Below are positions 1 to 64,000 of a stretch of 64,000 nucleotides of DNA, one piece after another. The stretch lies in NCBI GenBank assembly GCA_028826165.1, contig JAPDFW010000090.1:1-64000 (forward strand). Reading direction: 5' to 3'. The notes under the pieces were generated by a model. That model did not search any database. It was not told where the DNA came from and saw only the letters and a list, made by a program, of their open reading frames with translations. The position numbers and the translations under genes were made by a program. The stretch is from Anaeramoeba ignava BMAN (lineage: Eukaryota > Protista > Anaeramoebae). The number at the start of each line of letters is the position of its first letter. Within the stretch, counting starts at the first letter, position 1.

Positions 1-2330
1 AATAATATTATTATTTCAATTTAAAACAAAATTAATTTTAAATTAAATTATTAATTATTATTAAAATTAATTATTTATCTTTTAAAAATAGTTTGTAAAT
101 AATTTATATTTAATAAAATATTTATTATTATAATTAAAATTAAATTAATAAATAAAAAATATCAAATATATTAAAATTATTATTATTTCAATTTAAAATA
201 AAATCATTTTAAATTAAAATTATTATTAATTATTATTAAAAAATTGTAAATTATTTTTATATTTATTAAAATAGCTGGAAAATTAATTTATATTTAATAA
301 ATATTTATTATTATAATTAATATTAAATTAAAATTATTATTAATTATTATTAAAATTAATTATTTATCTTTATTAAAATAGCTAAAATTTATATTTAATA
401 AATATTTATTATTATAATTAAATTAATAAATTCAAAAAATATAATAAATAATTCAAAATAATAATATAATAAATAAATTATTATTTTTAATTTAAAAATA
501 AAATTTAATTTTAAATAGTTTTAAAATTATTATTTATTATTAATATTAATTATTTATCTAAATTAAAAATAGAGAGTAAATAATTTATATTTAATAAATA
601 TTTATTATTTATAATTAAAATTATTTAATAAAAATAGTTTTCAAAATATCAATATAATAAATAATATTATTATTTCAATTTAAAATAAAATTAATTTTAA
701 ATAAATTATTATTAATTATTATTGTATACTAATTATTTATATTTATTAAAATATCTTATTAAAATAATTTATATTTAATAAATATTTATTATTATAATTA
801 AAAATTAAATTAATAAAATAATTCAAAAATATTAATATAATAAATATTATTATTACTTTCAATTTAAAATAAAATTAATTTTAAATTAAATTATTATTAA
901 TTATTATTAATATTATTTATCTTTATTAAAATAGATAGTAAATAATTTTTATTTAATAAATATTTATTATTATAATTAAAATTAAATTAATAAATAATTC
1001 AAAATATCAATATATTAAATAATACTATTATTTCAATTTAAAATAAAATTAATTTTAAATTAAATTATTATTAATTATTAAAAATTAATTATTTTTATCT
1101 TTATTAAAATAGGTTGTAAATAATTTATATTTAATAAATATTTATTATTATAATTAAAATTAAATTAATAAATAATTCAAAATATTAATATAATAAATGA
1201 TATTATTATTTAAATTTAAAATAAAAATTAATTTTAAATTAAATTATTATTAATAATTATTATTAATATTAATTATTTATCTTTTATTAAAAATAGATAG
1301 TAAATAATTTTATATTTAATAAAAATATTTATTATTATAATTAAAATTAAATTAATAAATAATTCAAAATATTAATATAATAAATAATATTATTATTATT
1401 TTAATTTTAAAATAAAATCAATTTTTAAATTAAATTATTATTATTATTAAAATTAATTATTTATCTTTATTAAAATAGGTTGTAAATAATTTATATTTAA
1501 TAAATATTTATTATTATAATTAAAAATTAAATTAATAAATAATTCAAAATATTAATATAATAAATGATATTATTATTTAAATTTAAAATAAAATTAATTT
1601 TAAAAATTAAATTATTATTAATTATTATTAAAATTAATTATTTATCTTTATTAAAATAGATGGTAAATAATTTATATTTAATAAATATTTATTATTATAA
1701 TTAAAATTAAATTAATAAATAATTCAAAATATTAATATAATAAATATTATTATTATTTCAATTTAAAATAAAATAAATTTTTAAATTAAATTATTATTAA
1801 TTATTAAAATTAATTATTTATCTTTTATTAAAATAGGTTCAAATAATTTATATTTAATAAATATTTTTATTATTATAATTAAAATTAAATTAATAAATAA
1901 TTCAAAAATATTAATATAATAAATGATATTATTATTTAAATTTAAAAATAAAATTAATTTTAAATTAAATTATTATTAATTATTATTAAAAATTAATTAT
2001 TTATATTTATTAAAATAGCTTGTAAATAATTTTAAATTTAAATAAAATTATTTAAATTAATAAATAATTCAAAATATTAATATAATAAATGATATTATTA
2101 TTTAAATTTAAAATAAAATTAATATTAAAATTAAATTATTATTAATTATTATTAAAAAATTAATTATTTATATTTATTAAAATAGCTGGTAAATAATTTA
2201 TATCTAATAAATAATCCAAAAATATTAATATAATAAATAATATTATTATTTAAATTTAAAATAAAATAAATTTAAAATTAAATTATTATTAATTATTATT
2301 AAAATTAATTATTTATCTTTATTAAAATAT
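1..2330. repeat. AT-rich tandem repeat (~180-bp unit), probably filling an intron of the TLDc gene
   Basis: The motif TTTATCTTTATTAAAATAG recurs about every 180 bp (e.g. ~930, 1110, 1292, 1472, 1653, 1831, 2013). The array runs directly into an acceptor (TTTATAG, AG at 2335-2336). Confidence 0.85.
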
Positions 2331-2336
2331 TTATAG

Positions 2337-2500
2337 GTGATATTGAGTTAGATTCTAAATTACAATCTGGTAAATCAAATTTTGGTAAAAGTTATAATCT
2401 ACCCAATGGAATTACTTATGGAACAGATGAAGCTAAAAGTTATTTAGCTGGTTCTTTTGATAAATGGGTTGTTGATGAACTTGAGACTTATTTCATTTAA
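2337..2500 (+). CDS. Terminal exon of a TLDc-domain protein (5' part lies upstream of the window)
   Basis: After AG at 2335-2336 the frame reads (G)DIELDSKLQSGKSNFGKSYNLPNGITYGTDEAKSYLAGSFDKWVVDELETYFI*, resembling the TLDc C-terminus (GxSY..P......YLAGS..f.V.E.E.f). Not in the ORF track. Confidence 0.75.
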
Positions 2501-2896
2501 AAACTTTTTTTCATTTTTTTCAAAATTTAATTCAATTTTCATTTACTTTCAATCAAATTAAATTCTTTTAAATCAATAAATAAGAAACAAACTAATTTTA
2601 AACAATTTAATTTTAATTTAAAAAATATTAAAAAGAAGATTAAATTGAAAAAGAAAAATCAAAAATATATAAAAATTGAAAATAGAAATTAATAATAATT
2701 AATTGTAAAATATTTTATAAAATATAAAAATAAGAAACAAATCCATTATAATTCATTATTAAAAATTATTTAATAAATAAATAAATTGAAAATATTTTTA
2801 AATAATAAAATATTTAAATCTAAAACAATAAATTATTATTTTAATAATAGAATTAAAATAAATTATATTTTTAAAAGAATTTATAAATTAAATATT

Positions 2897-2912
2897 AGAG
2901 TTGTTCATAAAA
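2897..2912 (+). repeat. Left terminal inverted repeat of the transposon
   Basis: AGAGTTGTTCATAAAA; a second copy of the core CTTGTTCATA follows at 2917-2926. Confidence 0.9.
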
Positions 2913-2990
2913 ATCACTTGTTCATAAGATTTTTTTTAATGATTTTTTTCTTTTAGATTTTGTTTTTTTTTGGCCGATTCAATCCAGTTT

Positions 2991-3093
2991 GTTCACAGAA
3001 CGGTTTTTTGTTCACAGAACAGTTTTTTGTTCACAGAACGATATTTGTTCACTGAACAAACTAGGTTCACTGAACAAACTAGGTTCACTGAAC
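2991..3093. repeat. Subterminal array of six palindromic GTTC-ACW-GAAC motifs (18-19 bp period)
   Basis: GTTCACAGAAC at 2991, 3010, 3029; GTTCACTGAAC at 3047, 3065, 3083. Shares the GTTCA core with the TIR. Confidence 0.9.
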
Positions 3094-3233
3094 AAACTGG
3101 AAGGATTCAACAAGAAAAAATAAAGAAAAAAAAATAAGAAAGTTTGTTGGTTTAGAAAAAAGAGACTTTGAAAAAAGAAAAGAAAAGAAAAAAAAAGAAA
3201 AAAAAATTGAAAAAGAATTCCAAAAAGAAATGA

Positions 3234-6200
3234 TTAAATTTTTTGATCTTTTAATTGATTAATCAAATTTTGGATGTTATCTTGAGAAAGCATTCTCATA
3301 TCCACTTTCGATGTTTTTTCATCTTCTGTTTTTTTTAGAACAGAATTATTTTCCACCTTTTTCAAATTTGGAGAGGAATATTCTGATTTGTTTTGATTTG
3401 AATTCTTCATCTTTTCATAAAGTAATATCGATGCATTGTTTGTGAGATATTTTATTGGATTGCGGACAAAAAAAACTTTGGAATCATCGAATACATACCA
3501 CTTACCATTTTCCTTATTCCTCCATAACGCAATGTAATGCCCCTCCTTCAATGAAATCCCCAAATGAAGAATCGCACCTCTTAAAGAATATTCTTTGTTA
3601 TCTTTATTGATTGATTTATTGGTTTCATTTAATAAATCTTTTTCTTTTAAATTATTAGATTGATTTGTTTCAATAGATTCAATTCTTTCATCAATTTGAT
3701 TTGTTTCAATAGATTCAATTCTTTCATCAATTTGATTTGTTTCAATAGATTCAATTCTTTCATCAATTTGATTTGTTTCAATAGATTCAATACTTTCATC
3801 AATTTGATTTGTTTCAATAGATTCAATTCTTTCATCAATTTGATTTGATTGAGAAGATTTTGATGAGAAAACTAATGAAGATGAATAAAGTGATTGATTG
3901 TTTTCATTTAATAAATCTTTTTCTTTTAAATTATTAGATTGATTTGTTTCAATAGATTCAATTCTTTCATCAACTTCATTCAATGGAGAGGATTGATTTG
4001 AAAGAATGCAAGGAGGTGTTGAAATATCTTGAATATTATGAGGAATCCAATTTTCTTCTCCATATTTCTGTAAATCAATTTTGTCGGGAATCACCACAGG
4101 CCAATTTTTCTTTCCAGTGCTTCCATCTTTTTTCCACCAAAATCTTTCTAAATGAATCCAAAAAAAATGAGGAAAATCTGAAATGAAGAATTGTTGAGAT
4201 TGGGATTTTGGGGTAATCTCTTCTTTTTTTGGAATATCTTTCGGTGATGTAACTTCATGAGTTTTCGATTGGTGCTTTCTTCCTTTTCTTCTTCTTTTTG
4301 TTTTTTGTGATAGTTTTTCCGTCTTCTCAGGAGTTAAAGAAATTTCTTTTTTGGTTGAGGATGTGCTTTTTTCGTTAGAGTTCTTTTTTTTTTGTTTTTT
4401 ACATTCTTCACAAATCATCAAATTGTCTTTGTCAGGATGAATCAAAGAGAAATAAGAATCAATTAAATCAAGAAGATGAATTGGAGTATTTGCAACTGGA
4501 GGATGTAAGAAGATATTCAAGCTGTAAAATTCTGTTTCAGTTTCAGACCAATGACCACATGCTCCATAAAAAATCTTCTTCTTTTCCAATCCACAATGTG
4601 CTCTAATCAAACTCAGATTTTCTCTTATCGGAATTTGAATTTTTTTGTTAAGTGTATTATTGTAAAGTAATAACGAGTCAATCCGGAGATTATCTAACAA
4701 AAAATCCAGAAAATCATGAGCATCTTTTTGAGAGGGATTTGGACCATACATTTTTTTAAGTCCCTTCAAATCGTTTTGTAAGGATACGAGATATGAATAT
4801 GGAACAGTCTCTTTTTCGGTTTTCATCTGTTGGGAGATGGACAAAATTTTTTCAACTAAAGATCCTTGAGGATTGAAAAATTCTCCATTTGTTCTCAGGA
4901 AGAGTTGAAGAACAGAAATCATGAAACAAGAGTTGCAAGGATTTTCTATTCCCTTTAAAGATAGATTACTTTTTTGAGAAGGACCATCACTTTTCAAATC
5001 AGAGAAAAAATTGAGTGCAGGTTTTTTGGGAGAATTACTTTGAGAGAGAGGATTAGAAGGAGGTTCCACAATCATTTTTCGTTTCTTTGATTGTTTTGGA
5101 GAGTTTTCCTTTGATGATCTATCTGATTTTGGAGAGTCTTGAATGAGTTCAAACTGATCATCTTCGTCCATTTGAAAGAAGTTGGGTTTGTTGCATTTAG
5201 ATTTTTTTTTTTCGGGGGTTGTAGTTCTTAAAGGAGTTAGTTGAATTTTTAGATTTGTGAGTGCGGAACAAATTACAAATAATAATCGGAAATCGGTCAT
5301 ATTTCCTCTGAATTTAAACATCATGATGTTGAATTTTTTAAGGCGTCCATAGTAGTTTTCCACAAGAACTCTATCTGAAGAGAGTTTGATATTATTGTGG
5401 ATTTTTTCTTGAGTAAGGCCGGCTGAAGTTTTTTTAGATGGTAATACAGCCTTACATTGTTTTTGAATGCCTTGAAATCCAGAGTCAGCAAGAATCTGAT
5501 ATCTTTTTTTCTTTTTTTTCCCATTTTTATCACGAACTATCTCCTCACATTTATCAGACCAATCCGTAATATCCCATACAATCTTGTCATGGTTTTTTCC
5601 CGTTACTCCTGGCACACAATCCATCATGAGACCATTTGGGGAGTGGATTGTTAAACTTTTGAAGCAATACTTCTTGTGCTTTCCTGAGTATGTCAGTGTC
5701 CTTTTCGTTTTATTTTTTGGTCGTTGTATTTCTTGAACAGTGGCATCCACTACAGCCATCGCTTTTGGATAATTTGGAAAACCGATATTATTCTTTTCTT
5801 GCTCTTTCTTTGATATCCAATGTATTTGATTTTTGAGCTCATTATGAATCGGAACTAAAAATTTTTTGAATAAGCTATTCATACTTGCTCGAGGAATTCC
5901 AAAAAAAACTTCCATTGAAGAAAACGGGCAATAGGAATAAAAGTAAGTAAGGAAAGCTAACCAAATATCTTCGGGAGATAAAATTCTTTTTGGTGCTCGT
6001 TGATTAAAAGGAGAAATGATATCCTTCACATATTGAAAGCAATCCAAAAAACCTTCAAAAGTATATCCAGTCAGTACTTTCAATAACAGAGGATAAGTTG
6101 AGGCTAATTTCCAATTGATTCGAATTCCATAAGGATTTTGAGGATCAATAATTACTTTATCCTCTTCTAAAATATCATCGTGCCCAAATTCATAGACTCT

Positions 6201-6278
6201 AGATCTTATAATCTTGCGATTCGTTTTAAAATGCTGAATCATTTCAAAAATTTTTTTGTCAATTTGAAATGGTTTCAT
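3234..6278 (-). CDS. DDE_Tnp_4 (Harbinger/ISL2EU-like) transposase fused to a C-terminal ubiquitin-specific protease (peptidase C19) domain
   Basis: Transposase part: HTH-like LSPEDIWLAFLTYF..FSSMEVFFGIPRASMNSLF; VVDAT (D178), YSGKHK, GKNHD, LADSGFQG (D265), RVLVENYYGRLK (E307). USP part: Cys box GIENPCNSCFMISVLQLF (C451), QKDAHDFLDFLLD, CEEC, His box YSLRGAILHLG...GHYIA (H914)...WYVFDDSKV (D931), ASILLYEK. Intronless and uninterrupted. Confidence 0.92.
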   Translation of the reverse strand: MKPFQIDKKIFEMIQHFKTNRKIIRSRVYEFGHDDILEEDKVIIDPQNPYGIRINWKLASTYPLLLKVLTGYTFEGFLDCFQYVKDIISPFNQRAPKRILSPEDIWLAFLTYFYSYCPFSSMEVFFGIPRASMNSLFKKFLVPIHNELKNQIHWISKKEQEKNNIGFPNYPKAMAVVDATVQEIQRPKNKTKRTLTYSGKHKKYCFKSLTIHSPNGLMMDCVPGVTGKNHDKIVWDITDWSDKCEEIVRDKNGKKKKKRYQILADSGFQGIQKQCKAVLPSKKTSAGLTQEKIHNNIKLSSDRVLVENYYGRLKKFNIMMFKFRGNMTDFRLLFVICSALTNLKIQLTPLRTTTPEKKKSKCNKPNFFQMDEDDQFELIQDSPKSDRSSKENSPKQSKKRKMIVEPPSNPLSQSNSPKKPALNFFSDLKSDGPSQKSNLSLKGIENPCNSCFMISVLQLFLRTNGEFFNPQGSLVEKILSISQQMKTEKETVPYSYLVSLQNDLKGLKKMYGPNPSQKDAHDFLDFLLDNLRIDSLLLYNNTLNKKIQIPIRENLSLIRAHCGLEKKKIFYGACGHWSETETEFYSLNIFLHPPVANTPIHLLDLIDSYFSLIHPDKDNLMICEECKKQKKKNSNEKSTSSTKKEISLTPEKTEKLSQKTKRRRKGRKHQSKTHEVTSPKDIPKKEEITPKSQSQQFFISDFPHFFWIHLERFWWKKDGSTGKKNWPVVIPDKIDLQKYGEENWIPHNIQDISTPPCILSNQSSPLNEVDERIESIETNQSNNLKEKDLLNENNQSLYSSSLVFSSKSSQSNQIDERIESIETNQIDESIESIETNQIDERIESIETNQIDERIESIETNQIDERIESIETNQSNNLKEKDLLNETNKSINKDNKEYSLRGAILHLGISLKEGHYIALWRNKENGKWYVFDDSKVFFVRNPIKYLTNNASILLYEKMKNSNQNKSEYSSPNLKKVENNSVLKKTEDEKTSKVDMRMLSQDNIQNLINQLKDQKI
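3662..3843 (-). repeat. Coding 36-bp tandem repeat (QIDERIESIETN x5) inside the USP domain
   Basis: Five near-identical 36-nt units, plus a duplicated ERIESIETNQSNNLKEKDLLNE block at ~3625-3690 and ~3904-3970. Confidence 0.9.
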
Positions 6279-6567
6279 GCAAAAAATAAGAAAAAAAACA
6301 AATTAAGAAAAAAAATTAAGAAAAAAAATAAAGAATTAGGGAATAAAATTTTTATTTTTTTTTTCAAATAAAATAGATTGGAAAAAAGAGATAGATGATT
6401 GAAAAAAAGAGATAGAAGAATTAGAAATAGAGATAGAAGAATTAAAAATAGAGATGAAAATTCTCAAAAAAAAAAGCTATGAACAGGATTCGTTCTCTGA
6501 AAGGAATTGAACTAGCGAATTTTGAATTGTCTGTAATTCAAAATTACAATGGAAAAAAAAAAAAAAA

Positions 6568-6583
6568 TTTTATGAACAAGTCT
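6568..6583 (-). repeat. Right terminal inverted repeat of the transposon
   Basis: TTTTATGAACAAGTCT. An internal TATGAACAG copy lies at 6478 and an 11-bp perfect hairpin AATTTTGAATT-N6-AATTCAAAATT at 6518-6545. Confidence 0.9.
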
Positions 6584-8170
6584 ATTAAATTAAATCTATT
6601 CTCATTTTTTATATTTATATGTTTAATATTTAAATAATAAAATAATTAAATCTAAAACATTAAATTATTATTTTAAACATAAAATTGAATATTAAATTAT
6701 ATTTAGAAATAATTTATAAATTAAATATTAAATTAAATCTATTCTCATTTTTTATATTTATATGTTTAATATTTAAATAATAAAATAATTAAATCTAAAA
6801 CAATAAATTATTATTTTAAACATAAAATTGAATATTAAATTATATTTTTAAATTAATTTATAAATTAAATATTAAATTAAATCTATTCTCATTTTTTATA
6901 TTTATATGTTAAATATTTAAATAATAAAATATTTAAATCTAAAACATTAAATTATTATTTTAAACATAAAATTGAATATTAAATTATATTTTTAAATAAT
7001 TTATAAATTAAATATTAAATTAAATCTATTTTCATTTTTATATTTATATGTTAAATATTTAAATAATAAAATATTTAAATCTAAAACAATAAATTATTAT
7101 TTCAAACATAAAATTGAATATTAAATTATATTTTTAAATTGATTTTTAAATTAAATATTAGATTAAATCTATTCTCATTTTTATATTTATATGTTAAATA
7201 TTTAAATAATAAAATAATTAAATATAAAACAATAAATTATTATTTTAATAATAAAATTAAGTATTAAATTATATTTTTAAATTGATTTATAAACTGAATA
7301 TTAAATTAAATCTATTCTTATTTTTTATATTTATATGTAAAATATTTAAATAATAAAATATTTAAATCTAAAACATTAAATTATTATTTTAATAATAAAA
7401 TTAAATATTAAATTATATTTAGAAATAATTTATAAATTAAATATTAAATTAAATCTATTCTCATTTTTATATTTATATGTTAAATATTTAAATAATAAAA
7501 TATTTAAATCTAAAACAATAAATTATTATTTTAATAATAGAATTAAATATTAAATTATATTTTTAAATTAATTTATAAATTAAATATTAAATTAAATCTA
7601 TTTCCATTTTTATATTTATATGTTAAATATTTAAATAATAAAAAATATTTAAATCTAAAACAATAAATTATTATTTTAATAATAAAATTAAATATTAAAT
7701 TATATTTTTAAATTGATTTATAAATTGAATATTAAATTAAATTTATTCTCATTTTTATATTTTTATGTTAAATATTTAAATAATAAAATATTTAAATCTA
7801 AAACAATAAATTATTATTTTAATAATAAAATTAAATATTAAATTATATTTTTAAATTGATTTATAAATTGAATATTAAATTAAATTTATTCTCATTTTTA
7901 TATTTTTATGTTAAATATTTAAATAATAAAATATTTAAATCTAAAACAATAAATTATTATTTTAATAATAAAATTAAATATTAAATTATATTTTTAAATT
8001 AATTTATAAATTAAATATTAGATTAAATCTATTCTCATTTTTTATATTTATATGTTAAATATTTAAATAATAAAATAATTAAATATAAAACAATAAATTA
8101 TTATTTTAAACATAAAATTAAATATTAAATTATATTTAGAAATAATTTATAAATTAAATATTAAATTAAA
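6584..8170. repeat. ~143-bp tandem satellite (~11 units); its first unit begins at ~2790, left of the transposon
   Basis: TAAATCTATT(C/T)TCATTTT recurs at 6591, 6734, 6878, 7021 and onward. 2790-2896 matches the same unit (TATTTAAATCTAAAACAATAAATTATT). Confidence 0.9.
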
Positions 8171-8297
8171 CTTATTAAAAAAAAGGAGAAAAAGGGAAAA
8201 AATTTTTTTTCGTCTTTTCTTTTAATTAAAAAAAAAAAATAAAAAAAATAATTTTTCATTTTCTTTTCCAATCAAAACAAAACAAAAAAACAAAAAA

Positions 8298-8717
8298 ATG
8301 AGTGAACAAAAATTAGCAGATATAAGAAAATTATTAGAATTAATGAACTCAGCCGAATTAGGAAAAAGTGTATTTGTGTCAGTGATACAAAATTTCCGAC
8401 AAATGTATGATGATGTCCCATCAGAATTTTGGGACGAAGTTGAAAAAGAAGTGAATTATGATCGGTTGATTGAATTGATTATTCCAGTTTATGATAAAAA
8501 CCTGTCACATGAAGTAATTAAATCTGCAATTGAATTTTATGAAACAAAAAACGGTCAAGAACTTGTCAAAGCTTTGCCTCAAATTTCTCAAGAATCAATG
8601 GCTGTCGGAAACACTTGGGGAATGGAACTTGGTCAACTCGTCGTAGAGAAGTTGTCCTTGTATCAAGGTGATGATGATGGTGATGATGATGGTGATGATG
8701 ATGAAGATGACGATTAA
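8298..8717 (+). CDS. DUF2059-family protein (bacterial-type) with acidic tail
   Basis: IRKLLELM...FWDEVEKEVNYDRLIELIIPVYDKNLSHEVIKSAIEFYETKNGQELVKALPQISQESMAVGNTWG matches the DUF2059 pattern (Y...fs..El..l..FY.Tp.Gqk.....P.i.qe.m..gq.W). Intronless. Confidence 0.85.
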   Translation: MSEQKLADIRKLLELMNSAELGKSVFVSVIQNFRQMYDDVPSEFWDEVEKEVNYDRLIELIIPVYDKNLSHEVIKSAIEFYETKNGQELVKALPQISQESMAVGNTWGMELGQLVVEKLSLYQGDDDGDDDGDDDEDDD

Positions 8718-8861
8718 ATTCTTTTTTTCTTTTTTTCTTTTTTTTTTTCTTCTTCTTCTTCTTTTTCTTGATTGAAATTTTATTTTCAATCTCTTTAAAA
8801 TTCAAATCTTTAAATTAAACCAGCTTAATTGGAAACAAAATCATTTTCAAATTCATTTATA

Positions 8862-9115
8862 AAATCAAAATTTAAAATTAAAATTAAAATTAAAATTAAA
8901 ATTTAAAATTAAAATTAAAATTAAAATTAAAATTAAAATTAAAATTAAAATCAAAATTAAAAATCAAAATTAAAATCAAAATTAAAATTAAAATTAAAAT
9001 TAAAATTAAAATCAAAATTAAAATTAAAATTAAAATTTAAAATTAAAATTAAAATTAAAATTAAAATTAAAATTAAAATCAAAATTAAAATTAAAATTAA
9101 AATTAAAATTAAAAT
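8862..9115. repeat. (AAATTA)n microsatellite
   Basis: Hexamer run, directly visible. Confidence 0.9.
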
Positions 9116-9151
9116 TCCAAAATCATTTTTTCATTTTTTTTCTTTTCAAAA

Positions 9152-10924
9152 ATGAATGAAATTATATTTTTTGGTTCAAATGAAGCACCAAAACTTATCA
9201 AAAACAAACCAAATGAAATAACAAAATCAATTCAATTTAAATTTGAAAATGAAAATGAAAATGAAAATGAAAATGAAAAACAAATTAAACAAATTTCATC
9301 AAGTTACTATTCAACAATTTTCCTTTTTAAAAATGGAAAAGCAATAGAATATTTAAATGAAAATGATTCAAATCCTGAAGAAATTCAAATTGAAGAAAAT
9401 ATTCAAAAAGTAACTGTTGGTTTTGAAAATGAAGCTATTTTAACAATAAAAGGAAATGTATTTGCTAAAGGAGAAGATATTAATCCAAAAAATCCAAAAG
9501 AATTTATCAATATTTCATCATTAATTGAAGATACAAATGATAGAATAATTCAAGATGTTGTTTCTGGATACACTTCGATTTACTTATTAACTTCAAATCA
9601 AAATGCTTATGGAATTGGTTCAAATGAATATGGTCAACTTGGTTTTGATTCTGAAACACTTTATAAAACAGAAAAACCAATTTTAATAATGAAAAATGTT
9701 TCTAAAATATTTTCAGGAAATACTTCAAATCATGTTTTTCTTTTAAATTCAAATCAAGAATTATTTGGATGCGGAAATAATTTATTTGGCCAACTCGGAT
9801 TAGGAGAATCAAGAAAAGAATATATCACAAAATTAACCAAAATCCAAAATATTCCAAAAGGTGAAATAATTGATATTCAATCTGGATATTATTATTCAAT
9901 AATGTTGATTGAAGATGGAAATGAAAATCCAAAAAGAAAACTTTATTCATGTGGATATTACGAAGATAATGGACTTGGCAAAGATGAAAATACTTATGAA
10001 TTTACTGAAATCAAATCATCTTTATTTGAAAATGATGATAATAATATTGATTTTTCTGTTGGTTATGCTCATACTTTGATTTTAACTTCCAATTCAAAAT
10101 TAATAGGATTTGGATATAATTATTATGGTCAATTAGGAACTGGAGATACAAAATATCAAAGAATTCCAATTCAAATTAAACTTCCTAAATTAAGATTTAA
10201 TGAAAATATTTCTAATTATCATATTTATTGTGGTTCTTATAAATCATTTCTTTATTATTCTCCTTCTTTTTCTAATCTTGAAGAAGATTTGATAAAATTA
10301 TTTGAAAGAAAAGAATTTTGTGATATTTCATTTAAAACAGAAAATGGAGAAATAATTGAAGCTCATAAATTAATATTGAAATATAGATTAAATCAAAATC
10401 AAAATGAAATTGAAAAACTTAAAGAAATTATTTCAAATAAATCAATTAAAGAATCAAATCAAATATTTGAAATGATTTATTCAAATAATTCCAAAATAAA
10501 TCCAAAATTATATTCTGAAATTAAAGAAATTATAAATTCAAATGAAAAAATTGAAGAAACAATGAAAAGAATTTATTTAAATGAAAATGAAAATGAAAAT
10601 GAAAAAGATTTTATAATTGAAAGAAAAGAAAAACAATATAAATTTCCTAAATTAATATTAATAATGAGAAGTGAATTATATCGAGGAATGTTTTTATCTG
10701 TAACTGAAGATACTTCTAATAAAGTTACAGATTATAGTGAATTAAGTAATAAATCATTTCAAATATTTGAATATTGGATTTATTCAAATCAAATCAAAGA
10801 TGAAATCCAAATTACACAAGAAATAATTGATGAATTAGAAACAGGAATTGATTATTTTCAATTAAATCAAACAAATCCAAATTTATTTGATTTATTAATT
10901 AACAAATTTAATAATCAAAATTAA
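9152..10924 (+). CDS. RCC1-repeat protein with C-terminal BTB/POZ-like domains
   Basis: RCC1 repeats (GIGSNEYGQLG, GCGNNLFGQLGLG, SVGYAHTLIL, GFGYNYYGQLGTG); BTB-like FCDISFK..IEAHKLIL and FPKLILIMRSELYRGMF...FQIFEYWIYS. Confidence 0.9.
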   Translation: MNEIIFFGSNEAPKLIKNKPNEITKSIQFKFENENENENENEKQIKQISSSYYSTIFLFKNGKAIEYLNENDSNPEEIQIEENIQKVTVGFENEAILTIKGNVFAKGEDINPKNPKEFINISSLIEDTNDRIIQDVVSGYTSIYLLTSNQNAYGIGSNEYGQLGFDSETLYKTEKPILIMKNVSKIFSGNTSNHVFLLNSNQELFGCGNNLFGQLGLGESRKEYITKLTKIQNIPKGEIIDIQSGYYYSIMLIEDGNENPKRKLYSCGYYEDNGLGKDENTYEFTEIKSSLFENDDNNIDFSVGYAHTLILTSNSKLIGFGYNYYGQLGTGDTKYQRIPIQIKLPKLRFNENISNYHIYCGSYKSFLYYSPSFSNLEEDLIKLFERKEFCDISFKTENGEIIEAHKLILKYRLNQNQNEIEKLKEIISNKSIKESNQIFEMIYSNNSKINPKLYSEIKEIINSNEKIEETMKRIYLNENENENEKDFIIERKEKQYKFPKLILIMRSELYRGMFLSVTEDTSNKVTDYSELSNKSFQIFEYWIYSNQIKDEIQITQEIIDELETGIDYFQLNQTNPNLFDLLINKFNNQN

Positions 10925-11276
10925 AATTAAAATCAAAATTAAAATTAAAATTAAAATTAAAATTAAAATTAAAATTAAAATTAAAATCAAAATTAAAATT
11001 AAAATTAAAATTAAAATTAAAATCAAAATCAAAATTAAAATTAAAATTAAAATTAAAATTTATTTGATTAAAATTAAAATTAAAATTAAAATTAAAATTA
11101 AAATTAAAATCAAAATTAAAATTAAAATTAAAATTAAAATTAAAATTAAAATTAAAATTAAAATTAAAATTAAAATTAAAATTAAAATTAAAATTAAAAT
11201 TAAAATTAAAATTAAAATTAAAATTAAAATTAAAATTAAAATTAAAATTAAAATTAAAATTAAAATTAAAATTAAA
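10920..11276. repeat. (AAATTA)n microsatellite between convergent genes
   Basis: Hexamer run starting at the RCC1-BTB stop codon. Confidence 0.9.
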
Positions 11277-11322
11277 AAATCGATTCAAAGAAAAACTTCA
11301 TTAATTTTGAAAAAAAAAAAAA

Positions 11323-12996
11323 TCAATTAAGTAATCTTGGAAGTGTGTATTCAATAAAAACATCTTTGCATTTGTCAGTTGGATAATCTTGATGTCGACA
11401 ATCTGTTTTATAAAAATTTAACCGATTATTTTCATCTAAATATCTTAAGCCAAGCCAATCTTCTTTATAAGCAAGAGTTTGATTATAAGGAATAATATTT
11501 TCTCTTTTATCATCATAAAAAGCAAACCAAGCACTTTCTTTTGGATTAACTATTAATTCAAATTAAATCAAAAAGAAATTCAATTATTTCCTTTTTTTTT
11601 TTAAAATTGAGTTGATTTTATTTTTTTCTTTTAAATTTACCAACTTCATCAACAGTTGACATTAATAATGTGAATGAATTTAAACTTTGAATTTTTTGTT
11701 TAATTTTTGGATCTTTTGTTTTTTCTTCATTGTTTAAATATGGGAGAAAGATTGATTTATTAAGATAAACATCATAATTAAGTGTATCTTTCCAATACTA
11801 AATAAATTTAAAACAATTTATTTATAAATTTATTATTAAATTCATTTTTAAATTTATTTTTAAGTAAATTATTAAGTTTATTTTTAAATTTATTTTTAAA
11901 TTTATTTTTAAGTAAATTATTAAATTTATTTATAAATTTATTATTAAATTATTATTAAATTTATTTTTAAGTTATTTTTAAATTCATTTTAAATTCATTT
12001 ATAAATTCATTTTTAAATTATTTTTAAGTTTATTATTAAATATTATTAAATTATTAAATTTACTTGAGCAAATGTAATACTGTTTTGAACTTCTTCAATA
12101 TAACAATCTTCACGAAGAAGTTTATCTAACCAATTCCAATCAACATAAGGAATACCAAAAACACCTTCATGAGGACCAGACCAAGTAATAAAATTATGAA
12201 CAGGAGGATCATTACAATATTCAACATAACCTCTTGTAATTAATGATCCTTGTGAATATCCAATTAAATTAATTTTCGGATATTTTGATAATTCTTGATC
12301 TTCTTTTAATTGATTGCAGAAATCTGTAACCATATCAAACATTTTATTAAACATTGAATCCCAATATCCATTTCCAATCTAAATTTGAATTTTAATTATA
12401 ATTTGAATTTTAATTTTGAATTTGATTTTGAATTTTAATTTTGAATTTGAATTTGAATTTGAATTTGAATTTGAATTTAAATTTGAATTTGAATTTTAAT
12501 TTTAATTTAATTTGATTTTAAATTGAATTGGAATTTGAATTGGAATTTGAATTTGAATTTGAATTTGAATTGGAATTTGAATTTGAATTTGAATTTGAAT
12601 TGGAATTTGAATTGGAATTTTAATTTTGAATTTGAATTTGAATTTAATTTTAATTTAATTTTAAATTTGAATTGGAATTTGAATTTGATTTTAATTTGAA
12701 TTTGAATTTGAATTTAAATTTGAATTTGAATTGGAATTTGAATTGGAATTTGAATTTGAATTGGAATTTGAATGTTTCAGTTTTTTTCTTTATTGGATTT
12801 TTGGTTTAATGAGTTTTACTTCAACATTTTTAACATAAACATCAGGACCAACTAATTCATGAATCCATTCAACAACTTTGTTCATTGTTGAAGCATTTGC
12901 TCCAATTCCATGCATTAAAACAACAGGATAAGGTTGTTCTTGACTGAAAATTATTAATGTCGTTAATATTATTAAAAAAAATTCAATATTTTTCAT
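11323..12996 (-). CDS. PPT1: Palmitoyl-protein thioesterase 1 (CLN1), 4 exons (12996-12820, 12378-12064, 11797-11641, 11549-11323)
   Basis: Signal peptide, PVVLMHGIG, nucleophile GYSQG, GPHEGVFG, FAQ|YWKD, VVNPKESAWF, DWLGLRYLD and C-terminal CRHQ; GT-AG sites splice in frame. Confidence 0.92.
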
Positions 12997-13119
12997 TTAA
13001 AAAATTAATAGAAAATAAAAAAGAAAAAAAATGATCAAAAATTTGGTTTTTTTTTTTTAATTAAAAAAATAAAAAACCAAAAATCAACAAAATTAGTCAT
13101 TTTTATTCATTTTTTAATA

Positions 13120-15845
13120 GAATATATTTTAAAATAAAATATAAATAAATTCTAATTTAAATCTATTTAAAATAATGTTAAAAAATTAATAAAATAAAAA
13201 ATGGAATAAAATATTTTAATTAATTTTTAAAATAATTTATAATAAAAATATTAAATTTAAATAATAAATTATTTATATATAATATATTTTAAAATAAAAT
13301 ATAAATAAATTCTAATTTAAATATATTTAAAATAATATTAAAAATTAATAAAATTATTTTAAAAAAATGGAATAAAATATTTTGATTAATTTTTAAAATA
13401 ATTTATAATAAAAATATTAAATCTAAATAATAGATTATTTATATATAATATATTTTAAAATAAAATATAAATAAATTATAATTTAAATATATTTAAAATA
13501 ATATTAAAAATTTAATAAAATAAAAATGGAATAAAATATTTTAATTAATTTTTAAAATAATTTAGAATAAAAATATTAAATTTAAATAATAGATTATTTA
13601 TATATAATATATTTTTAAAATAAAATATAAATAAATTATAATTTAAATATATTTAAAATAATATTAAAAATTAATAAAATAATTTTAAAAAAAATGGAAT
13701 AAAATATTTTAATTAATTTTTAAAATAATTTATAATAAAAATATTAAATTTTAATAATAGATTATTTATATATAATATATTTTAAAATAAAATATAAATA
13801 AATTATAATTCAAATATATTTAAAATAATGTTAAAAATTAATAAAATAAAAATGGAATAAAATATTTTAATTAATTTTTAAAATAATTTATAATAAAAAT
13901 ATTAAATTTTAATAATAAATTATTTATATAAAATATTATTTTAAAATAAAATATAAATAAATTATTATTCAAATCTATTTAAAATAATTTTAAAAATTAA
14001 TAAAATAATTTTAAAAAAAATGGAATAAAATATTTTAATTAATTTTTAAAATAATTTAGAATAAAAATATTAAATTTTAATAATAAATTATTTATATACA
14101 ATATATTTCAAAAATAAAATATAAATAAATTATAATTTAAATATATTTAAAATAAAATTAAAAATTAATAAAATAATTTTAAAAAAAAATGGAATAAAAA
14201 GTTTTAATTAATTTTAAAAAAATAATTTATAATAAAAATATTAAATTTTAATAATAGATTATTTATATATAATATATTTTAAAATAAAATATAAATAAAT
14301 TATTATTCAAATATATTCAAAATAAAATTAAAAATTTAATAAAATAAAAATGGAATAAAATATTTTGATTAATTTTTAAAATAATTTAGAATAAAAATAT
14401 TAAATTTTAATAATAGATTATTTATATATAATATATTTTAAAAATAAAATATAAATAAATTATAATTCAAATATATTTAAAATAAAATTAAAAATTAATA
14501 AAATAAAAATGGAATAAAATATTTTAATTAATTTTTAAAAATAATTTATAATAAAAATATTAAATTTAAATAATAGATTATTTATATATAATATATTTTA
14601 AAATAAAATATAAATAAATTATAATTCAAATATATTTAAAATAAAATTAAAAATTAATAAAATAATTTTAAAAAAAAATGGAATAAAATATTTTAATTAA
14701 TTTTTAAAATAATTTAGAATAAAAATATTAAATTTTAATAATAAATTATTTATATATAATATATTTTAAAAATAAAATATAAATAAATTCTAATTTAAAT
14801 ATATTTAAAATAATATTAAAAATTAATAAAATTATTTTAAAAAAAAATGGAATAAAATATTTTGATTAATTTTTAAAATAATTTATAATAAAAATATTAA
14901 ATCTAAATAATAGATTATTTATATATAATATATTTTAAAATAAAATATAAATAAATTATAATTTAAATATATTTAAAATAATATTAAAAATTTAATAAAA
15001 TAATTTTAAAAAAATGGAATAAAATATTTTGATTAATTTTTAAAATAATTTATAATAAAAATATTAAATATGAATAATAAATTATTTATATATAATATAT
15101 TTTAAAATAAAATATAAATAAATTATAATTCAAATATATTCAAAAATAATATTAAAAAATTAATAAAAAAAATGGAATAAAATATTTTAATTAATTTTTA
15201 AAATAATTTAGAATAAAAATATTAAATTTTAATAATAGATTATTTATATATAATATATTTTAAAATAAAATATAAATAAATTCTAATTTAAATATATTTA
15301 AAATAATATTAAAAATTTAATAAAATAAATTTTAAAAAAAATGGAATAAAATATTTTGATTAATTTTTAAAATAATTTAGAATAAAAATATTAAATTTTA
15401 ATAATAGATTATTTATATATAATATATTTTAAAATAAAATATAAATAAATCATAATTTAAATATATTTAAAATAAAATTAAAAATTAATAAAATAAATTT
15501 TAAAAAAAATGGAATAAAATATTTTAATTAATTTTTAAAATAATTTAGAATAAAAATATTAAATTTAAATAATAGATTATTTATATACAATATATTTTAA
15601 AATAAAATATAAATAAATTATAATTCAAATATATTTAAAATAATGTTAAAAATTAATAAAATAATTTTTAAAAAAAAATGGAATAAAATATTTTAATTAA
15701 TTTTTAAAATAATTTAGAATAAAAATATTAAATTTTAATAATAGATTATTTATATATAATATATTTTAAAATAAAATATAAATAAATTCTAATTTAATAT
15801 TATTTAAAATAATATTAAAAAATTAATAAAATAAAAAATGGTAAA
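13120..15845. repeat. Intergenic tandem satellite with two unit lengths (~158 and ~168 bp), ~17 units
   Basis: ATGGAATAAAATATTTT recurs at 13201, 13368, 13526, 13694, 13852, 14020 ... 15678. Confidence 0.9.
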
Positions 15846-16138
15846 AGTTTTAATTTGTAAATTTAATTTTTGTAATTTAGGGTTTATTTAGAAATTATTT
15901 AAAAAAAAAATTTTTTTTTTGTTTTTTGTTTTTTTAATTTCATTTTTCTTTTTTTTTTGATTTTAATTTGTTGTTTTTTTTTTTTTTTTATTAATTTTAA
16001 TTTAGAAAAACAAAACGAAAAAAAAATTCAATTTTAATTTTAATTTTAATTATCAATAATAAAAACAAGTAATCTAAAAAAAAATCTAAATTAGTTGATC
16101 TATAAAATAAACAATTGAAAAATTTAAAAATAAATAGA

Positions 16139-17117
16139 ATGTCTTCAGATGAAATTGATTTAGAAAATGTAAAAGAAAAATCAAGTGAAAAATCAAGTGA
16201 AAAATCAAGTGAAAAATCAAGTGAAAAATCAAGTGAAAAATCGAAAGAAAAATCGAAAGAAAAATCAAGATGAAAAATTAAATGAAACATTAAATGAAAC
16301 ATTAAATGAAACATCAAGTGAAAAACCAATTGAAAAATCAAATGATCAATTAACTGAAAAACAAACAGATCAAAAAGATATTAAAGAACATCTTCATTGG
16401 TCATCATGGTTTCTTTTATTTATTTTTATTGAAGTACTTTTCCAGTGTTTAAATCCACTTTTTGACTGGGATATTTGGAAATTTGATTTTTTTGATATTG
16501 TGGACATGCTTGCATCATGTTTCTTGCCTATAACAATGTATTACATATCAAGAAGATCGCGGAAAAATTACGCGCCATTGAGTCAACCACAACTTATAAT
16601 ACTTATAACAGCAATAGCAATTTGGTCAAGTGGATATTCAATGCATTTGACTGGAAATGCAGTTAGTCGACAATTAAAACAACATCATGATCTTGCTGCT
16701 TATGATGTCTCCCATTTCTTTGATGAAATCATGGGCCACATCTTGATTTTTCTTGGCTGGCTTGTTTTTCTTTTGTTTTTAATTCCACTTCGTATGCAAA
16801 CTCATTTCGATCCAAAAACTGCTTCAAAATCTCAAATGACTTATTTAATTCTTATTAATATTTTGACAGCTATTATTTTCACAATTTTAACTTCTGCTGG
16901 CGCTTTAAATGCAAATTTGGGAATCGCTGCTCTTGTAATTTGCTTTCTTGTTCTTTGCTTTCTTCCTTTGTTTATCAAACGATCTTCTCTTTCTGCCAAA
17001 GATTTTCTACTTCAACCTCCAATCTTTTTTTTGGTTGTTTGTTGTTTCTTAACTGTCATAATTCTCATTTGTATTGGTTCAGTTACTCATGATTGGAATA
17101 CTTGGAATACAGTTTAA
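16139..17117 (+). CDS. CLN6-like multi-pass membrane protein (apparent 1-bp frameshift near 16268)
   Basis: About 7 hydrophobic segments. GYSMHLTGNAVSRQL and HFFDEIMGHIL resemble the CLN6 motifs GASIHLVGDSVNHRL and YYYDEYLGHCM. ATG at 16139 reads MSSDEIDLENVKEKSSEK.. and needs a one-base shift to join the 16185-17117 frame. Confidence 0.65.
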
Positions 17118-17291
17118 AATGTTTTTTTTTTCTTTGAATTTTTGAATTTTTGAATTTTTGAATTTTTTTCAAATAAATTCCAAAAACAAAAAAAATATTT
17201 TTCTAATTAAATCTTTCCTTATTTTTATTTTAAAATTCTTATTGAAAAAAAAAAAATTTTATTATTATTAATTGAAAAAAGGATAAATTCT

Positions 17292-20200
17292 TCATTTCTT
17301 CTTTTTTAATGCTTCCACATATTGTTCAGACATGGAATGAATAAAATGAGTCATAAAAACAACATCTTCAATTTTAACGATTGATTCTTCTTGATCCAAA
17401 ACTTGAACTTTAGAATGATCAATTCTTTTTCGATTCACTTCTCCAAATTTTTCATTTAAAATTAAACATAATTGATTTTCAATTGAAGGAAATAAATGGA
17501 TCATTTTTTTGACTTCTGGATCCAATTCAAGAACCTTTTTCCTGCAAAAAACATAAATTCCAAAAATGGATCTTGATAAAATTCTGATCAACTCAGTGAT
17601 ATTAAACAAAGATTTTGATTTTGTTCTAACCAAAGAAACCAAAACAAATTGACTAACTTTTCCACTTAATTCTTCAGTAACAAAAACCTTTGGCTTTCCA
17701 AAAAACGTCAACCAACTGCAACGTTTATCAAGAACTTCCAGAATCAAGTTTTTCTGCGCATAAAATGGAGTTAATATTGTTATTGAATCAACTGGATATC
17801 CAATAAATCTCATAAATTGAAATAAACCAACAACAAATTCAGCTTCTCCCAAATTTTGGTAATTCATTGGTCCAATTTTTTGCTCTCCTTGATTTTCGAA
17901 ATCTTCAACATTTATAATTTGCATATCATAAAGAAATCCAGCATTTGCAAGACTTTTTGGATCGTTATCAATATTATTACTAATATTATTATTAATAGTT
18001 TTTTCATCTGATTTTATTCTTTTTTCTTCTTGTTGATTTTCTTTCTTTTCTTCATTTCTTTCTGATATTTCCTCTGCATTTGCAATAAACTTATATTTCC
18101 ATGAATACAATTTTGAAAGTGGTTTTTTTGAGTTGATTACAGTAAGTTTTTGTGATTGAACACCCAATCTCAACATTCTTTTAAACATTGATTGACCAAA
18201 ATATAAATAAGGAAACATTTTCTTGTGAGAAATCAAAATGGAAGATTCATTTTCATCTCCAATCATAACAACCCTTTTTAGATTGTCTGTTTTCTTCTGC
18301 AATAATAAAAGAATAGCTGTTTCAACATCAAGAAGTCTTCCTGCTTCTTCAATAACCAAAGTATTAAAAGAAATTCCCTTTTCAACCAATTTTTCACAAT
18401 TTGTGATTGCAAATTGAGATGTCATTCCAATTATTTTTGAATGTGTTGACAGTAAATATTGATATCTTGATTCATTTGTTTGGAAAATTTCAAACGGATG
18501 AAGTTTCTTAAGTTCAAAGAAAATATCCTCAATTTGCTTATAAAATCCTTTTGCAATTGAAATATTTTTCTGCAAATCGCTAGTGAATAATGATCTACTT
18601 GATAAATTTTGGAAAACTGTTGAAAAAAATGTTGTAAATGGAAATAATTCATCAAAATTTTCCACTTTTGTTTTTGTTTTAATTTCTTCAAGAAAATTTC
18701 TCCAACTTGGTTTAATAAATGTGGCAAAAAAAGTTTCTGCAACTTCACAACCATAACTTGGATCACCAACATATTTTGTAGTTTTTGCTAGCCTTTCGAC
18801 TTCCTGGAGTAATAGCATTCTACGAATCAAGCATCTGTTAATAATTTGATCAGGGGAAAAGTAATCTGAAGCTATTTTAAAATGAAAAAAATTTTTTTTG
18901 ATTAATTTTTTTGATTAAATTTTTTTTGATTAATTTACTTGTTGAATCAATAATAGGTCCAACTCGCATTAAATCAGTATCATTTATATTTGAATTGGAT
19001 AAATAATTAAAAATCTCTGTCAATCCAGAAGAGGTTTGGCAAACAACAAGTATTCGATCTGTTTGTTTTGAATTTATTGAATAATTATAAAGATTACTAA
19101 TAATTTGTGAAGCAATTGCTGTTTTTCCTGAACGAGGTGCGCCTGAAACAAGTGTTAATCCAATTTGCATTCCATTCAAAATGCACATTGCTTGTTCGTG
19201 ATTATATTGGATTGAATTGTAAGTTGGGATATAAAACAAATGCTTTGGTAAATACACTTCATATTTAATAATTTTTTTATCTTCGTTTTTCTTCCTCTTT
19301 TTTTTGTCTGTTTTCTCTTCATTTTCCATTTTATTATCCACATGAATTTTAACTAAAAACCTTTCATTTTCTGAATAAACTATAACATTTTCTTCTTTGT
19401 TATTTTCAAAATTTTGATCAACTGAATCCACTTTTTGCAATTCATATTCATTTGAATCAAATACTTTCTCCATATGTTCTTTGTTAATAAAAGTATCAAA
19501 TAAATCAACAACAATTTCCTTCCGAGAATCCAAATTTCTGTAGTTTGAAGAACTTGGTTCTCCATATCCAAGCATTAAATCTTTAAACCAAGGAATGACT
19601 TCTTTTTCGTTATTTCGATCCTTTTCAAAATTATTTTTCACAGTTATTCTTTCCTTCATAAATTCTATTGCTTCAAGTGTCTTCTCATCATCTTGAATAA
19701 TTTTTAAATGATCTTCTTTACGCACAATTAAATTAAACTCTGAATAAAATTCATTGATTTGTGATGGATTTTTTTGATCTTTATTTCCCATCTTTTCATA
19801 ATCTTCAAAAAATTGAACTGGATTGAATCTAATCTTCATTATTCTTTTATTTCCTCTGAATCTTCTTCTGTTTGTTTTAATTCCTGAAAATATATTTTGG
19901 TTTTGATACAAAATATTTTGTTCAATTTCAATTTGATTTTCATTTTCATTTAAATTTTCATTTTCATTTTCATTTTCATTTTCATTTTCGTTTAAATTTT
20001 CATTTTCATTTTCGTTTAAATTTTCATTTTCGTTTAAATTTTCATTTAAATTTTCATTCTTTTTTAAATTTGAATTTCTTTGATCAGTAATATCAATAAA
20101 ATGACATCCTCGAATTCTTGAAATTTTGAATTTTTTTTGATTATTCTTTTCATTATGTTCAATTTTCACAAGATATAAAACTTCATTTTGAGGAAGATTT

Positions 20201-22047
20201 TCCCAAAACCATCTAATTTGAGGATCAATATTATCTGGATAACTATCAGTAAAATCAAAATGAACATTCATTTCCACATAAGATGGATAAGTTTCTCCAA
20301 GTTTTGTTTGTCCAATTCTATTGACTTCAATATTGCCAATTTTGAGGATGTATTTTGACCATTTTTTTGTTTCCAGTCTCATTTCAACTCCTTTATATGT
20401 GTGTATAGCTTTGAAATTAGGATCCAAATCAGGAATGAAATGATTCAATCTTTTGTTGATGTTTTTGGATAAATGCTCCTTTAGTAAAACAAAGTTTCGA
20501 TGGAAAAAATCGCTAAGACATAAAAATTGAAGATTAACTTTTGGTTTTGAAATGAGTTTTTCTTTCTTCACATGAAGAATATCATCCTCATTGGCAAATA
20601 TCGATGTTTGCTGGCTGGTAATCCATTGAGAAGAAGCAAAATGCTTTACAAAAATTTGAGTAATAAAACTTTTGAAATCAATTTGGAAATTTTCTGGGAA
20701 AATTTGATTTCTAAATATTTTTTCTTCTTTTGGAATAAGCTCCATTAAATATGCCAATTTGAATATTTTTTCTTCAGGGATTGATGATAAATAATTGATC
20801 AAATTTTCTTTTTTGGAAATATTTGTGAAACTTTCCATTACAATTTTTTCTAATTGAGGATTAAATTTTTCAAAAGCAATTGTTTGTAATTTTTGGATTT
20901 CTTGTTCGGATTTGATTAACAAATCATTTCTTGAAATAATTGAACCTGTAACGTTGTCAATAGGATAACTTTCATAATATTCTAAATTCTCAACCATTTT
21001 TCTAAACGTATGGTTGTTTTTGTTATTGTAATAATTTGATATTTTTGTGACTTCAATAACATGATAATTTCTAATAATTGATAAAAAAAATCTTCTTGTT
21101 GATAATTGTGATAATAAATCAGTTGATAAACTAAGAAACTCTTCACAATATTTCCTTGCAGTTTTGCTCTGATCAATTTTCCAAAGGAAAGTGTAATATT
21201 TCTTGATGAAAAATGGAAGCAAATCTTTCTCAAATTTTTGCATTATTCTTTGTGATTCGCTTTTTTTTTTAGAATTTTTTTTGCTATTCCATATTCTTTG
21301 TAATAATTCCCAATTTTTAGATAATTTATTTGATTCTGAAAGTTCTTTTTTTAGAAAAATAGGATCTAAATGAATCCACATTGGCAAAGAAACAAATCTG
21401 GTTTTTTTTTTTTTGATTAAAAAAAAATATAAATTAAAAATTCAATTTTATTTATTATTAAAAAAAAAAAAATTTAAATATTTACCTCATAATAATTTGA
21501 GCAACAAGATCATTATCAATTGAACGAACACAATTTGCAAAAAAACGGAGAATAAAAAAATCTATTATTAATTGTTGTTCTGATTCAAGAAAATGTAAAA
21601 TTTTAAGGACTAAATCAATAAATTTTTTGTTATTGATCCAATTCAAGTTTCTTTTTAAAATTTAAAATTAAAAATTAATAATTAATAAAAATTTAAATTT
21701 AAATTTAAATTTAAATTACAATAATCTAGATGAAATTGCTAGGATTAATAAAACATGTTTATCGCTGGAGTTTTTTTTAAAATGAGGCCAAAGAAACCTA
21801 TCAAAAAAAAAATTGATTTTTATAAATTAAAATTTTTCATTTTATTCACTTGATTCATTTTTATTTACTTTTCTAAAACTTCTGAATCTTGAATTAATTT
21901 AATATCTTTTTTGTAAAAGTTATTTTTAGATAATTTCTCCCAAATTTCATTAATTAATTCTTCAAATTTTTTGATTGATTTTTCTTTATTTTGTGAATCA
22001 ATTTGAAATGATAAAGAATTTTGGATTAATTTTTCTAAATTTTGCAT
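17292..22047 (-). CDS. AQR: Intron-binding spliceosomal RNA helicase Aquarius (multi-exon)
   Basis: DLLSQLSTRRFF, PKVNLQFLCLSDFFHRNFVL, DLMLGYGEPSS, Walker A GAPRSGKT, IEEAG, YQNLGEAEFVVGLFQFMRFIGYP..ITILT. Short GT-AG introns at ~18872-18938, 21398-21485 and two further 5'. Confidence 0.92.
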
Positions 22048-22222
22048 TAAAAAATTAATAATTTTATAATAATTTTCTTTAACGGAATTTAAATTTTAAA
22101 TTTTAAATTTAATTTTGAATTGAATTCAATAACTCTATTGAAAAATGGAAAATGAAAAAAATGAAAAATGAAAAAATTAAAAAAATTTTTTTTTCATTTT
22201 TTTCTTTTTTTTTTAAAATAAA

Positions 22223-22384
22223 ATGAAACAAAAACAAAAACAAGATTCAAATATTTCTTCATTATTACAACTTTTTAAAGATCCAGAAATGAGAACAGAA
22301 CAATTTTTACTTGTTATTTTTTTTATAACAATGGTTATAGGAGTTATAATGAGTTTTTTTTGGTTAAAAGATAAACTTTTTTAA
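22223..22384 (+). CDS. Putative 53-aa microprotein with a C-terminal transmembrane helix
   Basis: MKQKQKQDSNISSLLQLFKDPEMRTEQFLLVIFFITMVIGVIMSFFWLKDKLF*. AAAATG start context, coding-like composition, preceded by TCATTTT. Below the ORF-track cutoff. Confidence 0.55.
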   Translation: MKQKQKQDSNISSLLQLFKDPEMRTEQFLLVIFFITMVIGVIMSFFWLKDKLF

Positions 22385-22530
22385 ACAGAAAATAACTTGA
22401 AAAAAAAACAACAAACAATTTTTTTTTAATATTTTTTTTTTCATTTTTTTTAAATAAATCATTTTTTTCCTTTTCCTTTTATTTTTTAAATTATTTCTTT
22501 TTCAATTTTTTCTTTTTATAAAATCATTTA

Positions 22531-24804
22531 ATGTCTAAAAATTCTACAAAAAGTTTAAAAGAAAATGAATTAATAATAAATGATGAAATTAATAAATTTA
22601 AACAAGATTTTTTTGTGTTTTTTTGTCAACAAAGAACACAAAGAAATCATAAATATCTTCAAGTATATATTTAAAATAATTTTTTAAAATTAATAAAATA
22701 TTTTTTTTCCTTTTTTTTTTAGAAAGATTCTTTTTTAAAGAAAAGTTTAGTTCAAGTTGAAGATCATATGATTCTTATTGTTAATTTACAAGATAAAAAT
22801 GATCCTGATTCAAATTTTACTTTAGAGGAATGGCATTTTGAAATTCAAAGAGGGTAGATTTATAAATTAAAATTCATTTATAAATATAAATTCATTTATA
22901 AATTTAAATTCATTTATAAATTTAAAATTCATTTATAAATTCATTTATAAATTTAAATCCATTTATAAATTAAAATTCAATTATAAAATTAAAATTCATT
23001 TATAAATTTAAATCCATTTAAATTTAAAATTTATAAATAAAATTTATTTATAAATTAAAATTAAAATTAATAAATTCATTTATAAATTAAAATCCATTTA
23101 TAAATTAAAATCCATTTATAAATTTAAAATATTTAAATTTAAAATTTTTTAAATTCACTTATAAATTTAAATTCATTTATAAATTTAAATTCATTTTAAA
23201 TTTAAATTTAAATTCATTTTAAATTAAATTATTATAAATTAAAAATCATTTATAATTTAAATTCATTTTATATTTTAAAATTCATTTATAAATTAAAATT
23301 CATTTATAAATTTAAATTCATTTTATTTAAAAATTTTAAAATTTATAAAATTCATTTATAAAAATTTAAAATTTAAATTTCATTTTATAAAATTTAAATT
23401 CATTTTAAATTTAAATTTTAAATTTAAATTTATTTTTATAAATTTAAATTTAATTTAAAATTTTATAAAAATTTAAATTCATTTATAAATTTAAATTCAT
23501 TTATAAATTTAAATTCATTTATAATTTAAATTCATTTATAAATTTTTAAATTCATTTATAAATTTAAATTCATTTATAAATTTAAATTCATTTATAAATT
23601 TAAAATTCATTTTAAATTTAAATTCATTTTTAAATTCATTTTAAATTTAAATTAAAATTCATTTTTAAATAAAATTTAAATTCATTTATAAATTTAAATT
23701 CATTTATAAATTTAAATTCATTTATAAATTTAAATCCATTTATAAATTTTAAATCCATTTATAAATTTAAATCCATTTATTTAAATTCATTTATATAATT
23801 TAAATTCATTTATAAATTTAAATTCATTTATAAATTAAAATTCATTTATAACATTTAAATTCATTTATAAATTTAAATTCATTTATAAATTAAAATTCAA
23901 TTATAACTTTAAATTCATTTATAACTTTAAATTCATTTATAAATTTAAATTCATTTATAAATTTAAATTCATTTATAAATTTAAATTCATTTATAAATTC
24001 ATTTCTATAAAATTCATTTATAAATTTAAATCCATTTATAAATTCATTTATAAATTTAAATTCATTTATAAATTTAAAATTCATTTATAAATTTAAAATT
24101 CATTTATAAATTAAAATTCATTTATAAATTAAAATTCATTTATAAATTAAAATTCATTCATAAATTTAAAATTCATTTATAAATTTAAAATTAAAATTTC
24201 TTATTAAAGTCGATTAGAAAAAAAATTCGATAGTCAGTTTTTCAAAAATCAAATATTATTAACTTTTAGATCAATACAAACAATTATGAATTTACTTCCA
24301 TCAATTGAAATTATTCAATTATTAAAAAGAACAAAAACTTCATCTCATAAAATTGATTTAAAAATAAGATGGGAAGTTGAAAATTTAAAAAAGAATTTAA
24401 ATGGAGAGTTTATTTTTGAACCAATTTTAACAACAACTCAACAAAATTGTTCAAAAGCAAAAATTTCTGTTTATTATCAAAAAGATATTTCAGATTTAAA
24501 AAACTATGCAAAACCTCGATTTAATCATATAATAAATTATCAAAATCATCTTTTTTCAACAAATCAAGTCATTCAAAATATTTCAAAAAATTCACAACAT
24601 TCTATGAAAATTAGTGATATTGAAAATATGGATTTACCAGAACAAAAGAAAATTAATCCAAATGAACAACTTCCTTTTGATTTTTCATCTAAAGATCCAT
24701 TTGAAAATGAAAAATTGAATTTAAATTTAGATCCTTTACTAGAAAAAGAAGAAGAAGATTTTAATATTTTAGAATTATATCATGATTTTTGTGTTAGTTT
24801 TTAA
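22531..24804 (+). CDS. ATG13-like HORMA-domain protein (exons 22531-22662, 22723-22853, 24210 onward; 3' end uncertain, possibly to ~25400)
   Basis: Splices in frame to ...ILIVNLQD...FTLEEWHFEIQR|GRLEKK...KNQILLTFRSIQTIMNLLPSIEII, resembling the Atg13 HORMA motifs LE.W and l..RSl....rlLPa. Confidence 0.5.
22854..24209. repeat. Intron filled with an 18-bp minisatellite (AAATTTAAATTCATTTAT)
   Basis: GT at 22854, AG at 24208-24209; tandem units visible. Confidence 0.85.
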
Positions 24805-25559
24805 AAATTAAATTCATTTAAAAATTAAAATTCAAAATTAAAATTAAAATTAAAATTAAAATCATTTATAATTTAAAATTTAAATTCATTTATAAATTAA
24901 AATTAAAATTAAAATTAAAATTAAAAATTAAAATTAAATTAAAAATTAAATTTAAAATTAAAATTTAAAATTAATTTTAAAAAAATCGGATAAAAATTTT
25001 TTCATATTTTAAAGCCAAAAATTAAATTTACAAAATTCGGAATAAAACAAGAAAAAAATGAACCAATATTCAATTGGAATCAACAAAAAAATCAAAAAGA
25101 AAATTCTATTCAAATTTCTGATAATTTTTTTGGAGATTATGTTCCAAAAAAACAAGAATCAATTTATGAAAAAAAACAACTTTTCAATTCAAAATTTGTA
25201 ATTTAATTTTTTATTTAAATTTATTTGATAAAATTATTAATTAAATTTTTTAAATTAGAATGAAAATATATTTATTGAATTAGAAGATATTTGGAAAAAT
25301 TATGGAGAAATTGAAGAATTTTCAAAAAAAATAATTGAACAAAATGAAACAAATTTTTGATAAAATTGAGAACAAAAGAAAATGAAAAAGAAAATGAAAA
25401 TGTTTTCTGGCAAAGAAGAAAGAAATTTTTAAAAGAAAAAACAAAAAAAAAATAAAATCATTTTTTTTCCTTTTCCTTTTCCTTTTCATTTTCCTTTTTA
25501 TAATTTGTTTTTTTTTTTTAAACAAATTATTCTTAAATTTTATTTTCTTTTATTTTACA

Positions 25560-28500
25560 ATGATTTTCTCAGGTGGACCAGTTCAATTTGCAGAAGTATA
25601 TGATTGGTTACAACAAGAAACTGATAGAATAACAGTAATTATCAACAAATTCACATAAAGAGATTAATTGATTCATAAATTCAATAATATACATACAGGG
25701 TCGAGCATCTATAACAATAACTCACACAAAAACAAGATCAATGTTAAAGATTAACATGACAAGCAAAATAACGAAGAGAAAGTTACTTTTAATTCTTCGC
25801 AGCAAAGAAAGTCGAGCGCAAAGGGTTTCTAAACACAATCAAATTAGCAGATCTAATTCAAAGACAAATTTATCTCCAATTTTAAGCGTTTTTCCAAATC
25901 CAAGTGGTATTGAAATGTCTCATGGATTTTCTGATAATCAATCACGAAATTTCCAAAAACCAAATGATAAAGAAACAAAATGGACTCTTTTGGATTCTTT
26001 TTCTGATGGAGTTGAATCTGAATATGAACATGATTTGACTCCTTATGAAAATGATGATAGAGAAGAAGAAAGTGATGATGAAGAAGTTCATATTGGAGAT
26101 GAACCACCTGATAATAAAAATAATATTACGTTTTGTGATAGTACAAGTTTTGGTAAGATTTTCTTATGATTTAAATATCAAATTCTTTTTTTAATTCTTA
26201 TTAAATTTACTTTTAAACTTTTCAATTATTTTTAAACTTTTAAACTTTTAAACTTTTTTAAACTTTTAAACTTTTTAAACTTTTAAACTTTTTAAACTTT
26301 TAAACTTTTAAACTTTTAAATTTACTTTTAAATTACTTTTAAATTACTTTTTAATTACTTTTAAATTTAATTTTAAATTTACTTTTAAAATTACTTTTAA
26401 ATTTACTTTTAAATTACTTTTTAAATTACTTTTTAAATTACTTTTAAATTAACTTTTAAATTACTTTTTAAATTACTTTTAAATTTAATTTTAAATTTAC
26501 TTTTAAAATTACTTTTAAATTTACTTTTAAATTACTTTTTAAATTAATTTTAAATTACTTTTAAATTACTTTTAAATTACTTTTAAATTACTTTTAAATT
26601 ACTTTTAAATTACTTTTAAATTTAATTTTAAATTACTTTTAAATTACTTTTTAAATTATTATTAAAATAATTAACAGAAACACATAATATTCGCTCAGCA
26701 AATCTTAATAAAATAATTGAGCGAATAACACAAGTTCAAGTTGATATACGATTTGTGTATCAAATTTTATTAACATATCGTTGTTTTACAACACCATCAA
26801 AATTTTTACAGAAATTGATTGAAAGATATCATATACAACAATTTCCAGGAGAAGATACAACTGAGTTTCTTCATAAAAAGCAGATTATTCAGTTAAGAAT
26901 ATGTAATATTTTGAAGAATTGGTTGGAAACAATATTAAATGATCCTGATTGTGAAAAAATTTTAAGCAAAGTTTCAAGTTTTATTAATGTTATTGAAGCT
27001 GATAAACCACAAATTGGGAGGTTAATCAGAGATACTTGTTCGAATTTTCCAAAACGAGGAGTGAATCGAGTTCCATTTCATAATCAAATTTTAGCTGATC
27101 CTATTGTTCCGAAAAATATTTTTCATAATAATTTATCTTTTTTTGATATAGATGAAGAAGAAATAGCTCGCCAGATGACTTTAATTGATCAAAAATTATA
27201 TCATCGAGTGAAAGTATAAATCATTTTCAAAATTATTTCAATATTTATTTTAATATTTATTTCAATATTTATTTCAATATTTATTTCAATATTTATTTCA
27301 AAATTTATTTCAATATTTATTTCAATATTTATTTCAATATTTATTTCAATATTTATTTCAATATTTATTTCAATATTTATTTCAATATTTATTTCAATAT
27401 TTATTTCAATATTTATTTCAATATTTATTTCAATATTTATTTCAATATTTATTTCAATATTTATTTCAATATTTATTTCAATATTTATTTCAATATTTAT
27501 TTTAATATTTATTTTAATATTTATTTTAATATTTATTTCAATATTTATTTCAATATTTATTTCAATATTTATTTCAATATTTATTTCAATATTTATTTCA
27601 ATATTTATTTTAATATTTATTTTAATATTTATTTCAATATTTATTTCAATATTTATTTCAATATTTATTTCAATATTTATTTCAATATTTATTTTCAATA
27701 TTTATTTTTAATATTTATTTCAATATTTATTTCAATATTTATTTCAATATTTATTTCAATATTTATTTCAATATTTATTTCAATATTTATTTTAATATTT
27801 ATTTTAATATTTATTTTCAATATTTATTTTTTCAATAATTATTTCAATATTTATTTCAATATTTTTTTTCAATATTTATTTTCAATTTTGTTTTTAATAT
27901 TTATTTTAATATTTATTTTAATATTTATTTCAAAATTTATTTTTAATATTTATTTTTTATTTTTTCAATATTTATTTCAATATTTATTTCAATATTTATT
28001 TCAATATTTATTTTTCAATATTTATTTCAATATTTATTTCAATATTTATTTTTATTTCAATATTTATTTTCAATATTTATTTCAATATTTATTTCATTTA
28101 TTTCAATATTTATTTCAATATTTATTTCAATATTTATTTCAATATTTATTTCAATATTTATTTCAATATTTATTTCAATATTTATTTCAATATTTATTTT
28201 TAATATTTATTTCAATATTTATTTTAATATTTATTTTCAATATTTATTTCAATATTTTATTTCAATATTTATTTCAATATTTATTTCAATATTTATTTCA
28301 ATATTTATTTCAATATTTATTTCAATATTTATTTCAATATTTATTTCAATATTTATTTCAATATTTATTTCAATATTTATTTCAATATTTATTTCAATAT
28401 TTATTTTAATATTTATTTTAATATTTATTTCAATATTTATTTCAATATTTATTTCAATATTTATTTCAATATTTATTTCAATATTTATTTCAATATTTAT

Positions 28501-29849
28501 TTCAATATTTATTTCAATATTTATTTCAATATTTATTTCAATATTTATTTCAATATTTATTTTTAATATTTATTTCAATATTTATTTTCAAAATTAATTT
28601 CAATATTTATTAATTTCAATATTTATTTCAATATTTATTTCAATATTTATTTCAATATTTATTTCAATATTTATTTCAATATTTATTTCAATATTTATTT
28701 CAATATTTATTTCAATATTTATTTCAATATTTATTTCAATATTTATTTTCAATATTTATTTTAATATTTATTTTAATATTTATTTTAATATTTATTTCAA
28801 TATTTATTTCAATATTTATTTCAATATTTATTTCAATATTTATTTCAATATTTATTTCAATAATTATTTCAATATTTATTTTCAATATTTATTTCAATAT
28901 TTATTTCAATATTTATTTTAATATTTATTTTAATATTTATTTCAATATTTATTTCAATATTTATTTCAATATTTATTTCAATATTTATTTCAATATTTAT
29001 TTCAATATTTATTTCAATATTTATTTTCAATATTTATTTCAAAATTTATTTCAATATTTATTTCAATATTTATTTCAATATTTATTTTCAATATTTATTT
29101 CAAAATTAATTTCAATATTTATTTTAAAATTTATTTCAATATTTATTTCAAAAATTAAAAATCAATTTAAAATCAATTTAAAAAGCCATCTGAATTTATG
29201 AATCATGCATGGGTTTGTGAAAAAGCACAAGAATTTTCACCACACATTTTAGAAATACTATCAGATTTTGAAAAAAGAAAGAATTTTGTAATTTCAACAA
29301 TATTACAAAACGCAAAAACAAAACAAAGAGTACGAGCATTATCAAAATTTATATCATTAGCAGGTCATTTAAAGCGATTAAACAATTTCCAAGGGATATT
29401 TAGTATTTATTCCTGGACTTCAATCAACGATGGTTCAAAGACTTCGATTATCATGGGATGAATTAAATCGAAGACAAAAAGCAGAATATCATGATATTCA
29501 ACATCTTGCATCAGATCAAATTGAATTTAAACAATTAAAGCATGCATTGAGTCTTGCAAATCCGCCTTGTATTCCTTATCTTGGAATGGCGCTTGCTGAT
29601 TTAACTAATATTTTTCAGAATCAACCTGCTAAACTTGGTGGGTTAATTAATGTTTCTCGTCTTAATCTTATTTATGAAACTGTTTTGAATTATACTCGTT
29701 TTTGGAGTGTTAGATATGATTTTATTAAAGTTTCTCAAATCCATAAATTATTGTCAAATTTATTGAATACTAAATTTGATGAAGATGAAATGCAACAGAT
29801 TTCATTATCTTTAGAATCTGAAAGTCCAGTTCGTTCGAATATTCTATGA
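25560..29849 (+). CDS. Ras guanine nucleotide exchange factor (REM + CDC25 domains), multi-exon; apparent 1-bp frameshift at ~29412
   Basis: IRSANLNKIIERIT, LLTYRCFTTP, QLRICNILKNW, EEIARQMTLID, LNNFQGIFSI, VQRLRLSW, PPCIPYLGMALADL. Introns 26153-26677 and 27214-29185. Confidence 0.9.
27214..29185. repeat. Intron filled with a 12-bp repeat (TCAATATTTATT)
   Basis: GTATAA donor at 27214, AAAG acceptor ending 29185; tandem 12-mers. Confidence 0.9.
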
Positions 29850-30467
29850 TATTTTATTTTATGAATTTATTTTTAATTTTCTTTAATTGAATTTTTGAAT
29901 GAATTTGAATGAAATTTGATTGAATTTTTAATTGAATTTTTTTTAATTGAATTTTTTTTAATTTTTGATTGAAATTTTGAATGAAATTTGATTGAATTTT
30001 TAAATGAAATTTGATTGAAATTTTTAAATGAAATTTTTAAATTAATTTTTGATTGAATTTTTTATTTGAATTTTTTATTTGAATTTTTTAATTGAATTTT
30101 TTAATGAATTTTTTAAGAATTTTGAATTAATTTTTGATTGAATTTTGATTGAATTTTTAAATGAATTTTAAATGAATTTTTAATTGAATTTTTAAATGAA
30201 TTTTTTAATTGAAATTTGAATGGAATTTTAAATGAAATTTTAAATGAAATTTGAATGAATTTTGAATGAATTTTTGAATGAATTTTTTAATTGAATTTTT
30301 TAAGAATTTTAAATGAATTTTTAAATGAAATTTTGATTGAATTTTTTTTAATTAATTTTAAATTGAAAATTGAAAAATATTGAAAAACATTGAAAAAAGA
30401 AATTGAAAAAGAAAAGAAAACAAAAAGGATCTAAGAAAAAACAAAATGAAAAATCTTCAAATGTTTT

Positions 30468-33400
30468 TCAATTTTTGGACTTCTCCTTTTGAATATACTC
30501 GACAATCAACTTTAATTGGGACATTTTCAAAGTTTTAGCCAAACGATTGCGAATAAAATCGTCACCAATAACTTTGTAAACATCAATAAAAGTGAAAATA
30601 ACGGCCTTTCTGATTTCAGAGTTTGACTTATCAAGATTAGATTTGAGCAAGGGATAAATAGTGTCGAGATTTTTCTGGAGAAGATCTTTTTGGAGATGGT
30701 GACTTAGCTTTCCAAAAAGAGTGATACTTGCAAGAAGAACAGAATTTGAATCCGATGTCAAAAAAGAAGAAATTGAAGAAAGAGCTTTTGAAGGCTCGAG
30801 TACTGGGAGAACGGGGAGCATAAGATCGAAGGTTGCGGAGACGGTTGATTCCTGCGAGAGCGCGCAAATGCGGAAATATTCGTGGAGAATCTCTTTTGTG
30901 TAGATTTTGAAGTAGTTTTCTTGATGAGTCGAAAGAGAGACGACGAGACTCAAAATTTCTTTTTGCAGTTGCGGCTCGGAAACAAAGTATATTTTGAATA
31001 GTTCGAACAAAACAGGGGAGAAGGCGGATTCCCAGAAGGAAATGTTTTTGGAGGTAGAGTATGAAAGAAGGGAGGCGAGAGCAGAAGCACGGTTGAGGGG
31101 GTCGTTGAGCTGAAGAAGAATTTTTTGCGCGTGATTTTGGTCTTTGTCGCTGGACTCAATACCAGCATCGCCTTCGTTCTCGTTTGTGTGTGTTGTGCTG
31201 TCGTCGGCGTCTGAGATGTTTGATTTGATTGAGTTCAGAATCTGCGATGTTTCTGTGGAAAGAATCTGTTTGGTCACAATTTTTGTTTTTTGCGACAGCA
31301 CAACGCGTTTTGTGCGGTTTTTAACAGGCTTTGTCTTCTGGGCTTTGGTGAGCAAAGCAAGGAAGTTTTTGCGGTCATCTTTGGATTGCGATTGGATCTG
31401 TTTCATGAGCTCGTCCTCGTTTTTTTCCTTGAGAATCTGCAGGATTTTCTTGTTTTTCTTCTTGATCTCAAGAGTGGGAATTTTGACCAAAGGACGCAAA
31501 GCGGAGATGATATTTTTTGTGGCAGAGGCCTCGCGGAAATAGTCTGATTTCTCAGCAGAGAATATCTTGATCATATAGTCGAGAACAAGCGGTTTCGAAG
31601 TGGGCGAGGATTTTTCGAGCGTCTTGACAAGAGCAGGCGCGAGAACTGAGATGCCAAGCGTGGTTCGCATGAGATCGGATATGTCCTCGACCGTTTCCTT
31701 GATCTGGTCCTGCTTGTCGTCAAGAAGAACAATGGCGTTTAGTGCGACCAAAATGTTGGTCTGGAAATTTTTTGTGTAGTTGTCCAGCATCTCTCGGAGA
31801 ATTTCCAGACAAAGAACCCGAGATTTCGTCTGGTTATGCGCCATCGCACGAGCAACCGCGGAAAGAGCCGTCTTGAACATCTTGCCGTTTGCGAGCTCTG
31901 CGTTGTTCTGCTGCTTTGAAATTTCGAGCAAACTTTGGAGACCGTTAATCTTGGAAGAAAAATCGCTCGAATTTACCTCCGTAATAAGTTTCTTGAGCTG
32001 TTTGTCCTTGGTTTTTTTCTCCTCTGATTTCTTGCGCGCCAACGGATGCGCCCGTTTAACAACGAGCGTCGGACTGGACGACTTATGCTGAAGAGTCTTA
32101 TTTTTTTCCTTAGTGCTCGACACTGTTGTTGATGAACGATTTTTGCGGTTCTTTGTTGGCTGGTCCTGATTCACAGAAGACTCGCTCATCACGCGCGGCA
32201 TCGAATCGCTCGTCTGCTTTTTTGTCTCCGTTTTGGGCACAACCTTCGGTTTCAGCGTTCGGGCTCTGAGCACGGATTGCTTGTTTACAAGACTGCGTGA
32301 TCGCTGGCTTGTTTTTGTCTTTGTGCCCGTGGTACTCGTCTCCGCTTTGATCACCTCGTAGATTTTATTGCGCGGATTGTTGTCTGGATGCTTCTGTCCC
32401 AATATAAGTTTTTGCAGTCGAGAATCCATTTTCTCAAAAATTTTCCGCGAATCTGACACGCTATGATTAGTTAACTCCCAGAACGCCCGGCTCCCCAATC
32501 GCCGCGTCTCTGCGTCTTTGCTCTTCAGCGCGCACTCCACCACTTCGCTCATCTCATTCACGCAATCTTCTACCTCGTTACTGCCCCAAGTGTGCAGGAT
32601 TAGTCGCCCGTATCCCGCTAACTGCTTCTCAAATTCGTCGTTCTCTCCGTTCGTCATCATCTCCTTAATCTCCCGCGCTATCTCCCCCGACGCCGTGTTC
32701 TTGATCGTCGTCTTGATCGCCCAATCTCCACACTCTTTTATTTTCCCATCAGAATTCGTCAAAATTCTCACTAATCCCGGCAAAATATTTTTTGCGAATA
32801 TCCCTCCAAAATTCTTCCCAAGCTTCCGTGATAAATGCGCTACTACAAACGTTGTGTGCTTCACTACTGCTTTGTGTTCGTCCGCGAGAAGTCCCCCAAA
32901 TATTCCTTCTAGTTTGTTTAATAGCCTGGGAAATTCTTCATAATTTTTCACTGCGTTTCCGTTTAAAATTTTATGGAATTGAAGAATTGCATGTTTTCGT
33001 AATTCCCAATCTTCTTTTTCCAAGTTTTGTTTCATTTCCTCGATTTTTTCTTCGAGTTCTTGGATTGAATTAAACTTTTTTGTATTTTAACAATTTTTTT
33101 TATATAAATATTAAATATAAATATAAATTTTGATATAAATTTATTTTTGAATTTATTTTTAAATTTGTTTTTAAATTTATTTTTAAATTTATTTTTAAAT
33201 TTATTTTTGAATTTATTTTTAAATTTATTTTTAAATTTGTTTTTAAATTTATTTTTAAATTTATTTTTAAATTTATTTTTGAATTTGTTTTTAAATTTAT
33301 TTTTGAATTTATTTTTGAATTTATTTTTAAATTTATTTTTAAATTTATTTTTAAATTTATTTTTAAATTTATTTTTAAATTTATTTTTAAATTTATTTTT

Positions 33401-36051
33401 GAATTTATTTTTAAATTTATTTTTGAATTTATTTTTAAATTTATTTTTAAATTTATTTTTAAATTTATTTTTAAATTTATTTTTAAATTTATTTTTAAAT
33501 TTATTTTTGAATTTATTTTTAAATTTATTTTTAAATTTATTTTTAAATTTATTTGTAAATTTGTTTTTGAATTTATTTTTGAATTTATTTATAAATTTAT
33601 TTTTGAATTTATTTTTAAATTTATTTTTAAATTTATTTTTAAATTTATTTTTAAATTTATTTTTAAATTTATTTTTGTAAATTTATTTTTGAATTTATTT
33701 TTAAATTTATTTTTAAATTTATTTTTAAATTTATTTTTAAATTTATTTTTAAATTTATTTTTAAATTTATTTTTAAATTTATTTTTAAATTTATTTTTAA
33801 ATTTATTTTTAAATTTATTTTAAATTTATTTTTAAATTTATTTTTAAATTTATTTTTAAATTTATTTTTAAATTTATTTTTAAATTTATTTTTAAATTTA
33901 TTTTAAATTTATTTTTAAATTTATTTTTAAATTTATTTTTAAATTTATTTTTAAATTTATTTTTAAATTTATTTTTAAATTTATTTTTAAATTTATTTTT
34001 AAATTTATTTTTAAATTTATTTTTAAATTTATTTTTAAATTTATTTTTAAATTTATTTTTAAATTTATTTTTAAATTTATTTTTAAATTTATTTTTAAAT
34101 TTATTTTTAAATTTATTTTTAAATTTATTTTTAAATTTATTTTTAAATTTATTTTTAAATTTATTTTTAAATTTATTTTTAAATTTGTTTTTAAATTTAT
34201 TTTTAAATTTATTTTTAAATTTATTTTTAAATTTATTTTTAAATTTATTTTAAATTTGTTTTTAAATTTATTTTTAAATTTATTTTTAAATTTATTTTTA
34301 AATTTTTAAATTTATTTTTAAATTTATTTTTAAATTTATTTTTAAATTTATTTTTAAATTTGTTTTTAAATTTATTTTTAAATTTATTTTGAATTTATTT
34401 TTAAATTTATTTATAAATTTTTAAATTTATTTTTAAATTTATTTTTAAATTTATTTTTAAATTTATTTGTAAATTTATTTTTGAATTTATTTTTAAATTT
34501 ATTTTTAAATTTATTTTTAAATTTGTTTTTAAATTTATTTTTGAATTTGTTTTTAAATTTGTTTTTGAATTTATTTTTAAATTTATTTGTAAATTTGTTT
34601 TTGAATTTATTTTTAAATTTATTTTTAAATTTGTTTTTGAATTTATTTTTGAATTTATTTATAAATTTATTTTTGAATTTATTTTTAAATTTATTTGTAA
34701 ATTTATTTTTAAATTTATTTTTAAATTTATTTTTAAATTTGTTTTTAAATTTGTTTTTAAATTTATTTTTAAATTTATTTTTAAATTTGTTTTTAAATTT
34801 ATTTTTGAATTTATTTTAAATTTATTTTTAAATTTATTTTTAAATTTATTTTTAAATTTATTTTGAATTTATTTTTGAATTTATTTTTAAATTTATTTTT
34901 AAATTTATTTTTAAATTTATTTTTAAATTTATTTTTAAATTTATTTGTAAATTTATTTTTGAATTTATTTTTGAATTTATTTTAAATTTATTTTTAAATT
35001 TATTTTTAAATTTATTTGTAAATTTGTTTTTAAATTTATTTTTAAATTTATTTTTAAATTTATTTTTGAATTTATTTTTAAATTTATTTTTAAATTTATT
35101 TTTAAATTTATTTTTGAATTTATTTTTGAATTTGTTTTTAAATTTGTTTGTAAATTTGTTTTTAAATTTATTTTTAAATTTATTTTTAAATTTATTTTTA
35201 AATTTATTTTTAAATTTATTTTTAAATTTATTTTTAAATTTGTTTTTAAATTTGTTTTTAAATTTGTTTTTAAATTTATTTTTAAATTTATTTTTGAATT
35301 TATTTTTAAATTTGTTTTTAAATTTATTTTTAAATTTATTTTTAAATTTATTTTTAAATTTATTTTTGAATTTGTTTTTGAATTTATTTTTAAATTTGTT
35401 TTTGAATTTGTTTTTGAATTTATTTTTAAATTTATTTTTGAATTTATTTTTAAATTTATTTTTGAATTTATTTTTAAATTTATTTTTAAATTTATTTTTG
35501 AATTTATTTTTAAATTTATTTTTAAATTTATTTTTAAATTTATTTTTAAATTTATTTTTAAATTTGTTTGTAAATTTATTTTTGAATTTGTTTTTAAATT
35601 TGTTTTTGAATTTATTTTTAAATTTGTTTTTAAATTTATTTTTGGATTTATTTTTAAATTTGTTTTTGAATTTATTTTTAAATTTGTTTTTGGATTTATT
35701 TTTGTAAATCAATTCGAAATTTACTTCAAAAATTTAGAATAAAAAATTAATATAGCAAAAATTATTGAAAAAAAAAATTGAAAAAAAAAATAAAAATAAT
35801 AAATTTTTCGAAAACAAAATTTACATCCAAAGCATCATATTTCTCACCAACTTTATCCCAATCTACATCAACAAGTTTTTTTACTTTTGGTTTTTCTTTC
35901 TTTTTTTCTTTTATTGTTGCTGTTCAAATATTTTTTAATTAATAAAAAAGTTTTTTTTATTGTTTTTGTTGTTTTAATTTTATTTTTTTTTTAAATAAAA
36001 TAACGCTTTAAAAAATAATTTGTTTAACAAACTTTTTATATATCGAGACAT
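30468..36051 (-). CDS. CLASP-like TOG/HEAT-repeat microtubule-associated protein (start position tentative)
   Basis: TOG-like EDWELRKHAI...; DKDAETRRLGSRAFW; C-terminal SNSEIRKAVIFTFIDVYKVIG...SQLKLIVEYI typical of CLASP. Upstream exons at ~35825-35919 and 36033-36051 splice in frame across a 2.7-kb intron. Confidence 0.78.
33075..35824. repeat. Intron filled with a 12-bp repeat (AAATTTATTTTT)
   Basis: Over 200 tandem 12-mers between minus-strand GT (35824) and AG (33075). Confidence 0.9.
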
Positions 36052-36228
36052 TTTATTTTAAATAGAAAAAGGGAAAAAAAATGAAAAAAAAAATGAAAAA
36101 AAAAAATAATAAAAAATTTTTTTGATTTTATTCTTGATTTTTTTTTTGGAAAGAAAAGAAAGAAAGAAAAGAAAGGAAAAGAAAAGAAAGAAAGAAAGAA
36201 AGAAAAGAAAAGAAGGAAAAGAAGGAAT

Positions 36229-38472
36229 TTATTGATTGTTAATCATTTTTTCAACTTCTGTGAAAATAAGTTGAGTAACTTCATCAAAATTATAATCTTT
36301 TTCTTTAAGATCAATGTTTGTTAATAAATTTTCTTTTTTATAATGTTCAAGAATTTTGTTTGCTTGATCAAAATAATTTTGAAGTCGACTTTTCATAACT
36401 TCTTCTGTATCATCTTTTCTAATAATTAAATCTTCTCCAGTTATCTATTTAAACATAATTTTGTATTCAAATTGATTTAAAATTGATATAAAATTAATAT
36501 AAAATTGATTTAAAATTGATTTAAAATTAATATAAAATTGATTTAAAATTGATTTAAAATTGATATAAAATTGATATTAAATTAATTTAAAATTGATTTA
36601 AAATTGATATAAAATTGATTTAAAATTGATATAAAATTAATATAAAATTGATTTAAAATAGATATAAAATTAATTTAAAATTGATTTAAAATTGATATAA
36701 AATTGATATAAAATTGATATAAAATTGATTTAAAATTGATTTAAAATTGATATAAAATTAATATAAAATTGATATAAAATTGATATAAAATTGATTTAAA
36801 ATTGATTTAAAATTGATTTAAAATTGATTTAAAATTGATATAAAATTGATATAAAATTGATATAAAATTGATTTAAAATTGATTTAAAATTGATTTAAAA
36901 TTGATATAAAATTGATATAAAATTGATTTAAAATTGATTTAAAATTGATATAAAATTGATTTAAAATTGATTTAAAATTGATTTAAAATTGATATAAAAT
37001 TGATTTAAAATTAATATAAAATTGATATAAAATTGATTTAAAATTGATTTAAAATTGATATAAAATTAATATAAATTTAATAATTGATTTAAAATTGATT
37101 TAAAATTGATTTAAAATTGATATAAAATTGATATAAAATTGATTTAAAATTGATTTAAAATTGATTTAAAATTGATATAAAATTGATTTAAAATTGATTT
37201 AAAATTGATTTAAAATTAATTTAAAATTGATTTAAAATTAATATAAAATTGATTTAAAATTGATATAAAATTGATATAAAATTGATATAAAATTGATATA
37301 AAATTGATTTAAAATTGATATAAAATTAATTTAAAATTGATTTAAAATTGATATAAAATTGATATAAAATTGATATAAAATAGATATAAAATTGATTTAA
37401 AATTGATATAAAATTGATATAAAATTGATATAAATTTGATATAAAATTGATTTAAAATTGATTTAAAATTGATATAAAATTGATTTAAATTTGATATAAA
37501 ATTAATATAAAATTGATATAAAATTGATATAAAATTGATTTAAAATTGATTTAAAATTGATTTAAAATTGATATAAAATTGATATAAAATTGATTTAAAA
37601 TTGATTTAAAATTGATAATTAAATTTAAAAAAGAAAGAATGAAAAACAAACATCATCTTTCATTGGAACTTTTGGAGGTTTAAAGATTTTATGATAAATT
37701 CTTCCTGAAGGAGGATGGATCATTCTTCCGACGACTCTTTCAATAAGTTTTTTTTGGGGGACATCAAGATTAATAACAGCGGTTAATTTTTTTCCAATTT
37801 GAGAAAGAATCTCATCCAAATCCTGTGCCTGTCTCATTGTTCTTGGATATCCATCAAGAAGAAAACCATTAGCACAAGATGGTGAGTTTAATACTTCTTC
37901 AACTATTCCTTTAACTAAATCGTCTGGTACAAGTTTTCCTGCATTCATATATTCTTCTGCTGTTTCTCCAAGTTTGGTTTTGTTTGCAATTGATTCTCTT
38001 AGCATATCTCCTGTTGACTTAATTTTATCAAAAAATTTTCAATTTAAAAATTTCAATTTAATTTCAGTTAAAAATTTCAATTTAATTTCAGTTAAAAATT
38101 TTCAATTTAATTTCAGTTAAAAATTTTCAGTTAAATTTCAATTTAAAATTTCAATTAAAAATTCAGTTAAAAAATTCAATTTAATTTCAGTTAAATTTCA
38201 ATTTAATTTCAGTTAAAAATTCAATTTAATTTCAATTTAATTTCAGTTTAATTTCAGTTAAAAATTTCAATTTAATTTCAGTTTAATTTCAATTTAATTT
38301 CAGTTAAAATTTCAATTTAATTTCAATTTAATTTCAGTTTAAAATTTCAATTTAATTTCAATTTAATTACTAAATGACGAATTTGATACTTCTCTTTAAT
38401 CTTCGCTGATTGGGTTCCTTTTCCTGCTGCTGGTGGTCCAAAAATAATTAAACAAATTGGTTTTTTTTCCAT
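36229..38472 (-). CDS. Adenylate kinase, long-LID (AK2-like) type, 3 exons
   Basis: GPPAAGKGTQ P-loop, STGDMLR, GKLVPDD, GFLLDGYPRT, LID RMIHPPSGRIYH...DD|ITGEDLIIRKDD. Confidence 0.95.
36445..37651. repeat. Intron filled with an 11-bp repeat (AAAATTGATWT)
   Basis: Tandem 11-mers between the splice sites of adenylate kinase. Confidence 0.9.
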
Positions 38473-38500
38473 TTTTTTTTTGTTTAAAATAAATTTGTTA

Positions 38501-38540
38501 AATGAAAAATGAAAAAATGAAAAATGAAAAAATGAAAAAA
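38501..38540 (-). promoter_or_regulatory. Candidate initiator-like (TCATTTT)n cluster upstream of adenylate kinase (representative of a recurring motif)
   Basis: Five TCATTTT copies on the sense strand 30-70 nt before the ATG; similar clusters precede most genes in the window. Confidence 0.45.
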
Positions 38541-38585
38541 TTTTTTGTTCTTTAATTTTTAATTAGTTTCTAAAATAAAAATTAA

Positions 38586-41500
38586 TTATTTTTGTTTTGT
38601 TTCTTCTTCCATTTTTGAGTTTTGATTATTTTGATTAATTTCTTCATTTTCATTTTCATCTTCATTTTCATCTTCATTTTCATTTTCATTTTCATTTTCA
38701 TCTTCATTTTCATTTTCATTTTCATTTTCATTTTCATTTTCATTTTCATTTTGATTTTGATTTTGATTTTGATTTTGATTTTTATTTTGATTTTGATTTT
38801 TATTTTGATTTTGGTTTTCTTCTTCTGTTTCTTTTTTATGACATTTAAAATGAAATCTTCCTAATATAAAAGGAATTGAACCAACTAATTGTTCAAAATC
38901 ATTTGTTTTATCAAATAAATCATAAAATGGAACAGCTCTAACTGTATAATTTTCTGGAATTGCAAATTTTGCTATTTATATTTTTATTATTAAATATTGT
39001 TAAATATTATTAAATATTATTAAATAGTTTAGAATAAAAAATACCTGCTTTAGGCATTCTTACTAAATAAACTTTTCTACATTCTTTTGGTTTTGTAACA
39101 TGAACTGGAAGATATGGATACTTTTTATCATGAAAAATTTTAAATTTTATATAAATTATTCTAAATAAATCAAAATAAATATAAAAAAAGGATAAATGTT
39201 TACAAAATTCATATTAAAACCAGGTCTCCACCAAATACATAATAACTCTCCAATCTAAAATTTGAAATTTAATTTAATTTAATTTAATTATATATTCTTT
39301 TTCCTATTTTTTTTTGTTATTAGTTTAATTCTTTACTTCCCAGTTATGATAAAATATTTGTGTATTTTTGGGATTTAATTTTTGTGTTAATTTTCTGTTT
39401 AATCCTTCTACTTCTCCTTCACCAGGTTTAAGTTTTCCACCTGGTCTATATTGTTTTTTTTTGTAATAAATTTGTAAATAAATTTGTAAATAAATTTATA
39501 AATAAAGTTGTAAATAAATAAAAAATAAATTTATAAATAAATAAATAAATATAAATAAAATTTGAAACAAATAAATAAAATAAATAAATAAATAAATAAA
39601 ATAAAATAAATAAATAAAGTTGTAAATAAAATATATAAATAAATATATAAATAAGATTTATAAATAAATAAATTTATAAATAAATTTGTAAATAAATATA
39701 TAAAATAAAAAAATAAATCAAAGTAAATAAATTTATAAATAAATATATAAATAAATATATAAAATAAATTTAAATAAATTTGTAAATAAATTTGTAAATA
39801 AATTTGTAAATAAATTTGTAAATAAATTTATAACAAAAAATAAAAAAATAAATATATAAAAATAAATAAATTTATAAATAAAAATAAAATAAATAAATAA
39901 AATATTATAAATAAATATATAAATAAATTTATAAATAAATTTGTAAATAAATATATAAATAAATTTGTAAATAAATTTATAAATAAATTTATAAATAAAT
40001 TTGTAAATAAATAAATAAATATAAATAAATTTGTAAATAAATATATAAATAAATTTATAAAAAAAAATAAAATAAATTTATAAAAAAATATAAAAAAATA
40101 AATAAATTTATAAATAAAATGTAAATAAATTTATTATAAATAAATAATTTATATAAAATAAATTAAATAAATTTGTAAATAAATTTGTAAAATAAATAAA
40201 ATAAATTTATAAATAAATTTGTAAAATAACATATAAAAAATAAATTTATAAATTTGTAAAAATTTGTAAAATAAAATAAATAAACAATAAATAAATATAT
40301 AAAATTTAAATAAAAATATAAATAAAATAAATATAAAAATAAAATTTATAAAATAAATTTGTAAATAAATATATAAATAAATTTAAAAATAAATATATAA
40401 ATAAATTTATAAAATAAATTTGTATAAATAAATTTGTAAATAAATTTATAAATAAATATAAAATAAATTTATAAATAAATTTGTAAATAAATTTGTAAAT
40501 AAAATTTGTAAATAAATTTTTATAAAATAAATTTGTAAATAAATTTGTAAATAAATTTATAAAATAATATATAAATAAAATAAATAAAATATATAAATAA
40601 ATTAAAATAAAATAAAAATTTATAAATTTATAAAAAATATAAATAAATTTATAAATAAATTTATAAATAAATTTTAAAATAAAAATATATAGAATTTGTA
40701 AATAAATTTATAAAATAAATTTATAAATAAATAAATAAAATAAAAATATAAAATAAAATAATAAATAAATATTTAAATTTGTAAATAAAAAATTATATAA
40801 ATAAATATAAATAAAAATATATAAATAAATTTATAAATAAATTTATAAATAAATTTATAAATAAATATATAAATAAATATATAAATAAATTTATAAAATA
40901 AATTTATAAAATAAATTTGTAAATAAATTATATAAATAAATTTGTAAATAAATAAATTATATAAATAAATTTATAAATAAATAAATAAATTTGTAAATAA
41001 ATTTTAAAAATAAATAAATTTAAAAATAAATAAATTTATAAATAAATATATAAATAAATTTATAAATAAATAAAATAAATTTATAAATAAATTTGTAAAT
41101 AAATTTGTAAATAAATTTGTAAATAAATTTGTAAATAAATTTATAAATAAATAATAAATAAATTTATATAAATAAATTTATAAATAAATTTATAAATAAA
41201 TTTATAAATAAATTTATAAATAAATATATAAATAAATATATAAATAAATTTATAAATAAATTTGTAAATAAATTTGTAAATGTACAATGTGAATAAACCT
41301 TCTTTATCTTGAAGAAGAAGTGCATGTGGATGATTATGTTCATGAACAACAAGAACACCACCAACACTTCTTCTCATTCCATTTTTTTCATAATCTTCCT
41401 TCATTCGATTTATTCTATTTTCTAAACTATTATCTTTTTCTGGTGGTGAATCTTTATATTATTAAAATTATTATTATTAAAAATTATAAATTTAAAATTA

Positions 41501-41589
41501 TTATTAAAATTATTAATTTAATTTTAACCTTTTTTCCCAAAAGTATAACAAGATAAATTATATAAATTAACAAATGTTGCAATAGACAT
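38586..41589 (-). CDS. NUDT21: Cleavage factor Im 25-kDa subunit (CFIm25/CPSF5), multi-exon, with NQ/NE tail
   Basis: NLYNLSCYTFGKK, GMRRSVGGVLVVHEHNHPHALLLQ, PGGKLKPGEGEVEGLNRKL, WWRPGF, YPYLPVHVTKPKE, AVPFYDLFD. Confidence 0.92.
39446..41285. repeat. Intron filled with a degenerate 12-bp repeat (AAATAAATTTRT)
   Basis: Tandem units between CFIm25 splice sites. Confidence 0.85.
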
Positions 41590-41662
41590 AAAAATAGAAA
41601 ATAAAAAAATGAAAATGAAAAAAATGAAAAAAATTTATTTTTCATTTTTTTTTTCCTTAAAC

Positions 41663-44129
41663 ATGAAGTATAATTATTTACCTTTCTTTTTGATAAAGAA
41701 AAAATTTTTTAACTTTATAAATTTTTTTAAAATAATAAAAAGCAACCAAAATTTAAGTGAAGAAACACATGATTTAATTCGATATGATAAAGAATTTTTA
41801 CTTTCATTAAAAGTAAATTTTCAAAAAAACAAATTTAAAAAAAAAAGGATAATTAAAATAATTAAAAATAATAAATTAGAATTTAAGAGGAGATGCACCA
41901 AAAAAATTAAAACAAAATAAAATATTTGATTTTATTAAACAAGACATTAAACCAAAAGGAGTTTGGACACCATTTTTTTTACAAAAAAAAGAAAAAGAAA
42001 AAGAAAAAGAAATTCAAATTGAAAAAGAAAAAGAAAAAGAAAAAGAAATTCAAATTGAAAAAGAAATTGAAAAAGAAAAAGAAATTCAAATTGAAAATCC
42101 AAAATTTGATGAAGCAATAAATGAATTAAGAGAGTAAAATAATATATAAAATTTAATCAAAATTTTAATCTCATTCCAAAAAAAAATATAAAATCAAATT
42201 AAATGGATTAAAGATTTTTAAATAAAATCACTGCTCAAAATTATCAAACAATTTTAGAAAAATCTTATCAAAAAATTATTGAATTTGGAAAAACTGAAAA
42301 TTTAAATGAAAAATTTTCTGAAATGATTTGTGATAAAGCAGCTAAAGAAACAATTTATGGATTTATTTATGCAAAATATATTGTGGAATTATCATCCAAA
42401 ATTAATTCATTTTTTCCTGAATTTGGAGTAAAATAATTTTATTATTATTAAATATTTAATATTAAATATTTATTTCTTTTTAATATCATTTAGAATTTGA
42501 AAAAACAAATCCTTTTTTTATGTAGAAAAAATTTTAAAGAATTTCTTGAAGTAGATTCTAATTTATCAATCGTAAAAAATCCAAAATTTTAATTTTAAAT
42601 TTAAATTCATTTATAAATTTAGTCCTTTTATATAATTTAGCAATATAAAGAACAATATTTAGGAAATGTTAAATTAATTGGAAATCTTTATTCTGCATCT
42701 GGACTCAAAGGTGGAATTATAATCAAGTTTGGAAGAAAATAAATTCTTACATTTTATTTTATTTTGAAAATTTATATTAAAATTTATATTTTAAAATTTA
42801 TATTTTAAAGATGCCTTGACCAATTATCTTCTAAAACTGATGATATTCATATTGACGCTTTTGCTATTCTTTTAGAAATCTCTGGAGGAAAATTACAAAA
42901 AGAATATAATGAAAAACTTCAAGGATTTTTAACAAAATGCTCTCAACTCAAACAAAACAAAAATTTATCATCTAAAATAAGATTTAAATTAATGGTAAAT
43001 CAATCATATACGATAATTGAAAGAAAAAGAATTTAAATTTAAAATTTTAAATTTTAATTTTAAAGGATATTTTAGATCTTTCGAAAAAATCTTGGGAATC
43101 AAAGGAAATTTTACAACCAATTATTGTCAAAAAACAGCCAAATCAATCTTTACAAATAATCGAAAAATCAGTTTCAAATTTCATTTTTGGAAATCCAAAT
43201 GATTATTCAACACTTTCCAAAATGAGAGAAATTTTTTCACAAAAGAAAATGAAAAAAACAATTGTCCAAAAATTATTTGAAATGGTACACAAAGTAAATG
43301 CAACAAATTTCGATCCAATCATAAAAGCATTCCAAATATTAAGAGAAAAAAGCATCATTCAAATTAGCGATTTTGATAAATTTTTAGAACCATTCATTCC
43401 TGTTTGCAAAACTCATCTTTATAATAGTATTAATAAAAATACACTGTTTGCTCTTGATGATGAAAAAATAAGAGCAATTACTTTTATATTCCCAGAAATT
43501 TTGGAGCAACCTATCACTCAAATTATACAGGAATTCGACGATTATAATTTGATTCTAAAATGCATTTCAGCTTGTTATGATATTTTTGATAAACCCATTT
43601 TTACAAAAATGATTGCAAGAATTTTCTTAAGAATTTGTCTTAAAAGAATTCAACCTCAAAATAAAATTGAAGAAATTCCAACTGAAAATAATATCAATTT
43701 AATTAATAATTCAAATAAAACTAATCGCTCAAATTTTCATACTGATTCTCAAGAAATTCCAATTTTACCTCCAAATTTTGATTTAAGAAATGCCATTTTT
43801 CCTTATCAAAATTGCAAAATTAAATACGTTTTACAATATTGTATTTTTGATGAAAATCATCAACTTATTTTTATTCAAGAAATTTTTGATTTATTTAAAA
43901 ATCATTTCTCAAATGAAAAAGGTATTTTAATTTTAAATTTTTAATTTTTAATTTTTTAATTTTTAATTTTTTAATTTTTTAATTTTTTAATTTAGATTTA
44001 TTGAATAATCTCTTTTTAATTCTTATGCATGAAAATTTAATTTATGGAAGTGTTCTTCAACAATTTATAAATCAAGAAGATTATAAATCATTTATGAATG
44101 AAATTGAAAAAAAAGAGAGAGAAAATTAA
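41663..44129 (+). CDS. eIF4G-like translation initiation factor (4E-binding motif + MIF4G + C-terminal helical domain), many short introns; boundaries approximate
   Basis: RYDKEFLLSL (YxxxxL-phi); MIF4G hallmarks ILNKIT, DKAAKE..Y..IYAKY, YLGNVKLIGNLY, IDAFAILLEISGGKL, LSSKIRFKLM|DILDL. Confidence 0.82.
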
Positions 44130-44325
44130 ATTAAAAAATTAATTTTTAAATAGAATTTACTAAATAAAAAAAAAAGCAAAAAAAAAAATATTTTTTTTCA
44201 TTTTTTCATTTTTCATTTTTTTCATTTTTATTTTATTTTAATTTTAAAAAGTAAGTTATTTTTTTTTTCTAAATTTTTCTTAATTCATTATTTTTACTTT
44301 CATTTTTAAATTAAAAAGAAATTAA

Positions 44326-47300
44326 ATGGGACAAGAAGAAACAAAACCAAAAGGAAAACAAATTAATCGAAATGTTCAAAATTTAAGTCCTGATTTATTA
44401 AGAAAATTTTCAAGTGGAATTCAATACAACACAAAAGTAATTATAAGAGGAGCAAAAAAAACCGGAAAAACATTACTTTTAAAAAGATTTCAAGGAGAAA
44501 AATTCAATCCAAAATATATTGAATCAACAAAAATAACAACAATCCAAGTTTCATGGAAAAGTTTTTTGTATCCAAAAGATCAAATCAAGTTGGAAATCTG
44601 GGACGTAGTTGATAAATCGCCCCAGAAAAAAAAGAATGTAAAAATCCCGACAAAATCAAAGGGAAAGCAACAAGGAAGTTTTGAGATTGATTCTCTGGAT
44701 GCACAAACAGTGGATGTTTATAGAGGAACTCATGGTGTAATTTTTATGTGCAATCCAGATCGAAAACAAACACTTGAATATATTATAAAAGAATTACCAA
44801 ATGTTCCAAAAGGGCTTGAAATATTAGTTTTATTGAATTTTTTTGGGGATTCAAATTCTGATTCAAATCCTAATTCAAATCAAAACTCTTTTATTACAAA
44901 TAATGTCATTCTTGCTTGTCAAAAATTGACTTCAAATAATATTATGTTTTTGGATTGTTCCTTGAAATCAAATATTGGAAAAGATGGTATTTTATTTTGG
45001 CTTAATCTCCCTTTTGTTAGTTTAAAACAAAAGATATTGGAAGAACAACTCAAAACAAATTCTGAAAAATATTCTTTAGCTATTGAAAAAATGAAAGAAT
45101 TTTCTCAACAATCTAATGTTATTCAGGATAAAATTCAAAATATTCCTGATAAAGAGAAATCAAAAGAAAAATCAAAAGAAAAATCAAAAGAAAAATCAAA
45201 AGAAAAATCAAAAGAAAAATCAAAAGAAAAATCAAAAGAAAAATCAAAAGAAAAATCAAAAGAAAAATCAAAAGAAAAATCAAAAGAGAAATCAAAAGAG
45301 AAATCAAAAAAATCAAGAGAATCAAAAGAAGAAATTGATAAAAGAAAGCAGCAAGAAATTGATAAAAGAAAGCAGCAAGAAATTGAAAAATTAAAACAAC
45401 AAGAAATTCAAAAAAGAAACAACAAGAAATTCAAAAATTAAAACAACAAGAAATTGAAAAATTGAAACAACAAGAAATTGAAAAATTAAAACAACAAGAA
45501 ATTGAAAAATTGAAACAACAAGAAATTGAAAAATTAAAACAACAAGAAATTGAAAAATCAAAACAACAAGAAATTGAAAAATTGAAACAACAAGAAATTG
45601 AAAAATTAAAACAACAAGAAATTCAAAAATCAAAATCAAAATCAAAATCAAAATCAAAATCAAAATCAATTTCACAATCAGAATCAATTTCACATTTACC
45701 AAACCAAAGAATTAATATTATCGTTCCTGAATCAAAAGGAAAAAAATCCAGTTTAGCAGATTTTCAACTTGGAGATATTGATGAATCATTTTTTTCAGAT
45801 TCCGATGAAGAACCAATTAAGAAAATTGAAAAAAAACCTAAAAAAAATGCAAAAATTTCAGAATCAACTACTTCAAATTCTGATTCTGATAAACCTGAAG
45901 TTATTCGTGATAAATCATCAATTTCTACAGATTCTAAATCATCTAAATCATCTAAATCATCCTATTCTTCTAAATCATCTTATTCTTCTAAATCATCTTA
46001 TTCTTCAGATTCTGATAAAGATACTAAAAAACCAACTAAAAAACCAACTAAAAAACCAACTAAAAATGGAATTAAAAAAGAAACTAAAAAAGAAATTAAA
46101 AATGAAACAAAAAATGAAACAAAAAATGAAACAAAAAATGAAATAAAAGATGAAATAAAAGATGAAACAAAAGATGAAACAAAAAATGAAACAAAAGATG
46201 AAACAAAAGATGAAACAAAAGAAGAAACAAAAAATGAAACAAAAAATGAAACAAAAGATGAAATAAAAGATGAAACAAAAGATGAAACAAAAGATGAAAC
46301 AAAAAATGAAACAAAAGAAGAAACAAAAAATGAAACAAAAGATGAAATAAAAGATGAAATAAAAGATGAAACAAAAGATGAAATAAAAGATGAAACAAAA
46401 GATGAAACAAAAGATGAAATAAAAGATGAAATAAAAGAAGAAATAAAAGATGAAACAAAAAATGAAATAAAAAATGAAACAAAAGATGAAACAAAAGATG
46501 AAATAAAAGATGAAATAAAAGATGAAACAAAAAATGAAATAAAAGATGAAACAAAAAATGAAACAAAAGAAGAAACAAAAAATGAAACAAAAAATGAAAC
46601 AAAAAATGAAATAAAAGATGAAACAAAAGATGAAACAAAAAATGAAACAAAAGATGAAACAAAAGATGAAACAAAAGATGAAACAAAAAATGAAACAAAA
46701 GATGAAATAAAAGATGAAATAAAAGATGAAACAAAAGATGAAACAAAAGATGAAACAAAAATTGAAACAAAAGATGAAACAAAAGATGAAATAAAAGATG
46801 AAACAAAAGATGAAACAAAAGATGAAATAAAAGATGAAATAAAAGATGAAACAAAAGATGGAACAAAAGAAGAAACTAAAGATGAAATAAAAGATGAAAC
46901 AAAAGATGAAACAAAAGATGAAACAAAAGATGAAACAAAAGATGAAACTAAAGATGAAATAAAAGATGAAATAAAAGATAAAAAACAAAAGAAAAAAAAA
47001 ATGAAACAAAAGATGAAACAAAAGATGAAACAAAAGATGAAATAAAAGAAGAAACAAAAAATGAAACAAAAGATGAAATAAAAGAAGAAACAAAAGATGA
47101 AATAAAAGATGAAACAAAAAATGAAATAAAAGATGAAATAAAAGATGAAACAAAAGATGAAACAAAAGAAGAAACAAAAGATGAAACAAAAAATGAAATA
47201 AAAGAAGAAACAAAAGATGAAATAAAAGATGAAACAAAAAATGAAACAAAAAATGAAACAAAAGATGAAATAAAAGATGAAACAAAAGAAGAAACAAAAG

Positions 47301-47965
47301 ATGAAATAAAAGATGAAATAAAAGATGAAACAAAAGAAGAAACAAAAGATGAAATAAAAGATGAAACAAAAGATGAAACAAAAAATGAAACAAAAGATGA
47401 AACAAAAAATGAAATAAAAGATGAAATAAAAGATGAAATAAAAGATGAAACAAAAAATGAAACAAAAGATGAAATAAAAGATGAAATAAAATCAAAATCA
47501 AAATCAAAATCAAAATCAAAATCAAAATCAAAATCAAAATCAAAATCAAAATCAAAATCAAAATCAAATTCGAGATCAGATTCAAATTCAGATTCAAATT
47601 CAGATTCAAATTCAGATTCAGATTCAGATTCACATCCAGCTTTTGAAATTGCACATGATGAAGATTTAAGTGGATCAGAAATATCTGATGATGATAATCC
47701 AAAAAAAAATATTCAAAACAAACAAGAAGTTATTAAAAAAATTTTAGGAAATAAATATAATTTTGATAGTGATGAAGATGAAAATGATACAAAAAAAGAA
47801 GAAAAGACAAAACAAAAACAGAATAATCAAGAATTTAATCTTGAAATTCCATTAGATGATGGAGAAAACAAAGATCTTGATAATTTTTTTTCAGATGATG
47901 ATGATGATGATGAAAAAAATCAATCTAAAAAATCAAAACCAAAATCAGATTCAGATTCAGATTAA
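44326..47965 (+). CDS. RABL6: Rab-like protein 6 (RBEL1/PARF) GTPase with a very long repetitive tail; apparent frameshifts at ~45413 and ~46980-47000
   Basis: LLRKFSSGIQYNTKVIIRGAKKTGKT, KLEIWDVVDK and LDAQTVDVYRGTHGVIFM, characteristic of RABL6; followed by EKSK, KQQEIEKL and KDET repeats. Confidence 0.85.
46095..47490 (+). repeat. Coding 12-bp repeat (K-D/N/E-E-T/I)n, ~1.4 kb
   Basis: AAAGATGAAACA and variants in tandem. Confidence 0.9.
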
Positions 47966-48470
47966 AATTAAAATTTAAATTAAAATTTAAATTAAAATTA
48001 AAATTAAATTTAAAATTAAAATTAAAATTAAAATTAAAATTAAAATTAAAATTAAAATTAAAATTAAAATTAAAATTAAAATTAAAATTTAAAATTAAAA
48101 TTAAAATTAAAATTAAAATTAAATTTAAAATTAAAATTAAAATTAAAATTAAAATTAAAATTAAAATTAAAATAAAAATTAAAATTAAAATTAAAATTAA
48201 AACCAAAATTAAAATTAAAATTAAAATTAAAATTAAAATTAAAATTAAAATCAAAATTAAAATTAAATTTAAAATTGAAATTAAAATTAAAATTAAAATC
48301 AAAATTAAAATTAAAATTAAAATTTAAATTAAATTTAAATTAAAATTAAAATTAAATTTAAAATTAAAATTAAAATTAAAATTTAAATTAAAATTAATAT
48401 TAAAATCAAAACCAAAATTAAAATTAATATTAAAATCAAAATTGAAATTAAAATTAAAATCAAAATTCAT
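47961..48470. repeat. (AAATTA)n microsatellite between convergent genes
   Basis: Hexamer run starting at the RABL6 stop codon. Confidence 0.9.
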
Positions 48471-48543
48471 TTTGAAATTAAAAATCTTTTTCTGATTTCT
48501 TTATCTTTTTCCTTAAAATAAAAATGGAAAAAAAAAAAAGAAA

Positions 48544-51500
48544 TCATTTTTTCTTTGAAAATAATTGAAGTTCATTTTCATCTTTATCATGGAAATGCTC
48601 ACTAATATCATCATTCAAACTATCCAAATCAAATTCATTTTGAGTATCATCAATAGTAGTATCATTAGTAATTTGATTATCATCATCAGAATCAGAACTA
48701 TCAGTAAAAGCATCATTTTCGAACTTAGAAGTCAATACAAATTTTTTCAATCCAACCATTTGAGATAATTTATCTGCTGTTTTTGTGCCAATTCTTCCAT
48801 CAGAAAAGATATTTGAAGAAACTTGAAAATTTTTAATAAATTCGGGAAATTTTTCAATATTTTCTAAAAGAACAGCTCCTTGTGGAATAAAGCCAAGTAT
48901 TTGAAGCATTGAGAAATAATTGTTTAAAGTTGTCAACATGTTTTGATATAATCTTTGATTCATTTCTTGCTTTGCTTTTTGTTGTTGTTGTTCTTCTTCT
49001 TCTGTTTGATTTTTTTGAGTTGGTAAAAATCGTTTTTTAAATGATTGAATTCCAAAAACTGTCAATTCATCAATAATTCCTGGTAATTTAGTAAAATAAG
49101 GAAATAAATCAAGCAATTTCAAAAAATTTTGGATTCGAAACACAATTGTTTCAATATTTTCTTGTGTTGTTTTTGATTTTTCATTTGGATATTTCGCAAT
49201 GAATTTTTTCTCAAGATCTTGAAAATTTTCAATATTTCGAAATTCATGTTGTTTATCTCTAACTAAACGAATAAGATTCAAGTTTGTTTTAAGCAGTGGA
49301 AAAGACTTCTCATAATCGCCATTTGGAATTAGAAACACTGTGTATTTTGTTGATTCAAATGGCGGTTCGGATGTAAATGCTTTGAATCCATTTTCAAGTT
49401 CGTGAAGAACTATTTGTGGAATTGTTGATTCAAAAAAGTTTTTGTGAATAAATGATTGTTGTTGATCTGGAATTGAATCTTTTAATTTGATTATGCATCC
49501 TTTTACTTTATCTTTTGGATTTCCTGTTTGAACTAAGAAAGTGGAACGGAATTGAACCATTGAATAAGCCCTATTTAATATATAATTTAATATTTAATTT
49601 AATATATAATTTAATATTTAATATAATATTTAATTTAATATTCAATTTAATATTTAATTTAATATTTAATTTAATATTTAATTTAATATTTAATTTAATA
49701 TTTAATTTAATATATAATTTAATATATAATTTAATATTTAATTTTTAATATAATATATAATTTAATATTTAATATAATATTTAATATTTAATATTTAATT
49801 TAATATTTAATTTAATATATAATTTAATATTTAATTTAATATTTAATTTAATATTTAATTTTTAATATATAATTTTTAATATAATATACCATTCAGCAAC
49901 TGCATAAAGTTGATATCCTTCTAATACTTCTTCTTCTGATTCAATTTCAATAAAAGATGTTCTTTTAACTAATTCTGAAAATTTTTGTTTTTCGGGTTGA
50001 AAAATTCTTTGATTTGAAACATTATAAATTGATTTTAAAAGTTTTTCATCTTCTAATTTTTCAATAAAAGTTGCAGATAAATCAAGAGAAACTAAATAAT
50101 AGCCCAATTCAGTATTCAACAATTCTTGATTTGAAAATTCTTGTATAAATGAAATATTACTAAATATTTTTATAAATATTTTATATATATTTTTTATATA
50201 TATTTTTTATATATATTTTTTATATATTTTATAAATATTTTTTATAAATATTTTTTATATATTTTATAAATATTTTTTATAAATATTTTATATATATTTT
50301 TATATATATTTTTACGTTCTTAATTTTGTTATTCCAGATTTTATTACAACATAATTAAGAATATCAACAAATTGATCAGCTCCAACAAGAGTATTTTCTG
50401 ATTGAGAAGAAACCTAAATAAATTCAAATTCAAATCCAAATTCAATCCAATTCATTTCAAATTCAAATATAAATTCAATTTAAAAAATATTGATTTTATT
50501 ACTTGATTATAAATAGCTTGAGCTGAATTTAATATCGAATACATTTTATCTGTTGGTGTTGAAGAATAAAGTAATGTTTTTAAATAAGCTATTGAATCAA
50601 CATAAGGTACTAATTGTTGAGAAACTAATTCTTTTGGAATGTGTAATTGTTCTTGTGTAATATCTGCATATTTTTCACATTTATCTGATATTATTTTATC
50701 TGCTTTTTCATCATCAATATATTTCATACATTGATTATAAATTTTTGGAAAAATATATTCTTCAAAAGCAAGATAAACTTGATCTTCAAAATCATCTTCA
50801 ACTTCCCCTTGTTTTTCCAAATATTCTTTTACAATTTTGGATATAAACATCTATTTATATTTTTTATATAAATCAATTTTTCCATTTCAATTTTCAATTT
50901 TGAATTCAATTTTATAATTAATTTACTCTAACTTCTTCACTTCCATGTTTTCCTGAATTAAATTCTTGAATAAAATTTTGAATATTTTTTCTTGTTGTAG
51001 AATTTTCATCACCTAAAATTTGTTCAATTAATTTTTTCTGTCTCATTTTTTTAAGAGCAAGTGCTAATTTATTCCGAATTAATGATAAATTTGAAACCTA
51101 AATTAAAATTATTTATATATTTTTGATTAAATTAATTTATATATTTTTAATTAAAATTATTTATATATTTTTAATTAAATTTATTTATATATTTTTAATT
51201 AAATTTATTTATATATTTTTAATTAAATTTATTTATATATTTTTAATTAAATTTATTTATATATTTTTGATTAAATTTATTTATATATTTTTAATTAAAT
51301 TTATTTAGATATTTTTAATTAAATTTATTTATATATTTTTAATTAAATTAATTTAGATATTTTTAATTAAATTTATTTATATATTTTTGATTAAATTTAT
51401 TTAGATATTTTTAATTAAATTTATTTATATATTTTTAATTAAATTAATTTATATATTTTTAATTAAATTTATTTATATATTTTTAATTAAATTTATTTAT

Positions 51501-53775
51501 ATATTTTTGATTAAATTTATTTATATATTTTTAATTAAATTTATTTATATTTTTAAATTAAATTTATTTAGATATTTTTAATTAAATTTATTTATATATT
51601 TTTAATTAAATTAATTTAGATATTTTTAATTAAATTTATTTAGATATTTTTAATTAAATTTATTTAGATATTTTTAATTAAATTTATTTATATATTTTTA
51701 ATTAAATTAATTTATATATTTTTAATTAAATTTATTTATATATTTTTAATTAAATTTATTTATATATTTTTAATTAAATTTATTTAGATATTTTTAATTA
51801 AATTTATTTATATATTTTTGATTAAATTTATTTAGATATTTTTAATTAAAATTTATTTAGATATTTTTGATTAAATTCATTTAGATATTTTTAATTAAAT
51901 TTATTTAGATATTTTTAATTAAATTTATTTATATATTTTTGATTAAATTTATTTATATATTTTTAATTAAATTAATTTATATATTTTTAATTAAATTTAT
52001 TTATATATTTTTAATTAAAATTATTTATATATTTTTAATTAAATTATTTATATATTTTTAATTAAAATTATTTAGATATTTTTGATTAAATTTATTTATA
52101 TATTTTTAATTAAATTTATTTATATATTTTTAATTAAATTTATTTATATATTTTTAATTAAATTTATTTTATATTTTTGATTAAATTTATTTAAATTTAT
52201 TTATATATTTTTAATTAAATTTATTTAGATATTTTTAATTAAATTTATTTATATATTTTTGATTAAATTTAATTTATATATTTTTTTAATTAAATTTTTA
52301 GATATTTTTTTAATTAAATTTATTTATATATTTTTAATTAAATTAATTTAGATATTTTTAATTAAATTTATTTATATATTTTTGATTAAATTTATTTAGA
52401 TATTTTTAATTAAATTTATTTATATATTTTTAATTAAATTTAATTTATATATTTTTAATTAAATTTATTTATATATTTTTAATTAAATTTATTTATATAT
52501 TTTTGATTAAATTTATTTATATATTTTTAATTAAATTTATTTATATATTTTTAATTAAATTTATTTAGATATTTTTAATTAAATTTATTTATATATTTTT
52601 AATTAAATTCATTTAGATATTTTTAATTAAATTTATTTAATTATTTTTAATTAAATTTATTTAGATATTTTTAATTAAATTTATTTATATATTTTTAATT
52701 AAATTATTTATATATTTTTAATTAAATTTATTTATATATTTTTAATTAAATTTATTTATATATTTTTAATTAAATTTATTTATATATTTTAATTAAATTT
52801 ATTTATATATTTTTAATTAAATTTATTTAGATATTTTTAATTAAAATTATTTATATATTTTTAATTAAATTAATTTTATATTTTTGATTAAATTTATTTT
52901 ATATATTTTTAATTAAATTTAATTTAGATATTTTTAATTAAATTTATTTATATTTTTTAATTAAAATTTATTTATATATTTTTAATTAAATTTATTTATA
53001 TATTTTTAATTAAATTTATTTATATATTTTTAATTAAATTTATTTATATATTTTTAATTAAATTTATTTATATATTTTTAATTAAATTTATTTATATATT
53101 TTTAATTAAATTTATTTATATATTTTTAATTAAATTTATTTATATATTTTTAATTAAATTTATTTATATATTTTTAATTAAATTTATTTATATATTTTTG
53201 ATTAAATTTATTTAGATATTTTTGATTAAATTTATTTATATATTTTTGATTAAATTCCACTTTATGTTTTGAAGGATCTAATTTTCTTTCTTTTGCTAAA
53301 TCAATTAATTCAACTTCTTTTCGAATAATTCGAGATTCAATAAAAATAATTTTCTTATTAATATGAATTGATCTAAGAAAATCAGGTAAAATAAAATTTT
53401 CTGTAGATTTTGGGTTTTTTGTTAATTCTTGAATTTTATCATTAACAAGTTTTAAACGAATTCTTTCTTTTTTGATTTTTTGATCATTAATTTCTTGTTG
53501 AAGTTCTCTTATTTTTTCATCATATTTTTTTGTGGTGTGTTCTTGTTTCTTTTCTTTTGAATCAATCCAATTAGAAATAACTTCAGCCTTTTTAAATTTT
53601 TAATTGGAAAAATTCGATAATTTTTTAAATTTTTTAAATTTTTAAAAAAGTTTTTTTTTACTTTTTTGAAATTTTTTAAATAAGTTTCTTTTTGAATTTT
53701 TAATGCTCTTAAAATAACAGAAATATTTTCTGAAATTGCTTTTAAAGTTGTAATTTTTTCTTGAATTTTTTGCAT
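48544..53775 (-). CDS. VPS9-domain (Rab5-family GEF) protein fused to an STB6-like domain, multi-exon
   Basis: VPS9: TPTDKMYSILNS...VGADQFVDILNYVVIKS...NISFIQEF...ELGYYLVSLDLSATFI. STB6-like: LEGYQLYAVAEW...LVQTGNPKDKV, LIPNGDY.....LKTNLNLIRL, PGIIDELT, DGRIGTKT. Confidence 0.75.
51098..53260. repeat. Intron filled with a 24-bp repeat (TTTTTAATTAAATTTATTTATATA)
   Basis: About 90 tandem units between minus-strand GT (53260) and AG (51098). Confidence 0.9.
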
Positions 53776-53943
53776 TTTTTTTTTTTAATTTGTTGAAAGA
53801 AAATGAAAGAAAAATGAAAAAATGAAAAAATGAAAAAATGAAAAATAAATTTTTCCGATTTTAATAAAGTTTTTTTTAATTATTTTTCATTTTAAAAACA
53901 AAAAAAAAAAAGATGAAAGAGAGTTTTGTTTTGTTTTGTTTTG

Positions 53944-53974
<31 letters not shown>

Positions 53975-53977
53975 GAA

Positions 53978-56900
53978 TTAAATGAATTGACTTTTTAATT
54001 TTATATGAAAATATGAAGCTTCTTCTTCTTTAAGAAAAGTAAATCTTAAAGTTTTCTTTGTTTTACGAGATTTATCTTTCCAATATTCCAAATCAAGAAT
54101 ACAATGATAAAGTCTCATTCCACTAATTCTTGTTAAAGGCATTTCTTTATTTTTCTTGTGCATTACAAAATAGATGATTCTATAATCTAAAATAAGTAAA
54201 TAAGTAAATAAGTTAATTTGTTTAATTTATTTTATTTAAATTCCACTTTTTTATTCCACTTTTTTTATTTAATTAATTTGTTTTATTTAATTAATTTGTT
54301 TTATTTAATTTATTTAATTTATTTAATTTATTTAATTTATTTAATTAAATTCCACTTTTTATTCCACTTTTTTTATTTATATAATATAATTTATTTAATT
54401 TATTTAATTTATTTAATTTATTTTATTTATTTTATTTATTTAATTTGTTTAATTTAAATTCTTTTTTATTTATATATAATTTATTTAATTTGTTTTAATT
54501 TTATTTAATTTATTTAATTTATTTAATTTATTTAATTTATTTAATTTATTTTATTTATTTAATTTGTTTAATTTAAATTCCACTTTTTGTTTATATAATA
54601 TAATTTATTTTTTTTATTTAATTTTATTTAATTTATTTTATTTATTTAATTTATTTAATTTATTTTATTTAATTTATTTAATTAAATTCCAATTTTTATT
54701 CCACTTTTTGTTTTATATAATATAATTTATTTAATTTATTTAATTTATTTAATTTATTTTATTTAATTAATTTATTTAATTAAATTCCACTTTTTTATTC
54801 CACTTTTTTTTATTTATTTTTTTTATTTAATTTGTTTATTTAATTTATTTAATTTGTTTATATAGTTTATATAATTTATTTAATTTATTTATTTAATTTA
54901 TTTATTTAATTTATTATTTAATTTATTAATTTATTTAATTTATTTAATTTAAATTCCACTTTTTTTTATTTATATAATTTGTTTATTTAATTTATTTAAT
55001 TTATTTAATTTGTTTAATTTATTTAGTTTATATAGTTTATATAATTTATATACCTGTAAGCATAATAGAAAATCTTTCCCCTTTTTCAAGTTGAACATGA
55101 ACTAAACAAAGTTCATTTGGATATTTTTTATCACGAAACTTTGAAAGAAAAAACTGACTCAAAGACATTGGAAAATCATAACTAATAATAACTTTAGAAG
55201 GACCAATATAACGAGGAGGACGAATACGTTTTGCAGTTTTTGGATCAAAGAATTTTGGGGTTTCCTGTATTCCTTGACCAAAAGAAGTAACAAAATCAGT
55301 GGCACCAGCAATAGATTTTGTAATAACACCAACAAGCCCCATACCGACACCTTTAAAAAAACCAGGAACACCATCCTTTTTACTTTGGATAATAGGCTGC
55401 TTAAAGATTCCAGTAAAACCACTGCCGATTCCATAAGCAAGAGACTTTGTACCCTTAAAAAGACCTGATCCAAAATGTTTTGGTTTTTGACTCATAATTT
55501 TTCTTCTTTTTTCTCGATAATTATCATCAAATGTCAATCTCGAAAATCCGTTGCCAACAGACCCAGTTATCTTGTTGGTCGTTCCAAGAACAGCATCAAA
55601 AAGATGCGATCCAAATTTTTGGGATCCTTTTGACAATCCTTGATAAACTTGAAGAGGATCATCACTAAATGCCTTGATTGGTTCTTCCAAAAGTTGATAA
55701 AAACCTGTTCCAATATTTTCAAACAAGCCAACAGGATCGCCAAGAAAATCAACGGAGCCAATTAATTTGAGAAGGTTTTTTGTTGCCGATGCTTTATAAT
55801 GAGCAACGATATTTTGGATAATCACCTGTTTAGGTTGCATTGTGTTTTGTAATATAAAACCACTAAGTGAAATTTTTGAGTCTTGGAAATGAATCAAAGG
55901 AGCGCCAAAATGCCTTAATGTTGCAAAGCGTTTGGATTTCTGCACTTGATCCGAAACCTCGAATGTTAATATTATTCTTATTGGATTGATATGGAAATTT
56001 TTAATAAAACAGTTGTTTTTTCCTCGTTCAATTTTTTGAAATCGAAAACATGATTTAATTGGATCGTTTCCTGCAATCATTTTTTCATATTCAGCTTGCT
56101 TTGCCTCTCCTGAGTTTTTATCAGGAAGAATTGAGATATCCAAATACTCAAAAAAATCAAGCAAAGCCAATATGATTTCATCGTCAATTTTCAATAGAGT
56201 ATCTTGAATTTCGCATGAAATTAAATGGAAAAAATTGATTTGTTTGTATTTTGTTGTTTTCCAAGTTGAAAATGTCAAGAATGGCTCAGGAAACTCGCTT
56301 GGTTGTCTCTGCAAAAGAACATGGAATAAAGTGTTCATTTGGTTGTCAATTTGGAAATTGTGCAAAACTAAGGAAATTGTTTGATCATTGTTTTTTTCTG
56401 TGAAATTGAATTCCAAATCATGCAAAAATATATAGAGTAATTCATGCGGTTCTGGGCTTATTACAGATATCCCAATGCCTGGGAGATGAGCAAGAACCTG
56501 GAATGAATGAATCATTTCTTTAGGACTTTTCTTTTTGTCAAATATTGATTGTCGACTTGACCATACTGCCATTTGTGCATTAATCTCTGCTTTCTTTGAA
56601 AGTGTGAATTTTTTTGAACGTCTTTGAATCTCTAATATTAATGTTTGGCCTTGATAATAAAGAATAAATAAGAATGTTGATTTATCATATTTGACTTCAT
56701 AGTAATGCTTTGTTGCATTGAATTCAATTTCTATTAATGGTTTTGAATTTTTGAAATTTGATCCTAATCGAATTTCCAAATTGTATTTTTTACAGTGATT
56801 ATGAAAAGCATAAACAATTTCAGTTTTGGGTGGAATCAATTCAGTAAATTTTGTTTGGCTTTGATTTATTGCCAATTGTATCTTTGTGTTATTTCTTATT

Positions 56901-59900
56901 TTGTATAATGGTTCTTCTTTATCTGCTGGTAAAAATACGAAATAATGTATTCCTTCTTCAATATAACTTGAAGCTCTAAAGAAATAGAAAGTATTATTTT
57001 TGAGATTTAGAATTTTGAAGAATATTGATCCTAATATTGTTAAATCAAATAGTGAAGTCCATCCCCATTCATCTTGGTCTTTAGGTACATGATATTGTGA
57101 TATTTGTTGAATATTTTCATTTTCATTTTCAATTTCATTTTCAATTTGAATATTTTCATTTTGAATATTTTCATTTTGAATATTTTCATTTTGAATATTT
57201 TCATTTTGAATATTTTCATTTTGAATATTTTCAATTTGAATATTTTCAATTTGAATATTTTCATTTTGTTTTTCATTTTCATGCTCTTTCTTTTCTAAAG
57301 CCTTAAAGGTTACACGAACATATTTTGAATTTCTCTTCGTTGGATTCTGTGATGAAAAATAAAAAGGAATAAATTCTCCACTTCGAATACTATGAGGTTT
57401 CGATTTTTTGGATTCTTTTGTTTTGTAACAAAGACTTCTTGGTAATTCATTTAGAAATATAAATTTAGGAGAAATTGTTATTAATGTTGTCATATTCAAA
57501 TTTTGAGGAGCTTTTTGACTTGAAAATATAAACTCAATCAAACGAATTGGTTCTTTTTTCTTTTCTTTAAGTGCTTTTTCTTTTTTGATTGAACGATATA
57601 AATCTTTCAAAGTAATGCTAGTTTCTTTGGTGTGACTTTCAAAAAGTTCTAAATTTCCATGTAAAATACCTAATTTTGGAATAAATCCAAACCATCTTGT
57701 TTTTGGAATCCTCACATAAACAGATTGACTTGAAACCATTGTGGCTTTTTGATTCTTTAGATTATTATTTTTCCATTTATCAAGTGATTTTGGTGCATAA
57801 ACCTTAGCAGTTTTTTTTGGATGAATGACTAAATTCTGTTGATAAAATTTCAACGATAATCCACATTTATTTATCATCCAAAATTTTGTATAAAAAGTTA
57901 TTTTTTCAGTCCCTAATTTTTTACTCCAATTTTCAGCATAAACATCAAATGTTTTTTGCTTTTTTGTATCCTGAAGAGTAATTTGGTATTCTGAATGCTT
58001 TTTGAATGAATTGATTGTAAATTTCTTTGAAATTGAATATCCAGGAATTTGAATTCGAAGATAAATTTCTTGTTTTTTGCCAAAATAAAAACTGTAGCTT
58101 TTGGTAATTTCACCAAATTTTGAAATGTGATGATATTCTTTGTATTTTTCTGCTTGGTCAATTGAATTTCTATTGCTCAAATGATCAAAAATATCATCAT
58201 TTGGTGTACTATTTTCAATATAATCGGGATTATCGTCAGCATCATTACTGGGACTTTGTTTGAAATTTTGTTCATGTATTAAATTCATATTTTTATTGCT
58301 GTTTTTTTCTGAAATATTTTTTTTAAGATGTTCTTCGTTTTTTGAGTCAGTTTCCCCAACTTCTTTATCAGGTTCATAAATATAAACATCAAGATAGGAA
58401 TTTAGGTAATTGTGGATAATGAGAGGAGGTCGAATTTTTAGTTTCCAAAATGACCAATCTAAATCCTGATTTTTTTTATAACGTCCTTTGGATTCGCCAC
58501 ATTTTTGGATTTTTAAAAGGAAAAAAATTGATTTTTCATCAGAATCTTTGTGTTCACATTTGACCATTTTTGTTGATTGGAAAAGTTGTGTGCAATCAAG
58601 TGTTTCATGGGTGCCATCAAGATAGTAGATATGACCCAATCGGTATTCACTTTGTTGGGTTTTCTCACTCTCTATTTTTGGACGCCAAAATATTTGCCCA
58701 ATTGGTGTTCTAACTAAAGGAATAGTAAAGGAAGTTCTTGAATTAACAACTCCAATGCTTTCTTGGATGTCTTTTGGAAAAGAATGGAATATTTCTAAAG
58801 GAATTGATGTTTTATTGATAATTTGAATGGGAGATCGAAGATAACAAACTTTCACGTCTTGATGAACTTCAATAAATGAAACAACCTTGTAATTTTCAGA
58901 TCTTCCAATCAAATGAACCGTTTCATCCAAAGAACTCAATGAGATTCTATTTGATTCCCATTTCGGGTTTTTGGTAAGATTAAATTGAACAAAATAATCT
59001 GTTTGTGATTCAAAATGGAAGGATCTTTGATGGTATCGATTGAAACAATCAAATTCTAATGCTTCTTCTTGATTATTTTGAAGAGTTTTTCGTGATGATT
59101 CTTTTCCTTTTGGATCAATTGACCAAAATGTAATTTCTTCTCCTGTTTGATTTCGCAAACGAATTGGCACAAAAACTTTTGATTGATAATTTGTTTGTAA
59201 TTTGTTTGCTTTTTCTTCTTCTTTTTTTTCAGTAATATTTTCATTGATATCATCCTCAATTTTGGGTTTATTTTCTATTTTATTCTTTTCTTCTTGAAGT
59301 TCTAAGACTGTATATGATGATTTACGTTGGTAACTTTCATCTTTATATTCATGGGAAAGAGAATCCAATTGATGCAGCAAAGTTTTCAAAAATACAGCGC
59401 TAATATTAATATTAGCAAACTCATCAGAAGAAATTAATAACACTTTGCTTTGTTGTTTCCAATGATAATCAAAATTAAATTTCCAAGATTCAATTAAAGG
59501 CTCCCAACATGCAAGATAATTATTGAAATATTTAACATCTAGTCTTGTTTGATATAAAGAAGATAAATTTGTTGACCAATCATTTAAATACAAATGGAAA
59601 TCGTTCAAATGAAATAAAAGTAATGGATGATCTGGATATAAACTTTTGTAATCATCGATAAATAATAATTTGATTTGGGTCACAAAAACATTGAGTTGCT
59701 CTTCAATAGTGGATCTTATTTGCATTTGCATTTGATGGAATCCATTATCAATTTGGTTTTTGGTATCATTATTTTTGGGGGAATTTTGTTCAATATTTTT
59801 ATTTTCAGAATAATAATCATTATTTAAACCTATATCAATATCATCAATATCATCAACAGTGATTACATTTTCATTTTCATTTTCATTTTCATTTTCAACA

Positions 59901-62900
59901 ATATCTTTAATTTCAATTTCATTAATAATTATATTTGTTTTTTCTTTTTCTTTTTCTTTTTCTTTTTCATCTTCATTTTCTTCTTTGTGAAAAAATTGTA
60001 TTTGAGAAATAAGTTCGCTTTTTTCACTTGAATCATATTTTTCTAAAACAATATGCTTCCATTCTTCTTGATGGTCTTCAAAATTGGAAATTTTCATTGT
60101 TGATCTTCGATTCAAAACCTTTTTGTATCTTTCCAAATCATAGCATCTTAAAAAACTATCAGTAATATCTCCAACAATTTTCTGCAAACTCATTAAATCT
60201 TGGAAAGAAAAAATCATGTCGAGATTCTCTGTCTCAATCGAATGCTTGCTATCCCAGTTGTATCTATTGGATTGAGATTGATTCATTTTGAGATTATAAA
60301 AGAAATATGTTGGAGAAAGAATTGTAATTTTATTATCAGTAAATTTGTTTATTGAAGAAAGCTCGATGTTATTCATTTGGATTTCCAAAAAGACTTTTCC
60401 ATTTGCAGAATCTCGGTATTTAAGAACAAAATCAGAACTCAAATCAAGACATTTTGATAGAGCATCCTTGGGGTTTTCTAATAAAGATAGAAACAAACGT
60501 GAAGCTGAAAGAGTGAATTTAAAATCATGCAAGTTTGAATAATCGGGACGAAGATCTTCATCATGAATAGCCTTTTTACTTTGAGCAAAGCGGAACATTT
60601 CCTCAGTTTCAATGGGAGCGAAGAATTCTCTCATTGAAAATATTGTTGGCCATAAACCAAAAAGTTTGCAGCCAAATAAAGAGAGATGGATATCTTGATT
60701 TCCAATTTCATCGATATAGAATTGAAGTTCAATACTATGATTTGGCATTGTTTCAAATAATTTTTTAAAGGCATTCTCCTGACTTTCTTTATTGTTGTCA
60801 TCTGCTGTAACATCTTCGATTTGAACAACAATTTCTGTCTTTTCGTCTGTTTGCCATAAAATTTCCAATCCAATATCACTTGCGGACGCACAAACAAGCG
60901 ATCCGATAATATCTGGTGTTTGCTTTTCGGGATCGTTCAAATATTCGCCGTTGATTATTTCTGCTGTGCATTTCTCAAAGGCAAGTCTTAATTTGAGCCA
61001 GGGAAAAACAACAAAGTTTTCATCAGTTGATGTGACTAAATCTTCAGAAATATCATTAATTGTACTATCTTGAGTGACTTCAACAGAAGACAATTGCGAA
61101 GAAAGTGATGTTGTGCTGTTCTCGTCGGAGCGCGATGGGATGGGCGGTTTTTGTGGGAGTATTTCTGTGAAGTTCTCGGCAAGAACAGCGAAAAATTGAT
61201 TGTATTGATATTGATTAAAAATCAAGTGTATTTTTGGAATGATTCCCAAAACAGTGTAACTTTGAAACTTTTGCGAATTGTAGAGCACGATTTTGGGAAT
61301 CTCAATGAAAAGATCAAAATCCATCGGGGAAATAAAGAGCAAATGGTCTTGATAATCACGACCGATTAGTCCAGTCATAAAGGCCATTTTTGTGAAATTC
61401 AAATGAAGTGTTTGAAGAAGAATATCTTCGAGTTGAGCATGTTTTTGAGGTTGAATCCGCATTGTTTGCTGCACAAATGTGTTTGTAATCTTGCATTGAT
61501 CAATTTTACCAACAATAATTTCTCTTGATCTTGAATTTCGAGGAAGAATTCCAATCGAATCTGAAATTTCAAAATTGAGGGAAGTTTTTGGATGATTTTC
61601 AAGAAATTGCCGGGTTTTCTCGCCAATTTCATCGACTCCAAAATTAATCAAATCATCCATTTCGGTTGTTTCTTCGAAAAAATCAATCAAAGTATCAGTA
61701 AACATATGCAAATAAACAAAATATATGCCGGCAACTTTTGCATCCAAAAAGGAAGTGAATCCGTTTTGATCGGGTGAATCATAACTGGATAAACTGAATG
61801 TAAGAGAGTTTTGCAGTGAAATGACTGTGGGATATTGAGGATTTTCTTGCATTAAATTTGAGACTTGCAAACCGCTAAAATCACCTGAAATATGTGATTC
61901 AGTACTCAGTGTCTTGATATGCACTTGTGTGTTTTTGAGGACAAGTTCAGTTAATGGGTTATCATTCCGACAAAGCAAAATTGATAAATTATTCACATGA
62001 ACTTGTATTTTTTTCAAAATATTATCAAGTGATTTTGGATCGTTTTGTGTTTTTGTTTTGGGATTTGCTTTTTTATTCATTGCCTTCAGTTTTCTCTGTT
62101 TTTCTTTATATATTTTTTGCATCTTTTTTTTCTTTTGCATTTCCTTTTTATTTTTCTTAATTGATTCTTTATTATTTGCATTTATTTTCAAATTTGGGTT
62201 TGAATTTTTCTTTCCCATCGTGCTTTGTTTTTCGAGTCTCGCAGCAAGTTTTTTCCTTCTGCGAGATCTTGAGGATTGGTAGAAATGAACAAGTTCAGTG
62301 ATTGTTGACTGATTAAAATAAAAGTGGATTTCGTTAAAATGAGCATTAATATTTGTCTGAACTTTTTCGTATTCTGGTGATTTAAGTGGAATATGAAGAA
62401 ACGAAATGGAAATGAACTTATTTTCTTGTGTATTCGCATCTCCGGAACGGAATAAATATCTTCTGTTTTCCGAAGGTGCGAACAAGTCTTCCACATCCAG
62501 TGATTGTATTGTGAAACTTGATGAAACATCAAAACTTTTCACAACCGTTTGGGAATTTATGTTGGATATCGTCAATAAAGCAAGTTTTTTTAATACTGAA
62601 TTGTGTGATTCTCGAGATAACTCAAATTCAATTGATTTGATCCGGAATTGAATATCCGAAAGAACTTCCTGTATGTTTTTTTGCAAACCAAAATTTTCAG
62701 AAGAAACTTGTTTTTCTTTTTCATAATAAGTATTTTCATTTGTTTTAACAGATTTTTTTTTGGAAATTATTCGAAACAATCTGTACAATGATCTGTATTG
62801 ATTTTTTGAAAGAGAAAGAGAGAGACGATCCAAATTTCCAAGAATTCTATTTGTTTTTTTTTTTTAAGAATAAATTAATTTAAAAAAAATGAGAAGAAAA

Positions 62901-64000
62901 TTAATATAAACTTTTTTTTTTTTACCGAATTTTTGGAATTAAAGGATAATTATGAAGAACAGAAATGCTTAAAGTTGTTTCAATTGAGAAATTTTGGATA
63001 ATTTTATTCAATTTTTCATTTGAATTTTCATTTGAATTTTCATTTGAATTTGAATTTAAATTTTCATTTGAATTTGTAAAATAATTGTTTCCATTTTTAA
63101 ATAATTGCGCATTTGCATCAACTAATTTTAAATGAAAGGTATCATACAAATCATCCAAATCATTTTCAGGAAGATTTTCCAAAGAAAGAATATTTTGGAA
63201 GTAGAGATTATCATTTTCATTATTTTGATAACTAAAATTAATTCGCGAGAACTTTGAAAATCTTCTTTTCCATTTTTCTTGATTTTGTTCAGAATGACTT
63301 TCAAAAGACAAAGATCCAAGATCAAGAACAAGCAAAGAAGAATCAAAAGAATCGGGTTTTTCAGGTATTAAAATAACAGGAGCCTTCATTTGGAATGAAA
63401 GATTGACTTTTTTGTGTTCCGAAATGGCTTTTTGTAAAGATTCTGAAGTAAATTTTGCAAAATTCTCGAATTTGGCAACAGCAGCATCCTCGAATTCTTT
63501 GATTGAATAACGGTCCTTGATCTCAAAAAATTGCATGATTTCTGTATAAAAACTTTTCACAAATACAATTTCCGAGGGTTGAAGAGTAAATTGGATGTTG
63601 ATATCAGAAGCTGTTTCTGAAGGATGAAGTTCAATTTCCATTTCAAGAAAATTCTCTGAATTTTGGGATGATTTCTGAGGATAAAAAATTCTGCGAAATG
63701 GGGAATTCTGTTTTAAATGGTTGTTGATTTCTAGTGAATTGAGAGACAATTTGATTATTTGCGAATTTTTTTGGATCGATATAAAAGATTTGATGTTTGA
63801 AATTGTAATGTCTGATATTGTTGAATAATAATAATCTTGATCCTTCTTGATTTTCTTTGAAAAAACAATTTTCGCGTTTTTGATGTTGATTTGGAATCTG
63901 ATGTTGATTCCTTCATCCATAGAATTGGAAAGGAATTTATTATCCGTAACGCCAAGTGAAATGTATAATTCGTTTATTTTTTCATCGGAAAATTTAACCG
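53978..64000 (-). CDS. VPS13: VPS13-family bridge-like lipid transfer protein (5' end outside the window)
   Basis: MKAPVILIPE...LVLDLG, YFNNYLACWEPLIESW, VAB repeats (LRSPIQIINKT, PPLIIHNYL), ELLYIFL..FQIDNQ, LIGSVDFLGDPVGLF, ATG_C region GVPGFFKGVGMGLVGVITK, RIRPPRYI. Introns ~62852-62925 and 54187-55053. Confidence 0.95.

Follow-up and report, generated by a model that had tools for sequence, protein, structure and literature searches.

A single open reading frame (ORF) encoding a transposase fused to a ubiquitin-specific protease (USP) fills a whole IS5/PHIS-type DNA transposon in Anaeramoeba ignava, and the element is inserted at two loci of the genome, in both cases at the target motif T-AWT-A. 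It was identified in a window of 64,000 nucleotides, the whole stretch of DNA that was analysed. In our view the element is probably an autonomous cut-and-paste transposon of recent mobility, whose tethered, captured deubiquitinase acts in cis to raise transposition or its survivability.

Anatomy of the element

The features of the element and its surroundings are as follows (window positions, strand, description).

2894-2896, unstranded: target-site duplication ATT, left copy
2897-6583, minus: whole transposon, 3,687 bp
2897-2912, plus: terminal inverted repeat (TIR), 3′ end of the element, 16 bp
2903-3088, plus: eight subterminal copies of GTTCAY (the TIR core), mostly 18-19 bp apart
3234-6278, minus: sole ORF, transposase-USP fusion, 1014 aa
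3417-4952, minus: USP/C19 domain
3486-3488, minus: D931
3537-3539, minus: H914
3624-3994, minus: 36-nt tandem repeat, an in-frame insert that precedes the His box of the USP
4926-4928, minus: C451
5202-5212, minus: A11 run where the linker begins
5253-5750, minus: DDE_Tnp_4 catalytic core (Pfam)
5358-5360, minus: E307
5484-5486, minus: D265
5745-5747, minus: D178
5829-5996 (approximate limits), minus: helical HTH-like region upstream of the DDE core, with an HTH_Tnp_4 Pfam match in relatives only
6568-6583, minus: TIR, 5′ end of the element, 16 bp
6584-6586, unstranded: target-site duplication ATT, right copy
6587-8200, unstranded: host 143-bp AT-rich tandem repeat, the insertion target and source of the empty site

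In the two TIRs, which are supported by a genome pattern search, 15 of the 16 bases agree. The element is flanked by ATT on either side, and the downstream 143-bp repeat units, where the site is empty, have a single ATT. The same letters may also be read as TIRs of 15 bp and a duplication of 5 bp (TATTA). GC content is 30% within the element versus 6-9% in the flanks. The eight subterminal GTTCAY copies, against an expectation of about two per strand across the whole element, are likely candidates for transposase binding sites. The original prediction of one 1014-aa ORF within a 3.7-kb unit bounded by TIRs and target-site duplications was borne out. It had also stated that Myb/SANT and YqaJ proteins are absent and that there is no second ORF; indeed, no other ORF of at least 80 aa lies inside the element.

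Pfam matches to the 1014-aa protein include DDE_Tnp_4 at aa 177-342 (E 3e-26) and DDE_Tnp_1 (E 8e-7). The complete triad D178/D265/E307 had been called correctly, and these residues are invariant or almost so across 69 aligned transposases. The N-terminal part had been expected to match both HTH_Tnp_4 and DDE_Tnp_4; only the latter was recovered, HTH_Tnp_4 being absent from the Pfam matches of this protein and matched in a sister family (E 5e-8).

The protease domain and the second copy

The C-terminal part matches UCH at aa 443-954 (E 7e-25), as anticipated for a C19 peptidase. The motif residues are all in place (N446, C451, Q517-x-D519-A520, H914 and D931, among them those of the three boxes originally named), so that the Cys box, QxD box (Q517/D519) and His box are complete with catalytic Cys, His and Asp, the hallmark of USP/peptidase C19. 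When a predicted model of low confidence (pLDDT 56) was searched with Foldseek, all of the matches listed were of the USP fold (best E 4.5e-7). The domain is nonetheless divergent, with long low-complexity inserts, and its first zinc-ribbon CxxC lacks one Cys relative to the related C134 family. Judged from its motifs, the C-terminal USP appears to be a deubiquitinase of host type that was captured and has been kept intact by the element, and it is predicted to be active. Multicopy USP ORFs of 302-306 aa also occur in the genome.

The dispersed copy with different flanks that was looked for is C67, which lies at another locus and is ~99.8% identical to the window element. Its paralogous empty site is T-AAT-A, and that of the window element is T-ATT-A. 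These are the only two independent copies found in the genome. C21 was rejected as an independent third copy: it shares its flanks with the window element, it sits at a contig end and identity falls from 99% to ~72% in element and flank alike, which is consistent with a poorly polished overlap between the end of C21 and the start of C91. The occurrence of the fusion at a second locus supports the proposal that the element has been recently mobile, with the USP travelling in frame as cargo within the TIRs. A chance fusion with a host gene next door is rejected, because the USP is inside the TIRs and moves with them.

Relative to the ORF of the window element, that of C67 has six substitutions and lacks 1 nt at two homopolymers; its repeats are also expanded in frame, the 36-nt repeat of the USP being longer by 99 and 513 nt. 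In the C67 assembly the A11 run, which gives the fused frame in the window, has 10 A; a substitution at window position 5168 creates a TGA that overlaps the USP part's ATG, and the His box is frameshifted. In a transcript-derived ORF from EukProt (P0002), one frame runs from the C-terminus of the transposase across the linker and into the Cys box, with 344/348 positions identical. The position-5168 substitution (D371N) is shared by P0002, in which three Lys codons are present and the frame is nevertheless kept; a homopolymer error in the C67 assembly is thereby indicated. P0002 spans from aa 319 and diverges from the window protein at aa 666, so a full-length fusion mRNA is not demonstrated by it.

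Relatives and placement among known transposons

The PHIS signature D(19-29)K(29)D(18-40)D(11-19)P(18-28)R(3)E (PMC4122938) is present as D178-K200-D231-D265-P280-R303-E307, with spacings of 21, 30, 33, 14, 22 and 3, one of which is off by one. The 16-bp TIRs and AT-rich targets (T-ATT-A, T-AAT-A) are likewise of PHIS/IS5 type. PIF/Harbinger and ISL2EU elements share the DDE_Tnp_4 core with this signature and the AT-rich target. However, the 3-bp TWA duplication of PIF/Harbinger is replaced here by ATT (or TATTA) at the empty site and its second ORF with Myb/SANT is absent, as are the 2-bp AT duplication, TIR starting GG, THAP domain and YqaJ ORF of ISL2EU. At NCBI the C67 copy is called 'thap domain protein', but the near-identical window protein has no Pfam match to support this. 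Spy, which makes no target duplication and inserts at AAATTT, does not fit either. Compared by ends and size, and under the 3-bp reading of the duplication, the element resembles Pangu (PHIS) and bacterial IS5 (Han et al. 2015, PMC4482050), which share the ANT duplication (ATT, AAT), a TIR of 11-40 bp starting AG (AG or GG in Pangu) and a length of ~3.5 kb; sibling families likewise end before AAT or ATT. Pangu has two ORFs and a transposase free of other domains, whereas our element has one ORF, a USP fusion and an HTH-type N-terminus.

The supposition that the pairing of domains was undescribed did not hold. Bao, Kapitonov and Jurka (2010, PMC2836005) name Trichomonas vaginalis XP_001314237.1 as pfam01609 plus Peptidase C19, the primary source being Gladyshev and Arkhipova (2009). 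This protein, compared by description only, combines the same two domains with an IS5-like transposase in a metamonad host, and the passage concerned, a single sentence, mentions no ends, target site or copies. The architecture is thus not new as a pairing, having been mentioned once previously. The functional hypothesis is also the same, Bao et al. proposing that such proteases act on DNA-repair factors. Ubiquitin- or SUMO-removing cysteine proteases on transposons have been on record since at least 2010, in Ginger1 (OTU, Ulp1), Mutator (Ulp1) and Helitron HLE2 (OTU, UCH, VTD), although the transposases of these are unrelated to ours (PMC2836005, PMC11417382, PMC9741609); UCH was found in Helitron-like elements by HELIANO (PMC11417382). 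Across these three papers enzyme assays concern Helitron VTD deubiquitinases only, which cleave K48 and K63 chains (PMC9741609), and no test on transposition is reported.

Within A. ignava, the C134 family (36% identical) has the same frame unbroken from the DDE core to the Cys box, which is as far as the fusion is seen; low-complexity sequence overruns its USP. The same genome also has sister transposases that carry a fused Ulp1-type protease. A further ~22 DDE+UCH protein clusters were found in metagenomes (26-54% identity), in which the catalytic Cys and His are invariant and an Asp is present in the His box. In the two metagenomic pairs tested, pS was 0.73-0.75, with synonymous sites near saturation, versus a USP pN of 0.40-0.47. 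One cluster is mobile, with five different 5′ flanks. Word-based homologue searches with the full protein and the DDE region returned the self-match only, owing to low sensitivity and a length filter; a JGI metagenome scan and an ESM Atlas search with P0142 gave no match.

Close transposase relatives of ~300-500 aa mostly have no protease, indicating that it is dispensable for the transposase family. The DDE+USP fusions are placed in separate parts of the transposase tree, and in P0064 the USP is at the N-terminal side. An AU test rejected one shared origin for the fusions of Anaeramoeba and those of the metagenomes (p 0.0008; LG+G4, quick tree, the tested group named after the tree was seen). 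Since these transposases do not group, repeated capture is suggested and the pairing seems to have arisen several times, though multiple losses may be an alternative.

Possible roles of the tethered protease

In the mechanism that we favour, one polypeptide would bind the TIRs and subterminal repeats, its DDE triad would excise the element by the chemistry of its family, and insertion would follow at T-AWT-A sites. The USP, whose tethering to the transposase makes action in cis most likely, would free the transposase or transpososome of ubiquitin chains that signal degradation or remodelling, or remove ubiquitin from chromatin and repair proteins at donor and target breaks, thereby increasing transposition or its survivability. 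Within this mechanism, self-protection from proteasomal or p97 turnover is somewhat favoured, local ubiquitin at break sites is a lesser candidate and silencing factors are a minor one. In favour of this explanation as a whole, the catalytic motifs are intact, the model matches USP structures alone, a copy exists at a second site and the transcript ORF is in frame; the C134 frame, metagenomic Cys/His conservation, separate tree positions, Ulp1 fusions and the active Helitron VTD argue likewise. Counted against it are the divergent USP, the poor model, the protease-free relatives, the two copies and the partial transcript ORF. From sequence, a counter-defence function is plausible.

Alternatively, the protease might have host factors of silencing or immunity as its targets in trans, such as chromatin or small-RNA proteins under ubiquitin or SUMO control, the fusion merely saving coding space. 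Recurrence of USP and Ulp1-type proteases on several transposase lineages of one genome would be expected of a host that silences via ubiquitin or SUMO. However, in the cases seen the protease always shares the transposase ORF, at either end, which favours a tethered role, and we regard action in trans as unlikely.

Slightly less credible is a passenger USP, in which a fragment captured from the host would be inactive, or of no use to the element, and decaying. The repeat expansions inside the domain, the degenerate zinc ribbon, the C67 His-box frameshift and the overrun C134 USP would all suit decay, but every catalytic box is intact, the expansions keep the frame, the Cys box is preserved with C134 across 36% identity and the triad is conserved in an independent metagenomic family.

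We think it improbable that slippage or frameshifting at the A11 run yields a short transposase, with the fusion or a separate USP as a minor or regulatory form. The A10 run and position-5168 substitution of the C67 assembly could be read in this way; P0002, with the same D371N allele in frame, and the unbroken frames of C134 and the metagenomic family speak against it. Cleavage of a ubiquitin-like modifier (SUMO or NEDD8) or of the polyprotein itself, hinted at by faint Peptidase_C98 (USPL1-like SUMO isopeptidase) matches in the metagenomic family and by the Ulp1-type proteases of sister elements, is very improbable, as those C98 matches are under the cut-off and the window protein matches UCH and canonical USP structures only.

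The fused deubiquitinase makes this element a compact test case for why transposons carry ubiquitin-removing enzymes: it is 3.7 kb long, has a single ORF, its ends and target are established, and C451A would separate the two activities, so that the role of the protease is directly testable. A stabilising tethered deubiquitinase could also guide the design of transposase tools. More speculatively, the element may belong to an unnamed lineage of IS5-like transposons with a single ORF, spread across protists, that captured active deubiquitinases independently at least two to three times, and Ulp1 once more, as a dedicated counter to ubiquitin-dependent host restriction of transposases. That captures of USP and Ulp1 recur within one transposase lineage and one genome suggests that metamonad transposases are under real selection from ubiquitin-based control.

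Anatomy, target site and copies of the element

The window element is a TIR element that has moved recently and has an AWT target, and it encodes an intact transposase with a motif-intact ubiquitin-specific protease (USP, peptidase C19, Pfam UCH) in the same frame:

2897-6583, the element, GC 30% against 6-9% in the flanks
3234-6278, minus strand, sole ORF of the element, 1014 aa

The original prediction described a transposon with a transposase-USP fusion, and this description is real and correct. Pfam matches were found to DDE_Tnp_4, the transposase catalytic core (aa 177-342, E = 3e-26), and to UCH (aa 443-954, E = 7e-25), and every catalytic residue it had named (D178/D265/E307 of the DDE triad; C451, H914 and D931 of the USP) was found in the protein. 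The transposase carries the PHIS/IS5 signature, and the element is best filed as IS5-like/PHIS, without finer assignment. The predicted model of the transposase part is confident (pLDDT 91) and its best structural matches, all weak (best E = 4e-3), were DDE transposases and integrases. The USP part gave a poor model (pLDDT 56), yet all matches listed were USP-fold structures, in agreement with its sequence similarity to USP2 and USP15.

The two TIRs, each of 16 bp, differ at a single position. Their core, GTTCAY, occurs eight times inside 190 bp of the left end. The insertion point falls within one unit of a tandem repeat, AT-rich and with 143-bp units; the units to the right of the element are empty sites and reveal a duplication of ATT. 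A 5-bp duplication, TATTA, with shorter TIRs fits equally; the 3-bp reading is favoured because several related families in the A. ignava genome apparently terminate directly before AAT or ATT. Other transposon families of the lineage apparently lie in or beside the same repeat family (upstream in stretches L041 and L047), which suggests a landing site common to several of them.

A second copy, on contig C67 (NCBI KAJ5075180.1, annotated 'thap domain protein'), identifies the host as Anaeramoeba ignava through its record. Its flanks differ from those of the window copy, and one end lacks its outermost ~13 bp; AAT comes directly after the right end, and an empty T-AAT-A site is present in the tandem paralogue of the flanking gene. 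Compared with the window copy, its ORF carries six substitutions, is 1 nt shorter at two homopolymers, and has repeats that have grown, in frame, by 99 and 513 nt. A candidate third copy on C21 was rejected, being the window locus seen at an error-rich contig end. There are therefore two independent, very young insertions. The C67 copy lies where two tandemly duplicated gene units meet (L031:2293-3550 and 8102-9365, 95% identical), and its truncated TIR adjoins an AAAATC microsatellite.

Two further ORFs were observed in the window:

8298-8717, plus strand, 139-aa ORF with a DUF2059 match (E = 8e-15), a family described from bacteria; possibly acquired by lateral transfer
30468-33035, minus strand, intronless 855-aa HEAT-repeat ORF, CLASP-like by eye, GC 46% against 5-25% around it

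Relatives of the transposase and the USP

A further branch of the same A. ignava transposases carries a C-terminal Ulp1-type protease with His-Asp/Asn-Gln-Cys motifs and, for two members, weak Pfam C48 matches; the C35 and C98 copies are 97% identical. When the N-terminal half of the window USP was compared with the genome, several USP ORFs (E = 4e-6 to 5e-4) ranked near the top, behind C134, a diverged A. ignava sister family; cargo exchange may have taken place.

G000 C35:575605, C98:19713, C74:180400, C117:143576 (L041, L042, L046, L047), Ulp1/C48-type fusions
G000 C128:88078, C105:158640, C1:1084687, C80:249344, C24:736899, C59:7413, C48:41695, C96:45721, multicopy 302-306-aa USP ORFs

Two copies of a related element (C126:288148 and C137:617845; L053, L054) have flanks that differ after AAT; their transposase runs on into a long low-complexity tail, without a recognised protease in the portion examined. 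At C61:371327 (L035; P0003) a tyrosine-recombinase ORF lies directly 5' of a truncated close relative of the window transposase, the two being merged by NCBI into one 744-aa model.

In a profile search over 1.8 billion representatives, most matches were stand-alone transposases of ~300-500 aa, and the named ones came from A. ignava, A. flamelloides and an oomycete. Two matches carried a USP, P0142 (DDE then USP) and P0064 (USP then DDE). A search seeded around P0142 gave ~22 clusters with DDE_Tnp_4 and UCH from ENA and Logan assemblies, most of 620-710 aa. Five different 5' flanks meet one terminus of the P0200 element, starting GGA(G/C)TT and preceded by ATT, AAT, ATT, GTT or TTT, and it is therefore mobile; these ends are reminiscent of the AGA(G/C)TT of the window element. 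The TCACTTCATTTT motif immediately 5' of its start codon presumably resembles the trichomonad initiator. This element apparently reaches ~5 kb, with inverted subterminal repeats and a 161-aa ORF without a Pfam match after the DDE-USP gene (L070:2232-2717). Inverted arrays of a ~43-nt unit lie on either side of the P0218 DDE-USP gene (L080, L081). P0064/P0164 (L065:568-3651) is a 1027-aa protein with the USP N-terminal to the DDE; TIRs were looked for around it and none found, so it may be a host USP gene with a transposase inserted in frame, or else a domesticated fusion.

DDE trees placed the Anaeramoeba fusions, the metagenomic family and P0064 separately. A single clade for the Anaeramoeba and metagenomic fusions was rejected (AU p = 0.0008; LG+G4, a quick tree, with the group defined after the tree was seen), a result also compatible with multiple losses. 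Moreover, the Cys-box type differs between these two sets. Repeated USP capture is the simplest reading.

The fused frame and a proposed role of the USP

The protease always lies within the transposase ORF, at either end, suggesting action in cis. We infer that the window USP is an active enzyme; it would remove ubiquitin from the transposase or transpososome and so slow proteasomal turnover of the transposase, with ubiquitin editing at break sites as a second-ranked role. Overall, we consider this account probable. In Helitrons, the VTD enzymes hydrolyse both K48 and K63 chains, and the same protective role was put forward for them (PMC9741609); repair factors were suggested as targets of such proteases by Bao et al. 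2010 (PMC2836005). Set beside the suggested action in cis, a protease working in trans on silencing factors is unlikely.

A decaying passenger is unlikely: 19 aligned P0142-family members (26-54% identity to P0142 across the USP) show no variation at the catalytic Cys and His and keep an Asp in the His box, and in two pairs compared USP pN was 0.40-0.47 with synonymous sites near saturation, a pattern of purifying selection on the USP in these relatives.

The fusion claim is weakest at positions 5202-5212 in the linker, where a run of A11 stands against A10 in the C67 assembly. Two products under slippage control would be an improbable arrangement. That the USP shares the frame of the transposase, as first predicted, is supported on three sides. 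The EukProt ORF P0002, of transcript-assembly origin judging from its name and with two C67 alleles, stays in frame across the linker, from aa 319 as far as aa 666; being partial, it is evidence for junction read-through only. In the C134 family (36% identity to the window protein) DDE and Cys box share one frame; beyond the stretch examined, where its His box would lie, there is a UCH match with stops. The DDE-then-USP order is also conserved in the metagenomic family, from an unrelated set of hosts. A substrate other than ubiquitin is very improbable.

The original prediction knew of no described example, yet the architecture has precedents: Bao et al. 2010 (PMC2836005) named T. vaginalis XP_001314237.1, with pfam01609 and Peptidase C19, and UCH is among Helitron cargo in HELIANO (PMC11417382). 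In the open-access literature, we found no published account that gives ends, copies or family breadth for such an element. The transposase-USP pairing is a known yet barely studied kind, to which are now added a complete element anatomy, a mobile family that has diversified in other protists, and evidence that capture has happened more than once.
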